From Spirochaetia bacterium (GTDB lineage Bacteria > Spirochaetota > Spirochaetia > DSM-27196 > Salinispiraceae), in contig JBBRCZ010000001.1 in NCBI GenBank assembly GCA_038204425.1, forward strand, positions 224,001-288,000: 64,000 bases of DNA, in the 5' to 3' direction. This document shows positions 1 through 64,000 of the stretch, in pieces (within the stretch, counting starts at the first letter, position 1; every line of letters begins with the position of its first letter). The notes under the pieces are model-generated. The model saw only the letters and a list, made by a program, of their open reading frames with translations, ran no database searches and was not told the origin of the DNA. Position numbers and translations under genes: made by a program.

Positions 1-460
1 CCCAAGCGTTGGAGTCTGAAGGAGATAAATAGAAGTAGTTTATGTTTTGATTGAGACCGTTTTTGAGCACAATTTCGCACAGTAAAAGATCATCTATTCG
101 TTGACTGCTTCTGTTTTGGCTAGCAATTGAAATCTCTGTCTTGGCACCATCTGTAATTTGAATATCTTTTAAGTAGTAGACCTGACCCGTATTGTCTATT
201 GCCAAAAAATCAAAGAATTCTGACTGATTTGGATAGAAGACAAAAAAATCGAGTTTCTTCCCGCTTTGAATTTGCTTTGGTCCGGCCAAGATGTCGGCAC
301 TCCAATATGAGCTTTTTTGAGCGGAAACAAATAGGTAGTCTATGACACGAGACGATCCCAATTTGTTTTCTATTGTCACGGTATTGAAGTCTTCTGGGCT
401 GACGCCAGTCAATAAAAAAATTGACAGCAAACAAAGTGCAAAGAAACTTGGGTATTTCAC
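1..460 (-). CDS. Secreted/exported protein with a repeated beta-rich domain; runs off the window's left edge
   Basis: Not in the ORF track; translated by hand. GTG start at 460 with a GAGAGG RBS. Begins MKYPSFFALCLLSIFLLTG (signal peptide) and contains two similar units, VTIENKLGSSRVIDYLFVSAQKSSYW and IVLKNGLNQNINYFYLSPSDSNAW. The frame is open to position 1. Confidence 0.75.
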   Translation of the reverse strand, partial: MKYPSFFALCLLSIFLLTGVSPEDFNTVTIENKLGSSRVIDYLFVSAQKSSYWSADILAGPKQIQSGKKLDFFVFYPNQSEFFDFLAIDNTGQVYYLKDIQITDGAKTEISIASQNRSSQRIDDLLLCEIVLKNGLNQNINYFYLSPSDSNAW

Positions 461-503
461 TGGACCTCTCCAATTATAAAGTACTAAAGCAAGCGTACTT
501 TTA

Positions 504-2063
504 CTATTCTGGATCATTAAGAACCCCATGAATTTCAAGAATCTCTGGGAGCTTTTCTTTAAAGGCTTCTACAACCTTTGGATCAAATTGGGTACCGGCA
601 TTGTCTTGGATATAGTTTACTACCATTTCCACCGGCCATGCAGGTTTGTAAACGCGGTTGTGTAGAAGTGCATCAAATACGTCTGCCACACAGGTGATTC
701 GTCCTACTAAGGGTATGTTGTCAGCTTCTAATCCCTGAGGATATCCCTTGCCATCCCAACGCTCATGATGGGTTAGGGCAATGGTGGCTGCCACTTGTAA
801 TGCTTTGTGGGCGCCGCCGCGCAGCAGATTGTAGCCAATTATTGTGTGTTTTCGCATTTCTAACAGTTCAGCTTCATCCAAAGCATCTGGCTTGCTCAAA
901 ATAGCGTCGCTAATACCAATTTTTCCAATATCATGTAACGGTACTGATAGTTTGAGAATCTCAGCTTCTTGATTGGTCATTCCCATGCTCAGCGCTAACA
1001 AGGCTGTTACGGAAGAAACTCGGCGAACATGATAACCAGTTTCTATACTACGAGACTCCACAACCTCGCCAAGAGTAAAAATCAACTCAGTCTGTGATTC
1101 CTCGATGGTATTGGAGAGGGACATATTGAGTAGAGCAATACCAACATTGTTTGCAAAAACTTTAATTATATCCTGATCTTCTAAAGTCAAAGAATGTGGA
1201 GCCCTAAAAACTATAACGTTTGACGCTCCATCGTCGCTTCTCATATAACCTATATAAAGATCATCAATAAAGCGAGATTCTTTGTTGTTAAACGACTGGT
1301 TGACAAGCGACACTAGCTGCTTGTCTTCAAGGTCATCAATTCGGCGTCCAACATAGCTGTTGTAAGAGCCCGTTGCGCTCACAATGCGCAATTCACCCGG
1401 TGAACCATGAATTGCCAATCCTTCGGCTCTCGCCAAAATGGAGTCTTCATCGGCATCAAGCAAAGAGGTCAACTGGGTAAGCACGCCTTCAAAAAACTTG
1501 ACCAAAGACTGACGTTCTGAAAAAAGAATTGATGCTTGTACGATTTTTTCTAGCCCGAGCCTCGATCGGTTAATGATGCTAAGATCCCGGAAGCCACGTA
1601 GCGCGACCGTTATGGTGGTCCATAACTTTGTGTCGGTAAGCTCCGTTTTTTCTTTGTAGTCGTTAATGTCGTACTTGGTAATGACTTGCTTCTCGGGAGC
1701 GGCTCCCGGTTGACCAGTACGCAAAATAATGCGCACCAGTTTGTCCCTTTGAACTTCTCTAATCCAATGTACCAGTGATAGACCTGCTGTATCATCTTCC
1801 ATTACTACGTCAAGTAGTATTACACCGATGTACTTGTTTCTCTGAATGATCTCTTTTGCCTCAATTGAATTGTGAGCGTGAAGAAACTCAATGCCCCTAT
1901 TTTCAAATGTGTAATCTTTAAGCACCAAGGTTGTAATTGTGTGAACTTCAACTTCGTCATCAACGATTAAGACCTTCCAGCGCCGGCCTAAGCTGACAGG
2001 AATAGTTAGCAGCGGAGACTCTTCCTTAAAGACCAGAAAATCATTTTTTGTGTCCGAAACCAT
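504..2063 (-). CDS. Response regulator with HD-GYP c-di-GMP phosphodiesterase output (REC - central domain - HD-GYP)
   Basis: Receiver motifs VLIVDDE, ILLDVVM and RIILRTGQPG; HD motif LHDIGKIG; HHERWDGKGYP; VADVFDAL. Confidence 0.92.
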   Translation of the reverse strand: MVSDTKNDFLVFKEESPLLTIPVSLGRRWKVLIVDDEVEVHTITTLVLKDYTFENRGIEFLHAHNSIEAKEIIQRNKYIGVILLDVVMEDDTAGLSLVHWIREVQRDKLVRIILRTGQPGAAPEKQVITKYDINDYKEKTELTDTKLWTTITVALRGFRDLSIINRSRLGLEKIVQASILFSERQSLVKFFEGVLTQLTSLLDADEDSILARAEGLAIHGSPGELRIVSATGSYNSYVGRRIDDLEDKQLVSLVNQSFNNKESRFIDDLYIGYMRSDDGASNVIVFRAPHSLTLEDQDIIKVFANNVGIALLNMSLSNTIEESQTELIFTLGEVVESRSIETGYHVRRVSSVTALLALSMGMTNQEAEILKLSVPLHDIGKIGISDAILSKPDALDEAELLEMRKHTIIGYNLLRGGAHKALQVAATIALTHHERWDGKGYPQGLEADNIPLVGRITCVADVFDALLHNRVYKPAWPVEMVVNYIQDNAGTQFDPKVVEAFKEKLPEILEIHGVLNDPE

Positions 2064-2084
2064 GTTCCCCCCGCTCCATTTAAA

Positions 2085-2113
2085 ACTATAACCAGATGAC
2101 GACCAAATTGCAA
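2085..2113 (-). promoter_or_regulatory. Sigma70-type promoter for the HD-GYP gene
   Basis: TTGCAA-N17-TATAGT on the minus strand, upstream of a GGAG/GGGG RBS. Confidence 0.55.
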
Positions 2114-2145
2114 AAGAAATTGAAGTTCAAATACTACAATAGCTT

Positions 2146-2952
2146 CTAAATAAAATCTCCTTGCTTTATGCGTTCTTTAAGTATTATAGTTCGTTTTTGA
2201 TAGTAGAGCTCACGCGATGGAAAAGCCTCTGCCAATGTACCGTACAAATCAATTTCTAGCTCCAGTATGCGCAGAAGTTTGGCCTGTGGGTCTGCGCGAA
2301 AACTCGAATCATTCTTAATAATCATATGTCGCGTATTGAATCGAGTCGCGGGCAAGCTATCTGCCATCTTACGAATGTTGTTGAGTGAGAGGCCGCCACC
2401 GACGGAACTCTCTTTTCCGTTTCTTTGAATTTTTTGTAAGATCGAACGAGTCAAGAGTTGAACTTCTTCATCATCAACCGAGAGGTGCATGCTTTGTGAA
2501 AAATCACCGCGCCCTATGGTGATTTGTGTGATCGATACCATGGAACTGCAGTCAAAAAAATTATCGAGATTGGCATATGCCGTTCGAGTTTCAAGATTAA
2601 AAGAAAGCAGTGGTTTCTTAGTGTTCTGAGATTCTGCAACTATTGTTTGTGCAGCCTCTACAAAGTTTTTAAGTGCATAGGTGCTTTCCACCATAGGGGC
2701 CAAAATCCCGTCCGCACCAATGCTTGTACAGAAGCGAATGTCCCGACGTGCCTCTGGGCCACCAATCTTAATAACTAGAGGTACAACTATCGGACCATCC
2801 AAGTGGCCTTCTGGATTTTGTAAGCTGATCTGTCTAAATAGGAGAAGTTCAGCGTCATCCATATCTTCAACCTCAGTACCGCCTTTGAGTCCGTACAATG
2901 AGGCTTCGTCTTTAAGATTGGCTAAACGCTTTGATAAGTCTTTGAGTTTCAT
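2146..2952 (-). CDS. HpcH/HpaI aldolase / citrate lyase beta-subunit-like protein
   Basis: Motifs KIGGPEARRD, GILAPMVES, NLET and ITIGRGD, typical of this TIM-barrel family. Confidence 0.75.
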   Translation of the reverse strand: MKLKDLSKRLANLKDEASLYGLKGGTEVEDMDDAELLLFRQISLQNPEGHLDGPIVVPLVIKIGGPEARRDIRFCTSIGADGILAPMVESTYALKNFVEAAQTIVAESQNTKKPLLSFNLETRTAYANLDNFFDCSSMVSITQITIGRGDFSQSMHLSVDDEEVQLLTRSILQKIQRNGKESSVGGGLSLNNIRKMADSLPATRFNTRHMIIKNDSSFRADPQAKLLRILELEIDLYGTLAEAFPSRELYYQKRTIILKERIKQGDFI

Positions 2953-3027
2953 AAGAATGATTATCGGATTTTTTTGGCTACAATTGTCAGTAATCTTGCT
3001 AAGGAAATGTTCAAACCTCAGCTTTGT

Positions 3028-3101
3028 CGCGTCCAGCAGGGCTCGAACCTGCGACCTACGGCTTAGAAGGCCGTTGCTCTATCCAGCTGAGCTATGGACG
3101 C
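3028..3101 (-). tRNA. tRNA-Arg(TCT)
   Basis: Reverse complement folds as a cloverleaf: GCGTCCA/TGGACGC acceptor stem, anticodon arm ACGGC-CTTCTAA-GCCGT, GGTTCGA T-loop; CCA not encoded. Confidence 0.96.
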
Positions 3102-3116
3102 TCGGTATGATCGAAT

Positions 3117-3189
3117 TCGGGATGAGAGGACTCGAACCTCCGATATCCTGGTCCCAAACCAGGCGCCATAGCCACTAGGCGACATCCCG
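3117..3189 (-). tRNA. tRNA-Pro(TGG)
   Basis: CGGGATG/CATCCCG acceptor stem, anticodon arm CCTGG-TTTGGGA-CCAGG, GGTTCGAG T-arm. Confidence 0.96.
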
Positions 3190-3200
3190 TATGGAGGCAG

Positions 3201-3229
3201 ATATTACCGGTCTTTAGCCATGAGGTCAA
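3201..3229 (-). promoter_or_regulatory. Sigma70 promoter of the tRNA-Pro/tRNA-Arg pair
   Basis: TTGACC-N17-TAATAT, 11 nt upstream of tRNA-Pro. Confidence 0.7.
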
Positions 3230-4060
3230 CCTCAAAAGCTGTATTTTTGCACGATAGTGGTCTTTCTAGCACTCAGACTTAATGTTGGGCGTGCTCCCGA
3301 CTTTGTTGTAGACTTTAACAATGTTACAAACTCAGACCAATACAGGGACAAAGATAACTGCGCCAAGAAGGTTTTTTTTAAGGTCTCCGCTACTATATTG
3401 TCGCCGCCTTATTTTAAACAGGGGACAAGGTGACTTGCAGCAAAGAAAGCTAAATCCATTTATGCTCTCAACAGTGCCAAGCGCGGTATAAATAGATAGG
3501 GTATTTGACGAAATGAAATTATCCAAAAGATCGTAGTACTTGGACAGAAAAATCGTCAGAATTTCCCAACTACGGTGGCAAGGTAAGGATGCTCAGGATG
3601 AACTAGATCGATCAAATCAAAGAAATTCAACTCTAAAGCATTCTGTTCCAAATACTGATGTTCATATCCCTTGGTGCAGAGCTCTATGATGCTGGGCAAA
3701 TCTCAACTGGGCAATCTGAGAGTGGTGACAGCATTGGCTGCAGCTCGGAGAGAAATCCAAGTTTCGGTGGAAAGTCGTCAAAGTTGCCAAATGACAGTTC
3801 CCTTCGATTCTTATCCCTTCTATTTTTAAATCAGCGCAATCGCATGAATTTGTTCATGTTCAATTATACAAAAGTATTCTCTATTTGCTGATGTTCTCCC
3901 AAAATTCATCAAAAGCTTTTCTATTGCCTCTTTTTTTAACTTCGAACGCGTTTTACGTACCTTGACAACGACAATAGAATAGAAAATTGAGTTTATGAAC
4001 TAAAAAAAACTAGTACTGGAAATATTTAAGCTTAATATTCTCGTCATCAGTCGCAGCACA

Positions 4061-4544
4061 ATGACACAGGACACAATGTACGATGTAGCAAAGCAAGAAA
4101 CAAAATGTCTTTCGTCCGGATCTAGTATGACTTTTGGTTTGGGCACTGCATCGGCTTTGGATATCTATGGCCGTTATAGTAAATAAAATTTTAAATACAT
4201 GTCGCTATTTGCAACCGCTAATGTTACTTACGCATATGCTTTTGATGGTGTCTGCCCAGCTTTTAACCCGGGATTTGGTATAAATGTAACACTACACCGT
4301 ATTGTCATAATGACGTTCAATTTTTTTGGTAGCATTGATGTGTGTTTTTGACTTAATTGATCTGCGGCTGTTTGATGTCAAGCCGTGTATTGGCACTGAG
4401 CTAAAGCCTTTTGCAAGTAGTCGTGGCAGAACATTTTTGTATGTGAACTTTTTAGTCGGAGCAAGTTTTGCAATTGGGCTATTGACATCGATTTGGCTCA
4501 TACAATCTCTCTCTCACTTAGTTTCTATTATAATGCTTATGTAG
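4061..4544 (+). pseudogene. Probable decayed gene, possibly an outer-membrane beta-barrel
   Basis: Protein-like reading from ATG 4061 is interrupted by TAA at 4184 and by a frame change near the T7 run at 4321-4327; alternating hydrophobic strands. Confidence 0.3.
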
Positions 4545-4549
4545 GTGAG

Positions 4550-4864
4550 ATGAAATTTCAAGCAGTGTATCGTATAGTCTTTGACGAATTGTAATTGTTG
4601 AGCCCAATCGGCTCCTCAACTAAACTAAGCAGATGTCTTGAGCACTCGTTACAAGCCGTGCACGAGCAAGACTGGGGACAGTATGAATGAGCTATAGCTG
4701 TGGGTTATTTGTGCCAACAGGGTTATCCTTGATCAAAAATTGAGCTTAGTCCAAACGACATCGCCAATCTATTACCTGATCTTGCCAGTTTTGGGAGGTA
4801 CTCAGAAGCTCAGTGCATGCTCTGGACTATCGCCCATCTGACCACTATCTGCCACCATTTTTGA
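4550..4864 (+). pseudogene. Possible decayed helical/TPR-like gene
   Basis: AGGTGA RBS before ATG 4550; three in-frame stops (4592, 4688, 4730); segment IANLLPDLASFGRYSEAQ is TPR-like. Confidence 0.25.
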
Positions 4865-4885
4865 CCTTCGATAGATGGAGCAGAT

Positions 4886-5266
4886 TTAGCTCCCGCAACC
4901 GCAGCCGCTGCCGCACGAGCCACAGGAACTTGATCCAGTTCCACATCCACCCGTCATCGAATCCAATACGCCCGTCTGCACCAAGTTTAGGCCATCAGCA
5001 ATAGATCCACTTGCACCATAAAAGACCTGAATACCACGGGACTCTAGAGCTGCGATAAATTCATCACTGATAGAGTTTGCAAGTAATCTGCCGGCTCCTT
5101 TTTCTGAAAGTAACTGGGCAGTTTTTTGGCAATCGAGAGGTGTCTCAATGGAAAGAGAACCTATTTCTAGTTCTTCACTAGTCCCCGATACTATCGTATA
5201 GGATTTAGTAGTCTCACAATCTTGGGCTATATCGCCCGCGTTTTCTGGAATAGCCGTTGTTATCAT
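4886..5266 (-). CDS. NifB/NifX (FeMo-cofactor-binding-like) family protein with a Gly/Ser/Cys-rich tail
   Basis: Pattern AQLLSEKGAGRLLANSIS..IAALESRGIQVF.GASGSI; C-terminus GGCGTGSSSCGSCGSGCGCGS. Confidence 0.7.
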   Translation of the reverse strand: MITTAIPENAGDIAQDCETTKSYTIVSGTSEELEIGSLSIETPLDCQKTAQLLSEKGAGRLLANSISDEFIAALESRGIQVFYGASGSIADGLNLVQTGVLDSMTGGCGTGSSSCGSCGSGCGCGS

Positions 5267-5371
5267 AGTTTAACTATAGCAAGCGCACTCAGGATGAGCA
5301 ACTAATAAAGATTTGTGTTATCGATGATTTTTCTTGAGTTTGCAAAAAAAGGGACGTATACTCTTGCGACA

Positions 5372-6016
5372 GTGACTGAAAGTGAACGAAGCCAAGAGAT
5401 CATCAGAATCTGCAAAGATGCGTATGGTAGCATAGCGCCGTTTCTGGCGTATAACACCCCCTTCCAACTCTTAGTGGCTGTGGCAATGTCGGCACAAACT
5501 ACTGATGAACAAGTCAACCGGTGCACTCCAACACTATTTGAAAAATATCCGACGGAAAGAGAACTTGCTTTGGCTAGTCTTGAAGACATTGAGTCAATTA
5601 TCAAGACCACCGGGTTTTTTAGGTCAAAGGCGCGGCATATCAAAGGCGCAGCCATGTTTCTTATTGAAAATTTCGCTGGTTGCGTTCCTGATAACATGGA
5701 GGATCTGATAAAGATTCCAGGTATTGGAAGAAAGTCGGCGGGTGTGATTCTTCACTATATTTTTGGAAAGCCTGCCATAATAGTTGATACCCACTTTGGT
5801 CGCGTATCAAGAAAACTCGGTTTTACCTCTTCTGAGGATCCATTTGTTATTGAAAAAGATATAGCTGCATTGGTACCGCTGGAATTTTGGAGTGACGCAT
5901 CGATGCTGCTAAATGTTCATGGCAGAAGAATTTGCCAAGCACGAAAGCCACGCTGTGCGGAGTGCCGTTTAATTTCATTCTGTCCTTCAGCTATTGTTGG
6001 TAGCAGTCTGGTTTAG
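5372..6016 (+). CDS. nth: Endonuclease III
   Basis: SAQTTD, HhH motif IPGIGRKSA, VDTH, and the 4Fe-4S motif C-x6-C-x2-C-x5-C. GTG start chosen downstream of TTGAGT-N17-TATACT. Confidence 0.95.
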   Translation: MTESERSQEIIRICKDAYGSIAPFLAYNTPFQLLVAVAMSAQTTDEQVNRCTPTLFEKYPTERELALASLEDIESIIKTTGFFRSKARHIKGAAMFLIENFAGCVPDNMEDLIKIPGIGRKSAGVILHYIFGKPAIIVDTHFGRVSRKLGFTSSEDPFVIEKDIAALVPLEFWSDASMLLNVHGRRICQARKPRCAECRLISFCPSAIVGSSLV

Positions 6017-6936
6017 CTTCTGGGCAAAAACTGATGAAAATCAGCCACTCGTGTGAGACCTTCTTTATCCATGAAAGCCCTAATTCCTTCCAAGACCTTG
6101 AGCGACATTAGTGGATCAACAAAATTTATGGTTCCAGTCTGAATTGCGTCGGCTCCAGCTAGTAGAAACTGGATCGCGTGATCAGGCTCTGTAATGCCAC
6201 CCATGCCAATTACCGGTATGCTTATGGCTCGACTTACTTTCCAGACCGCTGCTAAAGCTATGGGAAAAATTGCTGGTCCCGAAAGACCTCCCGTAGACAT
6301 GGGAAGTATAGGCCTTTTGGATTTTGTATCAATTAGCATGCCTACGACTGTGTTGATGCAACTGACGGCATCAGCTCCTCCATCTTGAGCGGCCATTGCG
6401 ATCGCTGCAATATCGGTAACGTTTGGACTGAGTTTGACAATCAAGGGCTTTTGCGTCCTGGTTCTCAGGCGTTCCGTGAGTTTCTGAACCATAGATGGAT
6501 CAGTGCCAATTGCCATGCCACCGCACTTGACGTTTGGACACGACACGTTTATCTCATAGCCATCTAGCGCAGCGTGTTCCTCTAGGTAGTCAAGAGTTTT
6601 AACATAATCATCCTCATAGCTCCCGGCTAAATTGACTATAACGGAGCATTTAAGTCCCTTCAAAAAAGGGTATTTTGATAGAGCAAATTCCCGCGACCCA
6701 ACATTGGCAAGTCCAATCGAATTGAGCAGGCCACCTGGTGTTTCTACGATACGAGGTATTTCATTTCCGCTGCGTGGCTCAAGGGTTACGGCCTTTGTAT
6801 AAATGGCGCCAATTTGATCAACCGGTATTAGTTGCTCGTATTCGCTTCCGTAGCCAAACGTACCGGAGGCTACGCCGACAGGGTTGGACAGTGTCAAACT
6901 ACCAATTTTTACACGTAAGTCGAATGTTTTTGCCAT
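6013..6936 (-). CDS. pyrD: Dihydroorotate dehydrogenase family 1B, catalytic subunit
   Basis: ASGTFG, NSIGLAN, INVSCPNV, VKLSPN, GGLSG; adjacent to pyrK. Confidence 0.95.
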   Translation of the reverse strand: MAKTFDLRVKIGSLTLSNPVGVASGTFGYGSEYEQLIPVDQIGAIYTKAVTLEPRSGNEIPRIVETPGGLLNSIGLANVGSREFALSKYPFLKGLKCSVIVNLAGSYEDDYVKTLDYLEEHAALDGYEINVSCPNVKCGGMAIGTDPSMVQKLTERLRTRTQKPLIVKLSPNVTDIAAIAMAAQDGGADAVSCINTVVGMLIDTKSKRPILPMSTGGLSGPAIFPIALAAVWKVSRAISIPVIGMGGITEPDHAIQFLLAGADAIQTGTINFVDPLMSLKVLEGIRAFMDKEGLTRVADFHQFLPRS

Positions 6937-6945
6937 CGATTCTAA

Positions 6946-7734
6946 TTACTCCCAGTTAATTAAGTCGCCGTCAAAGACAGGACCTTCGCAGCAGACTCGC
7001 GCAAAACCTTTTTGATGATGAATTTTGACCACACAGCCCATGCAGGCTCCAACGGCGCAGCCCATGGTTTGTTCCAATGAAACTTGAACCGAGGCTTTGG
7101 ACAAATTGCTTTTGCTCCACAAATATACAACCCTCATCATCACATGAGGACCGCAAAGGTACAACAGGGGGTGGTTAAGCAGACTACGGCTTTTTAGTGA
7201 AATGAGCCCGTCTAAAACGGTACCTTTGCCTCCGATACTTCCATCATCAGTGTAGAGAATTGTAGCCTTTGGAAAAAGCTCCCGAGGTAGACGCTCAGCG
7301 CTTCGCGCTCCAACTATCAAGATTGGTTTAAAACCATGGTTCACAAGTTCTTGATAAAGAAAAAGCATTGGTCCGATTCCTACACCGCCAGCTAGCAAAA
7401 CCGGCAAGGTCCCGTTAGCGGGCATTGTAAAGCCCTTTCCCAATGGACCAAGGATGTCGATGGAGTCATTAGCTTGATAGGAGCTCAACAAGGATGTAGC
7501 ATTACCCCGTTTTTCGTAGATGAGCTCCAAAGTACCATTGCTGCTGTCAAAGTTGGAGTAAGCAAAGGGTCTTCGTAACAGCGGTGCTATGCCTTCTCCA
7601 ATTCTTATGGTCAAGAACTGCCCGACCTGAGGGATTTCAAAGGGTTCTGGTACTCTGGCAACGAGCTTATAGACACCACTTGCGACTACCTCGTTTGCCA
7701 GAACCTTTGCGGTTTTAGTTTGCATAATCGCCAC
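6946..7734 (-). CDS. pyrK: Dihydroorotate dehydrogenase electron transfer subunit
   Basis: LLRRPF, AGGVGIGP, LCGP, and the 2Fe-2S motif MGCAVGACMGC...CCEGPVF. Confidence 0.95.
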   Translation of the reverse strand: MAIMQTKTAKVLANEVVASGVYKLVARVPEPFEIPQVGQFLTIRIGEGIAPLLRRPFAYSNFDSSNGTLELIYEKRGNATSLLSSYQANDSIDILGPLGKGFTMPANGTLPVLLAGGVGIGPMLFLYQELVNHGFKPILIVGARSAERLPRELFPKATILYTDDGSIGGKGTVLDGLISLKSRSLLNHPLLYLCGPHVMMRVVYLWSKSNLSKASVQVSLEQTMGCAVGACMGCVVKIHHQKGFARVCCEGPVFDGDLINWE

Positions 7735-7737
7735 ATA

Positions 7738-8352
7738 CTATGAAATCCAGTCAGTCGTGGAAAGAGGCACAGGCTTGGATGGTGAAAGTTTGGTATTAAA
7801 AAATTGCCGCCAATTAAACTGTGAATAGCCAACTGCGTCAATTGTTTCAAATTCCATGATGCCAATGTCAAACTTGTTGACTTTAAATGGACTTTCCGTC
7901 TGCAAAAGTATTCTCGATATTGCGGGATCCTGAGATTCTCTGGGCCTATGGCTGGGTAACGAAATGCCAAAAATAAAGCCGTTTGGTAAAGGGCCATCAA
8001 TTGGTCTGAAGAAGCTATCCAGTTCTGGAATTTTATTTTGCAATCGCAAACTGCTAAGCACAATGTCTGACTTGCCGGTACAAGTCACAAATTGAATCTC
8101 GCTTTGCTCAAAAGAAAATTCTGTGACACTATCTGCTACAAACGGCACTGTTTTTAGCACAGTTCTTAGCAGTTGAACATGGGCAAACGTACAGGTTTCG
8201 GCTGCCTGCGCCAAAGGAAAAAAAGGTGGCATCACTGAAAACGCTTTTGCTAGTTCGCGTTCTGTGATCCATTGCGACAGTGACCTATAGAATGCGCCTT
8301 CACCTCGTGTTGGAAAGAGCGCCCAAAAACGTTTTTTTGATATATTACCCAT
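7738..8352 (-). CDS. Hypothetical protein, first gene of the pyrK-pyrD unit
   Basis: 204-aa ORF ending 3 nt before pyrK on the same strand; no recognisable motif. Confidence 0.65.
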   Translation of the reverse strand: MGNISKKRFWALFPTRGEGAFYRSLSQWITERELAKAFSVMPPFFPLAQAAETCTFAHVQLLRTVLKTVPFVADSVTEFSFEQSEIQFVTCTGKSDIVLSSLRLQNKIPELDSFFRPIDGPLPNGFIFGISLPSHRPRESQDPAISRILLQTESPFKVNKFDIGIMEFETIDAVGYSQFNWRQFFNTKLSPSKPVPLSTTDWIS

Positions 8353-8447
8353 TATGAGTAAGTCTTTACCACAAAGTCCGGTTCATAGGAAGAATTAGGT
8401 ACAATGATTCCAAGCCAATTGCCCAGTCAATTGAAAAAAGGTAGCAT

Positions 8448-10124
8448 ATGTTTATGAAAACTATAGTCTTTCTGCTTTACTGTTTACTAATTTTTTCATG
8501 TAGTAATCAAACTTATTCGCTGCCGATACAGATAGCGCATCGCATGGAAGCTTTGTATGTCACGACTCCTGATGGACTCCAGAATGATGATCCGCTTTTT
8601 GATAGGTGGATCAGATTGCCAAAAACTGGCGAGAGTGGCAATCTTATATTGACAGTCGGTAACGTTAGCAAAAGTATAGAACTGCGCATGCAGGTGTTTT
8701 TGGAGAACCAAATAGTGAGCGAGCAAACGTTTTCCCTAGTGGACGCTCGCCGGGTGTCAAATTCAAGAGAACTTGTTTTGGCGTTAAAGATACAAGACGT
8801 AGGCGATCAGCAATTTGTGCGTTGGACCAAAGTAATAGCAACAGATGCAATTGAAAACGTCTTAACAGGCATAGCTTGGCAAAGCACTTTACCAACAAGA
8901 ACCGTAGTTGAGTTCAAGCAAAGTGCGCAATTAAGCGAAGTTTCACTCAATGAACCAGGAAGTCTTCGCTTAACAGACACTCAAATCAGCTGGCAATTTG
9001 AAGGCGGAATGACTTCCTTTGACGTCAAATCCCAAACTGGACTCGATCTTTTTGTCGACACTGGCTCGCGCCAAAAGCGAGAATCAATTGAACTAAGTAC
9101 ACAGGGCATAGCAAAAGCCAGCATTGTCAACCTTGAGGTGTTTTCTCGCCAAAGTATTTTGGTTCCCAAACAACTTTTGGCTTCAGACTTTTCAAAAGTG
9201 ACTTTGGACTTTGCAGATAGCTTACGTGACTTTAAGCTGGGTATTGTTAGCCAGCAGGTCAATGACCTGTCTATCAACCAACCGATTCTCAGCGATCTCG
9301 GTGCAGCCTTGCTATTTTCACAGAACAGGTGGAGAAGCACCAATTTGGAAAGCTTCAGGTGGAATCGATTTCCCAACGTTGTTCTGCTCGATTTTGCCTC
9401 AGCAAGCATTCAAGACCTCTACGTCAAAAGGATGGTTTTCTTTGTAGAAAAAAAACGCTTTAGAGGAAGTATACTAAGCAACAATGATTTGGCCGGAAGG
9501 CATGGTTGGAACGCAAATAACTTTAGACCACAAGATTTGGCCGCTTTCTTTAACACGGTTAGCGAGACTGGATTTGAGCTGAATCAGGAAGAACTCTGGC
9601 TAAAAGAGTCTCTAGTGTCTTGGGGAATCCTCAAGCGCGAGCCGACAAACGCAGCATGGGTGGCACCGGGCATAGGTGGACTGATAAGTATTGCAAGAGG
9701 AATGGCGCCGTCTACGCGTGAAAAACTGCTAAACCATGAGGCCCTGCATGGAGTATTTTACGAATTAGAACAGTTGCAAACCATAAGCAGACGACTCTTA
9801 CGTACCCTCAGCCGAGAAGCACGAGAGTTCTTTTTTGCCTTTTTTGATTTTATGAGTTATGACGTGTCGGATGACTACTTAATGGTAAACGAATTTCAGG
9901 CTTACTTGCTCCAACAACCATTAAACGAGCTAAGGGCCTACCTTAGCATTATGGCAAACAGGCTTGACTCTATCGGCTACCGAGGCAAACAAGACTACTC
10001 AGTGAGCGCAAATTTGGTCGCGCAGGAGCTCGAAATATGCGCTAAAGAACTTGCAAATTTTTTGGTGACTATGGATATTGACCACCAAAGTCTAAGTTCG
10101 ATAAAACGATTTCGGACTCAGTAA
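8448..10124 (+). CDS. Lipoprotein with a C-terminal HExxH zincin-like motif
   Basis: Signal/lipobox MKTIVFLLYCLLIFSC; LNHEALHG followed by NEFQAY. Confidence 0.7.
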   Translation: MFMKTIVFLLYCLLIFSCSNQTYSLPIQIAHRMEALYVTTPDGLQNDDPLFDRWIRLPKTGESGNLILTVGNVSKSIELRMQVFLENQIVSEQTFSLVDARRVSNSRELVLALKIQDVGDQQFVRWTKVIATDAIENVLTGIAWQSTLPTRTVVEFKQSAQLSEVSLNEPGSLRLTDTQISWQFEGGMTSFDVKSQTGLDLFVDTGSRQKRESIELSTQGIAKASIVNLEVFSRQSILVPKQLLASDFSKVTLDFADSLRDFKLGIVSQQVNDLSINQPILSDLGAALLFSQNRWRSTNLESFRWNRFPNVVLLDFASASIQDLYVKRMVFFVEKKRFRGSILSNNDLAGRHGWNANNFRPQDLAAFFNTVSETGFELNQEELWLKESLVSWGILKREPTNAAWVAPGIGGLISIARGMAPSTREKLLNHEALHGVFYELEQLQTISRRLLRTLSREAREFFFAFFDFMSYDVSDDYLMVNEFQAYLLQQPLNELRAYLSIMANRLDSIGYRGKQDYSVSANLVAQELEICAKELANFLVTMDIDHQSLSSIKRFRTQ

Positions 10125-10126
10125 AC

Positions 10127-10540
10127 TCAGATATCGTAATGAAGTTGTTGTTTGCTCATCTGCTGTTCCAAAAAGAGCTGCTCAATCGTGCGATCAAGTA
10201 AGAGAGCAATGCTCTCTTGAAGTTGATTCCAAAAAAAACCTATAAAGTTGTCTCTTTTTTGTTCGGATACAATCTCAAGTTTTCCTTCGAGCATCGTTAA
10301 TGCTTCCATAACACCGATCAAAGAAGGGTGTTTGGCTAGTGCATAGCCACCAGATGCGCCTCGAAAGCTCTCGACTACGCCCGACTTCTTGAGGGCAACC
10401 AATATTTGTTCAAGATAATGCTGAGGTATCCGGTGTGCGTCGGCAATGTCCTTAATCTGTCGGGGTCCGGTTCCATAGCAGCCAGCAAGCTCGACAAGAG
10501 CGGTCAATCCGTAAACACCTTTTGCACTAATTGTAAACAT
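10127..10540 (-). CDS. Rrf2 family transcriptional regulator (CymR-like, lacks the IscR cysteines)
   Basis: YLEQIL..LKKSG.VES.RGASGGY.LAK; no C-terminal Cys triad. Confidence 0.92.
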   Translation of the reverse strand: MFTISAKGVYGLTALVELAGCYGTGPRQIKDIADAHRIPQHYLEQILVALKKSGVVESFRGASGGYALAKHPSLIGVMEALTMLEGKLEIVSEQKRDNFIGFFWNQLQESIALLLDRTIEQLFLEQQMSKQQLHYDI

Positions 10541-10557
10541 GTGTATCTCCGCGTTCG

Positions 10558-10586
10558 AAAATAGGAGACTTATAGCCTAATGTCAA
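10558..10586 (-). promoter_or_regulatory. Sigma70 promoter of the Rrf2 gene
   Basis: TTGACA-N17-TATTTT; the -35 overlaps the recQ stop codon. Confidence 0.55.
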
Positions 10587-12022
10587 GTGGTTTTATCAAG
10601 ATTCAATTGCCGTGGCGTGTAAATCCTATTCCAAGTCAATGGGTGCTTGCTAACGTTTAACAATGAATGTGCCATTGCCTCAGCAATAATTTTGCTAAGG
10701 TCTCTTTGATCAAAAATCCTAAAGGCTTTACTTTGACTGAGAATCTGAGCCAGGTCCCAGTGTTTATGCAATCTGTTTTCAGCTGCAACAACAGAAACCA
10801 ATTTACTATAAAGCGGATCGATATTTGTTTTGGATGGATGGCAACAAAGATCACAAGAATTACAGGGTTCTTCACTAGTATAGCCAAAGTGTTCCAGCAG
10901 TGAGCGCCGTCTACAAGCGCCGGTATCTAAAAAAGGTAAAAACTCATGATTGATCTTTTCGCGGACTGGATCGTAAATCAACACAGCCTTTGCTGGCTTT
11001 CCATCTCGACCAGCCCGGCCAGTTTCTTGAACATATGAAACCATGCTATCGGGAACGCCCCAATGCAAGACCGACCTTATACCAGGGTGATCTACTCCCA
11101 TTCCATACGCATTGGTCGATACCAAGATCCCCGTTTTTGAGTACTTAAACCAATGAGCAACGTGCTCTTTTTCGGCATGAGACAACCCCGCATGATAAAA
11201 TCGAACGTTTGCTTTTTGCTCGGCAAAATGAACTCCTTGGGCAAAGAACTCACAGCCTTTTCTGTTGCGCAGGAAAACCAAGGTCGGACGAGGTAGGATA
11301 TCCTGTCTGGATAAGAGAAACCGTATCAGGTAGTCGTTTCGGTCATTTTTCCAGACTTGGAAAAACAAATTCTTCTTGTTTGGGCTAAGTGAGTACTCGT
11401 ATATTTCGCTTTCACCTAAAAGTGAACGCAAACTGGCTATGATTGCCTTATCTGCAGTCGCCGTAAAGGCGCTAATTTGACCAATTGTGAGATCATTCCA
11501 TAGGTGAGCGAGTTGTGAGTAGCTTTCTCTAAAACCGTTGCCCCATTGATGTACAACATGGGCCTCGTCGATAACCAAGTGCGAGAAGACCAAGTTTTTG
11601 AGTTGTTTGATAATTGCTTGGTTTGCTAGCATTTCTGGAGTACTTAAGAGAACCTTGGACTGCCCTGACTTGAGACATTGTATTATTTCGTTGTTGTCTT
11701 GTTTAGATCGACCGCCAACCAAAACAAGTGGATTGAGTCCCGCTTTTTTGAATCTTTCTTCTTGGTCAAACAGCAAAGCCCGCAGTGGAAAAATAATCAA
11801 AGTTATGCCTTCTAAGAGCGGGGCCGGGACACCGAAACAAAGTGTTTTTCCATAGCCGGTTGGCAATACGATGATTCTCTTTTTGTAAAAAACTGCGCCA
11901 TCATTGGCTTGATTTTCTGCTCCAATAATCTGAGTAATGATTTCCTTTTGGATAGGATGTGGAGAGTTTACACCCCATGCTTCGTACTGTCTAATTAGTT
12001 TAGTTTCAAGTTCCTGATCCAC
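10583..12022 (-). CDS. recQ: RecQ-family ATP-dependent DNA helicase (short form, no HRDC domain)
   Basis: LPTGYGKT, IDEAH..QWG..FR, FTATA, YHAGL, GMGVD, QETGRAGRDG, and Zn site CRR...CNSCDLC. Confidence 0.9.
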   Translation of the reverse strand: MDQELETKLIRQYEAWGVNSPHPIQKEIITQIIGAENQANDGAVFYKKRIIVLPTGYGKTLCFGVPAPLLEGITLIIFPLRALLFDQEERFKKAGLNPLVLVGGRSKQDNNEIIQCLKSGQSKVLLSTPEMLANQAIIKQLKNLVFSHLVIDEAHVVHQWGNGFRESYSQLAHLWNDLTIGQISAFTATADKAIIASLRSLLGESEIYEYSLSPNKKNLFFQVWKNDRNDYLIRFLLSRQDILPRPTLVFLRNRKGCEFFAQGVHFAEQKANVRFYHAGLSHAEKEHVAHWFKYSKTGILVSTNAYGMGVDHPGIRSVLHWGVPDSMVSYVQETGRAGRDGKPAKAVLIYDPVREKINHEFLPFLDTGACRRRSLLEHFGYTSEEPCNSCDLCCHPSKTNIDPLYSKLVSVVAAENRLHKHWDLAQILSQSKAFRIFDQRDLSKIIAEAMAHSLLNVSKHPLTWNRIYTPRQLNLDKTT

Positions 12023-12086
12023 GCTTATTAGACAGGCAAAACTATGCGTTTGATTTTAAACCAAAGCTATGGGTTTTATTTAAAAC

Positions 12087-12773
12087 CTATGGTTTTGGCT
12101 TAAAATAGAGGGATGGAATTGAGCTGATTCCGTCTATTGAGCAATTGATTGATAAACCCATTAGTGCAAGAATTTTTAAGGACAACCAAATCCAGATTTG
12201 ACTTGGAGTATCCGGGACGTCGATGCATGATCTGAGACTTTCAAAACTAAGCAATTCATGCTCACTCAACTTGACTTCAGAAAAACGCAGGCAGACCTGT
12301 CCCAAATCAGATTCAGTGACTGTCGCAACAATACTCAAGGGACTAGATGGCGAGCCTTTTGCAAAATACTCAATTAGCATAGTCACGCTGAGTGACAATA
12401 ATTCGGTGTCTAGCTCAAAGTAGGGGGCGATTTTTTGGCGATCTACGCTTGGGACTATGGGATCTACCTGATGAATGCCAAGCATACTGTTTAGAAATCT
12501 AACGAGCTCTAGGTCTGAAAATCTTTTATGATGAATTGCTAGTGCGTTGCATTGAAAGCGAGAAAGTAATGCGATTCTGTCCAATAGTCCAAGTTGCAAT
12601 TTTGAAGAATTTAACAATTCTCGCATAAAATCCAGACGTTCTAAATCGGACATCTGGTAGTAATCGTCGATCAGCAGATTCATAACGCCAATCATAGACG
12701 CAAAAGGACTTCTCAAATCGTGTGAAACGAGTTTCATCACTAGATCTAACACCGCGTTTTGCTTACTTTCCAC
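12087..12773 (-). CDS. HisKA/DHp protein with a degenerate ATPase domain (pseudokinase or phosphotransferase)
   Basis: H-box VSHDLRSPF; no N-box, DxGxG or GxGLGL motif in the C-terminal half. Confidence 0.7.
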   Translation of the reverse strand: MESKQNAVLDLVMKLVSHDLRSPFASMIGVMNLLIDDYYQMSDLERLDFMRELLNSSKLQLGLLDRIALLSRFQCNALAIHHKRFSDLELVRFLNSMLGIHQVDPIVPSVDRQKIAPYFELDTELLSLSVTMLIEYFAKGSPSSPLSIVATVTESDLGQVCLRFSEVKLSEHELLSFESLRSCIDVPDTPSQIWIWLSLKILALMGLSINCSIDGISSIPSLYFKPKP

Positions 12774-12887
12774 ACCGTACCTCTATCTATTCAATCACAA
12801 ATATGATGACTTCGAGCATTGACACAAAAACTTAGCTAATAAGATAGTATCTCATTGGATTAAAGAAATCCCGCAAGGAGAATTGAA

Positions 12888-14378
12888 TTGCCCCAAGATC
12901 ATGACAACTTTACTAAAGTGGCCCCCTTACAATGCCCTGCATTGTGGCGCGCATTTGCAAACATCGCCACTATTCCGCATTGCAGTAAGCATGAAAAAGC
13001 AATTATTGAGTTTATTGCACAATTTGCCAGCAAACATGGTCATGAGCAAAGACAGGACGCTAGCGGTAATCTTTTGGTGAGTATCAAGGCCCTAGCCGGA
13101 TTCGAAGCAGTTCCTGGTTTGACGATTCAATCCCATGTGGACATGGTTTGTGAAAAAAACCAAGGTACGTGCCACGATTTCTTAACAGATCCGATCAAAC
13201 TAGAACTTGATGGCGATTGGCTCTCGGCCAATGAAACCACACTCGGGGCCGACAACGGAATTGGCGTTGCCATGATGATTGCTTTGATGAGCGAAGGCGT
13301 CACCAAACAAGCAATTGACTTGTTATTTACAATTGATGAAGAAACCGGCTTAACGGGCGCCTTGCATCTTGATGAACAGATGCTGAGGTTTGAGGACTTG
13401 ATAAACCTCGATGGTGAAGAAGAAGGGTTCTTTTATATTGGCTGTGCTGGTGGCAGCGATACCAAGGCTAGCTTGGCACTAAGTCGATTGCCAGTAACGT
13501 ACGATCGCCAATGCTATCAAATAGAAGTCAAGGGTTTGCAGGGTGGCCATTCTGGGGCAGACATTCATCTTAAGCGTGCTAATGCAATCAAGCTGGTGGC
13601 GGTTGTACTCGAACATCTTTTGCAAGAACAGCTAAGTTTTGACCTTTACAGCGTTGACGGCGGCGACAAACATAATGCGATCCCGCGTGAGGCCCGCGCT
13701 GAGATTGGGATTGCAGCTATCGATTGTGTGGCACTGAGCGCTCATTTTGAAGTCATCAAGACCCAACTCTACGCGCAATGGCAAACAGTTGAACAGGACA
13801 TTGAAATTAGCTTTTCAAAGCAGTCGCCAAGATTTGAAGTACCGATATCACCGTCGAATAAAAGTGATTTGCTCGCAGTAATCAAACAAGTGCCGCATGG
13901 AGTTGTCGCTATGAGTACGGATATAGCCGACTTGGTTTCAATTAGTAACAATCTCGCCTCGGTCAAAACCGAGCATAAAAGTGTCGTCATCAACGCCAGT
14001 CACCGTGCTGACAATAACCAAATTTTGGCGACTTTTCAGAAAAGTGTCGCGGACATTTTTGAAGCCAAGAAGTTGTACATTAGCAGTAACAATGGCTACC
14101 CAGCTTGGACACCACAGCCAAACAACAGCTTGGTCAATCAATGCAAACAAGCCTATCTTGAATTTTCTAAACAACCGGCCCAGATCGCAGCCATTCACGC
14201 TGGACTCGAATGCGGCGTTATTGGCTCCAAAAAGCCGGATTTGAGAATGATCTCGTTTGGACCTACAATTCGTGGCGCGCATACTCCAGAAGAGAAAGTG
14301 TCAATTTCTTCCACGGTTCGTATCTGGAATTTTCTGATCTATTTGATTGATAGTCTAACAACGGTCAAAAAGTCTTAA
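12888..14378 (+). CDS. pepD: Aminoacyl-histidine dipeptidase (M20 family)
   Basis: QSHVDMVCEKN, TTLGADNGIG, DEETG, GGHSG, IHAGLECG, AHTPEE. Confidence 0.95.
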   Translation: MPQDHDNFTKVAPLQCPALWRAFANIATIPHCSKHEKAIIEFIAQFASKHGHEQRQDASGNLLVSIKALAGFEAVPGLTIQSHVDMVCEKNQGTCHDFLTDPIKLELDGDWLSANETTLGADNGIGVAMMIALMSEGVTKQAIDLLFTIDEETGLTGALHLDEQMLRFEDLINLDGEEEGFFYIGCAGGSDTKASLALSRLPVTYDRQCYQIEVKGLQGGHSGADIHLKRANAIKLVAVVLEHLLQEQLSFDLYSVDGGDKHNAIPREARAEIGIAAIDCVALSAHFEVIKTQLYAQWQTVEQDIEISFSKQSPRFEVPISPSNKSDLLAVIKQVPHGVVAMSTDIADLVSISNNLASVKTEHKSVVINASHRADNNQILATFQKSVADIFEAKKLYISSNNGYPAWTPQPNNSLVNQCKQAYLEFSKQPAQIAAIHAGLECGVIGSKKPDLRMISFGPTIRGAHTPEEKVSISSTVRIWNFLIYLIDSLTTVKKS

Positions 14379-14380
14379 GA

Positions 14381-14409
14381 TTGCTTGCGGCCAGACTGGC
14401 TGATAGGAT
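14381..14409 (+). promoter_or_regulatory. Promoter of the MinD-like ATPase/cyclase operon
   Basis: TTGCTT-N17-TAGGAT with an extended -10 TG. Confidence 0.5.
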
Positions 14410-14421
14410 AGAGTTTAGAAA

Positions 14422-16074
14422 ATGAACGACCTTACTAATGTGTTGGCCAAAAAAATTGTCGCAGTCGGTTCAGGTAAAGGTGGAGTAGGTAAGTCTACCA
14501 TTAGTACTAATTTGGCTTTCTATGCTGCGCGGTCTGGGCTAAGGGTAGCGCTATTGGATGCTGATCCGCTAAGCAATATCCACGTGATACTTGATCTTGA
14601 TATTGCGCCACTGGAGCTAAGCCGCAGCAAAGTCGGTCTTGACTGGAAAAATATTTGCCTTCCCGTTGCTAAGGGAATTGACCTGCTTTTTCCAGGCAGC
14701 AAACTTGGCAAAAATGACTCTCAAAAGATGGTGGATCTTTCCTTCTTTACTTACGGTCACAAGCTTGACGAGCTTTACGACCTGATTATAATTGACCTCC
14801 CAGCCGGTATCGGCCAAAGTGAAAACCTTAACTTTTTGCCGCATCTTGAGAACTTAGTCATTGTTTGTAATTCGGAACCAACTAGCCACGTTTCTGCGGG
14901 CGGCTACATTAAGGCTGCTTCAGAAATCAATCCTCAGTTAAAGTACTTCATTTGGCACAACAAATACGAAAAATCCATCCAAGAAAACTTCAATCCCAAT
15001 GATTTGTGGGCAAACTACAATCACTACGTACCTGACGATCTTAAGCTTGACAACAGCGTCCGTTTGGCCATGCAAGATATTGCACACGTTCCTCATGATC
15101 CAACTCTAGACCTCCTACAGTCCAATTCTGAGCTCCACCACAGTCTTCTGGGCAAGTTTATTGAACTTGTTGACTTGCTTGACGATCAGATTTGTACGGA
15201 AATCAGCACTGAAAGTGGCTTACCCAAATCCGCGAGAGCGTTGGTACGCTACTTTGTACTCCACAACCCAAAGGCGGGTCTTGGTGAGTGGCGCAACTAT
15301 GCTCAAGTTGTTGGCGGTGAGTCTTTTGCCAAGGCAATCTACAACAATCCTTTTATTGAAAAATATCTGCTTGTCCAAGCCGCACATCCATTAAGAAAAA
15401 AAATTGCCCAATGTCGCCTTGACATCGCTGCGCTTTTGGAGAGCCTTACCGGGTCAGCCAAACCATTTCAAACTTTCAATCAGGAACATAAAAAGCAAAT
15501 AATTCGCCTCAATAGTGGTACGGTTGAATCATTAAGAGACTTGCTTGGAATCTTGGCCAATCGCATCAACAAGTATGACAAGGCCTCCGGCATTTGGCCC
15601 AAAGAAAACTATGCCATGGTTCTAAAGTTGTCGGGCCTATTGCTCTACTACTTCTCTTTTTGGAAGTTGACTCAATACGCTTCTATTCAGAAACTAATTA
15701 CTGGTTTTGTACCAACGAGAACTGATAAGGATGGCCAAAAGATCAGGGATCGAAGAAGTCAAATCAGAATGCTTACCTACGAAGTCGAGTCCTATCGCAA
15801 AAAGTATTTTTTGTTGCTTAAAAATCTATTTCCAATTCTTCAGAAACAAGTCCTAAGCATCGCAAAAAATGGCAGTTTCCGAATTTTGATTTTTTTGGAC
15901 CAAAATGGCAAGCCCAATCACAATACCTACCTTAAGCTTCTTAATAGACTACTTCATGACATGGTAAACTCGGGCTTGGGTTTGTTTGTCGGGTTGCAGT
16001 TTAACACTTCGGCAGACGCCCTCAAGGCTGGAGCCGCCAAACTCTTGCAAAACACAACAAGGATCAAAGTATAG
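14422..16074 (+). CDS. MinD/FlhG/ParA-family ATPase with a large internal helical insertion
   Basis: Deviant Walker A SGKGGVGKS, DADP, IIIDLPAG, EPTS, WHNK, VPHDP; 550 aa versus about 270-300 aa for the family. Confidence 0.88.
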   Translation: MNDLTNVLAKKIVAVGSGKGGVGKSTISTNLAFYAARSGLRVALLDADPLSNIHVILDLDIAPLELSRSKVGLDWKNICLPVAKGIDLLFPGSKLGKNDSQKMVDLSFFTYGHKLDELYDLIIIDLPAGIGQSENLNFLPHLENLVIVCNSEPTSHVSAGGYIKAASEINPQLKYFIWHNKYEKSIQENFNPNDLWANYNHYVPDDLKLDNSVRLAMQDIAHVPHDPTLDLLQSNSELHHSLLGKFIELVDLLDDQICTEISTESGLPKSARALVRYFVLHNPKAGLGEWRNYAQVVGGESFAKAIYNNPFIEKYLLVQAAHPLRKKIAQCRLDIAALLESLTGSAKPFQTFNQEHKKQIIRLNSGTVESLRDLLGILANRINKYDKASGIWPKENYAMVLKLSGLLLYYFSFWKLTQYASIQKLITGFVPTRTDKDGQKIRDRRSQIRMLTYEVESYRKKYFLLLKNLFPILQKQVLSIAKNGSFRILIFLDQNGKPNHNTYLKLLNRLLHDMVNSGLGLFVGLQFNTSADALKAGAAKLLQNTTRIKV

Positions 16075-16076
16075 TA

Positions 16077-17528
16077 ATGTCAAGTTTTAACGCCATTCCT
16101 AAAGTGTCAATTTCGGTCGAGGATCTCAATCGCGCAATCGAAGAGTTCTATTTGCCCCGCCATTTGGTCAGAGCAATTCGGGACATTGGGCACATTCCTG
16201 CACATAGTCAGGAAAGCCACGTTGGAGTGGGTTTTATCGACATTGCCGACTACACCTACTTATCAAAATTCCTCAGCCCCAAAGAAAATCAAATTCTACT
16301 CAATGGCTTGTATACAGCATTTCAGATTGTGCTGGAACGACACCATGGCTTCCTAAACAAAATTGAGGGCGATTCATTGATGTTTCATTTTGACGACATC
16401 ATTAACAAGCAACTGTGGAAACTCAATAAGGAAGATCGGCTTGCCAGCATCGCGCGTTCACTTTTTTATACCTGCGTAGAAATGCAAAGGGTCTGTGTAC
16501 TCTTTAATCAAGCAAACGATCGATTTGTTGATGACACAGCAAGTGAAGAAGCGCGCCAAGCACTAAGAGACGCCTTTGCGATCATCAGCACTATCCGCAA
16601 TAAACATGATCTTTCGTCCACGCTGTTTGCTTTTTTTCAGATTAGAATAAGAATTGGAGCCAATTTGGGCGAAGTCACGATTGGAAATTTTGGTCCGCAC
16701 GGCGCCAAACACTGGGATGTAATTGGTCTGCCCGTTATCAACGCCAAAAGAATGGAATCTACAGCCCCTGTTGGTGGATTGCGTATTGCTGAAGACTTTT
16801 ACAAAATTTTAAAGCAAATTGGTGTAGTAAAAGACTACCATGAGAGATTTAAACGCGAAGCTGTTTTAATGAATAGTGTTTACAAATCCATTAGTGAGGA
16901 AGAACTTTTTTCTTATCGTGAAGTGGTTATTCACGAAAAAAAAGGTGCTTCTTTTAGGACCTACAGTATTCAAGTAAATCCGGCCTTACCTGAGACCATG
17001 GCTGCCCAAGTCAAACAATTGCTCAATCACGGTCAACTTGGCGTTAAGCGAATCTTGGAGTTTATCAAATACTATCGCGGAAACCGCTATGTGATGGATG
17101 CCATTGAAAGCCTGTTTAAGACTATTGGGATAGAAATCTACTTAGAAGAGCTATTGGAGCTTATTCACCCCAAACGCATCCAGATGCTGCGCAGTAAAGC
17201 TATCAAAGAGAATGCAGATCTGCATAGTCTTACTCAGAAAGAATACTCGCTTTTTGAAGTGCTTGCGTTTATGGATAGATACCAAGATCAAGTTCAAGTG
17301 AAGCTCGATGACCAAAAAATAGCAGGCTTTGTATCGTACCAGAGCACCATGAAGCTTCAGCGCGAAGCGGTAGTCAAACGCTATGAACAGCAAAAACAGT
17401 TGATGGTTCAACGAACCTATTTTTATGAAGTAGTGCATCCGCTGGTTTATATGAGCATTGAGAACAGTATTTATGAGTTTCAAAAGAAAGAGTTTGAACC
17501 GCTGGATGTGGAAAGTCTTGAAGGGTAG
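16077..17528 (+). CDS. Soluble class III adenylate/guanylate cyclase
   Basis: FIDIADY, NKIEGDS, RIRIGANLGEV.IGNFG, WDVIG..VINAKRMES; no TM or sensor domain evident. Confidence 0.88.
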   Translation: MSSFNAIPKVSISVEDLNRAIEEFYLPRHLVRAIRDIGHIPAHSQESHVGVGFIDIADYTYLSKFLSPKENQILLNGLYTAFQIVLERHHGFLNKIEGDSLMFHFDDIINKQLWKLNKEDRLASIARSLFYTCVEMQRVCVLFNQANDRFVDDTASEEARQALRDAFAIISTIRNKHDLSSTLFAFFQIRIRIGANLGEVTIGNFGPHGAKHWDVIGLPVINAKRMESTAPVGGLRIAEDFYKILKQIGVVKDYHERFKREAVLMNSVYKSISEEELFSYREVVIHEKKGASFRTYSIQVNPALPETMAAQVKQLLNHGQLGVKRILEFIKYYRGNRYVMDAIESLFKTIGIEIYLEELLELIHPKRIQMLRSKAIKENADLHSLTQKEYSLFEVLAFMDRYQDQVQVKLDDQKIAGFVSYQSTMKLQREAVVKRYEQQKQLMVQRTYFYEVVHPLVYMSIENSIYEFQKKEFEPLDVESLEG

Positions 17529-17531
17529 CGC

Positions 17532-19310
17532 CTAGTCTTTTTTGATGGTTTTGCCAAACGCAGACCAAGCAGTATCCTTTTCTTGATTTGAATAGTTTCG
17601 ATCCTTTTTTGGCGCCGCTGTAGCGATCACTTTTGAGCTGCTCGTTTTTTTGTTGTTGGAGGCGTCAATGCGTTTCCTCCGAGTCTCGGCTTCGTCGCGA
17701 CGTTTTGCTTTCTCGTCTTTTGTACTTGAACCAGCTCGAGTGCTGGTTCCGTGGTCAGAATTCATGCGAAACGAGCCAGAAAACTCGTCAAATTTGCCCT
17801 TTATACTTTCATATTTGCCACTAATCTTAAGTATGATCTGCCTAATAATTGATAGTCGAAGCCAAGCAAACTTAAATAGGTCCTGAATATTTAGTCCAAA
17901 AAGTTGGTGATAGTCCCTAAAACGAATTTTGTCTGGGTGAAAAAATGGCGTGAGACTGGTTTTGAGGTCGTCACTTGATTTAACATCTCTATGTTTTTTT
18001 ATTGACAAGATAATTGCCTCAGCAACCAAATTGGGGCGTTGCAGTAGCTCAAACAATGCTGGATCAATTACTTTGACTTGTTCGGCGATGTCGCTGTCAA
18101 AGTTGTCTTTTGAATAGAAGACCGAGGCAGGACCCTCGCTTGGTCTCTTTAGATAGTGATCCATGTTTTTTATATATATGGCAAAGAGATCTTTTCCTAT
18201 TCTTTCTAAATTGTGAATAAAATAAGCGTGCACATTATCTTGGTGTATGTAAGCTCGACCTAGATGTACCAAAACAGGGAGTGATTTTCTTTCAGGAGCC
18301 TGTAGATAGAGCGTTTCAAAAACTTTTTTGAACTCTACAAAGTTGTCTTCATACTTCTTCTTGTATGAAACCAAAATGTCAGCAAATTCATCTTCGCTTC
18401 TAAAGTAACCATTTGCCGTACGCATAAACTCAAGAATGGTTTTCATATCAAGGGCTCGATCTTCGTCTGCTTTTCTACGCTTTTGTGACTCGGCAGCCTG
18501 AGCGTACAAAAAACTCTTAAAGAAGCCGATCACCGGCCAAACTTGATTGTCTAACTTAATCTTGTTGTTTTGTTTGATAACGTCGTGGTGCTCCGAAAGG
18601 TTTTCGGTAAATTGTAGCCAGAAGCTAGGATCTCTTCCTTCTAGCTGACGCTTTAGCTCCATAAGTGCTTGGTTTCGCAGCTGAGCAATGTAGCTCGCCA
18701 AAGTGGTATTTTGAAAAACGGCTTGAAGCTTTGCCAAAACGATGGTGACAAATCTTTTGACATTGTTTGAACTTATAAGAAACGTGCAGCCTTCGACGGT
18801 AAGTTCGTATATGGCACTCTCTTCAGGTTCCCTTGTAGCATGGTTGCGAGCAAGGTTGGCAAAATCTGAAACGGTTATATGAACTGAGGGGATCTCTATC
18901 CCTTTGAGCTGCAGAATGTCTTTGCTTGGTAGTGGATTTAGAATACTGGCAACTACATCGGTTAGTTCTTCTTCAAGAACTTTTTGGTAAAAAAAGAAGT
19001 CGTCTGGATTGCAGAGTGTGATTGAGTACGGCTTGCGCTCGTTTTCTTGCACCTGAGTCATCAAAAGGCCCGATTTGCCATTTCGCAATTTCTTCATTAG
19101 TGACTCAATGTCTTTTTTGGCATTGACAGACTCTGAGGAAATTATTCCAAGTACGGTTTGATAGTTGATGGAAGGAGCCCACATGCGAACTATGCGATGA
19201 AAAATTTCTCGTTCGCTTGGGCTAAAGTTTCCTATTTGAGACAAAAAGGCCTCGCGGCCTTTGTTATCGTAAGTGATATAATCAGGTTGGATCGCTACGG
19301 ACATAGACAT
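17532..19310 (-). CDS. Hypothetical helical protein with a basic low-complexity C-terminal tail
   Basis: 592-aa ORF with an extended -10 (TGA-TATAAT) just upstream; the true start may be ATG 19304. Confidence 0.8.
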   Translation of the reverse strand: MSMSVAIQPDYITYDNKGREAFLSQIGNFSPSEREIFHRIVRMWAPSINYQTVLGIISSESVNAKKDIESLMKKLRNGKSGLLMTQVQENERKPYSITLCNPDDFFFYQKVLEEELTDVVASILNPLPSKDILQLKGIEIPSVHITVSDFANLARNHATREPEESAIYELTVEGCTFLISSNNVKRFVTIVLAKLQAVFQNTTLASYIAQLRNQALMELKRQLEGRDPSFWLQFTENLSEHHDVIKQNNKIKLDNQVWPVIGFFKSFLYAQAAESQKRRKADEDRALDMKTILEFMRTANGYFRSEDEFADILVSYKKKYEDNFVEFKKVFETLYLQAPERKSLPVLVHLGRAYIHQDNVHAYFIHNLERIGKDLFAIYIKNMDHYLKRPSEGPASVFYSKDNFDSDIAEQVKVIDPALFELLQRPNLVAEAIILSIKKHRDVKSSDDLKTSLTPFFHPDKIRFRDYHQLFGLNIQDLFKFAWLRLSIIRQIILKISGKYESIKGKFDEFSGSFRMNSDHGTSTRAGSSTKDEKAKRRDEAETRRKRIDASNNKKTSSSKVIATAAPKKDRNYSNQEKDTAWSAFGKTIKKD

Positions 19311-19370
19311 TATTATATCATGTCGGCTTGGATTGAAGAACAGAACAGCAAAAAAAACAAAGATCTCGCA

Positions 19371-19823
19371 CTATTGACTCGAGCTGAGATCCAAAAGCAT
19401 GCCGTTTACTCTAACTTGGTGGCTTATAGTAACGCTTGAGCGAAGCATTGCCTGAACCGAACAGTACTTGTTCAGGGCAAGATCAACGGCCCTCAATACC
19501 TTATTGCTATCAAGTTGTCCTTCTAGCTTAAACAAGAGATTGATTGTTACAAAGACGGCCGGTATTGCTGATTCGTCACGTGTGCCTTCTACTTCAACAT
19601 TCAATTGGTCTAACTGCATGCGTTGCTTTTTTATAATCTCTACTAGATCCATTGCAGCACATGAAGCCAAGGCACTTAGGACCAATTGCATTGGTCGCAA
19701 GCCAAGACCCTGTCCGCCTATGCTAGGGGAGCCATCCACCGAACAATGTTGGCCTTCTTCATTGCTTGCTTCAAAGTGAACCGCGTCATTGACGCGTCTA
19801 AGTTGAATTTTCATAGTGACCAT
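19371..19823 (-). CDS. OsmC/YhfA family protein
   Basis: G.RPMQLVLSALASCAAMD and KYCSV. Confidence 0.9.
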   Translation of the reverse strand: MVTMKIQLRRVNDAVHFEASNEEGQHCSVDGSPSIGGQGLGLRPMQLVLSALASCAAMDLVEIIKKQRMQLDQLNVEVEGTRDESAIPAVFVTINLLFKLEGQLDSNKVLRAVDLALNKYCSVQAMLRSSVTISHQVRVNGMLLDLSSSQ

Positions 19824-20026
19824 TCCCTTGAGGGGTTATTTGCCCAAATTTTGTCTATATTGAAGCACAAATATACCTAAGTGTACTTATAATGTATATC
19901 AAGTTGTCCAAAAAAAAGCCGGCTCATTATTGAAGCACTGTCATGGTCAAGGTATTATGGTGCAAGAAGTACATTGGGCTGATAAGCCTTTCGACTATTT
20001 CTTGTCTACGCATCCAAGGAGGAAAC

Positions 20027-22741
20027 ATGCAACACAGAAAAATCAATGATAAATGGGGTCTACTCAAACCACTGCAAGGTTTTGAAGCTCATACCAGCTA
20101 TATTAGTTTGAAAACAGCCAAGGAAAAGAATCTTGCCAACGTGGAAAAGTTTCCTTGGTCGATTAGGATCTTATTTGAAGGTGTTTTAAGGAACTATAAC
20201 GGAAAAGAAGTTACCAATGAACATGTTGCCGCTTTCAGCAACTATGATCCCAAAAAACCGCTTGATCTGGAGTTTCCGTTTATGCCGGCCAGAGTTCTGC
20301 TGCAGGACTTTACAGGCGTTCCATGTGTTGTTGACTTGGCAGCTATGAGATCAGCTATGGCACGGCTTGGAAAAGATCCATCTTTGATTAACCCACAATT
20401 ACCGGTCAACTTAATAATCGATCATTCTTTGAGCATCGACTACTTCAACAGTCCGGACGCCATGAAAAAGAACACCGATCTTGAGTTTCAAAGAAATCAA
20501 GAACGCTACAACTTTTTAAGGTGGGGACAAGCCAACCTTAAGAACTTTACCGTAGTTCCACCTGCTTCAGGAATTTGTCATCAGGTAAACTTGGAGTATT
20601 TAGCCAAAGTTGCTCAACACACCGAATTGGACGGCGACAAAAAGATTGCCTTTTTTGACAGCTTGGTGGGGACCGACAGCCATACTACGATGATAAATGG
20701 CCTGGGCGTTCTTGGTTGGGGCGTAGGTGGAATAGAGGCCGAAGCAGCAATGCTGGGCCAACCAGTCTATATGCTCTTACCACCAGTTGTAGGAGTACGA
20801 TTGACAGGAAAGCCAGGAAGCGGCATTACCTCAACTGACATTGTTCTGAGGTTAACTGAACTGCTGCGTAAACACGGTGTTGTAAACAAGATTGTGGAGT
20901 ACTTTGGACCGGGCATGGAATCCATGAACGTGCCTGACCGCGCGACTATTGCCAACATGGCGCCAGAATATGGTGCAACAGCCGGTTACTTTCCAGTCGA
21001 TAAAAAATCCCTCGAATATCTTTACCAAACCGGTAGAGACGAACAGCAGATAGCTCTTGTAGAAGCCTATTACCGCCAACAAGATATGTTCTGGACCAAA
21101 GACAGTCCAGTCGCAGAATATGAAACTGTTTTGGAGCTGGATTTGGCAACCATAAAAGCCTCAATTGCCGGGCCCAAACGGCCTCAGGATAGGGTGCAGC
21201 TGGAAAATGTGGCCCAGTCTTTCAAACAGGCTCTCAGCGATGGACTTGATGTACGTGGTTTTGCCCTAAATCCGGCTGAGTTAGATGCCAGCGGCCTAGC
21301 ACTAAATGAGCAGGGCGTTGAGGTAAACTTAAAACACGGTGATGTTGTTATTGCATCAATTACCAGTTGCACCAATACTAGTTCCCCAGCCCTGCTTTTG
21401 GGAGCTGGTCTACTTGCCAAAAAGGCCATCGAACGTGGGCTTAAACGTAAACCTTGGGTAAAGACCAGTTTTGCACCTGGTTCAGTTGTAGTAACTGAGT
21501 ACCTGATCAAGGCCGGGCTGATGACCTACCTTGAACAACTTGGCTTCTATCTTGTTGGTTATGGCTGCGCAACCTGTATTGGTAACTCGGGTCCATTGCC
21601 AGAAGGCATAGCCAAAAGTATCGAAGCCAACAAGATCGTTGCTGCGGCAGTTCTATCGGGCAACCGAAACTTTGAAGGCAGAGTAAACCCAAGCACAAGA
21701 GCAAACTATCTCGCGTCACCTCCGCTGTGTGTTGCCTATGCGCTGGCAGGAAATATGGGTGTCGATTTGAGTCGCGATTCACTTGGTACTGATAACGAGG
21801 GTAAGCCAGTCTACTTGTCAGAAATCTGGCCCGATGACAAAGAGTTGGCCGAATATATCACCAAAGCTTTGGATAGAGAGAGCTTTATCCAAGCATACAC
21901 TGATATAGAAAAGTCCAACCCTGTCTGGAACCTGCTAGAAACAAGCAACAATCAGATTTACGAATGGGACCCAAACTCCACCTATATTCAAGAGCCACCG
22001 TTCTTTGATTCGTTAAGTTCTGGTGAAGGAAGCATCGCCGCCATAAAGAATGCAAGAGTTCTTGCTATTTTTGGCGATTCGATCACAACTGACCATATTT
22101 CTCCTGCAGGAAGCATAGCCACCAAGAGTCCCGCTGGCGAGTACCTACAAGCCAAGGGTATTATTCGCCAAGATTTTAACTCCTATGGCAGCAGACGTGG
22201 CAACGATAGAATTATGACAAGAGGCACCTTTGCCAACATTCGCTTGAGAAATACCATGGTGCCCGGTGTTGAAGGTGGCATAACTGTCGATCATGAAACA
22301 GGCAAACAAACGAGCATCTATGAAGCCGGTACCAAGTACAAACAACAAGGAATTGCTTCTATAATTTTGGCTGGCAAAGACTATGGAATGGGTTCGAGTA
22401 GAGATTGGGCAGCTAAGGGTGTGATGCTTCTGGGCGTAAAAGCGGTAATAGCAGAAAGCTTTGAGCGAATTCATCGGTCAAACTTGGTTGGCATGGGAGT
22501 ACTTCCATTGCAGTTTGCTGGGAACGAAAGCGCGCTAAGCCTCGGCTTGGATGGCTCTGAAATATTTTCAATAGAAATTGATGACACCATTGTTCCAAAG
22601 AGCAAACTTATCGTTGACGTTCAAAAGAAGGATGGAAGTACACTTAAGGTTCACGTGATCGTGCGCATCGATAGCGCCGTTGAAGTTAGCTATTACCGCA
22701 ATGGCGGAATTCTTCAGACCGTTTTAAAGAACTATCTCTAG
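20027..22741 (+). CDS. acnA: Aconitate hydratase A
   Basis: RVLLQDFTGVP, GTDSHT, SITSCTNTS, GYGCATCIGNSG, TTDHISPAG, YGMGSSRDWAAKG; ATG 20027 follows AAGGAGG. Confidence 0.97.
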   Translation: MQHRKINDKWGLLKPLQGFEAHTSYISLKTAKEKNLANVEKFPWSIRILFEGVLRNYNGKEVTNEHVAAFSNYDPKKPLDLEFPFMPARVLLQDFTGVPCVVDLAAMRSAMARLGKDPSLINPQLPVNLIIDHSLSIDYFNSPDAMKKNTDLEFQRNQERYNFLRWGQANLKNFTVVPPASGICHQVNLEYLAKVAQHTELDGDKKIAFFDSLVGTDSHTTMINGLGVLGWGVGGIEAEAAMLGQPVYMLLPPVVGVRLTGKPGSGITSTDIVLRLTELLRKHGVVNKIVEYFGPGMESMNVPDRATIANMAPEYGATAGYFPVDKKSLEYLYQTGRDEQQIALVEAYYRQQDMFWTKDSPVAEYETVLELDLATIKASIAGPKRPQDRVQLENVAQSFKQALSDGLDVRGFALNPAELDASGLALNEQGVEVNLKHGDVVIASITSCTNTSSPALLLGAGLLAKKAIERGLKRKPWVKTSFAPGSVVVTEYLIKAGLMTYLEQLGFYLVGYGCATCIGNSGPLPEGIAKSIEANKIVAAAVLSGNRNFEGRVNPSTRANYLASPPLCVAYALAGNMGVDLSRDSLGTDNEGKPVYLSEIWPDDKELAEYITKALDRESFIQAYTDIEKSNPVWNLLETSNNQIYEWDPNSTYIQEPPFFDSLSSGEGSIAAIKNARVLAIFGDSITTDHISPAGSIATKSPAGEYLQAKGIIRQDFNSYGSRRGNDRIMTRGTFANIRLRNTMVPGVEGGITVDHETGKQTSIYEAGTKYKQQGIASIILAGKDYGMGSSRDWAAKGVMLLGVKAVIAESFERIHRSNLVGMGVLPLQFAGNESALSLGLDGSEIFSIEIDDTIVPKSKLIVDVQKKDGSTLKVHVIVRIDSAVEVSYYRNGGILQTVLKNYL

Positions 22742-23170
22742 GCAAATCGTTGAAGGCTCCGTTTCGAAATGCTTCGGAGCCTTCATACCATCGGCTTTTA
22801 GAAGCTCCAGCATCAATGCTCCATAGTACGGGAAGGCCAGCGCTGGCCTTCCTGCAAGAACTATCGCTGTATCTTGAACCAAACCATGTTCTTGCCCGCA
22901 ACGAAAGTTAGTCCAAAAGCAATCCCTTAAGTTGTTGTTGTTAAGAAAAACAAAATTGTTGGCTAAAATTATTTTACCATCACTTCTAAGCAGACCCGCG
23001 CCTGCAATGCCAATCGCGTGCCTGAGTTGTATGCAGAACAAAGCATACGTCGTAGTTTCTTGGTCAATCACATAGTGTTCAAAATTAACAAGTTGCAGAT
23101 TTGGATCAAATAGTCCCAGCTTAGTTCCTGATCCGGCTCCTATATCAATAGCTACAAAAAATCGGCCCAA
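22724..23170 (-). pseudogene. Internally deleted ROK-family sugar kinase remnant
   Basis: VAIDIGAGSGTKLGLFD and IGIAGAG..DG.I..ANN are ROK N-terminal motifs; the NDAN and GTG.G motifs are absent; only 148 aa. Confidence 0.55.
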
Positions 23171-24426
23171 ACTAAGCCTTGTCCATTTTCAATCCCGCGC
23201 CTAAGTTCCTTGCCAAGAATCTTAGTTAAGAATCTTGGATGTATACCTGGCCGTAACAGTTTCTCTGTTCTTAAGATTGCAAAGTCACTTGCTTTGATAA
23301 TAGTGTTTGGTTGGAGCTCTTTTACAGCGTGTAGAGAGCGATTGCTGCGACCATAGTTGTCCTGTTCTGCCAATGCTAACTGTTTTACACCATCGCCAAG
23401 AATCGCACTAATTTTTTCCTCATCAAAGCGTATGTTCAACTCATCAAATATTTTTTGAACAAAAAATATTGCCGACAGTTTTGAGCTCAGTTCAAAATTG
23501 TTTTCGTCACGCGTTTTGGTTTGTTTTAGAACAAATTCTGCTTCTCGTACCGACTTGGTCATTTTCTTGAAAGCTTGCGGATTAAGCGCAATCGGATCAT
23601 CTAGACCAGAGCTATCGTTGCTAAGGGTAAAGTGTTTTTCAATCATGCGGGCACCGAGAACTGTCGAAATAGTTGGAACCAAGATTGGGTCTAGACTATG
23701 GTCTGAGATCCCTGTTTCTACACCAAATATTTGTCTTAGACTGCGCAAGAGCAGAAGATTGTACTGATCTTCAGGTGCTGGATATGAAGTTATGCAATGC
23801 AAGAGCGTAATCTTTTTTAGTTGACTTCTTTCAATAGGCAAGAGCGGACCGTAGTCATTGACTACACTTTGTGGTGCGGTTAATTCCTTGCTTCGCATCA
23901 GCTTCATAGTCTCGCTAGGGTGGAGCAGGGGAAGGTACTGAAGTTGTCCAGCACGAGCCAACCTAACCGTTTCCAAGGCCTCTTCTATGTCTGATAGTCG
24001 ACTGACCCCTGACGATAATATTAGCTCATTGTGGGTGTAGGCACAGTACTCAAGCAAGGTAAGATGGTTTAGCTCAGGACTAGCAATTTTAAAACGTTCT
24101 GCTCCAATCGTAAGTAGCTCTTGAGCACTTCTAATGCCAAATGGACTGCATAAAAAAGACAGGTCAATACTTTCGGCATGTTGCTTCAAGCGTAAAAAAA
24201 AATCGGGCCCTTGCTCAAGTTCCCTAAAGCGCTCAAAAAGAGCAATCTTGCCGCCAGGTAGGGCAACGGTTCCTGTTGCAGGATGTACAATTTCATCAGC
24301 GTAGACCCACTGAAATTTTACCGTATCGGCCCCTGCTTCCTTAGCAGCATCAATCATAGCAAGAGCCGTTGCGAGTTTGCCCTGATGAGAGGTTCCAATT
24401 TCGGCGATTATTTCAACTTGGCTCAT
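23152..24426 (-). CDS. NeuB/SpsE-family nonulosonic (sialic-type) acid synthase with a SAF domain
   Basis: IIAEIGTSHQG, AGADTVKFQ, KIASPE, LLHCITSYPAP, GISDHS, IEKHFTL, C-terminal GIHP SAF domain. Confidence 0.9.
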   Translation of the reverse strand: MSQVEIIAEIGTSHQGKLATALAMIDAAKEAGADTVKFQWVYADEIVHPATGTVALPGGKIALFERFRELEQGPDFFLRLKQHAESIDLSFLCSPFGIRSAQELLTIGAERFKIASPELNHLTLLEYCAYTHNELILSSGVSRLSDIEEALETVRLARAGQLQYLPLLHPSETMKLMRSKELTAPQSVVNDYGPLLPIERSQLKKITLLHCITSYPAPEDQYNLLLLRSLRQIFGVETGISDHSLDPILVPTISTVLGARMIEKHFTLSNDSSGLDDPIALNPQAFKKMTKSVREAEFVLKQTKTRDENNFELSSKLSAIFFVQKIFDELNIRFDEEKISAILGDGVKQLALAEQDNYGRSNRSLHAVKELQPNTIIKASDFAILRTEKLLRPGIHPRFLTKILGKELRRGIENGQGLVWADFL

Positions 24427-24450
24427 AACGCCTCCTCTACGGTACTGAGT

Positions 24451-25728
24451 CTATTTTCGTGGCTTGATCAAGTCAAAACCACAATAGGGTTGCAAGTTCT
24501 TTGGAATCCTAACACTACCGTCTGCCTCTTGAAAATTTTCTATCACGGCGATTATCGCACGACTCACGGCAATAGCTGTACCATTGAGCATATGGACGTA
24601 AGTCTTTTTGCCCTCTGAATCTTTGCTTTTACAGTTGAGTCTTCTGGCTTGATAATCGGTGCAGTTGGAAGTAGAAGTCACCTCGCCAAAATCGCCATCT
24701 CCGCGGCCTGGCATCCAGGCTTCAAGATCAAACTTGCGATAGGCAGGTGCGCCGAGGTCGCCGGTACAGGTATCTACTATTCTATAAGGAATTTCAAGGC
24801 CTCTGAAAATCTCTTCTTCTATAGTTCGTAGTTGCATATGTATTCGATCCGAGTCTTCAGGTCGGCAATAAACGAACATTTCCACTTTGCTAAATTGGTG
24901 AACGCGGTAAAGACCCTTGGAAAACTGGCCTGCAGCACCAGCTTCGCGTCTAAAACAATGAGAAAGGCCAGCATACAAAAGTGGAAGTTCTTGTTCATTC
25001 AGGAGCGAGTCTGCGTGATAGCCACCTAAGGTGATTTCAGCCGTTCCTACTAAACATGTTCCTGTTCCTTCAAGGGAATAAATGTTGCTTTCGGCTCCGC
25101 GTGGATTAAATCCTACGCCGAGTAAAACCTCTTCTTTGGCAATGTCAGGAGTGATAAATGCAGTAAAGCCATGCTTGGTTACGATGTCCAGTGCATATCT
25201 AATCAGGGCCAATTCCAGAAAAACACCTTCATTCTTTAAAAAGTAGAACTTGGTTCCCGATACTTTGGTACCAGCCTCAAAGTCGATGATGTCTAGTTTT
25301 TCACCCAACAGAACGTGATCAAGGGGCGCAAAATCAAATTTCCGAATCGTTCCCCAGCGCGCTATTTCTTTATTGTCACTGTCAAGTTTTCCAATTGGTG
25401 CATCTGGATGGGCCATATTCGGAATTTTGGCCAGTTCTATTTTATAGAGGGTTTCGATTTCTTCTAGGTTTGATTCAAGTGCAGGAAGTTGCTCCTTGAT
25501 AGACCTGCCTTCTTCGATTTGGGCTTGTCGAGCAGTCGCGTCCAGCTGCCCCTTCATTTTGCCGGCGTGTTCATTTCTCTGGGCTCGCAAAACATCAATC
25601 TGATGAATGAGCAAGTTGCGTTGTTCGTAGAGTTCTAACACTTTGTCGGGATCGGCGTTCATACTGCGATTGGCAATATTTTCCTTAACGGCAGTTAGAT
25701 TGTCATGAATATATTTTATGTCAAGCAT
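24451..25728 (-). CDS. serS: Serine--tRNA ligase
   Basis: GTAEI, CFRREAG, GLYRVHQFSKVE, EVTSTSNCTDYQARRL, LNGTA. Confidence 0.97.
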   Translation of the reverse strand: MLDIKYIHDNLTAVKENIANRSMNADPDKVLELYEQRNLLIHQIDVLRAQRNEHAGKMKGQLDATARQAQIEEGRSIKEQLPALESNLEEIETLYKIELAKIPNMAHPDAPIGKLDSDNKEIARWGTIRKFDFAPLDHVLLGEKLDIIDFEAGTKVSGTKFYFLKNEGVFLELALIRYALDIVTKHGFTAFITPDIAKEEVLLGVGFNPRGAESNIYSLEGTGTCLVGTAEITLGGYHADSLLNEQELPLLYAGLSHCFRREAGAAGQFSKGLYRVHQFSKVEMFVYCRPEDSDRIHMQLRTIEEEIFRGLEIPYRIVDTCTGDLGAPAYRKFDLEAWMPGRGDGDFGEVTSTSNCTDYQARRLNCKSKDSEGKKTYVHMLNGTAIAVSRAIIAVIENFQEADGSVRIPKNLQPYCGFDLIKPRK

Positions 25729-25780
25729 GGGCGCATGATAGCTCGAGCAGCTTGTCTATGACAAGCATGGCTGATCAGCT

Positions 25781-26575
25781 TCATGTTTCAAGCTCAGTAG
25801 CACGTCGAGCTGCAGCCATTACAGCGTTCATGATTCCGGCGCGGAATCCAGCCTGTTCAAGCTCATTAATCCCAGCGATGGTTGTTCCGCCAGGACTACA
25901 AACACGACTAACCATTTCGCTGGGGTGCACACTTGCAGAGCGCAGGCTGGCCAGAGCACCGTCTACCACAGCCAAGCAAAGCTCAAGACTCTTGGCGTAG
26001 GCAATTCCAGCTTGGGTACCAGCCATAGCCATAGCATGAATAAACTCAAATACAAAGGCGATACCCGATCCACTAACGCCGACAACGGCGCTCATCAAGT
26101 GTTCGGGAACTTCTAAGGAGATTCCAATGGCACTAGATAGCGCCACGACTTCTTTTTTAAAGTCTTCTCTGGCGTTTGCAGAAAAACTAATACCTGTTAC
26201 TGATTTTCCACAGGAAGCGGCTAAATTGGGCATGAGTCTGGCAACCTGGGCGGTCCCACAGTGCTTGAGGTAAGTTTCTAAGGTCTTCCCAGCCAAGATG
26301 GTGATAATCTTGGCTGTTTTTGTGAGCGGTGCAATAGCGGTAAGCAGGGACTCCAGGTCTTGAGGCTTGATCGCAATCAGAATGTAGTCTGATTTGGCAA
26401 AAAAAGCAGCCATATCGCCTGTAAAGTCTTTGGCGTGATACTTTTCCACGGCGACTTGGATTCGATCGGGTGATTTTTCTACCACGTTAATGTCCAAGTC
26501 GTGATTAACCTTGAGCACGCCCTCGGCAATTGCTTCACCCATATTGCCAAAACCAATAATTCCGAGACTTTTCAT
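25781..26575 (-). CDS. proC: Pyrroline-5-carboxylate reductase
   Basis: GFGNMG, IKPQ, RLMPN, SGSG, VCSPGGTT. Confidence 0.95.
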   Translation of the reverse strand: MKSLGIIGFGNMGEAIAEGVLKVNHDLDINVVEKSPDRIQVAVEKYHAKDFTGDMAAFFAKSDYILIAIKPQDLESLLTAIAPLTKTAKIITILAGKTLETYLKHCGTAQVARLMPNLAASCGKSVTGISFSANAREDFKKEVVALSSAIGISLEVPEHLMSAVVGVSGSGIAFVFEFIHAMAMAGTQAGIAYAKSLELCLAVVDGALASLRSASVHPSEMVSRVCSPGGTTIAGINELEQAGFRAGIMNAVMAAARRATELET

Positions 26576-27096
26576 AAAGTGTCCTTTGCATTTAAATGAT
26601 GCATGTCCAAGACAGAACTTGTCTCAACAAGATCGGGGAAGTTATTTTGCCTCATAACATCATAGGCCGCTATCGCAACGGTATTTGAAAGATTTAGTGA
26701 ACGAATGTTCTCTCCCATTGGTACCCTAAGGGTTTGAGACCTAAAACGTTCTAGCAAATTTATTGGCAAACCCGCTGTCTCTTTACCAAATACAAGGAAA
26801 CAGGGCAGGTCGATCTTTTGTTCAAAATACTTCTTGGAAGACTTAGTGCTAAAAAACCAAAGCTTGTCCGTATTCTCTCTGCCAATGGATTGCAGAAAAT
26901 CTTCAAAGTTATCGTGAACTCTAAGTGCCAGCTTGTCCCAATAGTCAAGGCCAGCTCGCCGAATTGAAGCCTGGTCAATAGAAAAACCCAACGGCTTAAT
27001 AAGATGCAAAACAGCTCCCAAGGCTGCACAGGTTCGCGCAATATTGCCGGTGTTCTGAGGAATCTCTGGCTCCAACAAGACGATATTGAGAGCCAT
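26572..27096 (-). CDS. trmL: tRNA (cytidine34-2'-O)-methyltransferase
   Basis: PEIPQNTGNIARTC, RRAGLDYW, FGKETAGLP, RSLNLSN. Confidence 0.95.
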   Translation of the reverse strand: MALNIVLLEPEIPQNTGNIARTCAALGAVLHLIKPLGFSIDQASIRRAGLDYWDKLALRVHDNFEDFLQSIGRENTDKLWFFSTKSSKKYFEQKIDLPCFLVFGKETAGLPINLLERFRSQTLRVPMGENIRSLNLSNTVAIAAYDVMRQNNFPDLVETSSVLDMHHLNAKDTL

Positions 27097-27290
27097 TACA
27101 AAAGCAAATCTTTTCTTAGCGATTCAATGAGGGTCTTAGCACGCTGACAGGTATCTAAAACTATCAGCGCATCAGGATGGGAGGCATGGCTAGACCCGAG
27201 GTCGTCAGCGATTAGCTCGGCAGAACTAAAAATGATGGCCAGCAGATTGTTTATGTCATGGATGTTCTTTTCTATTTCCTTTGGCGCCAT
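27096..27290 (-). CDS. Stand-alone HisKA/DHp microprotein (64 aa)
   Basis: HDINNLLAII H-box; AGGAG RBS; the stop overlaps the trmL start (TAATG). Confidence 0.75.
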   Translation of the reverse strand: MAPKEIEKNIHDINNLLAIIFSSAELIADDLGSSHASHPDALIVLDTCQRAKTLIESLRKDLLL

Positions 27291-27309
27291 TCAACGCACT
27301 CCTGTCAAG

Positions 27310-27816
27310 CTATGCCTTTTTTGCTGCTTCCAATGCTTTGCCGTAATCTGGTTCTTGAGCGATTTCTGGTACTTGTTCAGTGTAAACAACTCTGTCCTGT
27401 TTATCAATTACCACTATCGCTCTGCTCAAAAGTCCTGCTAATGGTCCATCAACAATGTCTACGCCATAAGCAGAACCAAATGATCCATCTCGCAAAGAAG
27501 AAAGTGTAAGCACGTTGTTGATACTCTCACTTTTACAGAATCTATTTTGGGCAAAGGGTAGGTCTTTACTGATGGTAAGTACCACGGTATCAGCCAAGCG
27601 GGCAACTTCAAGATCTAATCGACGCGTACTTGCGGCACAGACCCCGGTATCAAGTGAAGGAACGATGTTAAGGATCTTAACTTTTCCATCATAGTTAGAA
27701 AGGCTGACATCGCTCAGATCTGATTTGGTAAGCATAAAGTTTGGGGCCGTTGTCCCGATGGCCGGCAACTGTGATACCGTATGAATAGGTTTTCCTTTAA
27801 ATGTAATGGTGGCCAT
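27310..27816 (-). CDS. tpx: Thiol peroxidase (atypical 2-Cys peroxiredoxin)
   Basis: PSLDTGVCA, SKDLPFAQ.RFC, EPDY. Confidence 0.95.
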   Translation of the reverse strand: MATITFKGKPIHTVSQLPAIGTTAPNFMLTKSDLSDVSLSNYDGKVKILNIVPSLDTGVCAASTRRLDLEVARLADTVVLTISKDLPFAQNRFCKSESINNVLTLSSLRDGSFGSAYGVDIVDGPLAGLLSRAIVVIDKQDRVVYTEQVPEIAQEPDYGKALEAAKKA

Positions 27817-27869
27817 GATTACTCCTTGCTAAAGTTTACCTAATTTCTAGGGTATTTACAATCTCATTC

Positions 27870-29903
27870 TCATTCGTGCTCGTGTTCGCCTTCAACTACT
27901 TGATGAATGTTTTTAAAGCTGCGAAGTTCTTTGATCAGTTTCTTGAAATCTGTTGCACGCGGCATTTCTAAACTAAAATTGCCTTCCAAGTAGTCACCCT
28001 GGGCTTCGTCAATTTTGCCGGAAATCATATGTCCCTTGTACTTTTTTACTAGTCCCTCAATGTCTCCAAAAAGCCCACCAGAATGAAAGGCTTTAATCTT
28101 TATCTGCTTGGTGATACGTGGGGAAATAGACTCCCATTCAACTTCCAAACTACGTTCCGCTAGGTCACTTATGTTACCAAGATTGCTGCAGTTTCTGCGA
28201 TGGATCATGATGCCGCGACCACGGGAAACGTAGCCAATTATGTCGTCTCCAACTACTGGTTCACAACAGTTTGCAAATCGAATCATAAGGTTTCTCTCGT
28301 CGCCAACCTTTATCCCCGTCCGTGGCAGAGTTGGTTTTTCTGCTCCAACTATAGGAAGGTCTTTGCCAAGAATGTTTTGGCTATTTGTTGTAGCGTCAGA
28401 CTTCTTGCTAGTTATAGACGGAGCGGGTGGCTTACGCGCTACGATGTTTCTGTCTATTATGAGATTCTCATCGTGGTGATTTAGCCAAGCTCTAATTTTT
28501 TGTCTTGTGCGTCCTGTTTTGACGGCCCGTAGCCAATCAACGTGAGGATGAGCATGTGCATTGGTAATTATTTCAATTACCTGGGTATTCTTTAGTGAAG
28601 CCTTTAATGGAATTATTGCACCGTCAGCCTTGGCGGCACTAGCGTGATGTCCCACCTCGGTATGGATATGGTAGGCAAAATCAATTGCTGTTGAGTCTTT
28701 AGGTAACTGAACTACGTTTCCCTTGGGCGTAAAAACATAGATTGAGTCCCGCAGTAGCTCTTTCTTGATCTCTTCCAAAAAGTCACCCGATCCAATCTTT
28801 ACGTTATTGAGATCGCGCAGACGGTTGATGATAGTTAGGTCTGCCGGCTGAATTTGTTCTTTGTGTTGGACTCTTTTATAAACCCAGTGGGCAGCTACGC
28901 CAAATTCTGCAGTTTCATCCATTTGACGAGTTCTGATCTGAATTTCGGTAAGTCTGCCATCATAACACATCACCGTGGTATGAAGACTCTGGTAGCGGTT
29001 GGCCTTGGGCATTGCAATGTAGTCTTTAAACCGTCCTTCTATGGGCATCCACAAACGGTGTACTAGTCCAAGCAAGATGTAACAGTCATGCATCGTGTCA
29101 CACAAAATTCGTATGCCCAATAGGTCATAGATTTCGTCTAGTGACTTGTTGCGCTCCTTCATTTTGCTATAGATGGAATAAAAATGTTTGGCTCGTGTTT
29201 CCACTTCTACAACTAAACTCTCGACCAAAGAAGCCTGTTCAATGGCACTAGCAACCCGCACCAAGTAGTCTGATCGTTCGTTCTTCTTGGATGCTACATA
29301 CTCTTTGATCTGCTGGTATACTTCCGGATGCAGAAACTTGAGACTTAGGTCTTCCAACTCGTCCTTCATCCAACTAATACCCAAGCGTGCAGCAAGCGGA
29401 GCAAAAATATCCAAAGTATCATGAGCGGTGGATTTCTGTTTATCGACAGGCTTATGTTGCAGGGTTCTCATGTTGTGAAGCTTATCAGCTAATTTTATGA
29501 GAATAATTCTAATGTCTTTGACCATCGCAAAGAGCATTTTTCTGATGGTCTCTGCTTCGGCCGCGTTCTTGTTCTTGGTTTTTACAATATCAATTTTGGT
29601 TACACCAAATACCAGTGATTCTACCTCTTTGCCAAATTGCTCTCTGAGCTCGGTCCGAGATAGGCTTGTATCTTCCAGCGTATCGTGAAGAAAAGCTGCA
29701 GCTAGGGTAACCGAATCCATTTGCATGTCCCACAGAATTTCTGCAACTTCGAGAGGGTGTATAAAGTACGGTTCGCCACTGGCCCGCTTTTGACCTTGAT
29801 GCAGAATCTCAGCTTTAGATGCTGCTCGTCGTACCAAAGCAACTTCTTGCTCGGTAAGTGTTTTTGCGAGATCTTCTAGAAATGTTTCAATACGCGTATG
29901 CAA
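27870..29903 (-). CDS. rel: Bifunctional (p)ppGpp synthetase/hydrolase
   Basis: GEPY..HP, intact HD (LHDTLED), KLADKLHNMRTL, RFKDYI, YQSLHTT, TGS domain DFAY.IHTEVG, CC.PV.GD. Confidence 0.95.
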   Translation of the reverse strand: MHTRIETFLEDLAKTLTEQEVALVRRAASKAEILHQGQKRASGEPYFIHPLEVAEILWDMQMDSVTLAAAFLHDTLEDTSLSRTELREQFGKEVESLVFGVTKIDIVKTKNKNAAEAETIRKMLFAMVKDIRIILIKLADKLHNMRTLQHKPVDKQKSTAHDTLDIFAPLAARLGISWMKDELEDLSLKFLHPEVYQQIKEYVASKKNERSDYLVRVASAIEQASLVESLVVEVETRAKHFYSIYSKMKERNKSLDEIYDLLGIRILCDTMHDCYILLGLVHRLWMPIEGRFKDYIAMPKANRYQSLHTTVMCYDGRLTEIQIRTRQMDETAEFGVAAHWVYKRVQHKEQIQPADLTIINRLRDLNNVKIGSGDFLEEIKKELLRDSIYVFTPKGNVVQLPKDSTAIDFAYHIHTEVGHHASAAKADGAIIPLKASLKNTQVIEIITNAHAHPHVDWLRAVKTGRTRQKIRAWLNHHDENLIIDRNIVARKPPAPSITSKKSDATTNSQNILGKDLPIVGAEKPTLPRTGIKVGDERNLMIRFANCCEPVVGDDIIGYVSRGRGIMIHRRNCSNLGNISDLAERSLEVEWESISPRITKQIKIKAFHSGGLFGDIEGLVKKYKGHMISGKIDEAQGDYLEGNFSLEMPRATDFKKLIKELRSFKNIHQVVEGEHEHE

Positions 29904-29910
29904 AAGACAC

Positions 29911-30804
29911 CTACTTTAAGGCCAACAAACAACGTGGATTTCCTGTCAAATCAACCTTAGTTACAATATCGGAAAAACCAGTGCATTCTAGCAAGACCTT
30001 GATCAAATTTTCTTGCTGGTCGCCAATTTCCAGAAAAAGTGCACCACGGTTTCTTAAACGTTTGTAGGCTTGTGGGATCAGATCTCGATATAAATCCAGA
30101 CCATCTTTGCCACCATCTAAAGCTATTCTTGGTTCGCCCCAATAACTTGCCGGCATTCCCGGGTCAAGCTGATTTTGGGGCAAGTAGGGTGGATTGCTGC
30201 AAATGAGATCAAACGTCGCGCGGCCATCAGCTGTTTGTCTGCAAACGTCGACATCTTGCAGTAAGTCTGCCTTTACGAGTATATGCTCGCAGGCCGGGAC
30301 GAGCCGTGCTAGGTTGCGTGCTGCGACATCAAGCGCATCCTGAGAAATATCAGAGGCAGAAAAGTGTAGTCTTGGCCACTCGGATTTGCAAAAAAAAGCA
30401 AGAGCGGTGATGATGCACCCACTTCCAGTGCAACAATCATGGATAAAGAAGGGTTGAGAAACGTCTGTCTTTTGTTGGATATAATCCAAGGCTTCGCCAA
30501 CCAAACATTCAGTGTCAGGTCGTGGTATTAGTACTCGTTCATCAACAAAAAAGTCTAAGCCCATAAACTCCTTGTGGCCAACAATATAGGCAATTGGTTT
30601 TCCCTGGGCTCTTTGTTGCGCGAGCTCCAACATTAAGACCTCTTGTACCCTAGTAACTGAGTCATTGAGTCTGTTGAGCAATTGGGCTGTATCGACTTTC
30701 ATCACAAAACAAGCAATAAGGCGTGCGTCAAGTGAAATGCTCGAAGTGTCGTGACCTTCTGCGATGACGGTTCTCATCGACTTTAGTGCCTGGGATAGAG
30801 TCAT
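29911..30804 (-). CDS. prmC: Release factor glutamine methyltransferase
   Basis: VLIPRPDTE, DCCTGSG, SNPPY; directly downstream of prfA. Confidence 0.95.
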   Translation of the reverse strand: MTLSQALKSMRTVIAEGHDTSSISLDARLIACFVMKVDTAQLLNRLNDSVTRVQEVLMLELAQQRAQGKPIAYIVGHKEFMGLDFFVDERVLIPRPDTECLVGEALDYIQQKTDVSQPFFIHDCCTGSGCIITALAFFCKSEWPRLHFSASDISQDALDVAARNLARLVPACEHILVKADLLQDVDVCRQTADGRATFDLICSNPPYLPQNQLDPGMPASYWGEPRIALDGGKDGLDLYRDLIPQAYKRLRNRGALFLEIGDQQENLIKVLLECTGFSDIVTKVDLTGNPRCLLALK

Positions 30805-30830
30805 GATTGTCTACGGGCCTTATACATAAA

Positions 30831-31895
30831 CTATAGTGACTCTTTCAATGCTTCTTCGCGATGGGAAATGAGTAATGGCTCAATAACTTGGTCAAGCTCG
30901 CCTTCAATAATTTTGTCCAAATGATAGAGTGTGAGGTTGATGCGATGATCGGTAAGTCTATTTTGCGGGAAATTGTACGTTCTGATACGTTCGCTTCGAT
31001 CGCCTGACCCAATCTGCGTTTTTCTGGTGGCCGAAATCTCAGCAAGCCTTTTGCCCTCTTCGAGTTCAAAGAGTCTTGCCTTGAGCACGCGCATTGCCTT
31101 AGCTTTGTTTTTTAACTGGGATTTTTCGTCTTGACAGATAACAACAAGTCCGGAAGGCAGATGGGTTATTCTAACGGCGCTATCGGTTGTGTTTACTGAC
31201 TGACCGCCTGGACCGCCCGACCGATAGGAATCAATTCTCAGATCGTTGTCATTGATCACAATGTCGGTTTCTTCTGCTTCTGGTAAGACTGCAACTGTAC
31301 AAGCAGACGTGTGGATACGACCACTGTTTTCCGTTTCTGGAACACGCTGTACTCGGTGTCCACCGGATTCAAACTTAAGTGTGCCGTAGACATTGTTTCC
31401 ACTGATAGAAAATACAATTTCTTTTATGCCACCAAGTTCTGATTGACTGGCAGACATTACATCTGTTTTCCAGCCTTTAAGCTCACAGTAGCGTGAGTAC
31501 ATGCGGTAGAGGTCAGCGGCAAAAAGGCCAGCCTCGTCACCGCCAGTTCCTGCTCGAATTTCCATTATAATGCTTTTGTTGTCGAGCGGATCTTTTGGAA
31601 TTAACAAGTAATGCAAGTCTTGTTCCAACTGGCTATGTTTGGCTTGAATCTCCTTGAGTTCTTCCTTTGCCATTTCCCGCATTTCCGGGTCGGCTTCTTC
31701 TATCATAGCCTGAGTATTGGCCAAATCAGCTTCCAAACTAGTAAACTGATCAAACTTGCCAACAATTTCGGCCAGAGAAGCCAGTTCTCTGGTCATTGCA
31801 AGGTATCTTTTGGTGTCCTTGACAACCTCAGGGATGCCAATTTCGTCTGACAATTGTTTGTAGCGATGCTGGAGACCCAGTAGACGATCTATCAT
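30831..31895 (-). CDS. prfA: Peptide chain release factor 1
   Basis: HRVQRVPETE (PxT-type), GGQ motif, ERIRTYNFPQ. Confidence 0.97.
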   Translation of the reverse strand: MIDRLLGLQHRYKQLSDEIGIPEVVKDTKRYLAMTRELASLAEIVGKFDQFTSLEADLANTQAMIEEADPEMREMAKEELKEIQAKHSQLEQDLHYLLIPKDPLDNKSIIMEIRAGTGGDEAGLFAADLYRMYSRYCELKGWKTDVMSASQSELGGIKEIVFSISGNNVYGTLKFESGGHRVQRVPETENSGRIHTSACTVAVLPEAEETDIVINDNDLRIDSYRSGGPGGQSVNTTDSAVRITHLPSGLVVICQDEKSQLKNKAKAMRVLKARLFELEEGKRLAEISATRKTQIGSGDRSERIRTYNFPQNRLTDHRINLTLYHLDKIIEGELDQVIEPLLISHREEALKESL

Positions 31896-31904
31896 AGTTT
31901 TTCC

Positions 31905-32468
31905 TTAGCTTCTTGTTTTTGTGTTGATAAGTAAGAATCCAAAAATACCTCCGCATGCGCCACCTATAAGATGAGCAAACTGGGAAATATCATCCTTTTG
32001 AAAGGCGCCAATTATTTCATGGGCCAGATACAAGGTAACAATCGCTATAAAAGTGAGCGGTATCTCGCCAGAACGTATGTTGGTAAAACTGGTGAGTAAT
32101 ATGAACATAAACACTATACCACTGGCACCCAAGAGCCCGGTTGAAAACAGAAGAAGATTAAAGATAGCAGTAACAAAAGCTGTAATCAGGATCATCCACA
32201 AGACCGTAAGGCTACCGTATTTCTCTTCAAGTATTGGTCCCAGTAGCAACAAAAAGGCGAGGTTAGAAAAAAGATGCTCCCAAGAGGCGTGACCAAGAAC
32301 GTGTCCAAACAAGCGCAGCCAGGCAAAGATATCCGTCCATACCATTGGACCATAAACCGAAAATAATAGCCTAGTACTGGCTCCTGCTGTCAAAAAAGCG
32401 ATTAAAAGTATGGCAAAAGAAGCTAGAGAAAAGCTTAGGCTAACTGGCGCGTTGTACTTGATCGTCAT
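31905..32468 (-). CDS. Rhomboid-family intramembrane serine protease
   Basis: H...HL.SN, GASG, AHLIG. Confidence 0.9.
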   Translation of the reverse strand: MTIKYNAPVSLSFSLASFAILLIAFLTAGASTRLLFSVYGPMVWTDIFAWLRLFGHVLGHASWEHLFSNLAFLLLLGPILEEKYGSLTVLWMILITAFVTAIFNLLLFSTGLLGASGIVFMFILLTSFTNIRSGEIPLTFIAIVTLYLAHEIIGAFQKDDISQFAHLIGGACGGIFGFLLINTKTRS

Positions 32469-33232
32469 GGCAACTCCAAAATAATACTTACAGGGCAGTG
32501 ATCAGAACCCATTTGCTCAGGCATTATCGCTGCGTTTTTTATCAAACCTGCGCTGGCCGTATCACAGCAAAAGTAGTCGATACGCCAACCGACGTTGCGT
32601 TCGCGCGCTCGAGTTCGATAGCTCCACCAGCTGTATTGCTTGGCCGACTTGTTAAACATTCTAAAACAATCAACATATCCTTGTGTTAGAAACTCATCCA
32701 TCCATGCACGTTCTTCGGGCAAAAAGCCAGGATTGCCAACGTTGGCTGCTGGATTCTCAAGGTCGATAGCTTTGTGTGCAATATTGTAGTCGCCACAAAT
32801 TACCACGTGTTTTCCTTGCGCTACTAAGCCGTCGCAAATGAGCTTAAGTGCTTTGCAAAAGGCGAGCTTATAGGCCAGTCGAGCGCCGGCATCCTGACTG
32901 TTTGGAAAGTAGCAATTGAACAAGACTAGCTGGCCAAATTCAAGTCTAAGCACTCGACCCTCGTTGTCAAAGTCATCCAGCCCCATTAACTCCATTTTAT
33001 CAGCTTTTAACTTTGAATAGACGGCGACACCACTGTAGCCTTTCTTTTGTGCTGACGCCCAATAGTCGTGGTAACCCTCAGGTTTAAAGACAGAATCGTC
33101 TAACTGGTCTTGTTGGGCCTTGGTCTCTTGAATACACACTATGTCAGCATCTGATTCCTTTAGCCATGCATAGAAACCTTTGCCCGCTATCGATCTAATT
33201 CCGTTAACATTCCATGAAATAAGGTGCAACAT
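32465..33232 (-). CDS. xth: Exodeoxyribonuclease III
   Basis: SWNVNGIR, CIQETK, GDYNIAH, GWRIDYF, SDHCP. Confidence 0.95.
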   Translation of the reverse strand: MLHLISWNVNGIRSIAGKGFYAWLKESDADIVCIQETKAQQDQLDDSVFKPEGYHDYWASAQKKGYSGVAVYSKLKADKMELMGLDDFDNEGRVLRLEFGQLVLFNCYFPNSQDAGARLAYKLAFCKALKLICDGLVAQGKHVVICGDYNIAHKAIDLENPAANVGNPGFLPEERAWMDEFLTQGYVDCFRMFNKSAKQYSWWSYRTRARERNVGWRIDYFCCDTASAGLIKNAAIMPEQMGSDHCPVSIILELP

Positions 33233-33241
33233 AGCCGCATA

Positions 33242-35254
33242 TTATGGTAAGAGCGCATTGTTTTCAAGTAAAATCAATTGCTCTAAAGCTGCAACACAGT
33301 CTTCCCAGTTATTGTTGAGTGTGCCTTCCTTCATTTCTAAGTCTGACAACAATGCTTGACGCTTTTTTACTTCCAGTCCGTTGCTGTAGACAGATTCTAG
33401 CCCCATTTCCTCGTTAATGACTTTCCGATCTAACGAAAGGGTATCAATAGCGGCCAATATTTCTTCTTCTCTTTTTTGTAATTTCTTAATTTCAGACTTA
33501 CGGCGCTTGTCTTCCTCTCTACGCGTTTTTTGATCGCTATCACTCTTTAGGCGCAATTTCTCTGGCTTTAAATGATTGTCCAGTAATCCATGAATCAAGG
33601 CTTCTGATTTTTCCACACTTTTTGAGCTGGGCCCCGCCAAACTGTTTTTCCACAAAAAATAGTCCCAATCTCCATCATAAACAGTGTGACGAGAAGCTTC
33701 CCCATCAGGACCGGGCTTGATTTCAACGATTCGAGTAGCTAGTTCTTCTATAAAATCCTGATCATGGCTAACAAAGACTATTGCACCGTCAAAGCTTTTG
33801 AGAGCATCAAGGAGAACACGTTTTGAACTCATATCAAGGTGATTGCTTGGTTCGTCCAAGAGAAGCAGGTTAGCTGACTGCATAAGCACTTTAAACAGCG
33901 CTAGGCGGCTACGTTCGCCCCCAGACAACACCGTCAATGGCTTTTCGATATCGTCTCCACTAAAAAGGAACGAACCCAGCAAGGTTCTGATTGTTTGTTC
34001 ACTCAGAGCAGGAAAGTCACTCGCCACTTTTTGGATTACCGTCAGATCTTCGATGGTAACTTCATTATCCTGCATAAAATACGCTTGGCGAACACCATTA
34101 CCGATGGCGATTGAACCTGAGTCTGGCTTGTCAACTAGTGCGCACAATCGCATCAGAGTTGATTTTCCCGCACCGTTTTTGCCAATTACTGCAACCCTGT
34201 CACCGCGTTGCAAATCAAGAGAAAAACCCCTCAAAACCTGGTGAGATCCATAGCTGCGGCTTAGGTCACTTAAACTTAGCATGTTTTGCGAACAAGGCGG
34301 TGCAGACGAACACCTAAACTCGGCAGTCTTGATTCCATCAGGAATTTCGATTATTTCGATTCTTTCTAGTTCTTTAAGCCGACTCTGAGCCTGACTTGCT
34401 TTGCTTGCTTTATAACGGAAGCGCTCAACAAATTTCTCAAGGTGTGCAATTTGGTCTTGTTGCTTACTCCAGGCAGCCAGTACCTGCTCAAGTTCCAGAC
34501 GGCGTTTAAGTTGATACTGGTCATAGTTGCCCGGATAATTACGTAGCTTGCCTTGATAAAGTTCAACAATGTTGTCTACAACAGCATTCAGAAAGCTTCG
34601 GTCGTGACTTACCAAAGCCACAGCACCAGCAAAGCGTTTTAAAAAGTCGCGCAACCACCAACGCGCAGGCAAGTCAAGATAGTTGGTTGGTTCGTCCAGC
34701 AATAGTACATCGGGATTCTTTAGAAGCACTTTAGCTAGCGCAATTCGCATTTGCCAGCCGCCAGAAAACTCACTACACGACCTAAAAAAATCGCTCTCAA
34801 TAAAACCAAGCCCACTTGCAACCTCGTGAATTCGTGCTTGTCGTTGGTTAAAACCTGAGAACTCAAGCATTTCTTCTAGGTCCTGCAGTTCTTCAAGAAT
34901 TTTGTCCAGATGCGCTTGTTCTCCAGAGCCTAACTCTTGATTAATACTATCGATTCTGGCCATAGCTTTGTGACCTTCATCAAAAGCGGTTTCTAGCTCT
35001 TGTTCGAGTGTATGACCAACAAAAACTATGCCACTTTGTGGCAAATATGCTAAGCGCAAGCCTTTTTTCTTGCTCAAGGTGCCAGAATCAGGCTTTCTTT
35101 CTTCAGAAAGAATCGTAAACAAGGTTGATTTTCCACAGCCGTTAGCACCAACTAATGCATAACGGCGACCGGCTGAGAGTACCAAGCCGGTATTGTCGAG
35201 AATTTTCCGGTCTCCAAATTCAAGTGAAACGTTAATTGCTTGTAACAATGACAC
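33242..35254 (-). CDS. ABC-F family ATP-binding protein
   Basis: Two ABC cassettes (GANGCGKST/FSGGW/LDEPTN and GKNGAGKST/LSGGE/LDEPSN), no TM segments, C-terminal coiled coil. Confidence 0.93.
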   Translation of the reverse strand: MSLLQAINVSLEFGDRKILDNTGLVLSAGRRYALVGANGCGKSTLFTILSEERKPDSGTLSKKKGLRLAYLPQSGIVFVGHTLEQELETAFDEGHKAMARIDSINQELGSGEQAHLDKILEELQDLEEMLEFSGFNQRQARIHEVASGLGFIESDFFRSCSEFSGGWQMRIALAKVLLKNPDVLLLDEPTNYLDLPARWWLRDFLKRFAGAVALVSHDRSFLNAVVDNIVELYQGKLRNYPGNYDQYQLKRRLELEQVLAAWSKQQDQIAHLEKFVERFRYKASKASQAQSRLKELERIEIIEIPDGIKTAEFRCSSAPPCSQNMLSLSDLSRSYGSHQVLRGFSLDLQRGDRVAVIGKNGAGKSTLMRLCALVDKPDSGSIAIGNGVRQAYFMQDNEVTIEDLTVIQKVASDFPALSEQTIRTLLGSFLFSGDDIEKPLTVLSGGERSRLALFKVLMQSANLLLLDEPSNHLDMSSKRVLLDALKSFDGAIVFVSHDQDFIEELATRIVEIKPGPDGEASRHTVYDGDWDYFLWKNSLAGPSSKSVEKSEALIHGLLDNHLKPEKLRLKSDSDQKTRREEDKRRKSEIKKLQKREEEILAAIDTLSLDRKVINEEMGLESVYSNGLEVKKRQALLSDLEMKEGTLNNNWEDCVAALEQLILLENNALLP

Positions 35255-35261
35255 AAATAGC

Positions 35262-36566
35262 TCAGTAGTTAAAAAAGATAATCAAGGCATCGGTGCTTGT
35301 TCTTGTTACTATTTGGTCTTTAATGTTTGCTCTTGAAACAGGTTCGAGTCTAACACCATTTCCATGTATCTGAAACAAAAAATTAACTTCTTCTATGCCA
35401 CCCGCGTAGTTAAAGTTAAAACTTAAGACACCTTGATAGAGAGCTTTTATTTCGTCGCCCAAATAGTACTTGATGCGTGCGCTACCTGTTCCGTCTGCCG
35501 AAGAAGGTATCAAACTTGGAGCAAGAACTTCAAAGCCTTGCCAAACAAACGAACCGTTGGCCTTTAATGCCAAGCTACCGTAGGCTTGGCTGGTCAGAAG
35601 ACCGTTTCCCCTTAGGCGAGCAATTAACTGTTCTCGTCGTAGGCGTTCCTTCTCGTAGATTTCTTTTATGTTTGCTGTAAAGTTGGTGAACTTCATAACT
35701 CTAAGAGTTTTTTCCTTGCTGCGAAACCATTCGATAATGATTTCATCAGCTGAGTTAACGGTTATCTGTACGCCAGTATTCGCAATAAAAAAACTTCTTC
35801 TACCGCGAGAATCAAATCGGTTATACTTAATGTCAACGTTTTCATCCGAAAGTCTTAAACGAAAACGTTTATTTTCCTGATCAAAAAAAGCACCATATTC
35901 GGGGTTAAATTCGTCGAAATCAAACTTGTCGTCTTTAATCATGCCCAAGTATGAATCAGGTCGCCAGTTGCCAGCAAACAAGTCCAGCAATGGGTCTTGG
36001 CTCACTTTAGCGATCCCACCATTGGCTTCGCCGCTTACTTCCAGCTCATAATCAAAAACCCAGCCTTTGGTTCCACCATCTGCAAGAACCTCGTACCAGT
36101 ATCCAAACAAGTCGGCTTCGCTAGATGGTAGGACTGCACGGCTAACAACTTTGACTTTTTCGTCGGTCCTTAAGCGATATACCATAGGACTATCGCGTTG
36201 GGCGGCCTGCCTAATTGGCAAGGCCTGACGATTAGATCTTGCCCATGCGGACCAAAGTGCCTTGCGATCATTCGTAAAAGTCTGGGCTTCTTTGAGGCTT
36301 GCAAAGACTTGAACCCTCCAGAAAGGCATATTCATAATTACCGTTTCAGACTGATTTAAATCAGAAACTTTGTGGACTTGAAACTCTTTCCTAACATCTG
36401 ACTTGCCCAGTATGCCAAAAATAGATCCATTTTCTAGTGTAACTTCATCCTCTGACCAGAGTAGAACTGCGAAGGAGCGATATTCCTGTGCACAGCTAAG
36501 AATCAACGTAAGTAAAAGCACTAGCAGAAAGGCACGTGAAATTTTAGTTTTTTGAAAAATGAACAT
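35262..36566 (-). CDS. SH3-domain lipoprotein
   Basis: Lipobox LILSC; SH3b-like L.IR......V..L...EKV.V.....WYEV..DGTKGWVF. Confidence 0.75.
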   Translation of the reverse strand: MFIFQKTKISRAFLLVLLLTLILSCAQEYRSFAVLLWSEDEVTLENGSIFGILGKSDVRKEFQVHKVSDLNQSETVIMNMPFWRVQVFASLKEAQTFTNDRKALWSAWARSNRQALPIRQAAQRDSPMVYRLRTDEKVKVVSRAVLPSSEADLFGYWYEVLADGGTKGWVFDYELEVSGEANGGIAKVSQDPLLDLFAGNWRPDSYLGMIKDDKFDFDEFNPEYGAFFDQENKRFRLRLSDENVDIKYNRFDSRGRRSFFIANTGVQITVNSADEIIIEWFRSKEKTLRVMKFTNFTANIKEIYEKERLRREQLIARLRGNGLLTSQAYGSLALKANGSFVWQGFEVLAPSLIPSSADGTGSARIKYYLGDEIKALYQGVLSFNFNYAGGIEEVNFLFQIHGNGVRLEPVSRANIKDQIVTRTSTDALIIFFNY

Positions 36567-36603
36567 GCAGCAAGGATAGCAAAGCTCAGTCTATTCTGCA
36601 ACG

Positions 36604-37512
36604 CTATTGCCAGTTTTTTGTTAGAGCGTCCTTGGAAAGCACTATAATAACTCGCCCTTCACGCAAAGCCTTGCGACTCGTCTCGCTATAGAGAAGCAAA
36701 TCAGCATCAGCTTCGGAAATTACAGGATCAACAGCTATCTTACCAAAAACAGCGTTGGCGCTGATAATGTAAGGGTTAGCCCCAATACGGTCTTCGTTTT
36801 TTTGCGCATCATATATGCTTTGGGCATATCCAGAGCTGCCCCATTTTTTTGCAAAGTTTGCTTCTATGTATTCAATGTTGAGTACAAGTCGACTCCGTTG
36901 ATCATATATTTTTGGAAAGAGTGCAGCCTGCGCCATGGTAGTTCCGTCTATGCCAAACCAAGGTAAGGCCTCGGCCATGTAAATAATTAAACCAGTGTAC
37001 TCGGCCTTAGGCTGCCAAGCGTAAACGCGAGCAAGTGGAATGGTTTGATTATGTTGCAAAAACAGCGACGCGAGTTCAGGAAAGACGGGGACGGATGCCA
37101 CAAGCGTACTGCCGGCTAGGTTCCGGTCCGGCGCATGGACTAAGCTTGCTTGGCTGCGCGCAAGATCTTGGAGTTGATTGGTCAATTCTGGATAGGTATC
37201 AAAAAGGTCAGATATGACTGTTTTGGAGTCAATAACTAGTCGTTTAATGCTATCAGGAAAGTTTGCTACAAAATGTTCTTCAAGCGCTGGCTGAGATTTG
37301 CTGACCGCACTTAGCCGGTTAAGAGGCTCACTGCGAACGATTGATTGACTCAGTTCGATGTGAAACGATGTAGTGGGCCACGTAAAATAATGCCGGGTCA
37401 TGCTAATTTGCTTGTTTTGAGCATTCAGGTTGCTTGCAAGTATTAGGATGAATACAAAATATAAGCCAGTTCGGAGAGAAATACTTGTCTGGAAATGTGC
37501 ACGAGTCTTCAT
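36604..37512 (-). CDS. Exported hypothetical protein with a YTGLII/ALFPKIYD/GANP domain
   Basis: N-terminal signal peptide; the C-terminal motif set resembles the domain that follows LPP20 lipoprotein domains (from memory). Confidence 0.65.
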   Translation of the reverse strand: MKTRAHFQTSISLRTGLYFVFILILASNLNAQNKQISMTRHYFTWPTTSFHIELSQSIVRSEPLNRLSAVSKSQPALEEHFVANFPDSIKRLVIDSKTVISDLFDTYPELTNQLQDLARSQASLVHAPDRNLAGSTLVASVPVFPELASLFLQHNQTIPLARVYAWQPKAEYTGLIIYMAEALPWFGIDGTTMAQAALFPKIYDQRSRLVLNIEYIEANFAKKWGSSGYAQSIYDAQKNEDRIGANPYIISANAVFGKIAVDPVISEADADLLLYSETSRKALREGRVIIVLSKDALTKNWQ

Positions 37513-37552
37513 ATCTATAAGATCGGCAGAAAATCAAATACTTTGATTTTGC

Positions 37553-38506
37553 TCAATTGCTTTTCTTCAATTTACTTAACAAATGATCTAAAACTTGTCT
37601 TTGCGCATAGATTGGATGTCTAAGTGTTTGATTTGCAATGTTTTTTTCATTGCGCCAAGATTGGTTTACGAGTCTCAGACTTCCGGGAAAAAGTGCAAAC
37701 TGCTGCTCCAGTTTTGACAATGTGGGGACTTCGTCAAGAATCAGTGCATCCCAGAAAACAGCAGGTTTCCAATCAACTTGCATTCCCAAACGGCCGGCCT
37801 GCTCACCAATCCACATAAAAGCAAGTATTTTAGGAACATACTGTTGAGTTTCTCTTCTAATCTGGCCTGCGTTCTTCAGACCAAGGAAGCTTTTTTCTTT
37901 GACCTGAGCTAGTCCTCGTTGAATCGCACCGAGACCAGCATTGTATGCGGCAAGTGCAAGTTGCCAGTCACGAAGAACTGAGTAGTTTTGGCTTAGTTTT
38001 CGTAAGCCGGAGTCAGTAGCTTTTACAAAATCAAAGCGTTCGTCATACCACGGTTCGATGGTAAAGTATCCTAGGCTGGAGTTGGGCATAAACTGCCAGA
38101 TCCCTCCAGCCCCCGAGCGACTTACCGCATTAACAACAAACTCTGATTCTACAAACGGCACATAGTAGACCACTTTGGGCATGCGATATAGTGCCATTCG
38201 AGCTTGAATTAAATATCGAAACGGATGAGCCGTGTTAAACACCGATTGTAGCCAATCTTTACGCGTTGTTTTGAGCAGTTGATCAACAAGAGCCATGCTT
38301 TGTTCATCTAACTTGGGAAGATTCTCATCTAAGGGAGACATTAGTGATGGAAACTGCGCGGGCAATTGCCCACTTTGAGATTTGCTTGTATCAGGCGAAG
38401 CCCAGGGCTCGCTTGCCTGGCTCGCTATCATCTGAGCACCGATCGTGCCGATAGATGAAAGCAGAAAGCCTATTGCAATGAGTCGCCGAAAAATATTCCA
38501 GCCCAT
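37553..38506 (-). CDS. Lytic transglycosylase (MltD-type SLT domain)
   Basis: VESEF...AVS..GAGGIWQFMP, LAAYNAG, ETQQYVPK. Confidence 0.9.
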   Translation of the reverse strand: MGWNIFRRLIAIGFLLSSIGTIGAQMIASQASEPWASPDTSKSQSGQLPAQFPSLMSPLDENLPKLDEQSMALVDQLLKTTRKDWLQSVFNTAHPFRYLIQARMALYRMPKVVYYVPFVESEFVVNAVSRSGAGGIWQFMPNSSLGYFTIEPWYDERFDFVKATDSGLRKLSQNYSVLRDWQLALAAYNAGLGAIQRGLAQVKEKSFLGLKNAGQIRRETQQYVPKILAFMWIGEQAGRLGMQVDWKPAVFWDALILDEVPTLSKLEQQFALFPGSLRLVNQSWRNEKNIANQTLRHPIYAQRQVLDHLLSKLKKSN

Positions 38507-39507
38507 TCCCAGTTTCCATTAATTTCTGGATCGGCAGGAAAATTGATCTTCCTGAAGTAGAGAAACCATGTTGGAATAAAGGCATTCCAACCCCACGTCT
38601 TCAAATAAGCCTCTTGCGAATTTGAGTTTGCGTCAAGTCCATTGGCAAAGTAGAGCTGTGAACTATTTTCTATAAAACGTTTAAGATCGTAACTCACTTG
38701 GCTATTAAAATCTGCCTTTTCTTGTAACCAACTCATAGAAAAGAAATTGACTTTGGCTTGTAGTTCCAATATTCGAATGGTGTCTTTCTGCGAAAGTGCG
38801 CTGCGCACTTCGCTTACTAATCGATCGAGAGAAGTTCTTGTCCACTCAGGGTTTGATTGCGATACCGACAAAAGCTCTCTAACTCTTTGTTCTTCATTTA
38901 CCTTGCCTGGAATTTGCGTGCCTGGAAAAGCTAAGTAATGTCGATAGGCCGCAAAGGATTCTTGATAGTCACCATTTTCCTCATAGGCTTTAGCCAGTTG
39001 ATAGTTGATCAATCCATGATCAATCTTTTTTGGAAATCTGCTTAAAAGTAGATTTAAAAGCTCAATTCTGAGGCTGGGGTCGATGCTAAAGTTTAGAACC
39101 TTTTGAATCGATTTAAATTGCACTGACTTGCCCTTAATTTCTACGTCCAAGGGTGCCTTAATGGCCCACTCGTAGTAGAAGCTCGCCAATTCTTCTTGAC
39201 CGGATTGGCTCTTCATACTGGCTACCAGATAGCGGTAGTAAGATTCAAAAGGGTCGTTTGGGTGACTTGCTAAGTAACGAGTTAAGTATGGTGTTATTTG
39301 CTCAACCAAATTTCGAGAAGACAAACTTTCAATAGCCTGCTCGATTATGACTGTTTTTTCTTGATAGGAACCAGAACCTTCTATGATGGAAAAAAGGGAA
39401 TCAAGATTTTGAGTACTCTGTATGTCGATATTTCCTTCCAATAGAGTACCATATCCACTACAAGCATGCAGAAATAAGAAGATAGCTAAAGTCCATAAAA
39501 TTCTCAT
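38470..39507 (-). CDS. TPR lipoprotein
   Basis: Lipobox FLHAC; TPR-like YQLAKAYEENGDYQES..AY..YL; ATG 39507 chosen from promoter position. Confidence 0.75.
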   Translation of the reverse strand: MRILWTLAIFLFLHACSGYGTLLEGNIDIQSTQNLDSLFSIIEGSGSYQEKTVIIEQAIESLSSRNLVEQITPYLTRYLASHPNDPFESYYRYLVASMKSQSGQEELASFYYEWAIKAPLDVEIKGKSVQFKSIQKVLNFSIDPSLRIELLNLLLSRFPKKIDHGLINYQLAKAYEENGDYQESFAAYRHYLAFPGTQIPGKVNEEQRVRELLSVSQSNPEWTRTSLDRLVSEVRSALSQKDTIRILELQAKVNFFSMSWLQEKADFNSQVSYDLKRFIENSSQLYFANGLDANSNSQEAYLKTWGWNAFIPTWFLYFRKINFPADPEINGNWEWAGIFFGDSLQ

Positions 39508-39612
39508 CGCAAGCAATAGTAGTCAGAAAAGCTAATCTACTCAAGCTTTTGCTTTTGCTTTTTTTTTCATTTGAGTTTATGTTTAGTCAAAGTACAGCAA
39601 GGAGCTAACCTT

Positions 39613-40110
39613 ATGAAGATTTCGGCAGACGCACAAGCGTCAATCAATAGTCAAATTAAAGAAGAGTTTGAATCGGCGTTTATCTATTTGTCCATGGAAG
39701 CATGGTTTTCGGCGAAAGACCTAGGCGGTTTTGCGTCATGGATGAGAGTACAGTATCGGGAGGAGACCGAGCATGCATTCAAGATGCTTGACTATTTGGT
39801 GCAGCGAGACGGAAGTGCCGAGATTCCAGCTATCGCAAAGGCGCAAGGCGTATGGAAGAGTCCTTTAGAGATTTTTGAAGCCGCGTACAAACATGAGCAG
39901 TACATCACAACAAAGATTTACGCCATTGTCGAAGCAGCGCGCAAAACAGGCGATTTGGCGACCGAGAATTTTTATCGTTGGTTCGTGAGTGAACAAGTAG
40001 AAGAGGAAGCCTCCGCTCTAAGCATTGTGAAACAACTTAAAATCGCCAACGATAATCCAGCTATAATTCTCATGATAGATAGACAATTAGCTGCTCGAGC
40101 AAGAGCTTAG
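39613..40110 (+). CDS. ftnA: Non-heme ferritin
   Basis: QI.EE..SA..YLSM, EE.EHA, HEQ.IT, WFV.EQVEEE ferroxidase residues; AAGGAG RBS. Confidence 0.93.
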   Translation: MKISADAQASINSQIKEEFESAFIYLSMEAWFSAKDLGGFASWMRVQYREETEHAFKMLDYLVQRDGSAEIPAIAKAQGVWKSPLEIFEAAYKHEQYITTKIYAIVEAARKTGDLATENFYRWFVSEQVEEEASALSIVKQLKIANDNPAIILMIDRQLAARARA

Positions 40111-40194
40111 AAAGCTTGACTTTTACGTCAAGCTCACCCATGATGTGAACTGATGAAGTATATAACTTCGTAAATACGAACAAGGAGCATAAGG

Positions 40195-40356
40195 ATGAAG
40201 AAGTACGTATGCCAGGTTTGTGGCTATATTTATGATCCCGCTGAAGGCGATCCAGACAATGGTGTAGCCCCTGGTACAAGCTTTGAAAACATTCCCGAAG
40301 ACTGGGTATGTCCAATGTGTGGAGCTGATAAAACTGACTTTGTTCTCGAAGACTGA
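40195..40356 (+). CDS. Rubredoxin (53 aa)
   Basis: Below the ORF-track cutoff: [62 protein letters not shown]. Confidence 0.97.
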
Positions 40357-40376
40357 ACAAACTGTTTAAAAAAACG

Positions 40377-40421
40377 AAAGAGCCTGTCCCAGAATAAAAA
40401 TCTGAGACAGGCTCTTTTTTT
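40377..40421. terminator. Intrinsic terminator, probably bidirectional, between rubredoxin and aroC
   Basis: AAAGAGCCTGTC...GACAGGCTCTTT stem with a T-run downstream and an A-run upstream, between convergent genes. Confidence 0.85.
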
Positions 40422-40441
40422 CGTGGTTCGCTTCGCTTATT

Positions 40442-41497
40442 CTATGCTAGCAATGCTGCTTGGCGTTTGTAGGCGTCCTCTAGTACTAAACACACCATAG
40501 CCTCCACGACAGGAATAATACGTGGACAAATACAAGTGTCATGTCTACCTTCTGTTTTGATTTCTGTTTCTTGGCCTTGGATAGTCACGGTTCTTTGAGT
40601 TGAGGATATGGATGAAACAGGTTTTACTACGATTCTAAAAATCAGCTCGGCTCCAGTTGAAATTCCACCAATAATTCCACCAGCGTGATTGCTTATGAAG
40701 CCATTCTTGTCCATCCAGTCATTGTGTTCACTTCCCAGCATGTCTGCCGCTGCAAAGCCAGTTCCAAACTCTATGCCTTTTACCGCACCAATTGAAAGCA
40801 TCGCATGCGCAAGTTCAGCATCAAGTTTGTCAAACACTGGTTCGCCGAGTCCCGCTTGGAGGCCATTTACTCTGCACTCAATAATGCCGCCAGCACTATC
40901 TTGGTTATCTTTTATTGTCGTTAAGCGCTTTACCATTTCATCAGCAGCTACAAGATCGCAGGCTCTTAGTAGATTTTTTTCGATAACCGAGGGGTCGTAC
41001 GTTTGGCACTCCACGCCGGCCACTCGCTTTGAATATGCTATCACCGATACACCGCGTTGCGAGAGCAGTTTGCGGGCTATGGTGCCTGCTGCTACTCTTG
41101 CCGCGGTTTCTCGGCCCGATGCTCGGCCAGACCCACGATAGTCACGTAATCCGTATTTTTTTAAGTAGGTAAAGTCTGCGTGGCCAGGACGAAATTTGTT
41201 TTTAATATCATCATATGCAGAAGGTTGGGCGTCCTGATTGTACAAGATCAAAAGCATGGGTGTACCGGTTGCCTTTCCCTCAAAATGCCCTGAAAGAATA
41301 TGAATTCTGTCTGGTTCTTGACGTGGGGTAGTGATAAAATTTTGGCCTGGTTTTCTTCTATCTAACTGGATTTGAATTTCTTCTTCACTAATCTCAAGGC
41401 CTGGAGTAACACCATCAACAACTACTCCAACTGCGCCACCGTGGGATTCGCCAAAAGTACTAATCTTAAAAACGTGTCCAAAACTACTTCCTGCCAT
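40442..41497 (-). CDS. aroC: Chorismate synthase
   Basis: FGESHG, RPGHAD, RASGRETAARVAAG, GRHD.C. Confidence 0.97.
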   Translation of the reverse strand: MAGSSFGHVFKISTFGESHGGAVGVVVDGVTPGLEISEEEIQIQLDRRKPGQNFITTPRQEPDRIHILSGHFEGKATGTPMLLILYNQDAQPSAYDDIKNKFRPGHADFTYLKKYGLRDYRGSGRASGRETAARVAAGTIARKLLSQRGVSVIAYSKRVAGVECQTYDPSVIEKNLLRACDLVAADEMVKRLTTIKDNQDSAGGIIECRVNGLQAGLGEPVFDKLDAELAHAMLSIGAVKGIEFGTGFAAADMLGSEHNDWMDKNGFISNHAGGIIGGISTGAELIFRIVVKPVSSISSTQRTVTIQGQETEIKTEGRHDTCICPRIIPVVEAMVCLVLEDAYKRQAALLA

Positions 41498-42077
41498 TGA
41501 AATACTCCTCTAGTGAACGCTCGGTTCTTGCTTTAACATCAGGGATATCTAAAAAGTTGCCATCAATTACTATATCCGCTTGCGTATGCGCCAGATCCCG
41601 TCGCTTTGAATAAATTAGTGAAAAACTCTCACGAGGATAATCTTGATCTAAAAAAGCTGGAATACCTGTTTTGATAATTCTAGAATACAAGACAGACTCT
41701 TCTACGTCTATGAAGACTACTACGGTTCCACTGCTCTTGATGATGCTCATCAAGGCAGTGTTCTCCATAGTGCCGCCACCAAGAGAGAGAACATTGCCCA
41801 CTATTTGGTTTGGCATATCGTTTTCTAGGTACTCAAAGGCCCTAAGTTCAAATTCCTTGAAGGTCTTTTGTCCTGCACTTTGGTAAAACGATCGAATACA
41901 GACTGAGTCGTCTAGCACTTCCGAAAGCCCATCGGTTCTAATCAAATCCGCAATGATCTTATCAAGGTCAAAACATCTTAGGCCCAAGTCGTCGGCAAGA
42001 AGACGAGCGACTGATGTCTTGCCGCAATGCTTAAGTCCGGATAGTGCAATGGTGGGCAAATCTACTAATTTTTGCAT
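41484..42077 (-). CDS. aroK: Shikimate kinase
   Basis: GLKHCGKT Walker A, DLD, SLGGG; overlaps the aroC start. Confidence 0.88.
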   Translation of the reverse strand: MQKLVDLPTIALSGLKHCGKTSVARLLADDLGLRCFDLDKIIADLIRTDGLSEVLDDSVCIRSFYQSAGQKTFKEFELRAFEYLENDMPNQIVGNVLSLGGGTMENTALMSIIKSSGTVVVFIDVEESVLYSRIIKTGIPAFLDQDYPRESFSLIYSKRRDLAHTQADIVIDGNFLDIPDVKARTERSLEEYFNGRK

Positions 42078-42116
42078 ATCGACTCATAGCACGAAATCAA
42101 AGCCATGTTAAGTCAA

Positions 42117-42566
42117 TTAGTACAAAACCTCTTTTATGTCCTGTGGGTTAATTCTAAAAATGGAACCTCGGCCTTGTAGAAAGTGATATTTTTCAAACAT
42201 ATGCAGGCTCAATTCATTGTAAAGCAAATGCAAACCAGTTCCGATTCTCTCCACTTCACAATTGACTTTGTGGAATATGCCGTCTTCCCAAGGCGACGGC
42301 AAGGTACCCCTAGTTTCATCAACTTTTACCAACCATTTGTTGTCGACAGTTATTGCTACACTCAATCCAGCTTTGCCGGCTTCCAATAGTTGCTTTAAGA
42401 GCAAAAAACTTTGGTCCCAGTCAAGGCCAAGTTTAGTCATAACTTCTTCATCGGCTTCGATGATATCAGTAATAGGCCGCTTGTCGCGCCCGAGAAATCC
42501 TGTTGCGGTGATAACACCAGCTTGCATATTTTCTTGTGCTTTAATACTATCAAAACTCTGTTTCAT
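42117..42566 (-). CDS. Conserved hypothetical protein immediately downstream of nqrF
   Basis: 149 aa from ATG 42566 with a GAGGAG RBS; motifs GFLG.D.R and H...YHFLQGRGS.FR. Confidence 0.8.
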   Translation of the reverse strand: MKQSFDSIKAQENMQAGVITATGFLGRDKRPITDIIEADEEVMTKLGLDWDQSFLLLKQLLEAGKAGLSVAITVDNKWLVKVDETRGTLPSPWEDGIFHKVNCEVERIGTGLHLLYNELSLHMFEKYHFLQGRGSIFRINPQDIKEVLY

Positions 42567-42584
42567 GGTTAACTCCTCATCCAA

Positions 42585-43709
42585 TCAGGCAAATTTATCA
42601 AAGTAGATATTTTCTTCTTTCATGGAATTTTTACGCATTACATTCATGCATGCGTCAAGCATTCCTGGACTTCCACATAAATAACCTTCTTTGTTCTGTT
42701 CAAGTGGCATCTTTTCTTGCAAGTACGTGTTGAGCACTTCGGTGATTAGACCAGTAGCACCTTCCCATTTTTCGTCGGGCTGGGGTTCAGATAGAGCAGG
42801 AACAAAATGAAAGCGTTCATATTTTTTGTCCAAGTCCCAAAGCCAATCTAAGTAAAACATATCTCGTGTGGTTCGGGCTCCAAAGAAGTACCAAATGTCA
42901 CGTTTGCCCATGGAGCCACTTTCAATCATACCATTAAAAATTGACTTAAATGGAGCCATGCCAGAACCGCCTGCAACACAAATCATAGCTGCGTCGTTGT
43001 CTTTGACATGGAATTCACCTACTGGTGCAACTATGTTAATCTTTTGCCCTTCCTTGAGTAAAGTGTGAACATAACTGGTTACGATGCCGCCTGGCACAAG
43101 CCTAATCAAAAACTCAATATGGGTTTTGAGCTGTGGATGACTAGAAAAAGAGTAGGCACGTTGAGTTGATTCTTTTATATCACCATATGCGGGTACTTCA
43201 AACTGACCGTATTGTCCGGCAATATAGTTGAGTTCTAGTCCTTCTGGCAGCTTCAGAAGTACTTGCTTAATGTCGTGGGTAACGGTGCTAATTTTTTCAA
43301 CGTTACAGCTAAACTTTTTTATGTTAAAAAGTTCTTCAGGAATTTTGATGGCTAAGTCGGTTTTAACTTTGACCTGACAAGACAGATGCACGTTATCTGC
43401 TATCTCTTGTGCATTTAAGTAAGGAAGTTCAGTTGGCAAATGTAGACCAACGTCGCTTTGAATCTGGCACTTACAAGCCCCACATGAACCTCGACCGCCG
43501 CAAGCGGAAGGGACGTAAATTCCCTGTTCTGCGAGAGTCCCAAGCAGTTTGCTTCCGCCTTTAACTAAGAGTTGCTTTTTTCCATCGTTTATATCAATGG
43601 TTACTTCACCATAGTTGTTGACGATACTGTCGGTTATGGAAAGCAAGGCACCCAGGATCGCACTTATAAGTGCAACTACCAAAGGCGCCAAAATTATTGC
43701 TATAGACAC
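42585..43709 (-). CDS. nqrF: NqrF-like NADH-oxidising subunit (TM - 2Fe-2S - FAD - NAD)
   Basis: N-terminal TM; SACGGRGSCGAC...LSCQVKV; RAYS; AGGSGMAP; FFGAR; YLCGSP; DKF. Confidence 0.88.
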   Translation of the reverse strand: MSIAIILAPLVVALISAILGALLSITDSIVNNYGEVTIDINDGKKQLLVKGGSKLLGTLAEQGIYVPSACGGRGSCGACKCQIQSDVGLHLPTELPYLNAQEIADNVHLSCQVKVKTDLAIKIPEELFNIKKFSCNVEKISTVTHDIKQVLLKLPEGLELNYIAGQYGQFEVPAYGDIKESTQRAYSFSSHPQLKTHIEFLIRLVPGGIVTSYVHTLLKEGQKINIVAPVGEFHVKDNDAAMICVAGGSGMAPFKSIFNGMIESGSMGKRDIWYFFGARTTRDMFYLDWLWDLDKKYERFHFVPALSEPQPDEKWEGATGLITEVLNTYLQEKMPLEQNKEGYLCGSPGMLDACMNVMRKNSMKEENIYFDKFA

Positions 43710-43727
43710 GTGCTGTACCTCACTTTC

Positions 43728-44321
43728 TTACTGTACCTTGAGCATGCCGGAAAAACCAATAAATGCCATGGCCATAAAGCCAATCGTGATGAGTGTTATA
43801 CCTGGACCTTGGAGGCCTGCCGGTACAGGATTTTTGTCCACTTTCTTTCTAATGGCCGAAAGTGCCATAATTGCCATCCACCAGCCTATACCTGAACCTA
43901 ATCCAAACGAAATTGATTGAACAAAGTCATAATTCCTGATCTGCATAAACAGAACCGCGCCCAAAATAGCACAATTAACCGTTATGAGAGGCAAAAATAT
44001 TCCTAGACTCATGTACAGGCTTGGAGAAATTCTTTCAATGACCATCTCAAGAACCTGAACAACTGCGGCAATTACAACAATAAAAACAATAAAGGCAAGG
44101 TATTCGATGCCAAGCGGAACAAGTATGAACTTAAGCACTAGCCAGTTAATGGCCACTGTCAAGACCAAGACAATGGTTACAGCTATTCCTAAGCCATTGG
44201 AACTCTTGAAATCTTTTGAAATTGATATGAATGAACACATTCCCAAAAAATTTGCCAAAAGTATATTGGATGTAAAAATAGACGCAAACAAAAGTGTAAT
44301 CGGATCAACAACTGGACTCAT
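43728..44321 (-). CDS. nqrE: NqrE/RnfA-family membrane subunit
   Basis: FLGMCSF and LPLITVNCAILG (both Fe-ligating Cys); AGGAGG RBS; ATGA overlap with nqrD. Confidence 0.88.
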   Translation of the reverse strand: MSPVVDPITLLFASIFTSNILLANFLGMCSFISISKDFKSSNGLGIAVTIVLVLTVAINWLVLKFILVPLGIEYLAFIVFIVVIAAVVQVLEMVIERISPSLYMSLGIFLPLITVNCAILGAVLFMQIRNYDFVQSISFGLGSGIGWWMAIMALSAIRKKVDKNPVPAGLQGPGITLITIGFMAMAFIGFSGMLKVQ

Positions 44322-44950
44322 TTTTTGCCTCCTTGTGTGCTGTCTTTGAGCATCTTGGTTTTTGAAATCCAAAGAAGGATTCCAACTAAGAAAAACGCTG
44401 AAGGAGCCATAACCATAATTGTCCAGTTGTTACCACCGGCAGCAAACTCAAGGGGGAGAATTTGGACACCAAATAAAGTCCCAAAACCTAAGAACTCACG
44501 TACTACGGCAATTAGCATCAAGACCGCCATGTATCCCAAACCACTAGTCAATCCATCCCAGAAACTTAATAGTGGGGGATTGGCTTGGGCATAGGCTTCG
44601 GCACGACCCATGATAATACAGTTGGTTATAATTAGGCCTACATAAGGGCCAAGGTTCTTAGAAACTTCTGGGGCATAGGCTCGTAAAAGAATATCTACGA
44701 TAATTACGTAAAACGCTATTACCATAGTTTGCACTATCATTCTAACCTTGCGCGGAATCAAGTTGTTGATAGCTGATAGGGTAAAACTTGAAAAAGCGGT
44801 AACCAAGGCCACCCCAATGGTCATTATTAGTGTATTTGACAGTAAATTGGTTACTGCCAGCGTGGAACAGATCCCTAAGATTTGTATCAAAATGGGGTTG
44901 TTTGTCCAAACATTGTCTTTTAGTACGGCAATTATTTTATTTTCGCTCAT
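44318..44950 (-). CDS. nqrD: NqrD/RnfE-family membrane subunit
   Basis: NNPI..QILGICSTLAVT, GLIITNCIIMGRAE, APSAFF. Confidence 0.88.
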   Translation of the reverse strand: MSENKIIAVLKDNVWTNNPILIQILGICSTLAVTNLLSNTLIMTIGVALVTAFSSFTLSAINNLIPRKVRMIVQTMVIAFYVIIVDILLRAYAPEVSKNLGPYVGLIITNCIIMGRAEAYAQANPPLLSFWDGLTSGLGYMAVLMLIAVVREFLGFGTLFGVQILPLEFAAGGNNWTIMVMAPSAFFLVGILLWISKTKMLKDSTQGGKK

Positions 44951-45636
44951 TGTACCGCTCCTGAAAGTATGCTCTTGAGGTCGGCAATTGACTTGTTAAC
45001 GAGGTCGCGAACACCGTTAGTAGTCAGGGTAGCTCCGGTGACTCCATCAACAACGTCGTCATTATAGTTCTGGTCGCCAGTACCATCTCCGGCCTTGTAT
45101 CTCAGGATTCCGCTTGCTGGGATAGCTTGGCCATTAAACTGATTATAGAACCATGGTTCACCAATCCGAGCGCCAAGGCCCGGTGTCTCAACTTGAGCCA
45201 GAACTTGCAAACCCTTAAATTGGCTTACTTCACTATTTACCCCGATCGCAAGTGTGATGTTTCCCCAGAGAGCGGGACCTATAAAGGTGCCAGCCCAACG
45301 TGTTTCTTGATTAACAACCGTTCTATAATAGATTTGAAATATCGGGGAGCCACTTTTTCGAGCCTGTTCCAATTGTTGATTGCTTACTTGGGTTAGTTTC
45401 TTGTTTCCATCCAGCGTGAACTTATCTAGGTCTGCAAATAGCTTGAGGATATTGTCTGTATCACTCACCGAATAGCTGATACCCAATGCTGTTAAAATGC
45501 CGTTTGCATCGCTGAGCTTGCGATTCTGCTCGACAATTGGCTTGGTTGCTTCATTGGCAAGTGCCAAAGGAAAAACTAGTACAAAAGTTGCAATAAACGA
45601 AAATATGACCGTGTAGATCAAACTGTTTTTGTTCAT
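44947..45636 (-). CDS. nqrC: NqrC/RnfG-family FMN-binding subunit
   Basis: N-terminal TM; G.ALWG.I; ETPGLGA.I; flavinylation motif DGVTGATLT. Confidence 0.88.
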   Translation of the reverse strand: MNKNSLIYTVIFSFIATFVLVFPLALANEATKPIVEQNRKLSDANGILTALGISYSVSDTDNILKLFADLDKFTLDGNKKLTQVSNQQLEQARKSGSPIFQIYYRTVVNQETRWAGTFIGPALWGNITLAIGVNSEVSQFKGLQVLAQVETPGLGARIGEPWFYNQFNGQAIPASGILRYKAGDGTGDQNYNDDVVDGVTGATLTTNGVRDLVNKSIADLKSILSGAVQ

Positions 45637-46838
45637 GCTTTTACCTCAGCCTTAGGCGCGGCCTTTTTCTTTGCGGGTAGCAGCTCATCCAATAACGCGG
45701 CAAAGGTATTTGCAGTCAGGATGCCAAAGCTTACCCCCTCTGGAAAAGCTGAGAAACAACGAACCACAATAGTTACACCGCCGATTAAAAAACCGTAAAA
45801 CCATTGTGAAAGTGGCTTTTTAGGTGCTGTTACCGGGTCGGTTGCCATAAATACTGCAACAAAAAACAAACTACCCGCCATCATGAAGGCTGCAATGTCA
45901 CTAAGTTGGGCCAGTATGTCTTTTCCACTTGGATCGAGTAGGGGCAACTTGGCCTTCATGAGGCCAGTGTAGTAAAAGATTACAGTCAATATTAGCGCTG
46001 ACAACAAAGTTGAAACTATCATCTTCCAGTTGGCGACTCTGTTCCAGACCAAATAGATGCCAGCCAGTATTATTAAGAAAATAGGACCCTCGCCAATGCT
46101 CCCCACTCTAAGTCCAAAAAACATATTTACAAGATTGTTTTCCTTTAGGTAAGCAAGTGACGCTGGTGGATTCCAATCCGCTCCCAGTCCCCTAAACAGT
46201 TCTAGCGGTGTTGCAGTTGCAATGGCGTCGACTTCTAACTGTCCATTGCCTCGCCATCCGGTATAGGCGCTAACAATGTAAAAGGCGATTACCAAAGCTG
46301 TAGCACCAAGCGAAGTTACAATAACTCTTTTTTTGTCTTCTGGTTTCGCTTTTATTATTAGAAAAGCAACGATTGAGATTATCAAGAAGAATACTGCTTC
46401 GGTCCAAACACTTGGCAAGACTTGGACGTTAATTCCCAATGTTCCTGCAAAGCCTGGGAACATCCAGGTTGTCTGCATCAACAAAGGAAAACTGATGTAG
46501 GTAAACATCCGGCCTGCGATAGCTGGATTAAAAATATTCCGTCCAAATCCGCCGTAAGCTTCTTTTCCAATCAAAATAGCAAAAACGATGCCGACAGCTG
46601 CTACCCACAAAGGTACTGCAGGCGGCAAGGAAAGTGAGAACAGAGCTGCAGTAACCCAAACGGCTTCTGAAACCTTTTTGTTTCGCGATTTTTCCACGAC
46701 CATCTCGGTAAGAATACCCAATAAGAATACTACCGCTGTCACCACAACGCTGCGCCATCCGTAAAGCCAGATAGACCACAGAAAGATGGGTGCCAAAGAG
46801 TAGACGACTTTGCGCATCGGATCCTGTTTAATGAACAC
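45633..46838 (-). CDS. nqrB: NqrB/RnfD-family membrane subunit
   Basis: KE.YGG.G.NIFNPA..GR, DAIATATPL (FMN Thr), GSIGE, FMATDPVT.P, FPEG; GTG start with AAGGAGG. Confidence 0.88.
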   Translation of the reverse strand: MFIKQDPMRKVVYSLAPIFLWSIWLYGWRSVVVTAVVFLLGILTEMVVEKSRNKKVSEAVWVTAALFSLSLPPAVPLWVAAVGIVFAILIGKEAYGGFGRNIFNPAIAGRMFTYISFPLLMQTTWMFPGFAGTLGINVQVLPSVWTEAVFFLIISIVAFLIIKAKPEDKKRVIVTSLGATALVIAFYIVSAYTGWRGNGQLEVDAIATATPLELFRGLGADWNPPASLAYLKENNLVNMFFGLRVGSIGEGPIFLIILAGIYLVWNRVANWKMIVSTLLSALILTVIFYYTGLMKAKLPLLDPSGKDILAQLSDIAAFMMAGSLFFVAVFMATDPVTAPKKPLSQWFYGFLIGGVTIVVRCFSAFPEGVSFGILTANTFAALLDELLPAKKKAAPKAEVKA

Positions 46839-47147
46839 GGTGCCTCCTTGTTCTCAAATAACTACAAATTTTCGTAAAAACATACCCTTTTATTCTACCT
46901 TTTATCGACCTGCTTAGGTAGTGTTTTTTGCACAAAACCGTTTGCACCAAAACACGACTGGGTTAGTCATAAATAGACAAGATCAAGATATGTAATCATG
47001 CTTATTTTATCAATATGAAAAGTGTGATTGGAAGCAAGGATTTGTAAAAATAGTTTAATATAGCTATAGTGATGCCGGCAAATCGTTGCCTTTTATGACT
47101 GATTGTGTCATATTTTACCGGCTTTACTGGAACTAAGGAGTACCTGC

Positions 47148-48053
47148 TTGCCTTTTGAATCGTTTGTCTACCTCATGACATCCAGCAATACTTGCAGCAA
47201 TCTGTCTTGGGAAGAATGGCTTTTTGACCATTTGCAAGCAGATCAGCGTGCGTTTTTGGTATATGAAAATATGCCATCTTTAGTAATCGGCAAGAATCAG
47301 AATGCGTGGGTAGAAGGCGATCACACTTTTCTGAGTCAACAGAATGTAGGGGTGGTGCGCAGAGTCTCTGGCGGAGGTACGGTAGTTCATGGTAAAGGGA
47401 ATGTGAACTACTCTTTTGTGGTTCCGCGTCAAAGCTTCAGCCAGACCCAAAATCTTAGCTTGTTGCAAAGATTTTTTGGATCTTTGGGACTTATGACAAC
47501 TCAGTCAGAGCGAGGCGATCTTTTGTTTGAAGATAGAAAGTTTTCGGGAAACGCAATGGCATATCGTCAAAGGAGTGTTTTGCACCATGGGACACTATTG
47601 TTCGATCTCGAACAGGAATTTTTGTTCCGTTGTCTCAAGCGCCCTATCGCGTCTGGATGGCTTAGAAAAAATAGTTCAGTTAAATCAAACCCTATGCCTA
47701 CCGTCAATTTGGGTCGCCATTTGAAGTTCGCCAGTCAAGTTGATTTTGCTCGAGATTTGGCGCACTGGATAGCTTCGCAATGGGGAGTGGGTGTAAAAGA
47801 GATAGACAGCAGTTTGCAGCCCACAAAAACTGTGGCTTATGCAGAAAAATATAGCAATTGGCAGTGGAATTTTGGGCATTCGCCTAATTTTAGTTTTGCG
47901 GATCCTGAACCAGAGTCGCATAGGACTATAATTGAAGTAGAAAATGGCATGATGGTACGGAGAATCAATTCGGACGGCAGCCGTTTGGATTTTGATCCTT
48001 TACCCTTTGTTGGTTTTGACGATGAAGACGCCTTACGTAGATTGGTAAACTAG
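47148..48053 (+). CDS. lplA: Lipoate-protein ligase A
   Basis: VIGKNQN, RRVSGGGTV.H..GN.NYS, KFSGNA, HHGTLL, W.WNFG.SP; TTG 47148 follows AAGGAG. Confidence 0.92.
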   Translation: MPFESFVYLMTSSNTCSNLSWEEWLFDHLQADQRAFLVYENMPSLVIGKNQNAWVEGDHTFLSQQNVGVVRRVSGGGTVVHGKGNVNYSFVVPRQSFSQTQNLSLLQRFFGSLGLMTTQSERGDLLFEDRKFSGNAMAYRQRSVLHHGTLLFDLEQEFLFRCLKRPIASGWLRKNSSVKSNPMPTVNLGRHLKFASQVDFARDLAHWIASQWGVGVKEIDSSLQPTKTVAYAEKYSNWQWNFGHSPNFSFADPEPESHRTIIEVENGMMVRRINSDGSRLDFDPLPFVGFDDEDALRRLVN

Positions 48054-48072
48054 TAGAACTTGGAGGAAAGTT

Positions 48073-48513
48073 ATGGAAGTACGCGCAATGTTAGGAATTT
48101 TGGACAGGCTGTTGGATGATGCAAAGATTGCAGTTTTGGCTAACTCGGCTGAGGATGGAAGTCCCTCGGTTAGATGGATGAGTCCGGCTCTTGTTAGAGG
48201 ACGAGAAGGTTACCTATATGCGGTTACTTCGAGTAAGTTTACTAAAACCAATCAACTAGAAAAGTCCCCCAAGGTGATGTGGATGGTCCAAACCAAGGCT
48301 TTGGATGAAATTATGAGCATCAAGGGAAATATGCATGTTTTACGCAATCCTTCTTTGCAACAAGAGGTCATTGAAGCAATTGGTAGCAAGCTGGGTACCT
48401 TCTGGAAGCTCAATAAAGACACGGATGACGTAGTGGTGCTAGAAACGGTAATTGAAGAACTGGAATACTTTGCTCCTGCAAAAAATGAAAAGTCCAGCGT
48501 ACGAATTAAATAA
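48073..48513 (+). CDS. Pyridoxamine 5'-phosphate oxidase-like (FMN-binding split barrel) protein
   Basis: VLA...DG.P.VR.M, T...T.K..QL..SPKV; GGAGG RBS; lies inside the PDH operon. Confidence 0.75.
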   Translation: MEVRAMLGILDRLLDDAKIAVLANSAEDGSPSVRWMSPALVRGREGYLYAVTSSKFTKTNQLEKSPKVMWMVQTKALDEIMSIKGNMHVLRNPSLQQEVIEAIGSKLGTFWKLNKDTDDVVVLETVIEELEYFAPAKNEKSSVRIK

Positions 48514-48524
48514 GGAGCTTCTTA

Positions 48525-49547
48525 ATGTCGGACAAAAAATTGGGTGTAAAAAAATTGGCCATTAAGGACTACGACCCCAAGTTCCTTGAAAAGCTGCTCT
48601 ATGACATGCTGTTGATTAGGCGTTTTGAAGAAAAAGCCGGTGCGATGTATGGCCTTCGCAAAATTGGTGGGTTTTGCCACTTATACAATGGGCAAGAAGC
48701 TGTTGCTATAGGCAGTATTGGTGCCTTGGATCTTAGTAGAGATTACGTTCTCACAGGGTATCGAGACCACGGTCATGCACTGGCTTGTGGCATGCATCCC
48801 AACCAAATTATGGCCGAACTCTACGGAAAAGTGACCGGCTCGTCAAAGGGGAAAGGCGGCAGTATGCACATTTTTGATGCCGAAAAGCATATGATGGGCG
48901 GTAACGGTATTGTTGGCGCACAGATACCGATTGCAACCGGAATAGCCTTTGCCAGCGCCTATGACTTTAAACTAGGAAAAACAAAAGATATGGGTGTCAC
49001 ACTTTGTTATTTTGGTGACGGAGCGATCCATCAAGGGGCCTTTCATGAAAGCCTAAACTTGGCTAGAATTTGGAATTTGCCGGCGGTTTATATTGTTGAG
49101 AATAATCACTTTGGCATGGGAACTGCCGTTAGCCGTGTCTCGGCCGTCAGCGACTTTGACGTAAAAGCAAAGGGCTACAACATGCCAGGCATTACCGTAA
49201 ACGGCATGGACGTCCTAGAAGTATATGAGACACTAAAGTCGATTGTAAAAGAAGTGAGAGAAAACGGTATTCCTTGGTTGGTTGACATTAAGACCTATCG
49301 ATACAAAGGCCACTCGATGTCTGACCCTGCCAAGTATCGAAGCAAGGACGAAGTCGACAGTTTTAAGAACCAAGATCCAATTGTGCAACTAAAGCAGAAG
49401 ATGTTAGAAGCAGGCGTGCTTTCGGAAAGTGGATACCAAAAAATGGATGATGGTATCAAAGAACTGGTTCAAGCTTCGGTTACCTTTGCCGAAGAAAGCC
49501 CTGAACCGGCATTGGAAAGTATCTATCAGGACGCCTACGCGGAATAA
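48525..49547 (+). CDS. pdhA: Pyruvate dehydrogenase E1 alpha subunit
   Basis: GFCHLY.GQEA, GKGGSMH, GDGA TPP motif, YRYKGHSMSDP. Confidence 0.95.
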   Translation: MSDKKLGVKKLAIKDYDPKFLEKLLYDMLLIRRFEEKAGAMYGLRKIGGFCHLYNGQEAVAIGSIGALDLSRDYVLTGYRDHGHALACGMHPNQIMAELYGKVTGSSKGKGGSMHIFDAEKHMMGGNGIVGAQIPIATGIAFASAYDFKLGKTKDMGVTLCYFGDGAIHQGAFHESLNLARIWNLPAVYIVENNHFGMGTAVSRVSAVSDFDVKAKGYNMPGITVNGMDVLEVYETLKSIVKEVRENGIPWLVDIKTYRYKGHSMSDPAKYRSKDEVDSFKNQDPIVQLKQKMLEAGVLSESGYQKMDDGIKELVQASVTFAEESPEPALESIYQDAYAE

Positions 49548-49561
49548 CGGGAGAAATAATA

Positions 49562-50539
49562 ATGGCATTAATTACTTATCGTGAGGCCCTCAATCAGGCC
49601 ATGGATGAAGAAATGGCGCGGGATGACCGGGTCTATTTGATGGGCGAAGAAGTTGCCGAATATAACGGCGCTTACAAGGTTTCTAAAGGTCTTTTGGATA
49701 AATATGGTCCTATTAGGGTCATTGATACGCCAATTGCCGAGCTCGGCTTTACCGGCTTGGGGGTTGGTTCCGCAATCGTTGGTTTGCGACCAATTATCGA
49801 ATGGATGACCATGAACTTTGGAATTCTTGCACTTGATCAAATCGTAAACAACGCGGCCAAGTTAAGGCACATGTCAGGTGGACAACTTAAATGCCCGATG
49901 GTAGTCAGAGGACCCAACGGTCCAGCCGAATATTTATCAAGTCAACACAGCCAGGCCCTGGCAAGCTACTTTGCACACATACCCGGCCTAAAAGTTGTCT
50001 CTCCAATTACGCCTTATGACGCCAAGGGTTTGCTCAAGAGTGCAATCCGGGATGACAATCCAGTCATCGTGCTAGAAGCTGAAATGGTCTATGGCCATAC
50101 AGGCGAGGTTCCAGACGAAGAGTATCTGGTTCCTATCGGCAAGGCCGACGTAAAGAGAAGCGGAAGCGACGTAAGCTTTATTGCCTACGGCAAGCCGGTT
50201 TTACTCGCATTGCAGGCAGCCGCAGAACTCGAAAAGCAAGGAATTAGTGCGGAGGTTGTCGACCTTCGTTCAGTTAGACCAATTGATGAAGCAGCAATCT
50301 ACGAAAGTGTTCGTAAGACCAATCGAGCAGTAGTAATAGACGAAAGCTGGCCGATCGCATCGATAGGAAGTCATGTCTCTCATTTAATAGCGACTAATTG
50401 TTTTGATGACCTTGATGCTCCGGTTGAGTATGTTTCTTGTGAGGATGTACCCATGCCTTATAATCATGCACTTGAACTTGCAGTGCAGCCAAGCGTTGAA
50501 AAAATTGTAAAAGCGGCAAAGAAGGTTCTTTACCTTTAA
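49562..50539 (+). CDS. pdhB: Pyruvate dehydrogenase E1 beta subunit
   Basis: MGEEV..Y.GAYKVSKGL, DTPIAE.GF, RGPNG, QHSQ. Confidence 0.95.
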   Translation: MALITYREALNQAMDEEMARDDRVYLMGEEVAEYNGAYKVSKGLLDKYGPIRVIDTPIAELGFTGLGVGSAIVGLRPIIEWMTMNFGILALDQIVNNAAKLRHMSGGQLKCPMVVRGPNGPAEYLSSQHSQALASYFAHIPGLKVVSPITPYDAKGLLKSAIRDDNPVIVLEAEMVYGHTGEVPDEEYLVPIGKADVKRSGSDVSFIAYGKPVLLALQAAAELEKQGISAEVVDLRSVRPIDEAAIYESVRKTNRAVVIDESWPIASIGSHVSHLIATNCFDDLDAPVEYVSCEDVPMPYNHALELAVQPSVEKIVKAAKKVLYL

Positions 50540-50593
50540 GAGATTGAGAGTATGTTTGTTCACTCAAGAAATAGAGCAAACTAGGAGACCAGC

Positions 50594-51835
50594 ATGGCAG
50601 AAAAAATTCAAATGATCGCGCTTTCTCCCACCATGGAAGAAGGCACAATAGTAAAATGGAACCTCAAAGTCGGCGACAGTGTTAAAACCGGCGATGTTTT
50701 GTGCGAAGTAGAAACAGACAAAGCCACTATGGAGTACGAGTCTTCCCAAGAGGGTACTATACTCAAAATAGTTCTTGACCAAGGAAGCACAGCAAAAGTT
50801 GGCGACATGATTGGCATAATTGGTGCCAAGGGTGAGGATATTTCTGCAATTGCCTCTAGTCCAGCTGAGGCAAGCCCAGCAGCAAGTAGTGATGCCAAGT
50901 CAGCTTCCAAAGCGAATGAAACGCCAGCTTCGACAGTCCAAGCAAGTAATCAAGACTCCAACCATGCAAGTGGTTCTACCAAGGCAAGTCCCTTGGCGCG
51001 AAAACTTGCCGCCGATCGCGGCATAGATTTAACTAACGTTTCGGGGACTGGTCCTGACGGTCGTGTAATCAAACGAGACTTAGAAGGTCAGGCAAGTGGC
51101 AAACCAGCTGGCCAAAGCCCATCGGCCTCAACAGTTGTCAGTTCCGGACAGGATCAAAAAATACAAGTTACTGGCAAGCGCGCAGTTATTGCCAAGCGTT
51201 TGGCTGAGTCCCTTTTTACAGCTCCACATTTCTTCTTGACATCAAGTGTTGCAATGGATAATTTAATTGCCACCCGCAATTTATTAAACAAACAAGTTGA
51301 TCCCAAGTCCAAGGTAGGCTTTAATGCCTTTATTATCAAACTTGCCGCCGAAGCCTTAAAGCGTCACGCTGCGGTCAACGCTTCTTGGCAAGGTGATCAT
51401 ATCTTGCAGTTTGGCAGCATTGATATTGGTCTTGCAGTGGACCTAGGTAACGGCCTCATCACGCCGATTGTGCGTAACGCAGCCAACAAGGGTGTTTACC
51501 AAATTGATCAAGAACTAAAGGTGCTTATAGAAAAAGCAGGAGCCGGCACTCTCAAACCCGATGAATATTCTGGCGCAACATTTACAATATCTAACCTCGG
51601 CAGTTTTGGAGTAGAAGAGTTTACTGCCATAATTAACCCGCCAGGCAGCGCAATTCTTGCCCTTGGCGAAGTCAAGAAAACGCCAGTTGTGGGTGAAAAT
51701 GATCAAATTGTCGTCGCAAGCATAATGAAAATGACCGTTTCATGCGATCATCGCGTTATTGATGGTGCACTTGGTGGTCGGTTTATCGCGGAACTTAAAG
51801 CACTGCTGGAACAGCCAGCACGAGCAATTTTTTGA
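50594..51835 (+). CDS. pdhC: Dihydrolipoamide acetyltransferase (E2), single lipoyl domain
   Basis: ETDKA lipoyl Lys, [10 protein letters not shown]3-binding domain, CDHRVIDG. Confidence 0.95.
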
Positions 51836-51876
51836 TCCGACTTTGATTTTTACGACGCACGAGGAGAGATACAGAT

Positions 51877-53277
51877 ATGGCAGAATTTGACTACGATTTG
51901 GCAATTATTGGAGCAGGGCCTGGTGGCTATGTAAGCGCGATTAGAGCAAGTCAGCTGGGGCTAAAAACCGTTGTAATAGAAAAAGACAAACCGGGCGGCG
52001 TATGTGGCAACTGGGGCTGTATACCTTCCAAATCATTGTTGAGTATGGCAGAAACCTTTCATTCTATTAAGTCGTTAGAAGCCATGGGTGTCAAAGTTGA
52101 CAAAACGAGCTTTGACTACCAAAAAGTACATGCCCGTTCCCGCGCCGCCAGCGACCGATCCGGCAAAGGTGTCGCCGGACTTCTCAAACGAAACAAAATT
52201 GAACTATTAAGTGCCACAGCGACCCTTACCAGCCCACACGAACTGCAGCTCACGACTGCTGAAGGCAAGCGAACAGTTACAAGTAAGAACATTCTAATTG
52301 CAAGTGGCAGCAGCCCGCGTGTAATTCCTGGCTTTGAGTTTGACGAACAACAAGTGCTTTCATCAACGGGAATTCTGGCGATGGACAAGCTTCCAGAAAG
52401 TCTGGTTATCCTTGGTGCTGGCGCCATAGGTATGGAACTTGCCTATATAATGAACGCTTTCGGCGTTAAGGTAAGTGTAGTTGAAATGCTCGACAGAGTG
52501 TTGCCGCTTGAAGACGCCGACATCAGTAAAGTCGTTGAGTCAGAATTGAAGAAGCAAGGAATTACTTTTTTAACCTCAACAAAAGCTTCTGATCTAAAGA
52601 AGTCTAAAGCAGGCATCAGCTTGCAGATAGAAACTAAGTCAGGCCAAAAAAGTAAACTAGAGGCAGAAAAGATTCTGGTAGCGGTCGGACGCAGTCCCAA
52701 CAGTGCCAATTTGGGACTTGAAAAACTCGGCATTGCAATCGAAAAAGGCTTTGTCGTCACTGGAGACTACTACCAAACCTCAGTAAAGAGTGTCTTTGCC
52801 ATTGGAGATCTTATAGCTAGCCCCTTACTGGCTCATGTGGCTAGCAAAGAGGGTGAGATTGCAGTTGAGTATATTGCCGGACATGGACACGAAAAACGAT
52901 TAGATCCAAGTCTTATTCCCGGCGCAGTTTATACCGAACCTGGGGTGGGTAGCTTTGGATTGACTGAAGCAAAAGCGCTTGAGCAAAAACTTGATATAAG
53001 TGTTTACAGCTTTCCCTACCAAGGGATAGGCAAGGCAAATGCGATCGAAAAAGCAGTAGGACTGGTAAAGATTGTTTGCGATAAGAAAACACACGAGATT
53101 TTAGGCGGGCATGTAGTAGGTTACAGCGCCACCGAAATGATTCATGAAATCTTGCTGGCACGAAAAGCCGAGCTTCTACCTGAAGACATTGCGAGCATGG
53201 TTCATGCCCATCCCACCATATCTGAAGGTATAATGGAAGCTATGCGCGGCATCGAAGGTTGGGCGATTCACGTTTAG
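51877..53277 (+). CDS. lpdA: Dihydrolipoamide dehydrogenase (E3)
   Basis: GAGPGG, GGVCGNWGCIPSK, GAGAIG.E, HAHPT.SE. Confidence 0.96.
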   Translation: MAEFDYDLAIIGAGPGGYVSAIRASQLGLKTVVIEKDKPGGVCGNWGCIPSKSLLSMAETFHSIKSLEAMGVKVDKTSFDYQKVHARSRAASDRSGKGVAGLLKRNKIELLSATATLTSPHELQLTTAEGKRTVTSKNILIASGSSPRVIPGFEFDEQQVLSSTGILAMDKLPESLVILGAGAIGMELAYIMNAFGVKVSVVEMLDRVLPLEDADISKVVESELKKQGITFLTSTKASDLKKSKAGISLQIETKSGQKSKLEAEKILVAVGRSPNSANLGLEKLGIAIEKGFVVTGDYYQTSVKSVFAIGDLIASPLLAHVASKEGEIAVEYIAGHGHEKRLDPSLIPGAVYTEPGVGSFGLTEAKALEQKLDISVYSFPYQGIGKANAIEKAVGLVKIVCDKKTHEILGGHVVGYSATEMIHEILLARKAELLPEDIASMVHAHPTISEGIMEAMRGIEGWAIHV

Positions 53278-54530
53278 GCTTTTCTAATGATGGGATTTGG
53301 ACCTTTTAAGTAGTGATACAGACCAAGATAGACTTCGTTCTTGGTCTGGTTTATCACTCGGTTCCGGTCGCCATTGTAGATTTTTTTTAGGAATCTGACC
53401 TCTTTTTCTAAGGCGAAAGCAACGTGGACAAGTCCCAGTGGTTTTTCTTGGCTTCCGCCACTTGGCCCGGCTATGCCGCTGACTGCTACTGAAATATCAC
53501 TTTTAAAGCGCGCTTTGGCGCCAAGGGCCATTTGCTCCACGCAGCGCTCAGAAACTTCTCCTTCTTGGTTGATTGTCAACTGAGATACTCCCAGTAGATC
53601 CACTTTGCTCTGGTTTGAATAGCTGGTAATACTACCCAAAAAGCAACTAGAAGCGCCTGCCCATTTGACAAGTTCAGAACCCAAAATGCCTCCAGTCAAA
53701 GACTCTGCAAAACTGACAGTTAATCCACGTTTGCTTAGTTCTTCAAGTAGTAGTTGGCCTAGGTCCCTTTTTTCAGTGTAAAGAATATGGTTTAGATCCA
53801 GAAGTTCTTTGACTTTGTCCAGCTCTTCCAATAGGACTTGAGGTTGCGCTTCGTCGTCTGACCACTGCGAGAGGTGTAGATCCAAGTAACCTTCGCTGCT
53901 AAAATAAGTGCCCCAATAACACAGTTTGCTAAAGTCTTTGCTAAGCTCTGTAAATTGGCTTTCGCCAATTGAATACAGACGCAGACACTGCTTGTGCAGC
54001 TTGCTACCCAGTAGGCCCCATGCCTTTAACAAACGTGGTAATTCTTCATCAATCATGGGGCGATTCTCTCGAGGTGGGCCAGGAATAACAATCAGAGAGT
54101 GCATAGAATCGTGATAGCAGAGTCCAGGCGCCGTTCCGAGTGGATTTTCTAGGTAGCCGCCGCCATCAATTATCATCGCTTGTTTGCGATTAGATTCGTT
54201 GCAAGAGAGTTGTCGTTTGGCAAAAAAATCAACAATAGTCTGCCAAATTTTTGGTTCAAAAATTAGTTCCTTTTCCAAGAACTTCGCAACAGCTATTCTG
54301 GTTAAATCATCATCTGTCGGTCCCAAGCCGCCACTTAGAACTACAAGTTGGCAGTCTTTGCAAAAATTGAGAACATCGATAATCTGATCAATTCTATCAG
54401 CTACCGAAATACGTTTGTAAGGCAAAACGCCATGGGTCACTAAAAACCGAGACAAATATGAGGCATTGCTGTCCTCAATCAAACCTTCCATTACTTCGTC
54501 GCCTACCGTTATGATAGCTGCTTTATACAT
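53274..54530 (-). CDS. cinA: CinA family protein (MocF-like domain plus NMN deamidase)
   Basis: VGDEV..G...DSN, GGLGPTDDDLT, AESLTGG, SGIAGPSGG. Confidence 0.93.
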   Translation of the reverse strand: MYKAAIITVGDEVMEGLIEDSNASYLSRFLVTHGVLPYKRISVADRIDQIIDVLNFCKDCQLVVLSGGLGPTDDDLTRIAVAKFLEKELIFEPKIWQTIVDFFAKRQLSCNESNRKQAMIIDGGGYLENPLGTAPGLCYHDSMHSLIVIPGPPRENRPMIDEELPRLLKAWGLLGSKLHKQCLRLYSIGESQFTELSKDFSKLCYWGTYFSSEGYLDLHLSQWSDDEAQPQVLLEELDKVKELLDLNHILYTEKRDLGQLLLEELSKRGLTVSFAESLTGGILGSELVKWAGASSCFLGSITSYSNQSKVDLLGVSQLTINQEGEVSERCVEQMALGAKARFKSDISVAVSGIAGPSGGSQEKPLGLVHVAFALEKEVRFLKKIYNGDRNRVINQTKNEVYLGLYHYLKGPNPIIRKA

Positions 54531-54607
54531 TGTTGCTAACCTTTAGCGAACTTTAGCATTACACTTGGTCTGTAACAAGCGCCCAAAACATGTTAAGCTA
54601 CTTTACC

Positions 54608-55699
54608 ATGGAACGAAAACGAATCCTTACCGGCGACCGACCGAGCGGGAAGCTTCACCTTGGTCACTATGTTGGTTCACTCAAAAACAGAGTAAAGCTA
54701 CAAAATGACTACGATTGTTTTTTTATTATCGCTGATTTACATACATTGACTACAAAACCCGACAAGTCGTCGATTGAGCAGATTGCTCAGAACGCGCGGG
54801 ATATGGTCTTAGACTATCTTGCTTGTGGCATTGATCCCAATAAAAGTGTCATTTACTTGCAGTCGGCTGTTCCAGAGATCTACGAACTCAATCTAATTTT
54901 TGAAATGCTGGTTAGTGTCCCTCGTCTACAAAGAATGCCTAGTCTAAAAGATATGGCTCGTAATGCCGACCTAAGTGAAATGCCTTTTGGCCTCTTGGGT
55001 TATCCTGTCTTACAATCAGCCGATATTTTGCTACCCAGAGCCAACTTGGTTCCGGTAGGTAAAGACAATGAAGCCCACGTCGAACTTACCCGAGAAATAG
55101 CTCGACGTTTTAATCACCTGTATGGTGAGGTTTTTAGCATCCCAGAAGTGCTGATTGGGGAGGTTCCAACCTTGATTGGCACTGATGGTCAAGGAAAAAT
55201 GTCCAAGAGTGTTGGTAACGCTATTCTTTTGAGTGACGAGACTATCACCGTAGAAAAAAAAGTCAATTCAATGTACACTGACCCCAATCGAATTAGTGCC
55301 GATGTGCCGGGTAAGGTTGAAGGCAACCCTGTTTTTATCTACCACGATGTTTTTAATGAAAACAAAGATGAGGTTAATGATTTAAAGGATCGCTACAAAC
55401 TTGGAAAAGTAGGTGATGTAGAAGTCAAACAGAAGCTTTCAAAAGCGCTCAATATTTTCTTGAAACCAATCCGCGAGACTAGAAGCACTTATGAAAACCG
55501 CAAAGGTTTTGTTGACGAGGTAATTTACGAAGGAACTCTTCGCATGAGGGAAGAGGCACGAAAGACTTTGATTGAAGTTCGCAAAGCAATGGGACTGAGT
55601 TCAATCTGGAATAGAATAGGTCGCAAGGCTGAAGACGGTCGCAAAGCAGAAGATAGAGCCAAAGCACAACAAAAAAACGAGAGTCTTCCGAATGGGTGA
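54608..55699 (+). CDS. trpS: Tryptophan--tRNA ligase
   Basis: [32 protein letters not shown]. Confidence 0.96.
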
Positions 55700-56438
55700 A
55701 ATCTTTGATTGGTTGATAAGACAAAGAGATCTGCCTGCAGACTTTGATGCGGTAATTTTTGACCTAGATGGAACACTTATAGATAGCGAACCCGTTTACT
55801 TAAAAGCCAACCTTGCATTTATGGCAAGTCACGGTATTCAATTGACCGAAAAGGACTATGGTCGATTTGTTGGCATCGGAGCTCGTTCGTTTCTAGACAT
55901 TCTTAGAGACGAATATGGACTAACAAAAAATCAAGACTTGCTAATGGCCGAAATGGATCATTTTTATCATCTGAGTGCTACCAATGGGATTCCTTTCTTT
56001 GAACCAACCTGTGATTTTGCAAGACTCTTGAAAGAGGCCAAAATCCCAATAGGAATCGCAACTGGTTCTACACATCAAGCAATAATTCAAAGTTTAAAGT
56101 GGGCCGAACTAGACGGCGTTTTTGAAACCGTTGTCTCAGTAAATGAGGTTGCTAAAGGAAAGCCTGCGCCTGATGTTTTTTACGAAACGGCAAAACGAAT
56201 GAAAGTCACGAGCTCTCGCTGTCTCGTGCTAGAAGACAGTCGCTACGGTGTTGAAGCTGGACTAGCAGCGGGTATGACCGTTATGGCACTCACGCCCTTG
56301 CGAAACATATCAGTGTATAGTTCTCAGCCAGATAAAGATTATTCCTTGGCCCACTTACTCGTCGAAGGCGGTCCAGAACACATGAATGCCAAAGAGTTTA
56401 TGGGCATGTTCTTTTCTAGCTACATAGGGCATGTCTAA
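55692..56438 (+). CDS. HAD-superfamily phosphatase (beta-PGM/CbbY-like)
   Basis: [27 protein letters not shown]. Confidence 0.9.
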
Positions 56439-56450
56439 CGGGGTATATGC

Positions 56451-57269
56451 TTGAGCAGCTACCAAGGTTTTATTCAAACAGTCTGGGATTTCTATAGTCT
56501 CAACAAGCGTAAGTTCCCGTGGCGCGATAATTTTGATGCTTGGGCAGTTATGGTATCTGAAGTCATGCTACAGCAGACACAGACCTCCAGAGTCTGCCAA
56601 TACTTTGAAAGGTTTATAGGCCGATTTCCAAGACCCAAAGATTTGGCAGAGGCTAGCTTAGGCGAAGCTATCGAGCATTGGAAAGGCTTGGGCTACAATC
56701 GCCGCATTCTAAATTTGCGCCTAAGCGCCCAAGAGCTTTGTAAGTCATATCAGGGCAAAGTTCCAAATGATCCTGACTTACTCGTTAGTCTTCCGGGTAT
56801 TGGGCCAAATACGGCTGCCTCTATTCTCAGTTTTGCTTTTAACATAGCTTTGCCATTCATAGAAACTAACATTAGAACCGTCTACATCAAGCATTTTTTT
56901 TTAGATAAAACCGAAGTGAGTGACAAAGAGATACTTGCAATTGTAAAAGCAACTCTTGATCGAGATAATGCTCGACAATGGTATTATGCTCTTATGGATT
57001 ATGGTGTATATATAAAGAAATCTGAAGGCAACTTAAACAAAAGTTCCAAACACTACCATAAACAAAGTCAATTCAAAGGTTCGCTGCGCCAAATTAGAGG
57101 CGAAATTCTGTCTCTATTGATCGAAAAATCAAAGACCTCATTGGCCGAGATCTACGATTCACTCGCTCACAAGCAGATCAAGGACTGCGACAAAATCCAA
57201 CGTGCCCTGGAAGCGCTAGAAAATGAAGGTTTCGTTTCAGAGCATTCAGGAGACTATCGTACTAGATAG
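56451..57269 (+). CDS. mutY: A/G-specific adenine glycosylase, short form without the Fe-S cluster
   Basis: PWR, VSEVMLQQTQ, W.GLGY.RR, LPGIGPNTA, ETN, ALMDYG; no four-Cys motif. Confidence 0.85.
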   Translation: MSSYQGFIQTVWDFYSLNKRKFPWRDNFDAWAVMVSEVMLQQTQTSRVCQYFERFIGRFPRPKDLAEASLGEAIEHWKGLGYNRRILNLRLSAQELCKSYQGKVPNDPDLLVSLPGIGPNTAASILSFAFNIALPFIETNIRTVYIKHFFLDKTEVSDKEILAIVKATLDRDNARQWYYALMDYGVYIKKSEGNLNKSSKHYHKQSQFKGSLRQIRGEILSLLIEKSKTSLAEIYDSLAHKQIKDCDKIQRALEALENEGFVSEHSGDYRTR

Positions 57270-59183
57270 AGCTTCAGCTTGCTCTATCATTGCTCTGTGC
57301 CAATCTAACAAAAAGGTTTCACCTTCTGGATTGTTACCCTTTAAGTCGACCAGAATCCTAAAGACAGGTTCCGTTCCTGACCCGCGCATCCAAAGAAAGC
57401 CGAGTTCGTCACCATTTTGGTCAGCAAAAAGCACCTTAAATCCTCCGCGCTCTTTGCCGGTCCGCTTACTTGCGCCCATGCCAATGATAGTGTTGATGCC
57501 TTCGTAATTTACAACCTGATAATCAACTATGCCAAATTTATTTCTGAGCATCGCTTGTTCTTTTTGCCACTCTTTTTGAAATATTTTTTCGTAGGCCGCT
57601 TTAAGTTGAGCATGATCGGCAGCAATCTTCATGATCGCGCAATCCTCATAGGCTGAGGTGGTGGTCCATTGTGGTAATGATGCAATGATGTCACTGAGCG
57701 TATAGGTCTCAGAATAGGTTCTATTCTGCAACGAACACCAAATACCAAAAAGCCCCTTGTGCTTGCCTTCATCACGCAACACGAGCAGTTTGACTAAACT
57801 CATGACGGTGTCTAATGGGTCTCTGACCGAGGACGGGTGGGTAATATTACCACCATTTGACCCCTCGCCTAAGATTCTGACTATATAGCCTTGATCCCTT
57901 AGTTTTTGCGCTAACTGCACCACGTTGGCTTCGCCCACTTCTGCTCGCCAAACTTCTGCACCAAACACTTTGGCAAGTTCTTCAATACGCATTGAGGTGG
58001 CGTCATTGACCGCAATCGCAAGCTTTGTGCTTGGCTGCATTGCAACTGAATAACTAATGTCTCCACAGTAGACCAAGTAGGCGAGTTCCGCCAAACAAGA
58101 CAATGCAAAAACTTCTTGGGCTTCAAGAATTAGTGCTCCAGCTTTTTTTTGGTCAATGTAGACGATATTGCCGCGATCGCCATCGTTGTCTGGCATGTAG
58201 CCAAGTGAAAAACCAGCTTTGTTTTTCCAAATCTTTTCCAGTTCTTGGCGACAGACATCTAACGACTGTCCTTCTGGTACTATCCGGTGAGCTATCTGCC
58301 GTGCGGTTCCGTTAACGGTCAAGAATCTAAGTCCATTGTTTTCAAAAAACTGTTTGTCTATGCTGAGGCAGCGAGCACTTCCGTTCATATCGGCAACTAT
58401 GCCCAAGTCCACATTACGACTGGCAAGAGCAATCTTTGTCATTCTTTCTTGAGAAAGCTTCTCGTCCCAAGAATTGCTGACAATAGTTGCACTTAGGGTT
58501 GTGTAGTTTTCTAAGGCAGCCTGCTTATTTTTGTTAGCTAGTGCAAATATAGCGTCAAGCTCAGTGCTTTTGATAGCATGTATTGCTTCAAAGGCCAGGC
58601 TTCCAGCCGTTTCGAAACTGAGGGCATATTTATATGATTCAATCAAAGGATTGACTTGACTAGCCTTCAGAACCCCACCACTTTTAAGCCCAAACTTGAC
58701 GCCATTGTGTCCCACGGGGTTGTGACTAGCTGAAATATAGACCAAGCCGTCAACTTGTTCGTCCAATTTTGCATGCGCCATAGCTTCGGGTGTCGAAGCA
58801 ATAAAAATATATTGAACCTTAACTCCAAGGCCGACTAGAGCGCGGATCATTACATCGGCTAAAAGTGTCCCGGTTGGTCGACTATCCATGGCCACTAAGA
58901 CAGTGCTGTTATGTTGATTCTTTCCAGTTAGGCTTGGTAAGGCCTTAGCAAAAGTCTGCGCCATATACCAGGCAAGAACCAAATCAACTGGACCAACCAG
59001 CTCTGAGGCATCTTCTTGATCCTGTGATGCAACAAAAACCTTACGCCACCCCGACGCAGACAGAATCAAATTTTCAGTGGCTCTCACAATTTCAATTTGA
59101 CTTGGCGGCTTGGTCAATAATCTAGGGATAAGAGTGGAATCACCAATGCTGAGTTTGCTAATGGGATCAATGAATGTTGGCAA
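57246..59183 (-). CDS. Phosphoglucomutase/phosphomannomutase family protein
   Basis: DSR, SASHNP phospho-Ser loop, PDNDGDR metal loop, GEGSNGG, R.SGTEP. Confidence 0.9.
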   Translation of the reverse strand: MPTFIDPISKLSIGDSTLIPRLLTKPPSQIEIVRATENLILSASGWRKVFVASQDQEDASELVGPVDLVLAWYMAQTFAKALPSLTGKNQHNSTVLVAMDSRPTGTLLADVMIRALVGLGVKVQYIFIASTPEAMAHAKLDEQVDGLVYISASHNPVGHNGVKFGLKSGGVLKASQVNPLIESYKYALSFETAGSLAFEAIHAIKSTELDAIFALANKNKQAALENYTTLSATIVSNSWDEKLSQERMTKIALASRNVDLGIVADMNGSARCLSIDKQFFENNGLRFLTVNGTARQIAHRIVPEGQSLDVCRQELEKIWKNKAGFSLGYMPDNDGDRGNIVYIDQKKAGALILEAQEVFALSCLAELAYLVYCGDISYSVAMQPSTKLAIAVNDATSMRIEELAKVFGAEVWRAEVGEANVVQLAQKLRDQGYIVRILGEGSNGGNITHPSSVRDPLDTVMSLVKLLVLRDEGKHKGLFGIWCSLQNRTYSETYTLSDIIASLPQWTTTSAYEDCAIMKIAADHAQLKAAYEKIFQKEWQKEQAMLRNKFGIVDYQVVNYEGINTIIGMGASKRTGKERGGFKVLFADQNGDELGFLWMRGSGTEPVFRILVDLKGNNPEGETFLLDWHRAMIEQAEALSSTIVS

Positions 59184-59224
59184 ATTTAGCCTCCGTTAAA
59201 TTAACAATATTTATCAGTATGGTA

Positions 59225-60382
59225 TTAGAAATGCAAGCCTATATCGAAGCCAATCAATGGGCCATGTTGCCCACTAAAGGCTGGCTGAAAAGGTAGAAAC
59301 TGAAGATATATAACGCCATGAGTATAGTCAAAAAAATTGAGAGTCAAGCCTAGGCCGAGACTAAGCGCATCCTTTAGATTTCCTTGATAGTCTGAGGACA
59401 ATCCCCAGTCGGCGTAGACTACCATTCCGGGAACTAGGTCGAGGCCAAAAAGTGTTGGTCCGCTAAGGTACCAGTCAATGTTAATGGCAAACTTTTGTAA
59501 TCCTGGCAAATAGCCATCGCCAAGCCCGCGGATTAGGCCACCGAGGCCAGAGCGCTCGTCAAAACCACCTATACTTCCGTACACCAAATACGGCAGTCGG
59601 GCGTCTGAAACGTTGCGTACGTAGTCATAGACAGCTTGAAAGCCCAGGTAGGAGCTTAATACGTTACTTAATAGTTCTTTGCTGTTGGGACCATAGTCTT
59701 TGTGTTCAAACAGTGGCAAATAGGCTTTTGCGAGGCCTCCAAATCTAAACCAAGCTTGGTCTTGTGTATTTAACGAAGGAGAAAACTCTGCGTAAGCTTC
59801 CAAAAAAAGGCCTGCGACGTTTTTGCTTATTGGATCAACTTTGGTACCATCAAAAGCCAGATCAAGTAAGATGCGACCGTACATCCCACCAGTGCGAAAA
59901 GAGTCGTTTGATTCAACCAAGAGCAAAGACTGATCGGCTGTATCGGGTGGACTGATGTATTCAAACAGATATGCTAACAATAGATTTGCATTGTTTCTAT
60001 CTTTGGCGGTGTCAAACGAAAGGCCTTGCTTAATTCCGAGTGCCGCCTTGAAGTTCCATGCATTAAAATAGCTTTTGATTGATAACAAGGAAGCATCTTC
60101 TTCTATCGACGAATTTAATGTTGATTCTTGGGGATCCAAAAAATAGCCGAGATTGTCGTACACCAAATGGGTTCGACCCCAGACAACGGTATCAACACCA
60201 TCAAGTATGCGTAGTCCTAGGTCAAAGTCACTTGCCAAACCCCAAAACTTGGGAGATGGATCTATTTCGAAATATCTAAAAACTTCCTCGCCATGTGCAG
60301 TTGGGCAAAAAAGCAAAGTTGCCAAGATCAAGATTGTGTAAGCTTTCACAAAAATCGTCCTAATGAAGGATTTTTTGGTCAT
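59225..60382 (-). CDS. Probable outer-membrane beta-barrel (Omp85-like)
   Basis: Signal peptide, amphipathic strands, GGLIRGL loop, C-terminal IGFDIGLHF. Confidence 0.6.
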   Translation of the reverse strand: MTKKSFIRTIFVKAYTILILATLLFCPTAHGEEVFRYFEIDPSPKFWGLASDFDLGLRILDGVDTVVWGRTHLVYDNLGYFLDPQESTLNSSIEEDASLLSIKSYFNAWNFKAALGIKQGLSFDTAKDRNNANLLLAYLFEYISPPDTADQSLLLVESNDSFRTGGMYGRILLDLAFDGTKVDPISKNVAGLFLEAYAEFSPSLNTQDQAWFRFGGLAKAYLPLFEHKDYGPNSKELLSNVLSSYLGFQAVYDYVRNVSDARLPYLVYGSIGGFDERSGLGGLIRGLGDGYLPGLQKFAINIDWYLSGPTLFGLDLVPGMVVYADWGLSSDYQGNLKDALSLGLGLTLNFFDYTHGVIYLQFLPFQPAFSGQHGPLIGFDIGLHF

Positions 60383-60507
60383 GTTTCACCTAGGCAAGTG
60401 CTGTGATTGCAAAAGACTGGGCAAATGACTCAACAATTCATTGTACACGTAAAAATCTTATTTTACACTTGCTATAGAGACATGGATAAAAATATTTGTG
60501 AAGGCAC

Positions 60508-62868
60508 GTGGTAGTTTTAATGTCAAATGAGAGTGATGAGAGCCTAAGTTTAATATTTAGACAAATTCTTAACGATGTTAGTTTTCCCGTGCTCTTGATT
60601 GATCGTCTTACTAAAATTCGATCTTGCAATCCTATAAGTGCAGAATTTCTTAATTGCGAACCTGGGCAACTTGTGGGACGACAATTTGAAGACTTTCTCA
60701 ATGCCGATTCCCACAGGATTTTTCTCGATGCTATGCAGGTTCTAAGTGTAGACAATACTTCAAAACGGGATCTTATGTTGCAAACCAAACTGCTTGGTGA
60801 CAAGCATCATTGGCTAGAAGTGCGGCTCGCACGCATTCGCACAAGTTCACCAAACTCAATCTTTTACATGATTCTGCACGACGTTTCGCCGTTTATGGAC
60901 CTCAATCAACAACTTAGAGAAGAAAAAGACATTGCAGAACAAGCAACGCGTTCGAAGTCAAGTTTTTTGGCAAACATGAGTCATGAAATTCGAACACCGA
61001 TCCATACCATCACCGGTATGACCGAGCTTCTAATTGAAACAAAACTCGATGACGAACAACAAGAGTATGTCAAGCAAATTAGCTTTGCGGCAGAAGTTCT
61101 CTTGAGCCTAATTAATGATATACTGGATTTTTCTAAGATTGAAGCAGGCAAACTTAATCTAGAGCTGATTCGATTTGATATGCAAAAGGTAACTGAAGAC
61201 GCCCTAGATATGCAGAGCTTAGAAGCGTTCAAAAAAGGCTTGGAAGTAATTCTAGATATTCGCACCAGACTTCCCAACAATTTTCTCGGAGATCCATCCC
61301 GAATCCGCCAGGTTATAACCAATCTTTTGTCCAATTCAATTAAGTTTACCAAAGAAGGGCAGGTACAGCTAATCGTTGAGTATATTGCTCAGACAGCGAT
61401 TCTGCGCCTAGAAATTGTTGACTCAGGAATTGGAATTCCTGAAGCAAAGAAGGATCTTTTGTTTCAATCTTTTAGTCAAGTTGACGCCTCCACCACGCGC
61501 AAATTTGGGGGGACAGGACTCGGCCTGTCAATTTGCAAGAGTCTAGTTCAGATGATGCAAGGGAGCATAGGCATCGAAAGTAAGGTTCAACAGGGTTCAG
61601 TCTTTTGGTTTGAACTTCCATGTCCTCCGGAGTCTTTTATTGCACCAGCGCCTCATTCTGATTTTCGTTTAGACGGTTTGGCAATCTTATTGTTAGACGA
61701 TAATGCAATTGTGCGCTCTTACATTAAAGCAAATATAGAAGCGCTGGGGGGCAAAGTTACCGAATCATCATCAGCAATGGATGGGCTAAATATACTGAGA
61801 GAAAACCACAATAAGCCAAGCAAGATTCATCTCGTCCTGGTTGACCTCGATATGCCAGGCATGGATGCTTGGCAATTTGCAAGTGAAGTCAACAATGACA
61901 AGTCAATTAATGAAGTTCGTTTGATACTTCTCAATCCTCCAGGCAAAATGGCCGGCGAGGCCAAAATGAAGCTTCTCAATTGGTTTGATGCCTACATCTC
62001 AAAACCAGTCAAGGTTAAAGAGCTAATAGAAACGCTAAGAAAAACGCTTTCAATCAAACTGGACTTGAGACCAAATGATGATGACGTGAGTTCTGAACAT
62101 AGCGATCAAAAAAATGACCAAGGCTCCAATCGGGAGCCTCTGCTAGTAGCTAACAAATATTTGGCCGCCAGAATCTTGGTGGCTGAAGATCATTTTGTAA
62201 ATCAAAAACTCTTCGTAACGATGCTTAATAGTTTGGGTTGTCAAACCAGTTTGGCTTCGGATGGCAAGCAGGCATACGAAAAAGCATGCGCTGACAATCC
62301 GGACCTGATATTTATGGATGTGCAAATGCCGGTCCTTGATGGCTATGAAGCGACTAAACTACTGCGTCAGTTTGGCTACTCAAATCCAATCGTAGCCGTA
62401 ACAGCCAACGCGCTAAAAGGAGACATTGATAGATGTTTGCAGTCTGGCATGGATGACTATCTTGCCAAACCGTTTCAAAAAAAAGACCTTCAAAACCTGA
62501 TCGTAAAATGGACTAAACGAAACCTTGCAGTTTTTGACACCAATAAAGCACTTGATGCATTTGTTGGCGACAAGGCAACTCTAATGAACGTCCTAAAGAC
62601 GTATCTAGAAGAAAGTCCCGAAAGCATTTTGAGTCTAATGGCGCATATTGAGGCAAAGAACTATCCAGCAGCTGCATCAATAGCGCATCGCTTTAAGGGT
62701 TCTGCCCTAAGCATTGCCGCCGATGCTCTCGGCACAAGTGCTGGACTATTGGAATCAGCATTGCTTTCCAAAGACATCGAAATCTTCAACCTTTCATCGC
62801 TATCTCAAGCATTGCAGCGTGACTGGGACAGTTTTGTTAGAAAAGCAAGCCAGTTTATGATCGGCTGA
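60508..62868 (+). CDS. Cytoplasmic hybrid sensor histidine kinase (PAS - HisKA - HATPase - REC - REC - HPt)
   Basis: FLANMSHEIRTP, NLLSNSIKFT, DSGIG, GGTGLGL, two receiver domains (DLDMP, DVQMP), HPt motif AHRFKGSA. Confidence 0.93.
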   Translation: MVVLMSNESDESLSLIFRQILNDVSFPVLLIDRLTKIRSCNPISAEFLNCEPGQLVGRQFEDFLNADSHRIFLDAMQVLSVDNTSKRDLMLQTKLLGDKHHWLEVRLARIRTSSPNSIFYMILHDVSPFMDLNQQLREEKDIAEQATRSKSSFLANMSHEIRTPIHTITGMTELLIETKLDDEQQEYVKQISFAAEVLLSLINDILDFSKIEAGKLNLELIRFDMQKVTEDALDMQSLEAFKKGLEVILDIRTRLPNNFLGDPSRIRQVITNLLSNSIKFTKEGQVQLIVEYIAQTAILRLEIVDSGIGIPEAKKDLLFQSFSQVDASTTRKFGGTGLGLSICKSLVQMMQGSIGIESKVQQGSVFWFELPCPPESFIAPAPHSDFRLDGLAILLLDDNAIVRSYIKANIEALGGKVTESSSAMDGLNILRENHNKPSKIHLVLVDLDMPGMDAWQFASEVNNDKSINEVRLILLNPPGKMAGEAKMKLLNWFDAYISKPVKVKELIETLRKTLSIKLDLRPNDDDVSSEHSDQKNDQGSNREPLLVANKYLAARILVAEDHFVNQKLFVTMLNSLGCQTSLASDGKQAYEKACADNPDLIFMDVQMPVLDGYEATKLLRQFGYSNPIVAVTANALKGDIDRCLQSGMDDYLAKPFQKKDLQNLIVKWTKRNLAVFDTNKALDAFVGDKATLMNVLKTYLEESPESILSLMAHIEAKNYPAAASIAHRFKGSALSIAADALGTSAGLLESALLSKDIEIFNLSSLSQALQRDWDSFVRKASQFMIG

Positions 62869-64000
62869 GTTCCTTTTTGATGAGCTCAACAGCTTCTATA
62901 ACATTTTGGCGATGGTTAAAGGCAGAGAAACGCGCATATCCCTGACCACTCTGCCCAAAACCTACTCCTGGTGTACAAACTACGCCCTGGTTGTTTAATA
63001 ATCGGTCAAAAAACTGCCAAGAATCCATGCCCGTGTCAAACCAAACGTAGGGTGAGTCAAGACCACCACTAACCTTGTATCCGAGATCAGAAATAGTCTT
63101 CCTTATGATCAAGGCATTTTCTAGGTAGTAATCACACAATGCCTTGCTTTCAACTTTTCCTTTTGCCGAAAATACAGCACCTGCTGCTTTTTGAACAGGA
63201 TAAGAAACGCCGTTAAACTTAGTTGTGTGTCTTCGGTTCCACATTTCATGCAAAGATTGAGCATTTCCTGATTCATCATATACTTTAACTTCTTTTGGAA
63301 TGACTGTGTAAGCAAGACGTGTTCCAGTGAACCCAGCTGACTTGGACAAGCTCCTAAACTCGACCGCAACTTCCCGAGCACCTTCTATCTCAAAAATACT
63401 GTGCGGCAACGCAGGATCTCGTATAAAAGCTTCATAGGCTGCATCAAAAAGAATAAGTGCTTTATGTTGATGCGCATACTCCACCCATTTTTTGAGATCG
63501 TCCTTGCTTGCGCAAGCTCCAGTTGGATTGTTGGGGAAACATAAATATATTAGATCGACGGCGTGATTGGGTGGTGACGGCACGAATCCATTTTCTGGAT
63601 TAGAATCCAGGTAGGTCAATCCTTGGTAACGACCGTCCACAAATGTTCCCGTGCGGCCGGCCATGACATTGGTGTCTACATAGACGGGATAAACCGGATC
63701 AGGAACGGCTATGCGAATGTCTTGAGAAAAGAGCTCCTGAAAATTGCCCGTATCACACTTAGCACCGTCAGAAACAAAAACTTCTTCTGCAGAAACCTTA
63801 GCTCCCTTTGATACAAAATCGCTTTCTGCAATAAGTTCTCTTAAAAAGGAGTAACCTTGTTCAGGGCCATAACCTTTAAATGTTTCATCAGCAGCCATTT
63901 CATCGACTCCCTCGTGAAACGCCTTTATTATTGCTGGTGAAAGCGCCCGCGTAACATCGCCAATGCCAAGCCGAATAAGCGGCTTTTGTGGATTGTTTGT
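62855..64000 (-). CDS. dapL: LL-diaminopimelate aminotransferase; N-terminus lies beyond the window
   Basis: The frame is open to the edge with IRLGIGDVT; GYGPEQG, SDGAKCD, CFPNNPTG, DAAY, SKSAGFTG.R. Confidence 0.93.
   Translation of the reverse strand, partial: TNNPQKPLIRLGIGDVTRALSPAIIKAFHEGVDEMAADETFKGYGPEQGYSFLRELIAESDFVSKGAKVSAEEVFVSDGAKCDTGNFQELFSQDIRIAVPDPVYPVYVDTNVMAGRTGTFVDGRYQGLTYLDSNPENGFVPSPPNHAVDLIYLCFPNNPTGACASKDDLKKWVEYAHQHKALILFDAAYEAFIRDPALPHSIFEIEGAREVAVEFRSLSKSAGFTGTRLAYTVIPKEVKVYDESGNAQSLHEMWNRRHTTKFNGVSYPVQKAAGAVFSAKGKVESKALCDYYLENALIIRKTISDLGYKVSGGLDSPYVWFDTGMDSWQFFDRLLNNQGVVCTPGVGFGQSGQGYARFSAFNHRQNVIEAVELIKKELSRS

Follow-up and report, generated by a model that had tools for sequence, protein, structure and literature searches.

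A six-gene operon, nqrB-C-D-E-F plus a conserved gene that we call gene X, is found in the ORF list on the minus strand of the window (the whole 64,000-nucleotide stretch of DNA that was analysed). It opens with B (45633-46838), a 401-aa membrane subunit of the NqrB/RnfD family (PF03116) without the NqrA/RnfC docking arm. There follow C (44947-45636; PF04205), an NqrC-like anchored periplasmic FMN carrier, D (44318-44950; PF02508, over the PRK09292 cut-off), an NqrD, and E (43728-44321; PF02508, ATG start), an NqrE. The next gene, F (42585-43709), encodes a compact NqrF that combines a membrane anchor with 2Fe-2S, FAD and NADH-type domains (Fer2+FAD_binding_6+NAD_binding_1), and gene X (42117-42566) encodes a conserved soluble protein of 149 aa. 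Genes overlap by 4 bp at B/C, C/D and D/E, and 18 bp separate E from F. A preliminary description of 42117-46838 had reported an operon beginning at B, with five tightly coupled subunit genes and their cofactor sites intact. The overlaps and the aligned motifs bear this out, but the sixth ORF, 42117-42566, lies inside those limits and had been left unmentioned. The 309 bp of upstream DNA reported there also holds if the divergent lplA starts at the TTG at 47148; with the first possible start the gap is 264 bp.

Past gene X, aroK and aroC (40442-42077, minus strand) are probably on the same transcript, which would continue as far as a 17-pair hairpin (40377-40417) between aroC and a rubredoxin gene. 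This hairpin has an A-run on one side and a T-run on the other and is likely a terminator serving both directions. The two aro genes lie close to the operon only in near relatives (L011, L046), and a promoter scan stayed at chance level (17 vs 14.8). The rubredoxin, a 53-aa protein over the NF045768 cut-off that we propose as the electron acceptor, is encoded on the plus strand (40195-40356) just downstream of a ferritin gene (39613-40110, plus strand). It runs towards the end of the operon, with 1.76 kb between it and X, and since it lies on the opposite strand it is not co-transcribed with the operon. On the other flank, a divergent cluster (47103-53277, plus strand) carries the lipoate ligase, a PNPOx-like gene and pyruvate dehydrogenase E1a-E1b-E2-E3, and this pyruvate dehydrogenase cluster is a source of NADH. 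PDH or lipoate genes recur next to operons of this type in other lineages.

The ligands for a complete electron relay, from NADH through FAD and 2Fe-2S in F, 2Fe-2S in D/E and FMN in C to FMN and riboflavin in B, can be read from the sequence. In F the cysteines of the 2Fe-2S site are retained, as are the motifs for FAD and NADH and a Phe at the C-terminus; the protein scores 283.5 bits against TIGR01941, just missing the cut-off of 295. The cysteines C28/C111 of D and C29/C117 of E align with those of NqrD and NqrE, C carries T-G-A-T at residues 200-203, and T210 of B aligns with the RnfD FMN motif. Among the riboflavin contacts in B, G198, N200, N203 and A205 are invariant, D346 is present in 29/30 sequences and T162 is Thr or Ser. 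The nucleotide site of F has an acidic residue as in NqrF, which most F proteins keep; NADPH specificity, hinted at by neighbouring zwf genes, was rejected for the window protein. As for the ion path, the window B keeps the gate Phe326/Phe330 and the equivalents of E157, E274, F338, F342, G334 and D397, no residue clearly corresponds to D52, and the positions of E157 and F338 vary among the 30 B subunits. The window B also has an extra, largely hydrophobic insertion of ~65 residues at about 135-200; a shorter one occurs at the same place in only 5 of the other 29 aligned subunits.

The quinone end of B is different. Its start corresponds to RnfD residue ~18, so that, as had been noticed before, the N-terminal extension of NqrB (its first ~50-100 residues) is missing, and with it the quinone helices AH-I/AH-II. 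Of the quinone-site residues, G141 is replaced by Ile42 and F159 by Val60, and the G141 position is non-Gly in 30/30 aligned B subunits. Replacement of G141 blocks quinone binding (PMC10643135). By alignment, then, the known ubiquinone site is lost from B, and the earlier suggestion of a possibly non-quinone acceptor can be sharpened to one that is probably not quinone.

In the family at large, Nqr models give C, D, E and F their highest scores, and the core subunits stay under the rnfD, rnfG, rnfE and rnfA cut-offs. A contig scan with B as query returned 5 loci. In FastTree trees of D and E rooted on each other, all 23 D and E from operons without an A subunit (A-less) form one clade beside NqrA-type Nqr, against an Rnf sample of 14 from one phylum; the F tree likewise makes the A-less clade sister to Na+-NQR. 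A lineage that combines RnfC with an Nqr-type core branches before both the A-less and the NqrA-bearing clades in the D/E trees, an order explained most simply by loss of the A/C subunit in the A-less lineage. In terms of sequence, therefore, the complex is neither Na+-NQR nor Rnf but a sister clade of Na+-NQR. The first half of this statement had been anticipated; the idea of an Nqr/Rnf hybrid or evolutionary intermediate is not supported by the model scores and the D/E trees.

Could the missing subunit be encoded elsewhere? A genome search for an orphan nqrA or rnfC had been proposed, and in the genome of the window (G000, 96% complete) no nqrA exceeds the cut-off (PF05896, TIGR01936). Across the genomes compared, 0/41 have an nqrA match over cut-off; four matches are weak, and those inspected (G059, G130) head other operons. 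Two RnfC over cut-off are present in G000, each heading its own rnf cluster (C17 with RnfB and RnfC, C2 with RnfC), and one rnf operon is complete. RnfB and RnfC are absent at the window locus and at 38 related loci. The same genome encodes a flavodiiron protein, rubrerythrin, two rubredoxins and ApbE, and has no PF18267 rubredoxin-reductase domain, which is missing from 33/41 genomes.

Soluble NAD(P)H:rubredoxin oxidoreductases, which feed flavodiiron protein, rubrerythrin and superoxide reductase, are uncoupled enzymes of the glutathione-reductase fold. They share with the A-less operon the proposed overall reaction and the gene neighbourhood, whereas in the A-less complex the NADH-oxidising subunit is of the FNR type and is mounted on the core of an ion pump. 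Compared with NqrABCDEF of Vibrio cholerae (7XK3, 8A1T), the window operon has the same B-C-D-E-F order, NADH input via F, all six cofactor sites, the gate phenylalanines and the equivalents of D397 and E274; it differs in lacking NqrA and the N-terminal quinone helices, in the replaced G141 and F159, and in having a compact F and gene X with neither apbE nor nqrM. With Rnf (RnfABCDEG of Clostridium tetanomorphum, 7ZC6, and Acetobacterium woodii, 9ERI) it shares an RnfD-sized B, an RnfG-sized C and a homologous membrane core, but it has no RnfB or RnfC and takes its input through F. The available parts of the reports on two-subunit NQR/RNF-like systems describe partial Nqr/Rnf complexes that likewise have no A or C subunit, with B fused to an NAD-binding domain, D/E missing and the B FMN Thr lost (PMC8238504, PMC10979944); in the window, by contrast, D, E and F are separate and B is a stand-alone PF03116 protein that retains T210. 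Clusters of nqrBCDEF without nqrA appear in the available parts of genome papers on Pseudothermotoga thermarum and lettingae (PMC4148951), Clostridium ultunense (PMC5924567) and Ca. Izimaplasma ZiA1 (PMC6256511), with the same gene order, no nqrA in the genome and a separate rnf. The layout was thus printed in 2014 and 2018, and in these parts both longer papers call the electron acceptor unknown. The sixth gene and a rubredoxin link go unmentioned in the same parts of the published descriptions, in one of which the C. ultunense rubrerythrin CUESP_0386 lies seven locus tags from the operon CUESP_0375-0379 (PMC5924567).

Gene X immediately follows F in 35/38 and 74/80 loci and occurs in genomes of four phyla (39/301, 36/151, 21/301 and one named Fusobacteriota plasmid); an A-less operon without X also exists (L165). 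No Pfam family covers it, and an Atlas lead to DUF7919 was found on 13% of one cluster. Its structure model is confident, but fold searches gave no match, with no Foldseek hit at E 0.001 and, in a further search, a best Z of 2.8; this does not by itself prove a novel fold. His122, His127/128 and Lys100 are conserved and a Cys-Pro motif is common, its Cys being Ser in the window protein. A profile search recovered fusions of X with rubredoxin (P0096, P0101, L160), rubrerythrin (P0128) and nitroreductase (P0093); a word search, a weak method, found no longer forms. Apparent fusions to redoxin (P0124) and aldo-keto reductase (P0211) lack the start of X, look chimeric and were discarded. A natural X-rubredoxin fusion folded with pLDDT 95.7 and pTM 0.83 vs 0.88 for X alone, a model with a short linker and neither an error map nor a control that we do not count. 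Eight genome loci and L116 encode X with an anchor-less F and without B-C-D-E; the eight genomes have no A-less-type D, four giving no match and the other four at most 178 bits. These F proteins nest in the A-less clade at three places of the F tree, which indicates that at least three lineages dropped B-C-D-E and the F anchor and retained F+X. Since F+X is kept where B-C-D-E is lost, X goes with F and not with B, and a crude partial correlation of X is 0.33 with F and -0.06 with B.

The claim that the complex has no identifiable electron exit had overlooked two genes of the window, X and rubredoxin. A rubredoxin lies on the same strand directly 3′ of X, or is fused to it, at 13/37 informative phylum loci and 29/64 informative metagenome loci (2 of them fusions), compared with none in 17 NqrA/RnfC control loci; the linked loci are related, those from metagenomes include near-duplicates, and the linkage falls in about four tree clusters. 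In G200 the rubredoxin is 6.1 kb from X. Rubredoxin does not directly follow X in Ilyobacter, nor does it at any of 51 short loci from Fibrobacterota and Verrucomicrobiota, although some of these stop a little way past X. Genes for rubredoxin, rubrerythrin, superoxide reductase or flavodiiron protein flank 34/91 X loci of at least 11 kb vs 0/17 controls, by group 14/30, 16/23, 2/19, 2/18 and 0/1, being rare in two phyla. Whole operons were found that read Fur/PerR-like, rbr, tpx, fprA, sor, ftn, rbr-like, BCDEF-X, rub, zwf. The soluble F+X of L116 occupies the same slot of an oxygen-defence operon, before rubredoxin, and that of L318 follows rbr-rub. Rubredoxin itself is encoded in 41/41 genomes, a count that does not include X-negative genomes. 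In one family the Fe-S assembly genes nifU, iscS, iscU and rrf2 are common neighbours.

We tentatively favour, at somewhat short of even chances, the reading to which this gene context points, namely that the A-less complex is a membrane-bound, ion-pumping NADH:rubredoxin oxidoreductase in oxygen defence. Electrons from NADH would enter at F and run through D/E and the flavins of C and B to the riboflavin near the cytoplasmic face, which, with no A/C cap, would hand them singly to a small soluble one-electron carrier, rubredoxin. The potential of rubredoxin is about 0 mV and that of NADH -320 mV. Reduced rubredoxin would feed flavodiiron protein, rubrerythrin or superoxide reductase, and X would be an accessory of F whose task is to recruit rubredoxin or to position it. 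With less assurance, the relay may still move Na+ (or H+), and the cell would then gain an ion gradient as it removes O2 and peroxide at the expense of NADH, supplied by PDH or by the oxidative pentose phosphate pathway. Because X goes with F and not with B, F+X could also reduce rubredoxin directly, bypassing the pump. A broader proposal, which we regard as possible but doubtful, is that these operons represent a third branch of Rnf/NQR pumps that conserves the energy of NADH:rubredoxin oxidoreduction and provides anaerobes with a quinone- and cytochrome-free respiratory chain to O2 and peroxide, running from NADH through BCDEF-X and rubredoxin to flavodiiron protein or rubrerythrin, with X a new-fold adaptor on F and F+X a new soluble rubredoxin reductase that stays behind after each loss of the pump.

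The same genes allow other accounts. The enzyme might, though we think it unlikely, be branched. F+X would then by itself reduce rubredoxin (or a diiron protein) with NADH, and the membrane arm would open another way out, either via the C FMN to acceptors in the periplasm or outside the cell or to a different cytoplasmic carrier; the enzyme would serve oxygen defence without pumping ions on rubredoxin. F-type reductases of the DmpP and MmoC families, which reduce diiron proteins and small carriers directly, offer a precedent, and the anchor-less F+X loci, nested thrice in the A-less clade in genomes without A-less-type D, fit it. Such core loss, however, is equally expected if an uncoupled shortcut replaces the coupled route to the same acceptor, and the strong conservation of both B flavin sites fits a return path to the cytoplasm. 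To a still smaller degree of likelihood, X may help F to mature or to be repaired (by loading Fe-S or FAD, an NqrM-like role), the oxygen-defence context reflecting shared regulation and the B acceptor being some other soluble carrier, for example flavodoxin or free flavin. The position of X after F parallels apbE and nqrM after nqrF in canonical operons, and its conserved His and Lys residues, its Cys-Pro motif, the nifU-isc neighbours and the X-less operon agree with such a role; against it stand the clean fusions and tight adjacency of X with rubredoxin, and the Ser in place of the motif Cys in the window protein.

Whether quinone could after all be the acceptor, at a site unlike that of Vibrio NQR, has to be asked as well. 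Genes for a MenA-like prenyltransferase and a polyprenyl synthase occur in G000 together with an Ndh2-like gene, so that quinone may be made there from a scavenged precursor; a UbiA-family gene is present in 23/41 genomes, no direct function is assigned to NqrA, which carries no cofactor (PMC12174285), and the hydrophobic insertion in the window B is in keeping with an NADH:(demethyl)menaquinone oxidoreductase. We nevertheless give this a slim chance: G141 is replaced throughout and AH-I/AH-II are missing, 18/41 genomes (12/32 high-quality ones) have no UbiA-family gene, and in G000 neither cytochrome bd nor a head-group pathway was found (MqnA was absent, and neither MenB nor MenD exceeded the cut-off). 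It seems very improbable that the core acts in reverse, or like a transhydrogenase, with an RnfC borrowed from one of the two rnf clusters. Two RnfC are at hand, and operons joining RnfC to an Nqr-type core exist (L170, L171), but the latter are a separate lineage, both rnfC genes head their own clusters, B is missing the first ~17 residues of RnfD, and nothing would drive electrons from NADH to NAD+.

Since 2014 published papers have called the acceptor of NqrA-less Nqr unknown, and gene context now names rubredoxin as a small, easily made candidate, while F+X is a two-protein soluble module that is simple to assay. If ion pumping is coupled to this reaction, many anaerobes would gain energy from detoxifying oxygen and not only spend NADH on it, and to NAD+ and quinone a third kind of output of the Rnf/NQR core would be added.

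The five coupled ORFs of the operon, B to F (the homologues of NqrB to NqrF), occupy 42585-46838 of the minus strand, and the families and cofactor ligands assigned to them in the preliminary description agree with our family and alignment results. A sixth ORF, X, encoding a 149-aa protein, starts 18 bp past F on the same strand (42117-42566) and is followed by aroK-aroC, up to a strong hairpin at 40377-40417. The genome-wide search proposed earlier returned no nqrA match over the cut-off in the window's genome, G000 (95.6% complete), which its closest named matches would place in Spirochaetota; it did return rnfB on contig C17, rnfC on C17 and C2 and ApbE on C5. Each rnfC sits in an rnf cluster, complete on C17 (rnfB-C-D-G-E-A) and divergent on C2 (rnfC-D-E-A). 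In the latter (G000:C2:165707-169471), rnfG and rnfB were not seen and the membrane subunits look degenerate.

NqrBCDEF without NqrA is assigned to T. thermarum and T. lettingae in passages of PMC4148951 (2014), which call the other reaction partner unknown; passages of PMC5924567 report the same situation in C. ultunense, and a passage of PMC6256511 names NqrBCDEF in Izimaplasma. Neither the abstract and passages of a paper on NQR evolution (PMC4014512) nor the passages of a 2025 review (PMC12174285; 'rubredoxin', 0 occurrences) treat the NqrA-less complex, and the titles and abstract openings obtained by full-text searches of a mostly open-access library hold no link between the complex and rubredoxin or a sixth gene. 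The two-subunit NQR/RNF-like systems in passages of PMC8238504 and PMC10979944 are a different thing. The operon is real, its layout is already known and uncharacterised, and its product is an Rnf/NQR-family complex with a testable acceptor.

Is this complex a hybrid, or an evolutionary intermediate between Rnf and Nqr, as first proposed? The D/E trees do not support that view, placing the A-less type (operons without NqrA) as sister of NqrA-bearing Nqr. In the joint paralogue tree (112 sequences, 182 columns, FastTree), 23 A-less D formed one clade (support 0.986) and 23 A-less E another (0.97), with NqrA-bearing Nqr as sister at 0.898 for D and only 0.538 for E; in a D+E tree the sister relation reached 0.979, but support for the A-less clade itself was low (0.193). 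In an F tree rooted on oxygenase reductases, A-less F fell outside canonical NqrF, beside compact NqrA-type F. The simplest reading would be that the A/C subunit was lost in a sister line of Na+-NQR. Two operons combining RnfC with the B-C-D-E core split off before the A-less clade and NqrA-bearing Nqr in the D/E tree, whose Rnf sample is 14 loci of one phylum, and they would be better candidates for an Rnf-Nqr intermediate than the window's operon. These two loci, L170 (G130:C9) and L171 (G059:C4), carry RnfC, B-C-D-E, a 149-aa F with anchor and 2Fe-2S domain only, and then NuoE/F-like genes. L169 and L172, which have an NqrA-like gene and in which both B (362 aa) and F (364 aa) are compact, form a separate lineage beside canonical Nqr. 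In the nqr operon of a Nitratireductor plasmid (L321, NZ_CP029209.1), B is short (258 aa) and apbE is split.

At an E-value limit of 0.001 the X family counts 1077 representatives, and X has no Pfam family; fold searches with a confident structure model of X (pLDDT 94.7) gave no match. X is present in 39 of 301 genomes of the window's own phylum, in 36/151 Fibrobacterota and 21/301 Verrucomicrobiota genomes, and on an Ilyobacter polytropus plasmid. It directly follows F in 35 of 38 loci of the window's phylum (two of the others are contig ends, one lies apart), in 74 of the best 80 of 463 metagenome loci, the remaining 6 being uninformative, and in 30/30 Fibrobacterota and 19/21 Verrucomicrobiota loci examined. 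High-scoring A-less-type D occurs in 40 of the 301 genomes, 38 of which encode X as well; conversely, such a D is present in 38 of the 39 genomes with X. This co-occurrence is partly circular because the D profile was built from X-linked D. Genome G155 has an A-less operon without X beside the same divergent PDH genes as the window. The X domain also exists outside A-less operons, because two long proteins, P0068 (885 aa) and P0216 (2506 aa), contain three X-like repeats each.

Among the 40 wide loci of Fibrobacterota and Verrucomicrobiota, 8 have an anchor-less F followed by X but no B-C-D-E, as does metagenome locus L116; A-less-type D was not found in those 8 genomes, which are incomplete MAGs. 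Because the anchor-less F proteins nest inside the A-less F clade at three places, the core would have been lost repeatedly and X kept. At L116, F-X-rubredoxin-zwf occupies the slot of B-C-D-E-F-X-rubredoxin-zwf in relatives L123 and L129, and L318 reads rubrerythrin-rubredoxin-F-X. Judged by gene content, X goes with F rather than with the core, and a crude distance comparison agrees (partial correlation 0.33 with F, 0.21 with C and -0.06 with B; 89 loci, pairs not independent). At L318:9001-11049, X is fused in frame to a protein that by eye resembles PTS enzyme I, and a PTS enzyme I-like gene lies near F+X in neighbouring relatives.

Ubiquinone sits at G141, F159, L138 and helices AH-I/II according to passages of PMC10643135, where any G141 replacement would block its binding. 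In the window's B, G141 and F159 correspond to Ile42 and Val60 in an ungapped alignment and helices AH-I/II are missing; across 30/30 B subunits the residue at the G141 position is larger than Gly. In the same 30, riboflavin contacts are kept, the FMN threonine is kept at 90% or more, and the equivalents of E144, E274 and D397 are invariant. At the level of sequence, the flavin/Fe-S relay, which takes in electrons from NADH and crosses the membrane twice, is intact, whereas the known quinone site is gone; the sixth protein, X, is tied to F.

Rubredoxin directly follows X or is fused to it in 13 of 37 informative loci of the window's phylum (12 in one family, 1 in another) and in 29 of 64 informative metagenome loci; in the window, ferritin and rubredoxin genes (39613-40356) converge on the operon. 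Among loci of at least 11 kb, oxygen-defence genes (rubredoxin, rubrerythrin, superoxide reductase or flavodiiron, the flavodiiron calls being flavorubredoxin models matched under cut-off) accompany X in 14/30 loci of the window's phylum, window included, 16/23 metagenome loci and 2/19, 2/18 and 0/1 of the remaining sets, against 0/17 control loci bearing NqrA or RnfC; 'PerR-like' is our label for a Fur-family match. NADH-yielding genes (PDH, lipoate, zwf-pgl-gnd) adjoin 15/30, 11/23, 1/19 and 1/18 X loci and 0/17 controls. G000 encodes a flavodiiron protein, rubrerythrin and thiol peroxidase; searches of it for superoxide reductase, bd oxidase, MqnA and the PF18267 reductase domain gave no match, and MenB and MenD appeared only under cut-off. 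A possible regulator site is the short palindrome at 40157-40171, immediately before the rubredoxin gene begins. The window's thiol peroxidase gene (27310-27816) lies 12 kb from rubredoxin, and in metagenome loci tpx often neighbours the A-less operon.

We tentatively favour, short of an even chance, a joint reading in which electrons would leave B through its riboflavin and pass to rubredoxin, X would present rubredoxin on F, and ions would move as in NQR. Several points count against a rubredoxin acceptor: two phyla show only a weak link and the Ilyobacter locus none, the loci are related to one another, and MenA-like, polyprenyl synthase and Ndh2-like genes are present in G000. A new quinone site in the complex is improbable in our judgement, the known one being gone, and a borrowed RnfC very improbable, with both rnfC genes of G000 in rnf clusters. 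The region G000:C5:179859-186371 contains ApbE and, beside it, a small gene for an anchored protein, the Ndh2-like 655-aa gene and polyprenyl synthase; the MenA-like gene lies apart (C1:443573-444490). We take these genes to resemble parts of a flavin- and quinone-based extracellular electron transfer set. F-type and V/A-type ATPase clusters are both present in G000 (C15:46989-54751 and C1:160549-167759), the F-type with N-ATPase-like gene order.

Electrons might instead leave at F, through F+X, with the outlet of the membrane arm elsewhere, which we consider unlikely. The soluble F+X module, existing without the core, can be read in two ways: it indicates that electrons may leave at F, in which case the membrane arm may have a different outlet, but it also points to a single acceptor shared by F+X and the whole complex. 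That X is a maturation factor seems quite unlikely. Whether by the riboflavin of B, as we favour, or by an exit at F, the system would probably serve rubredoxin-linked oxygen defence.
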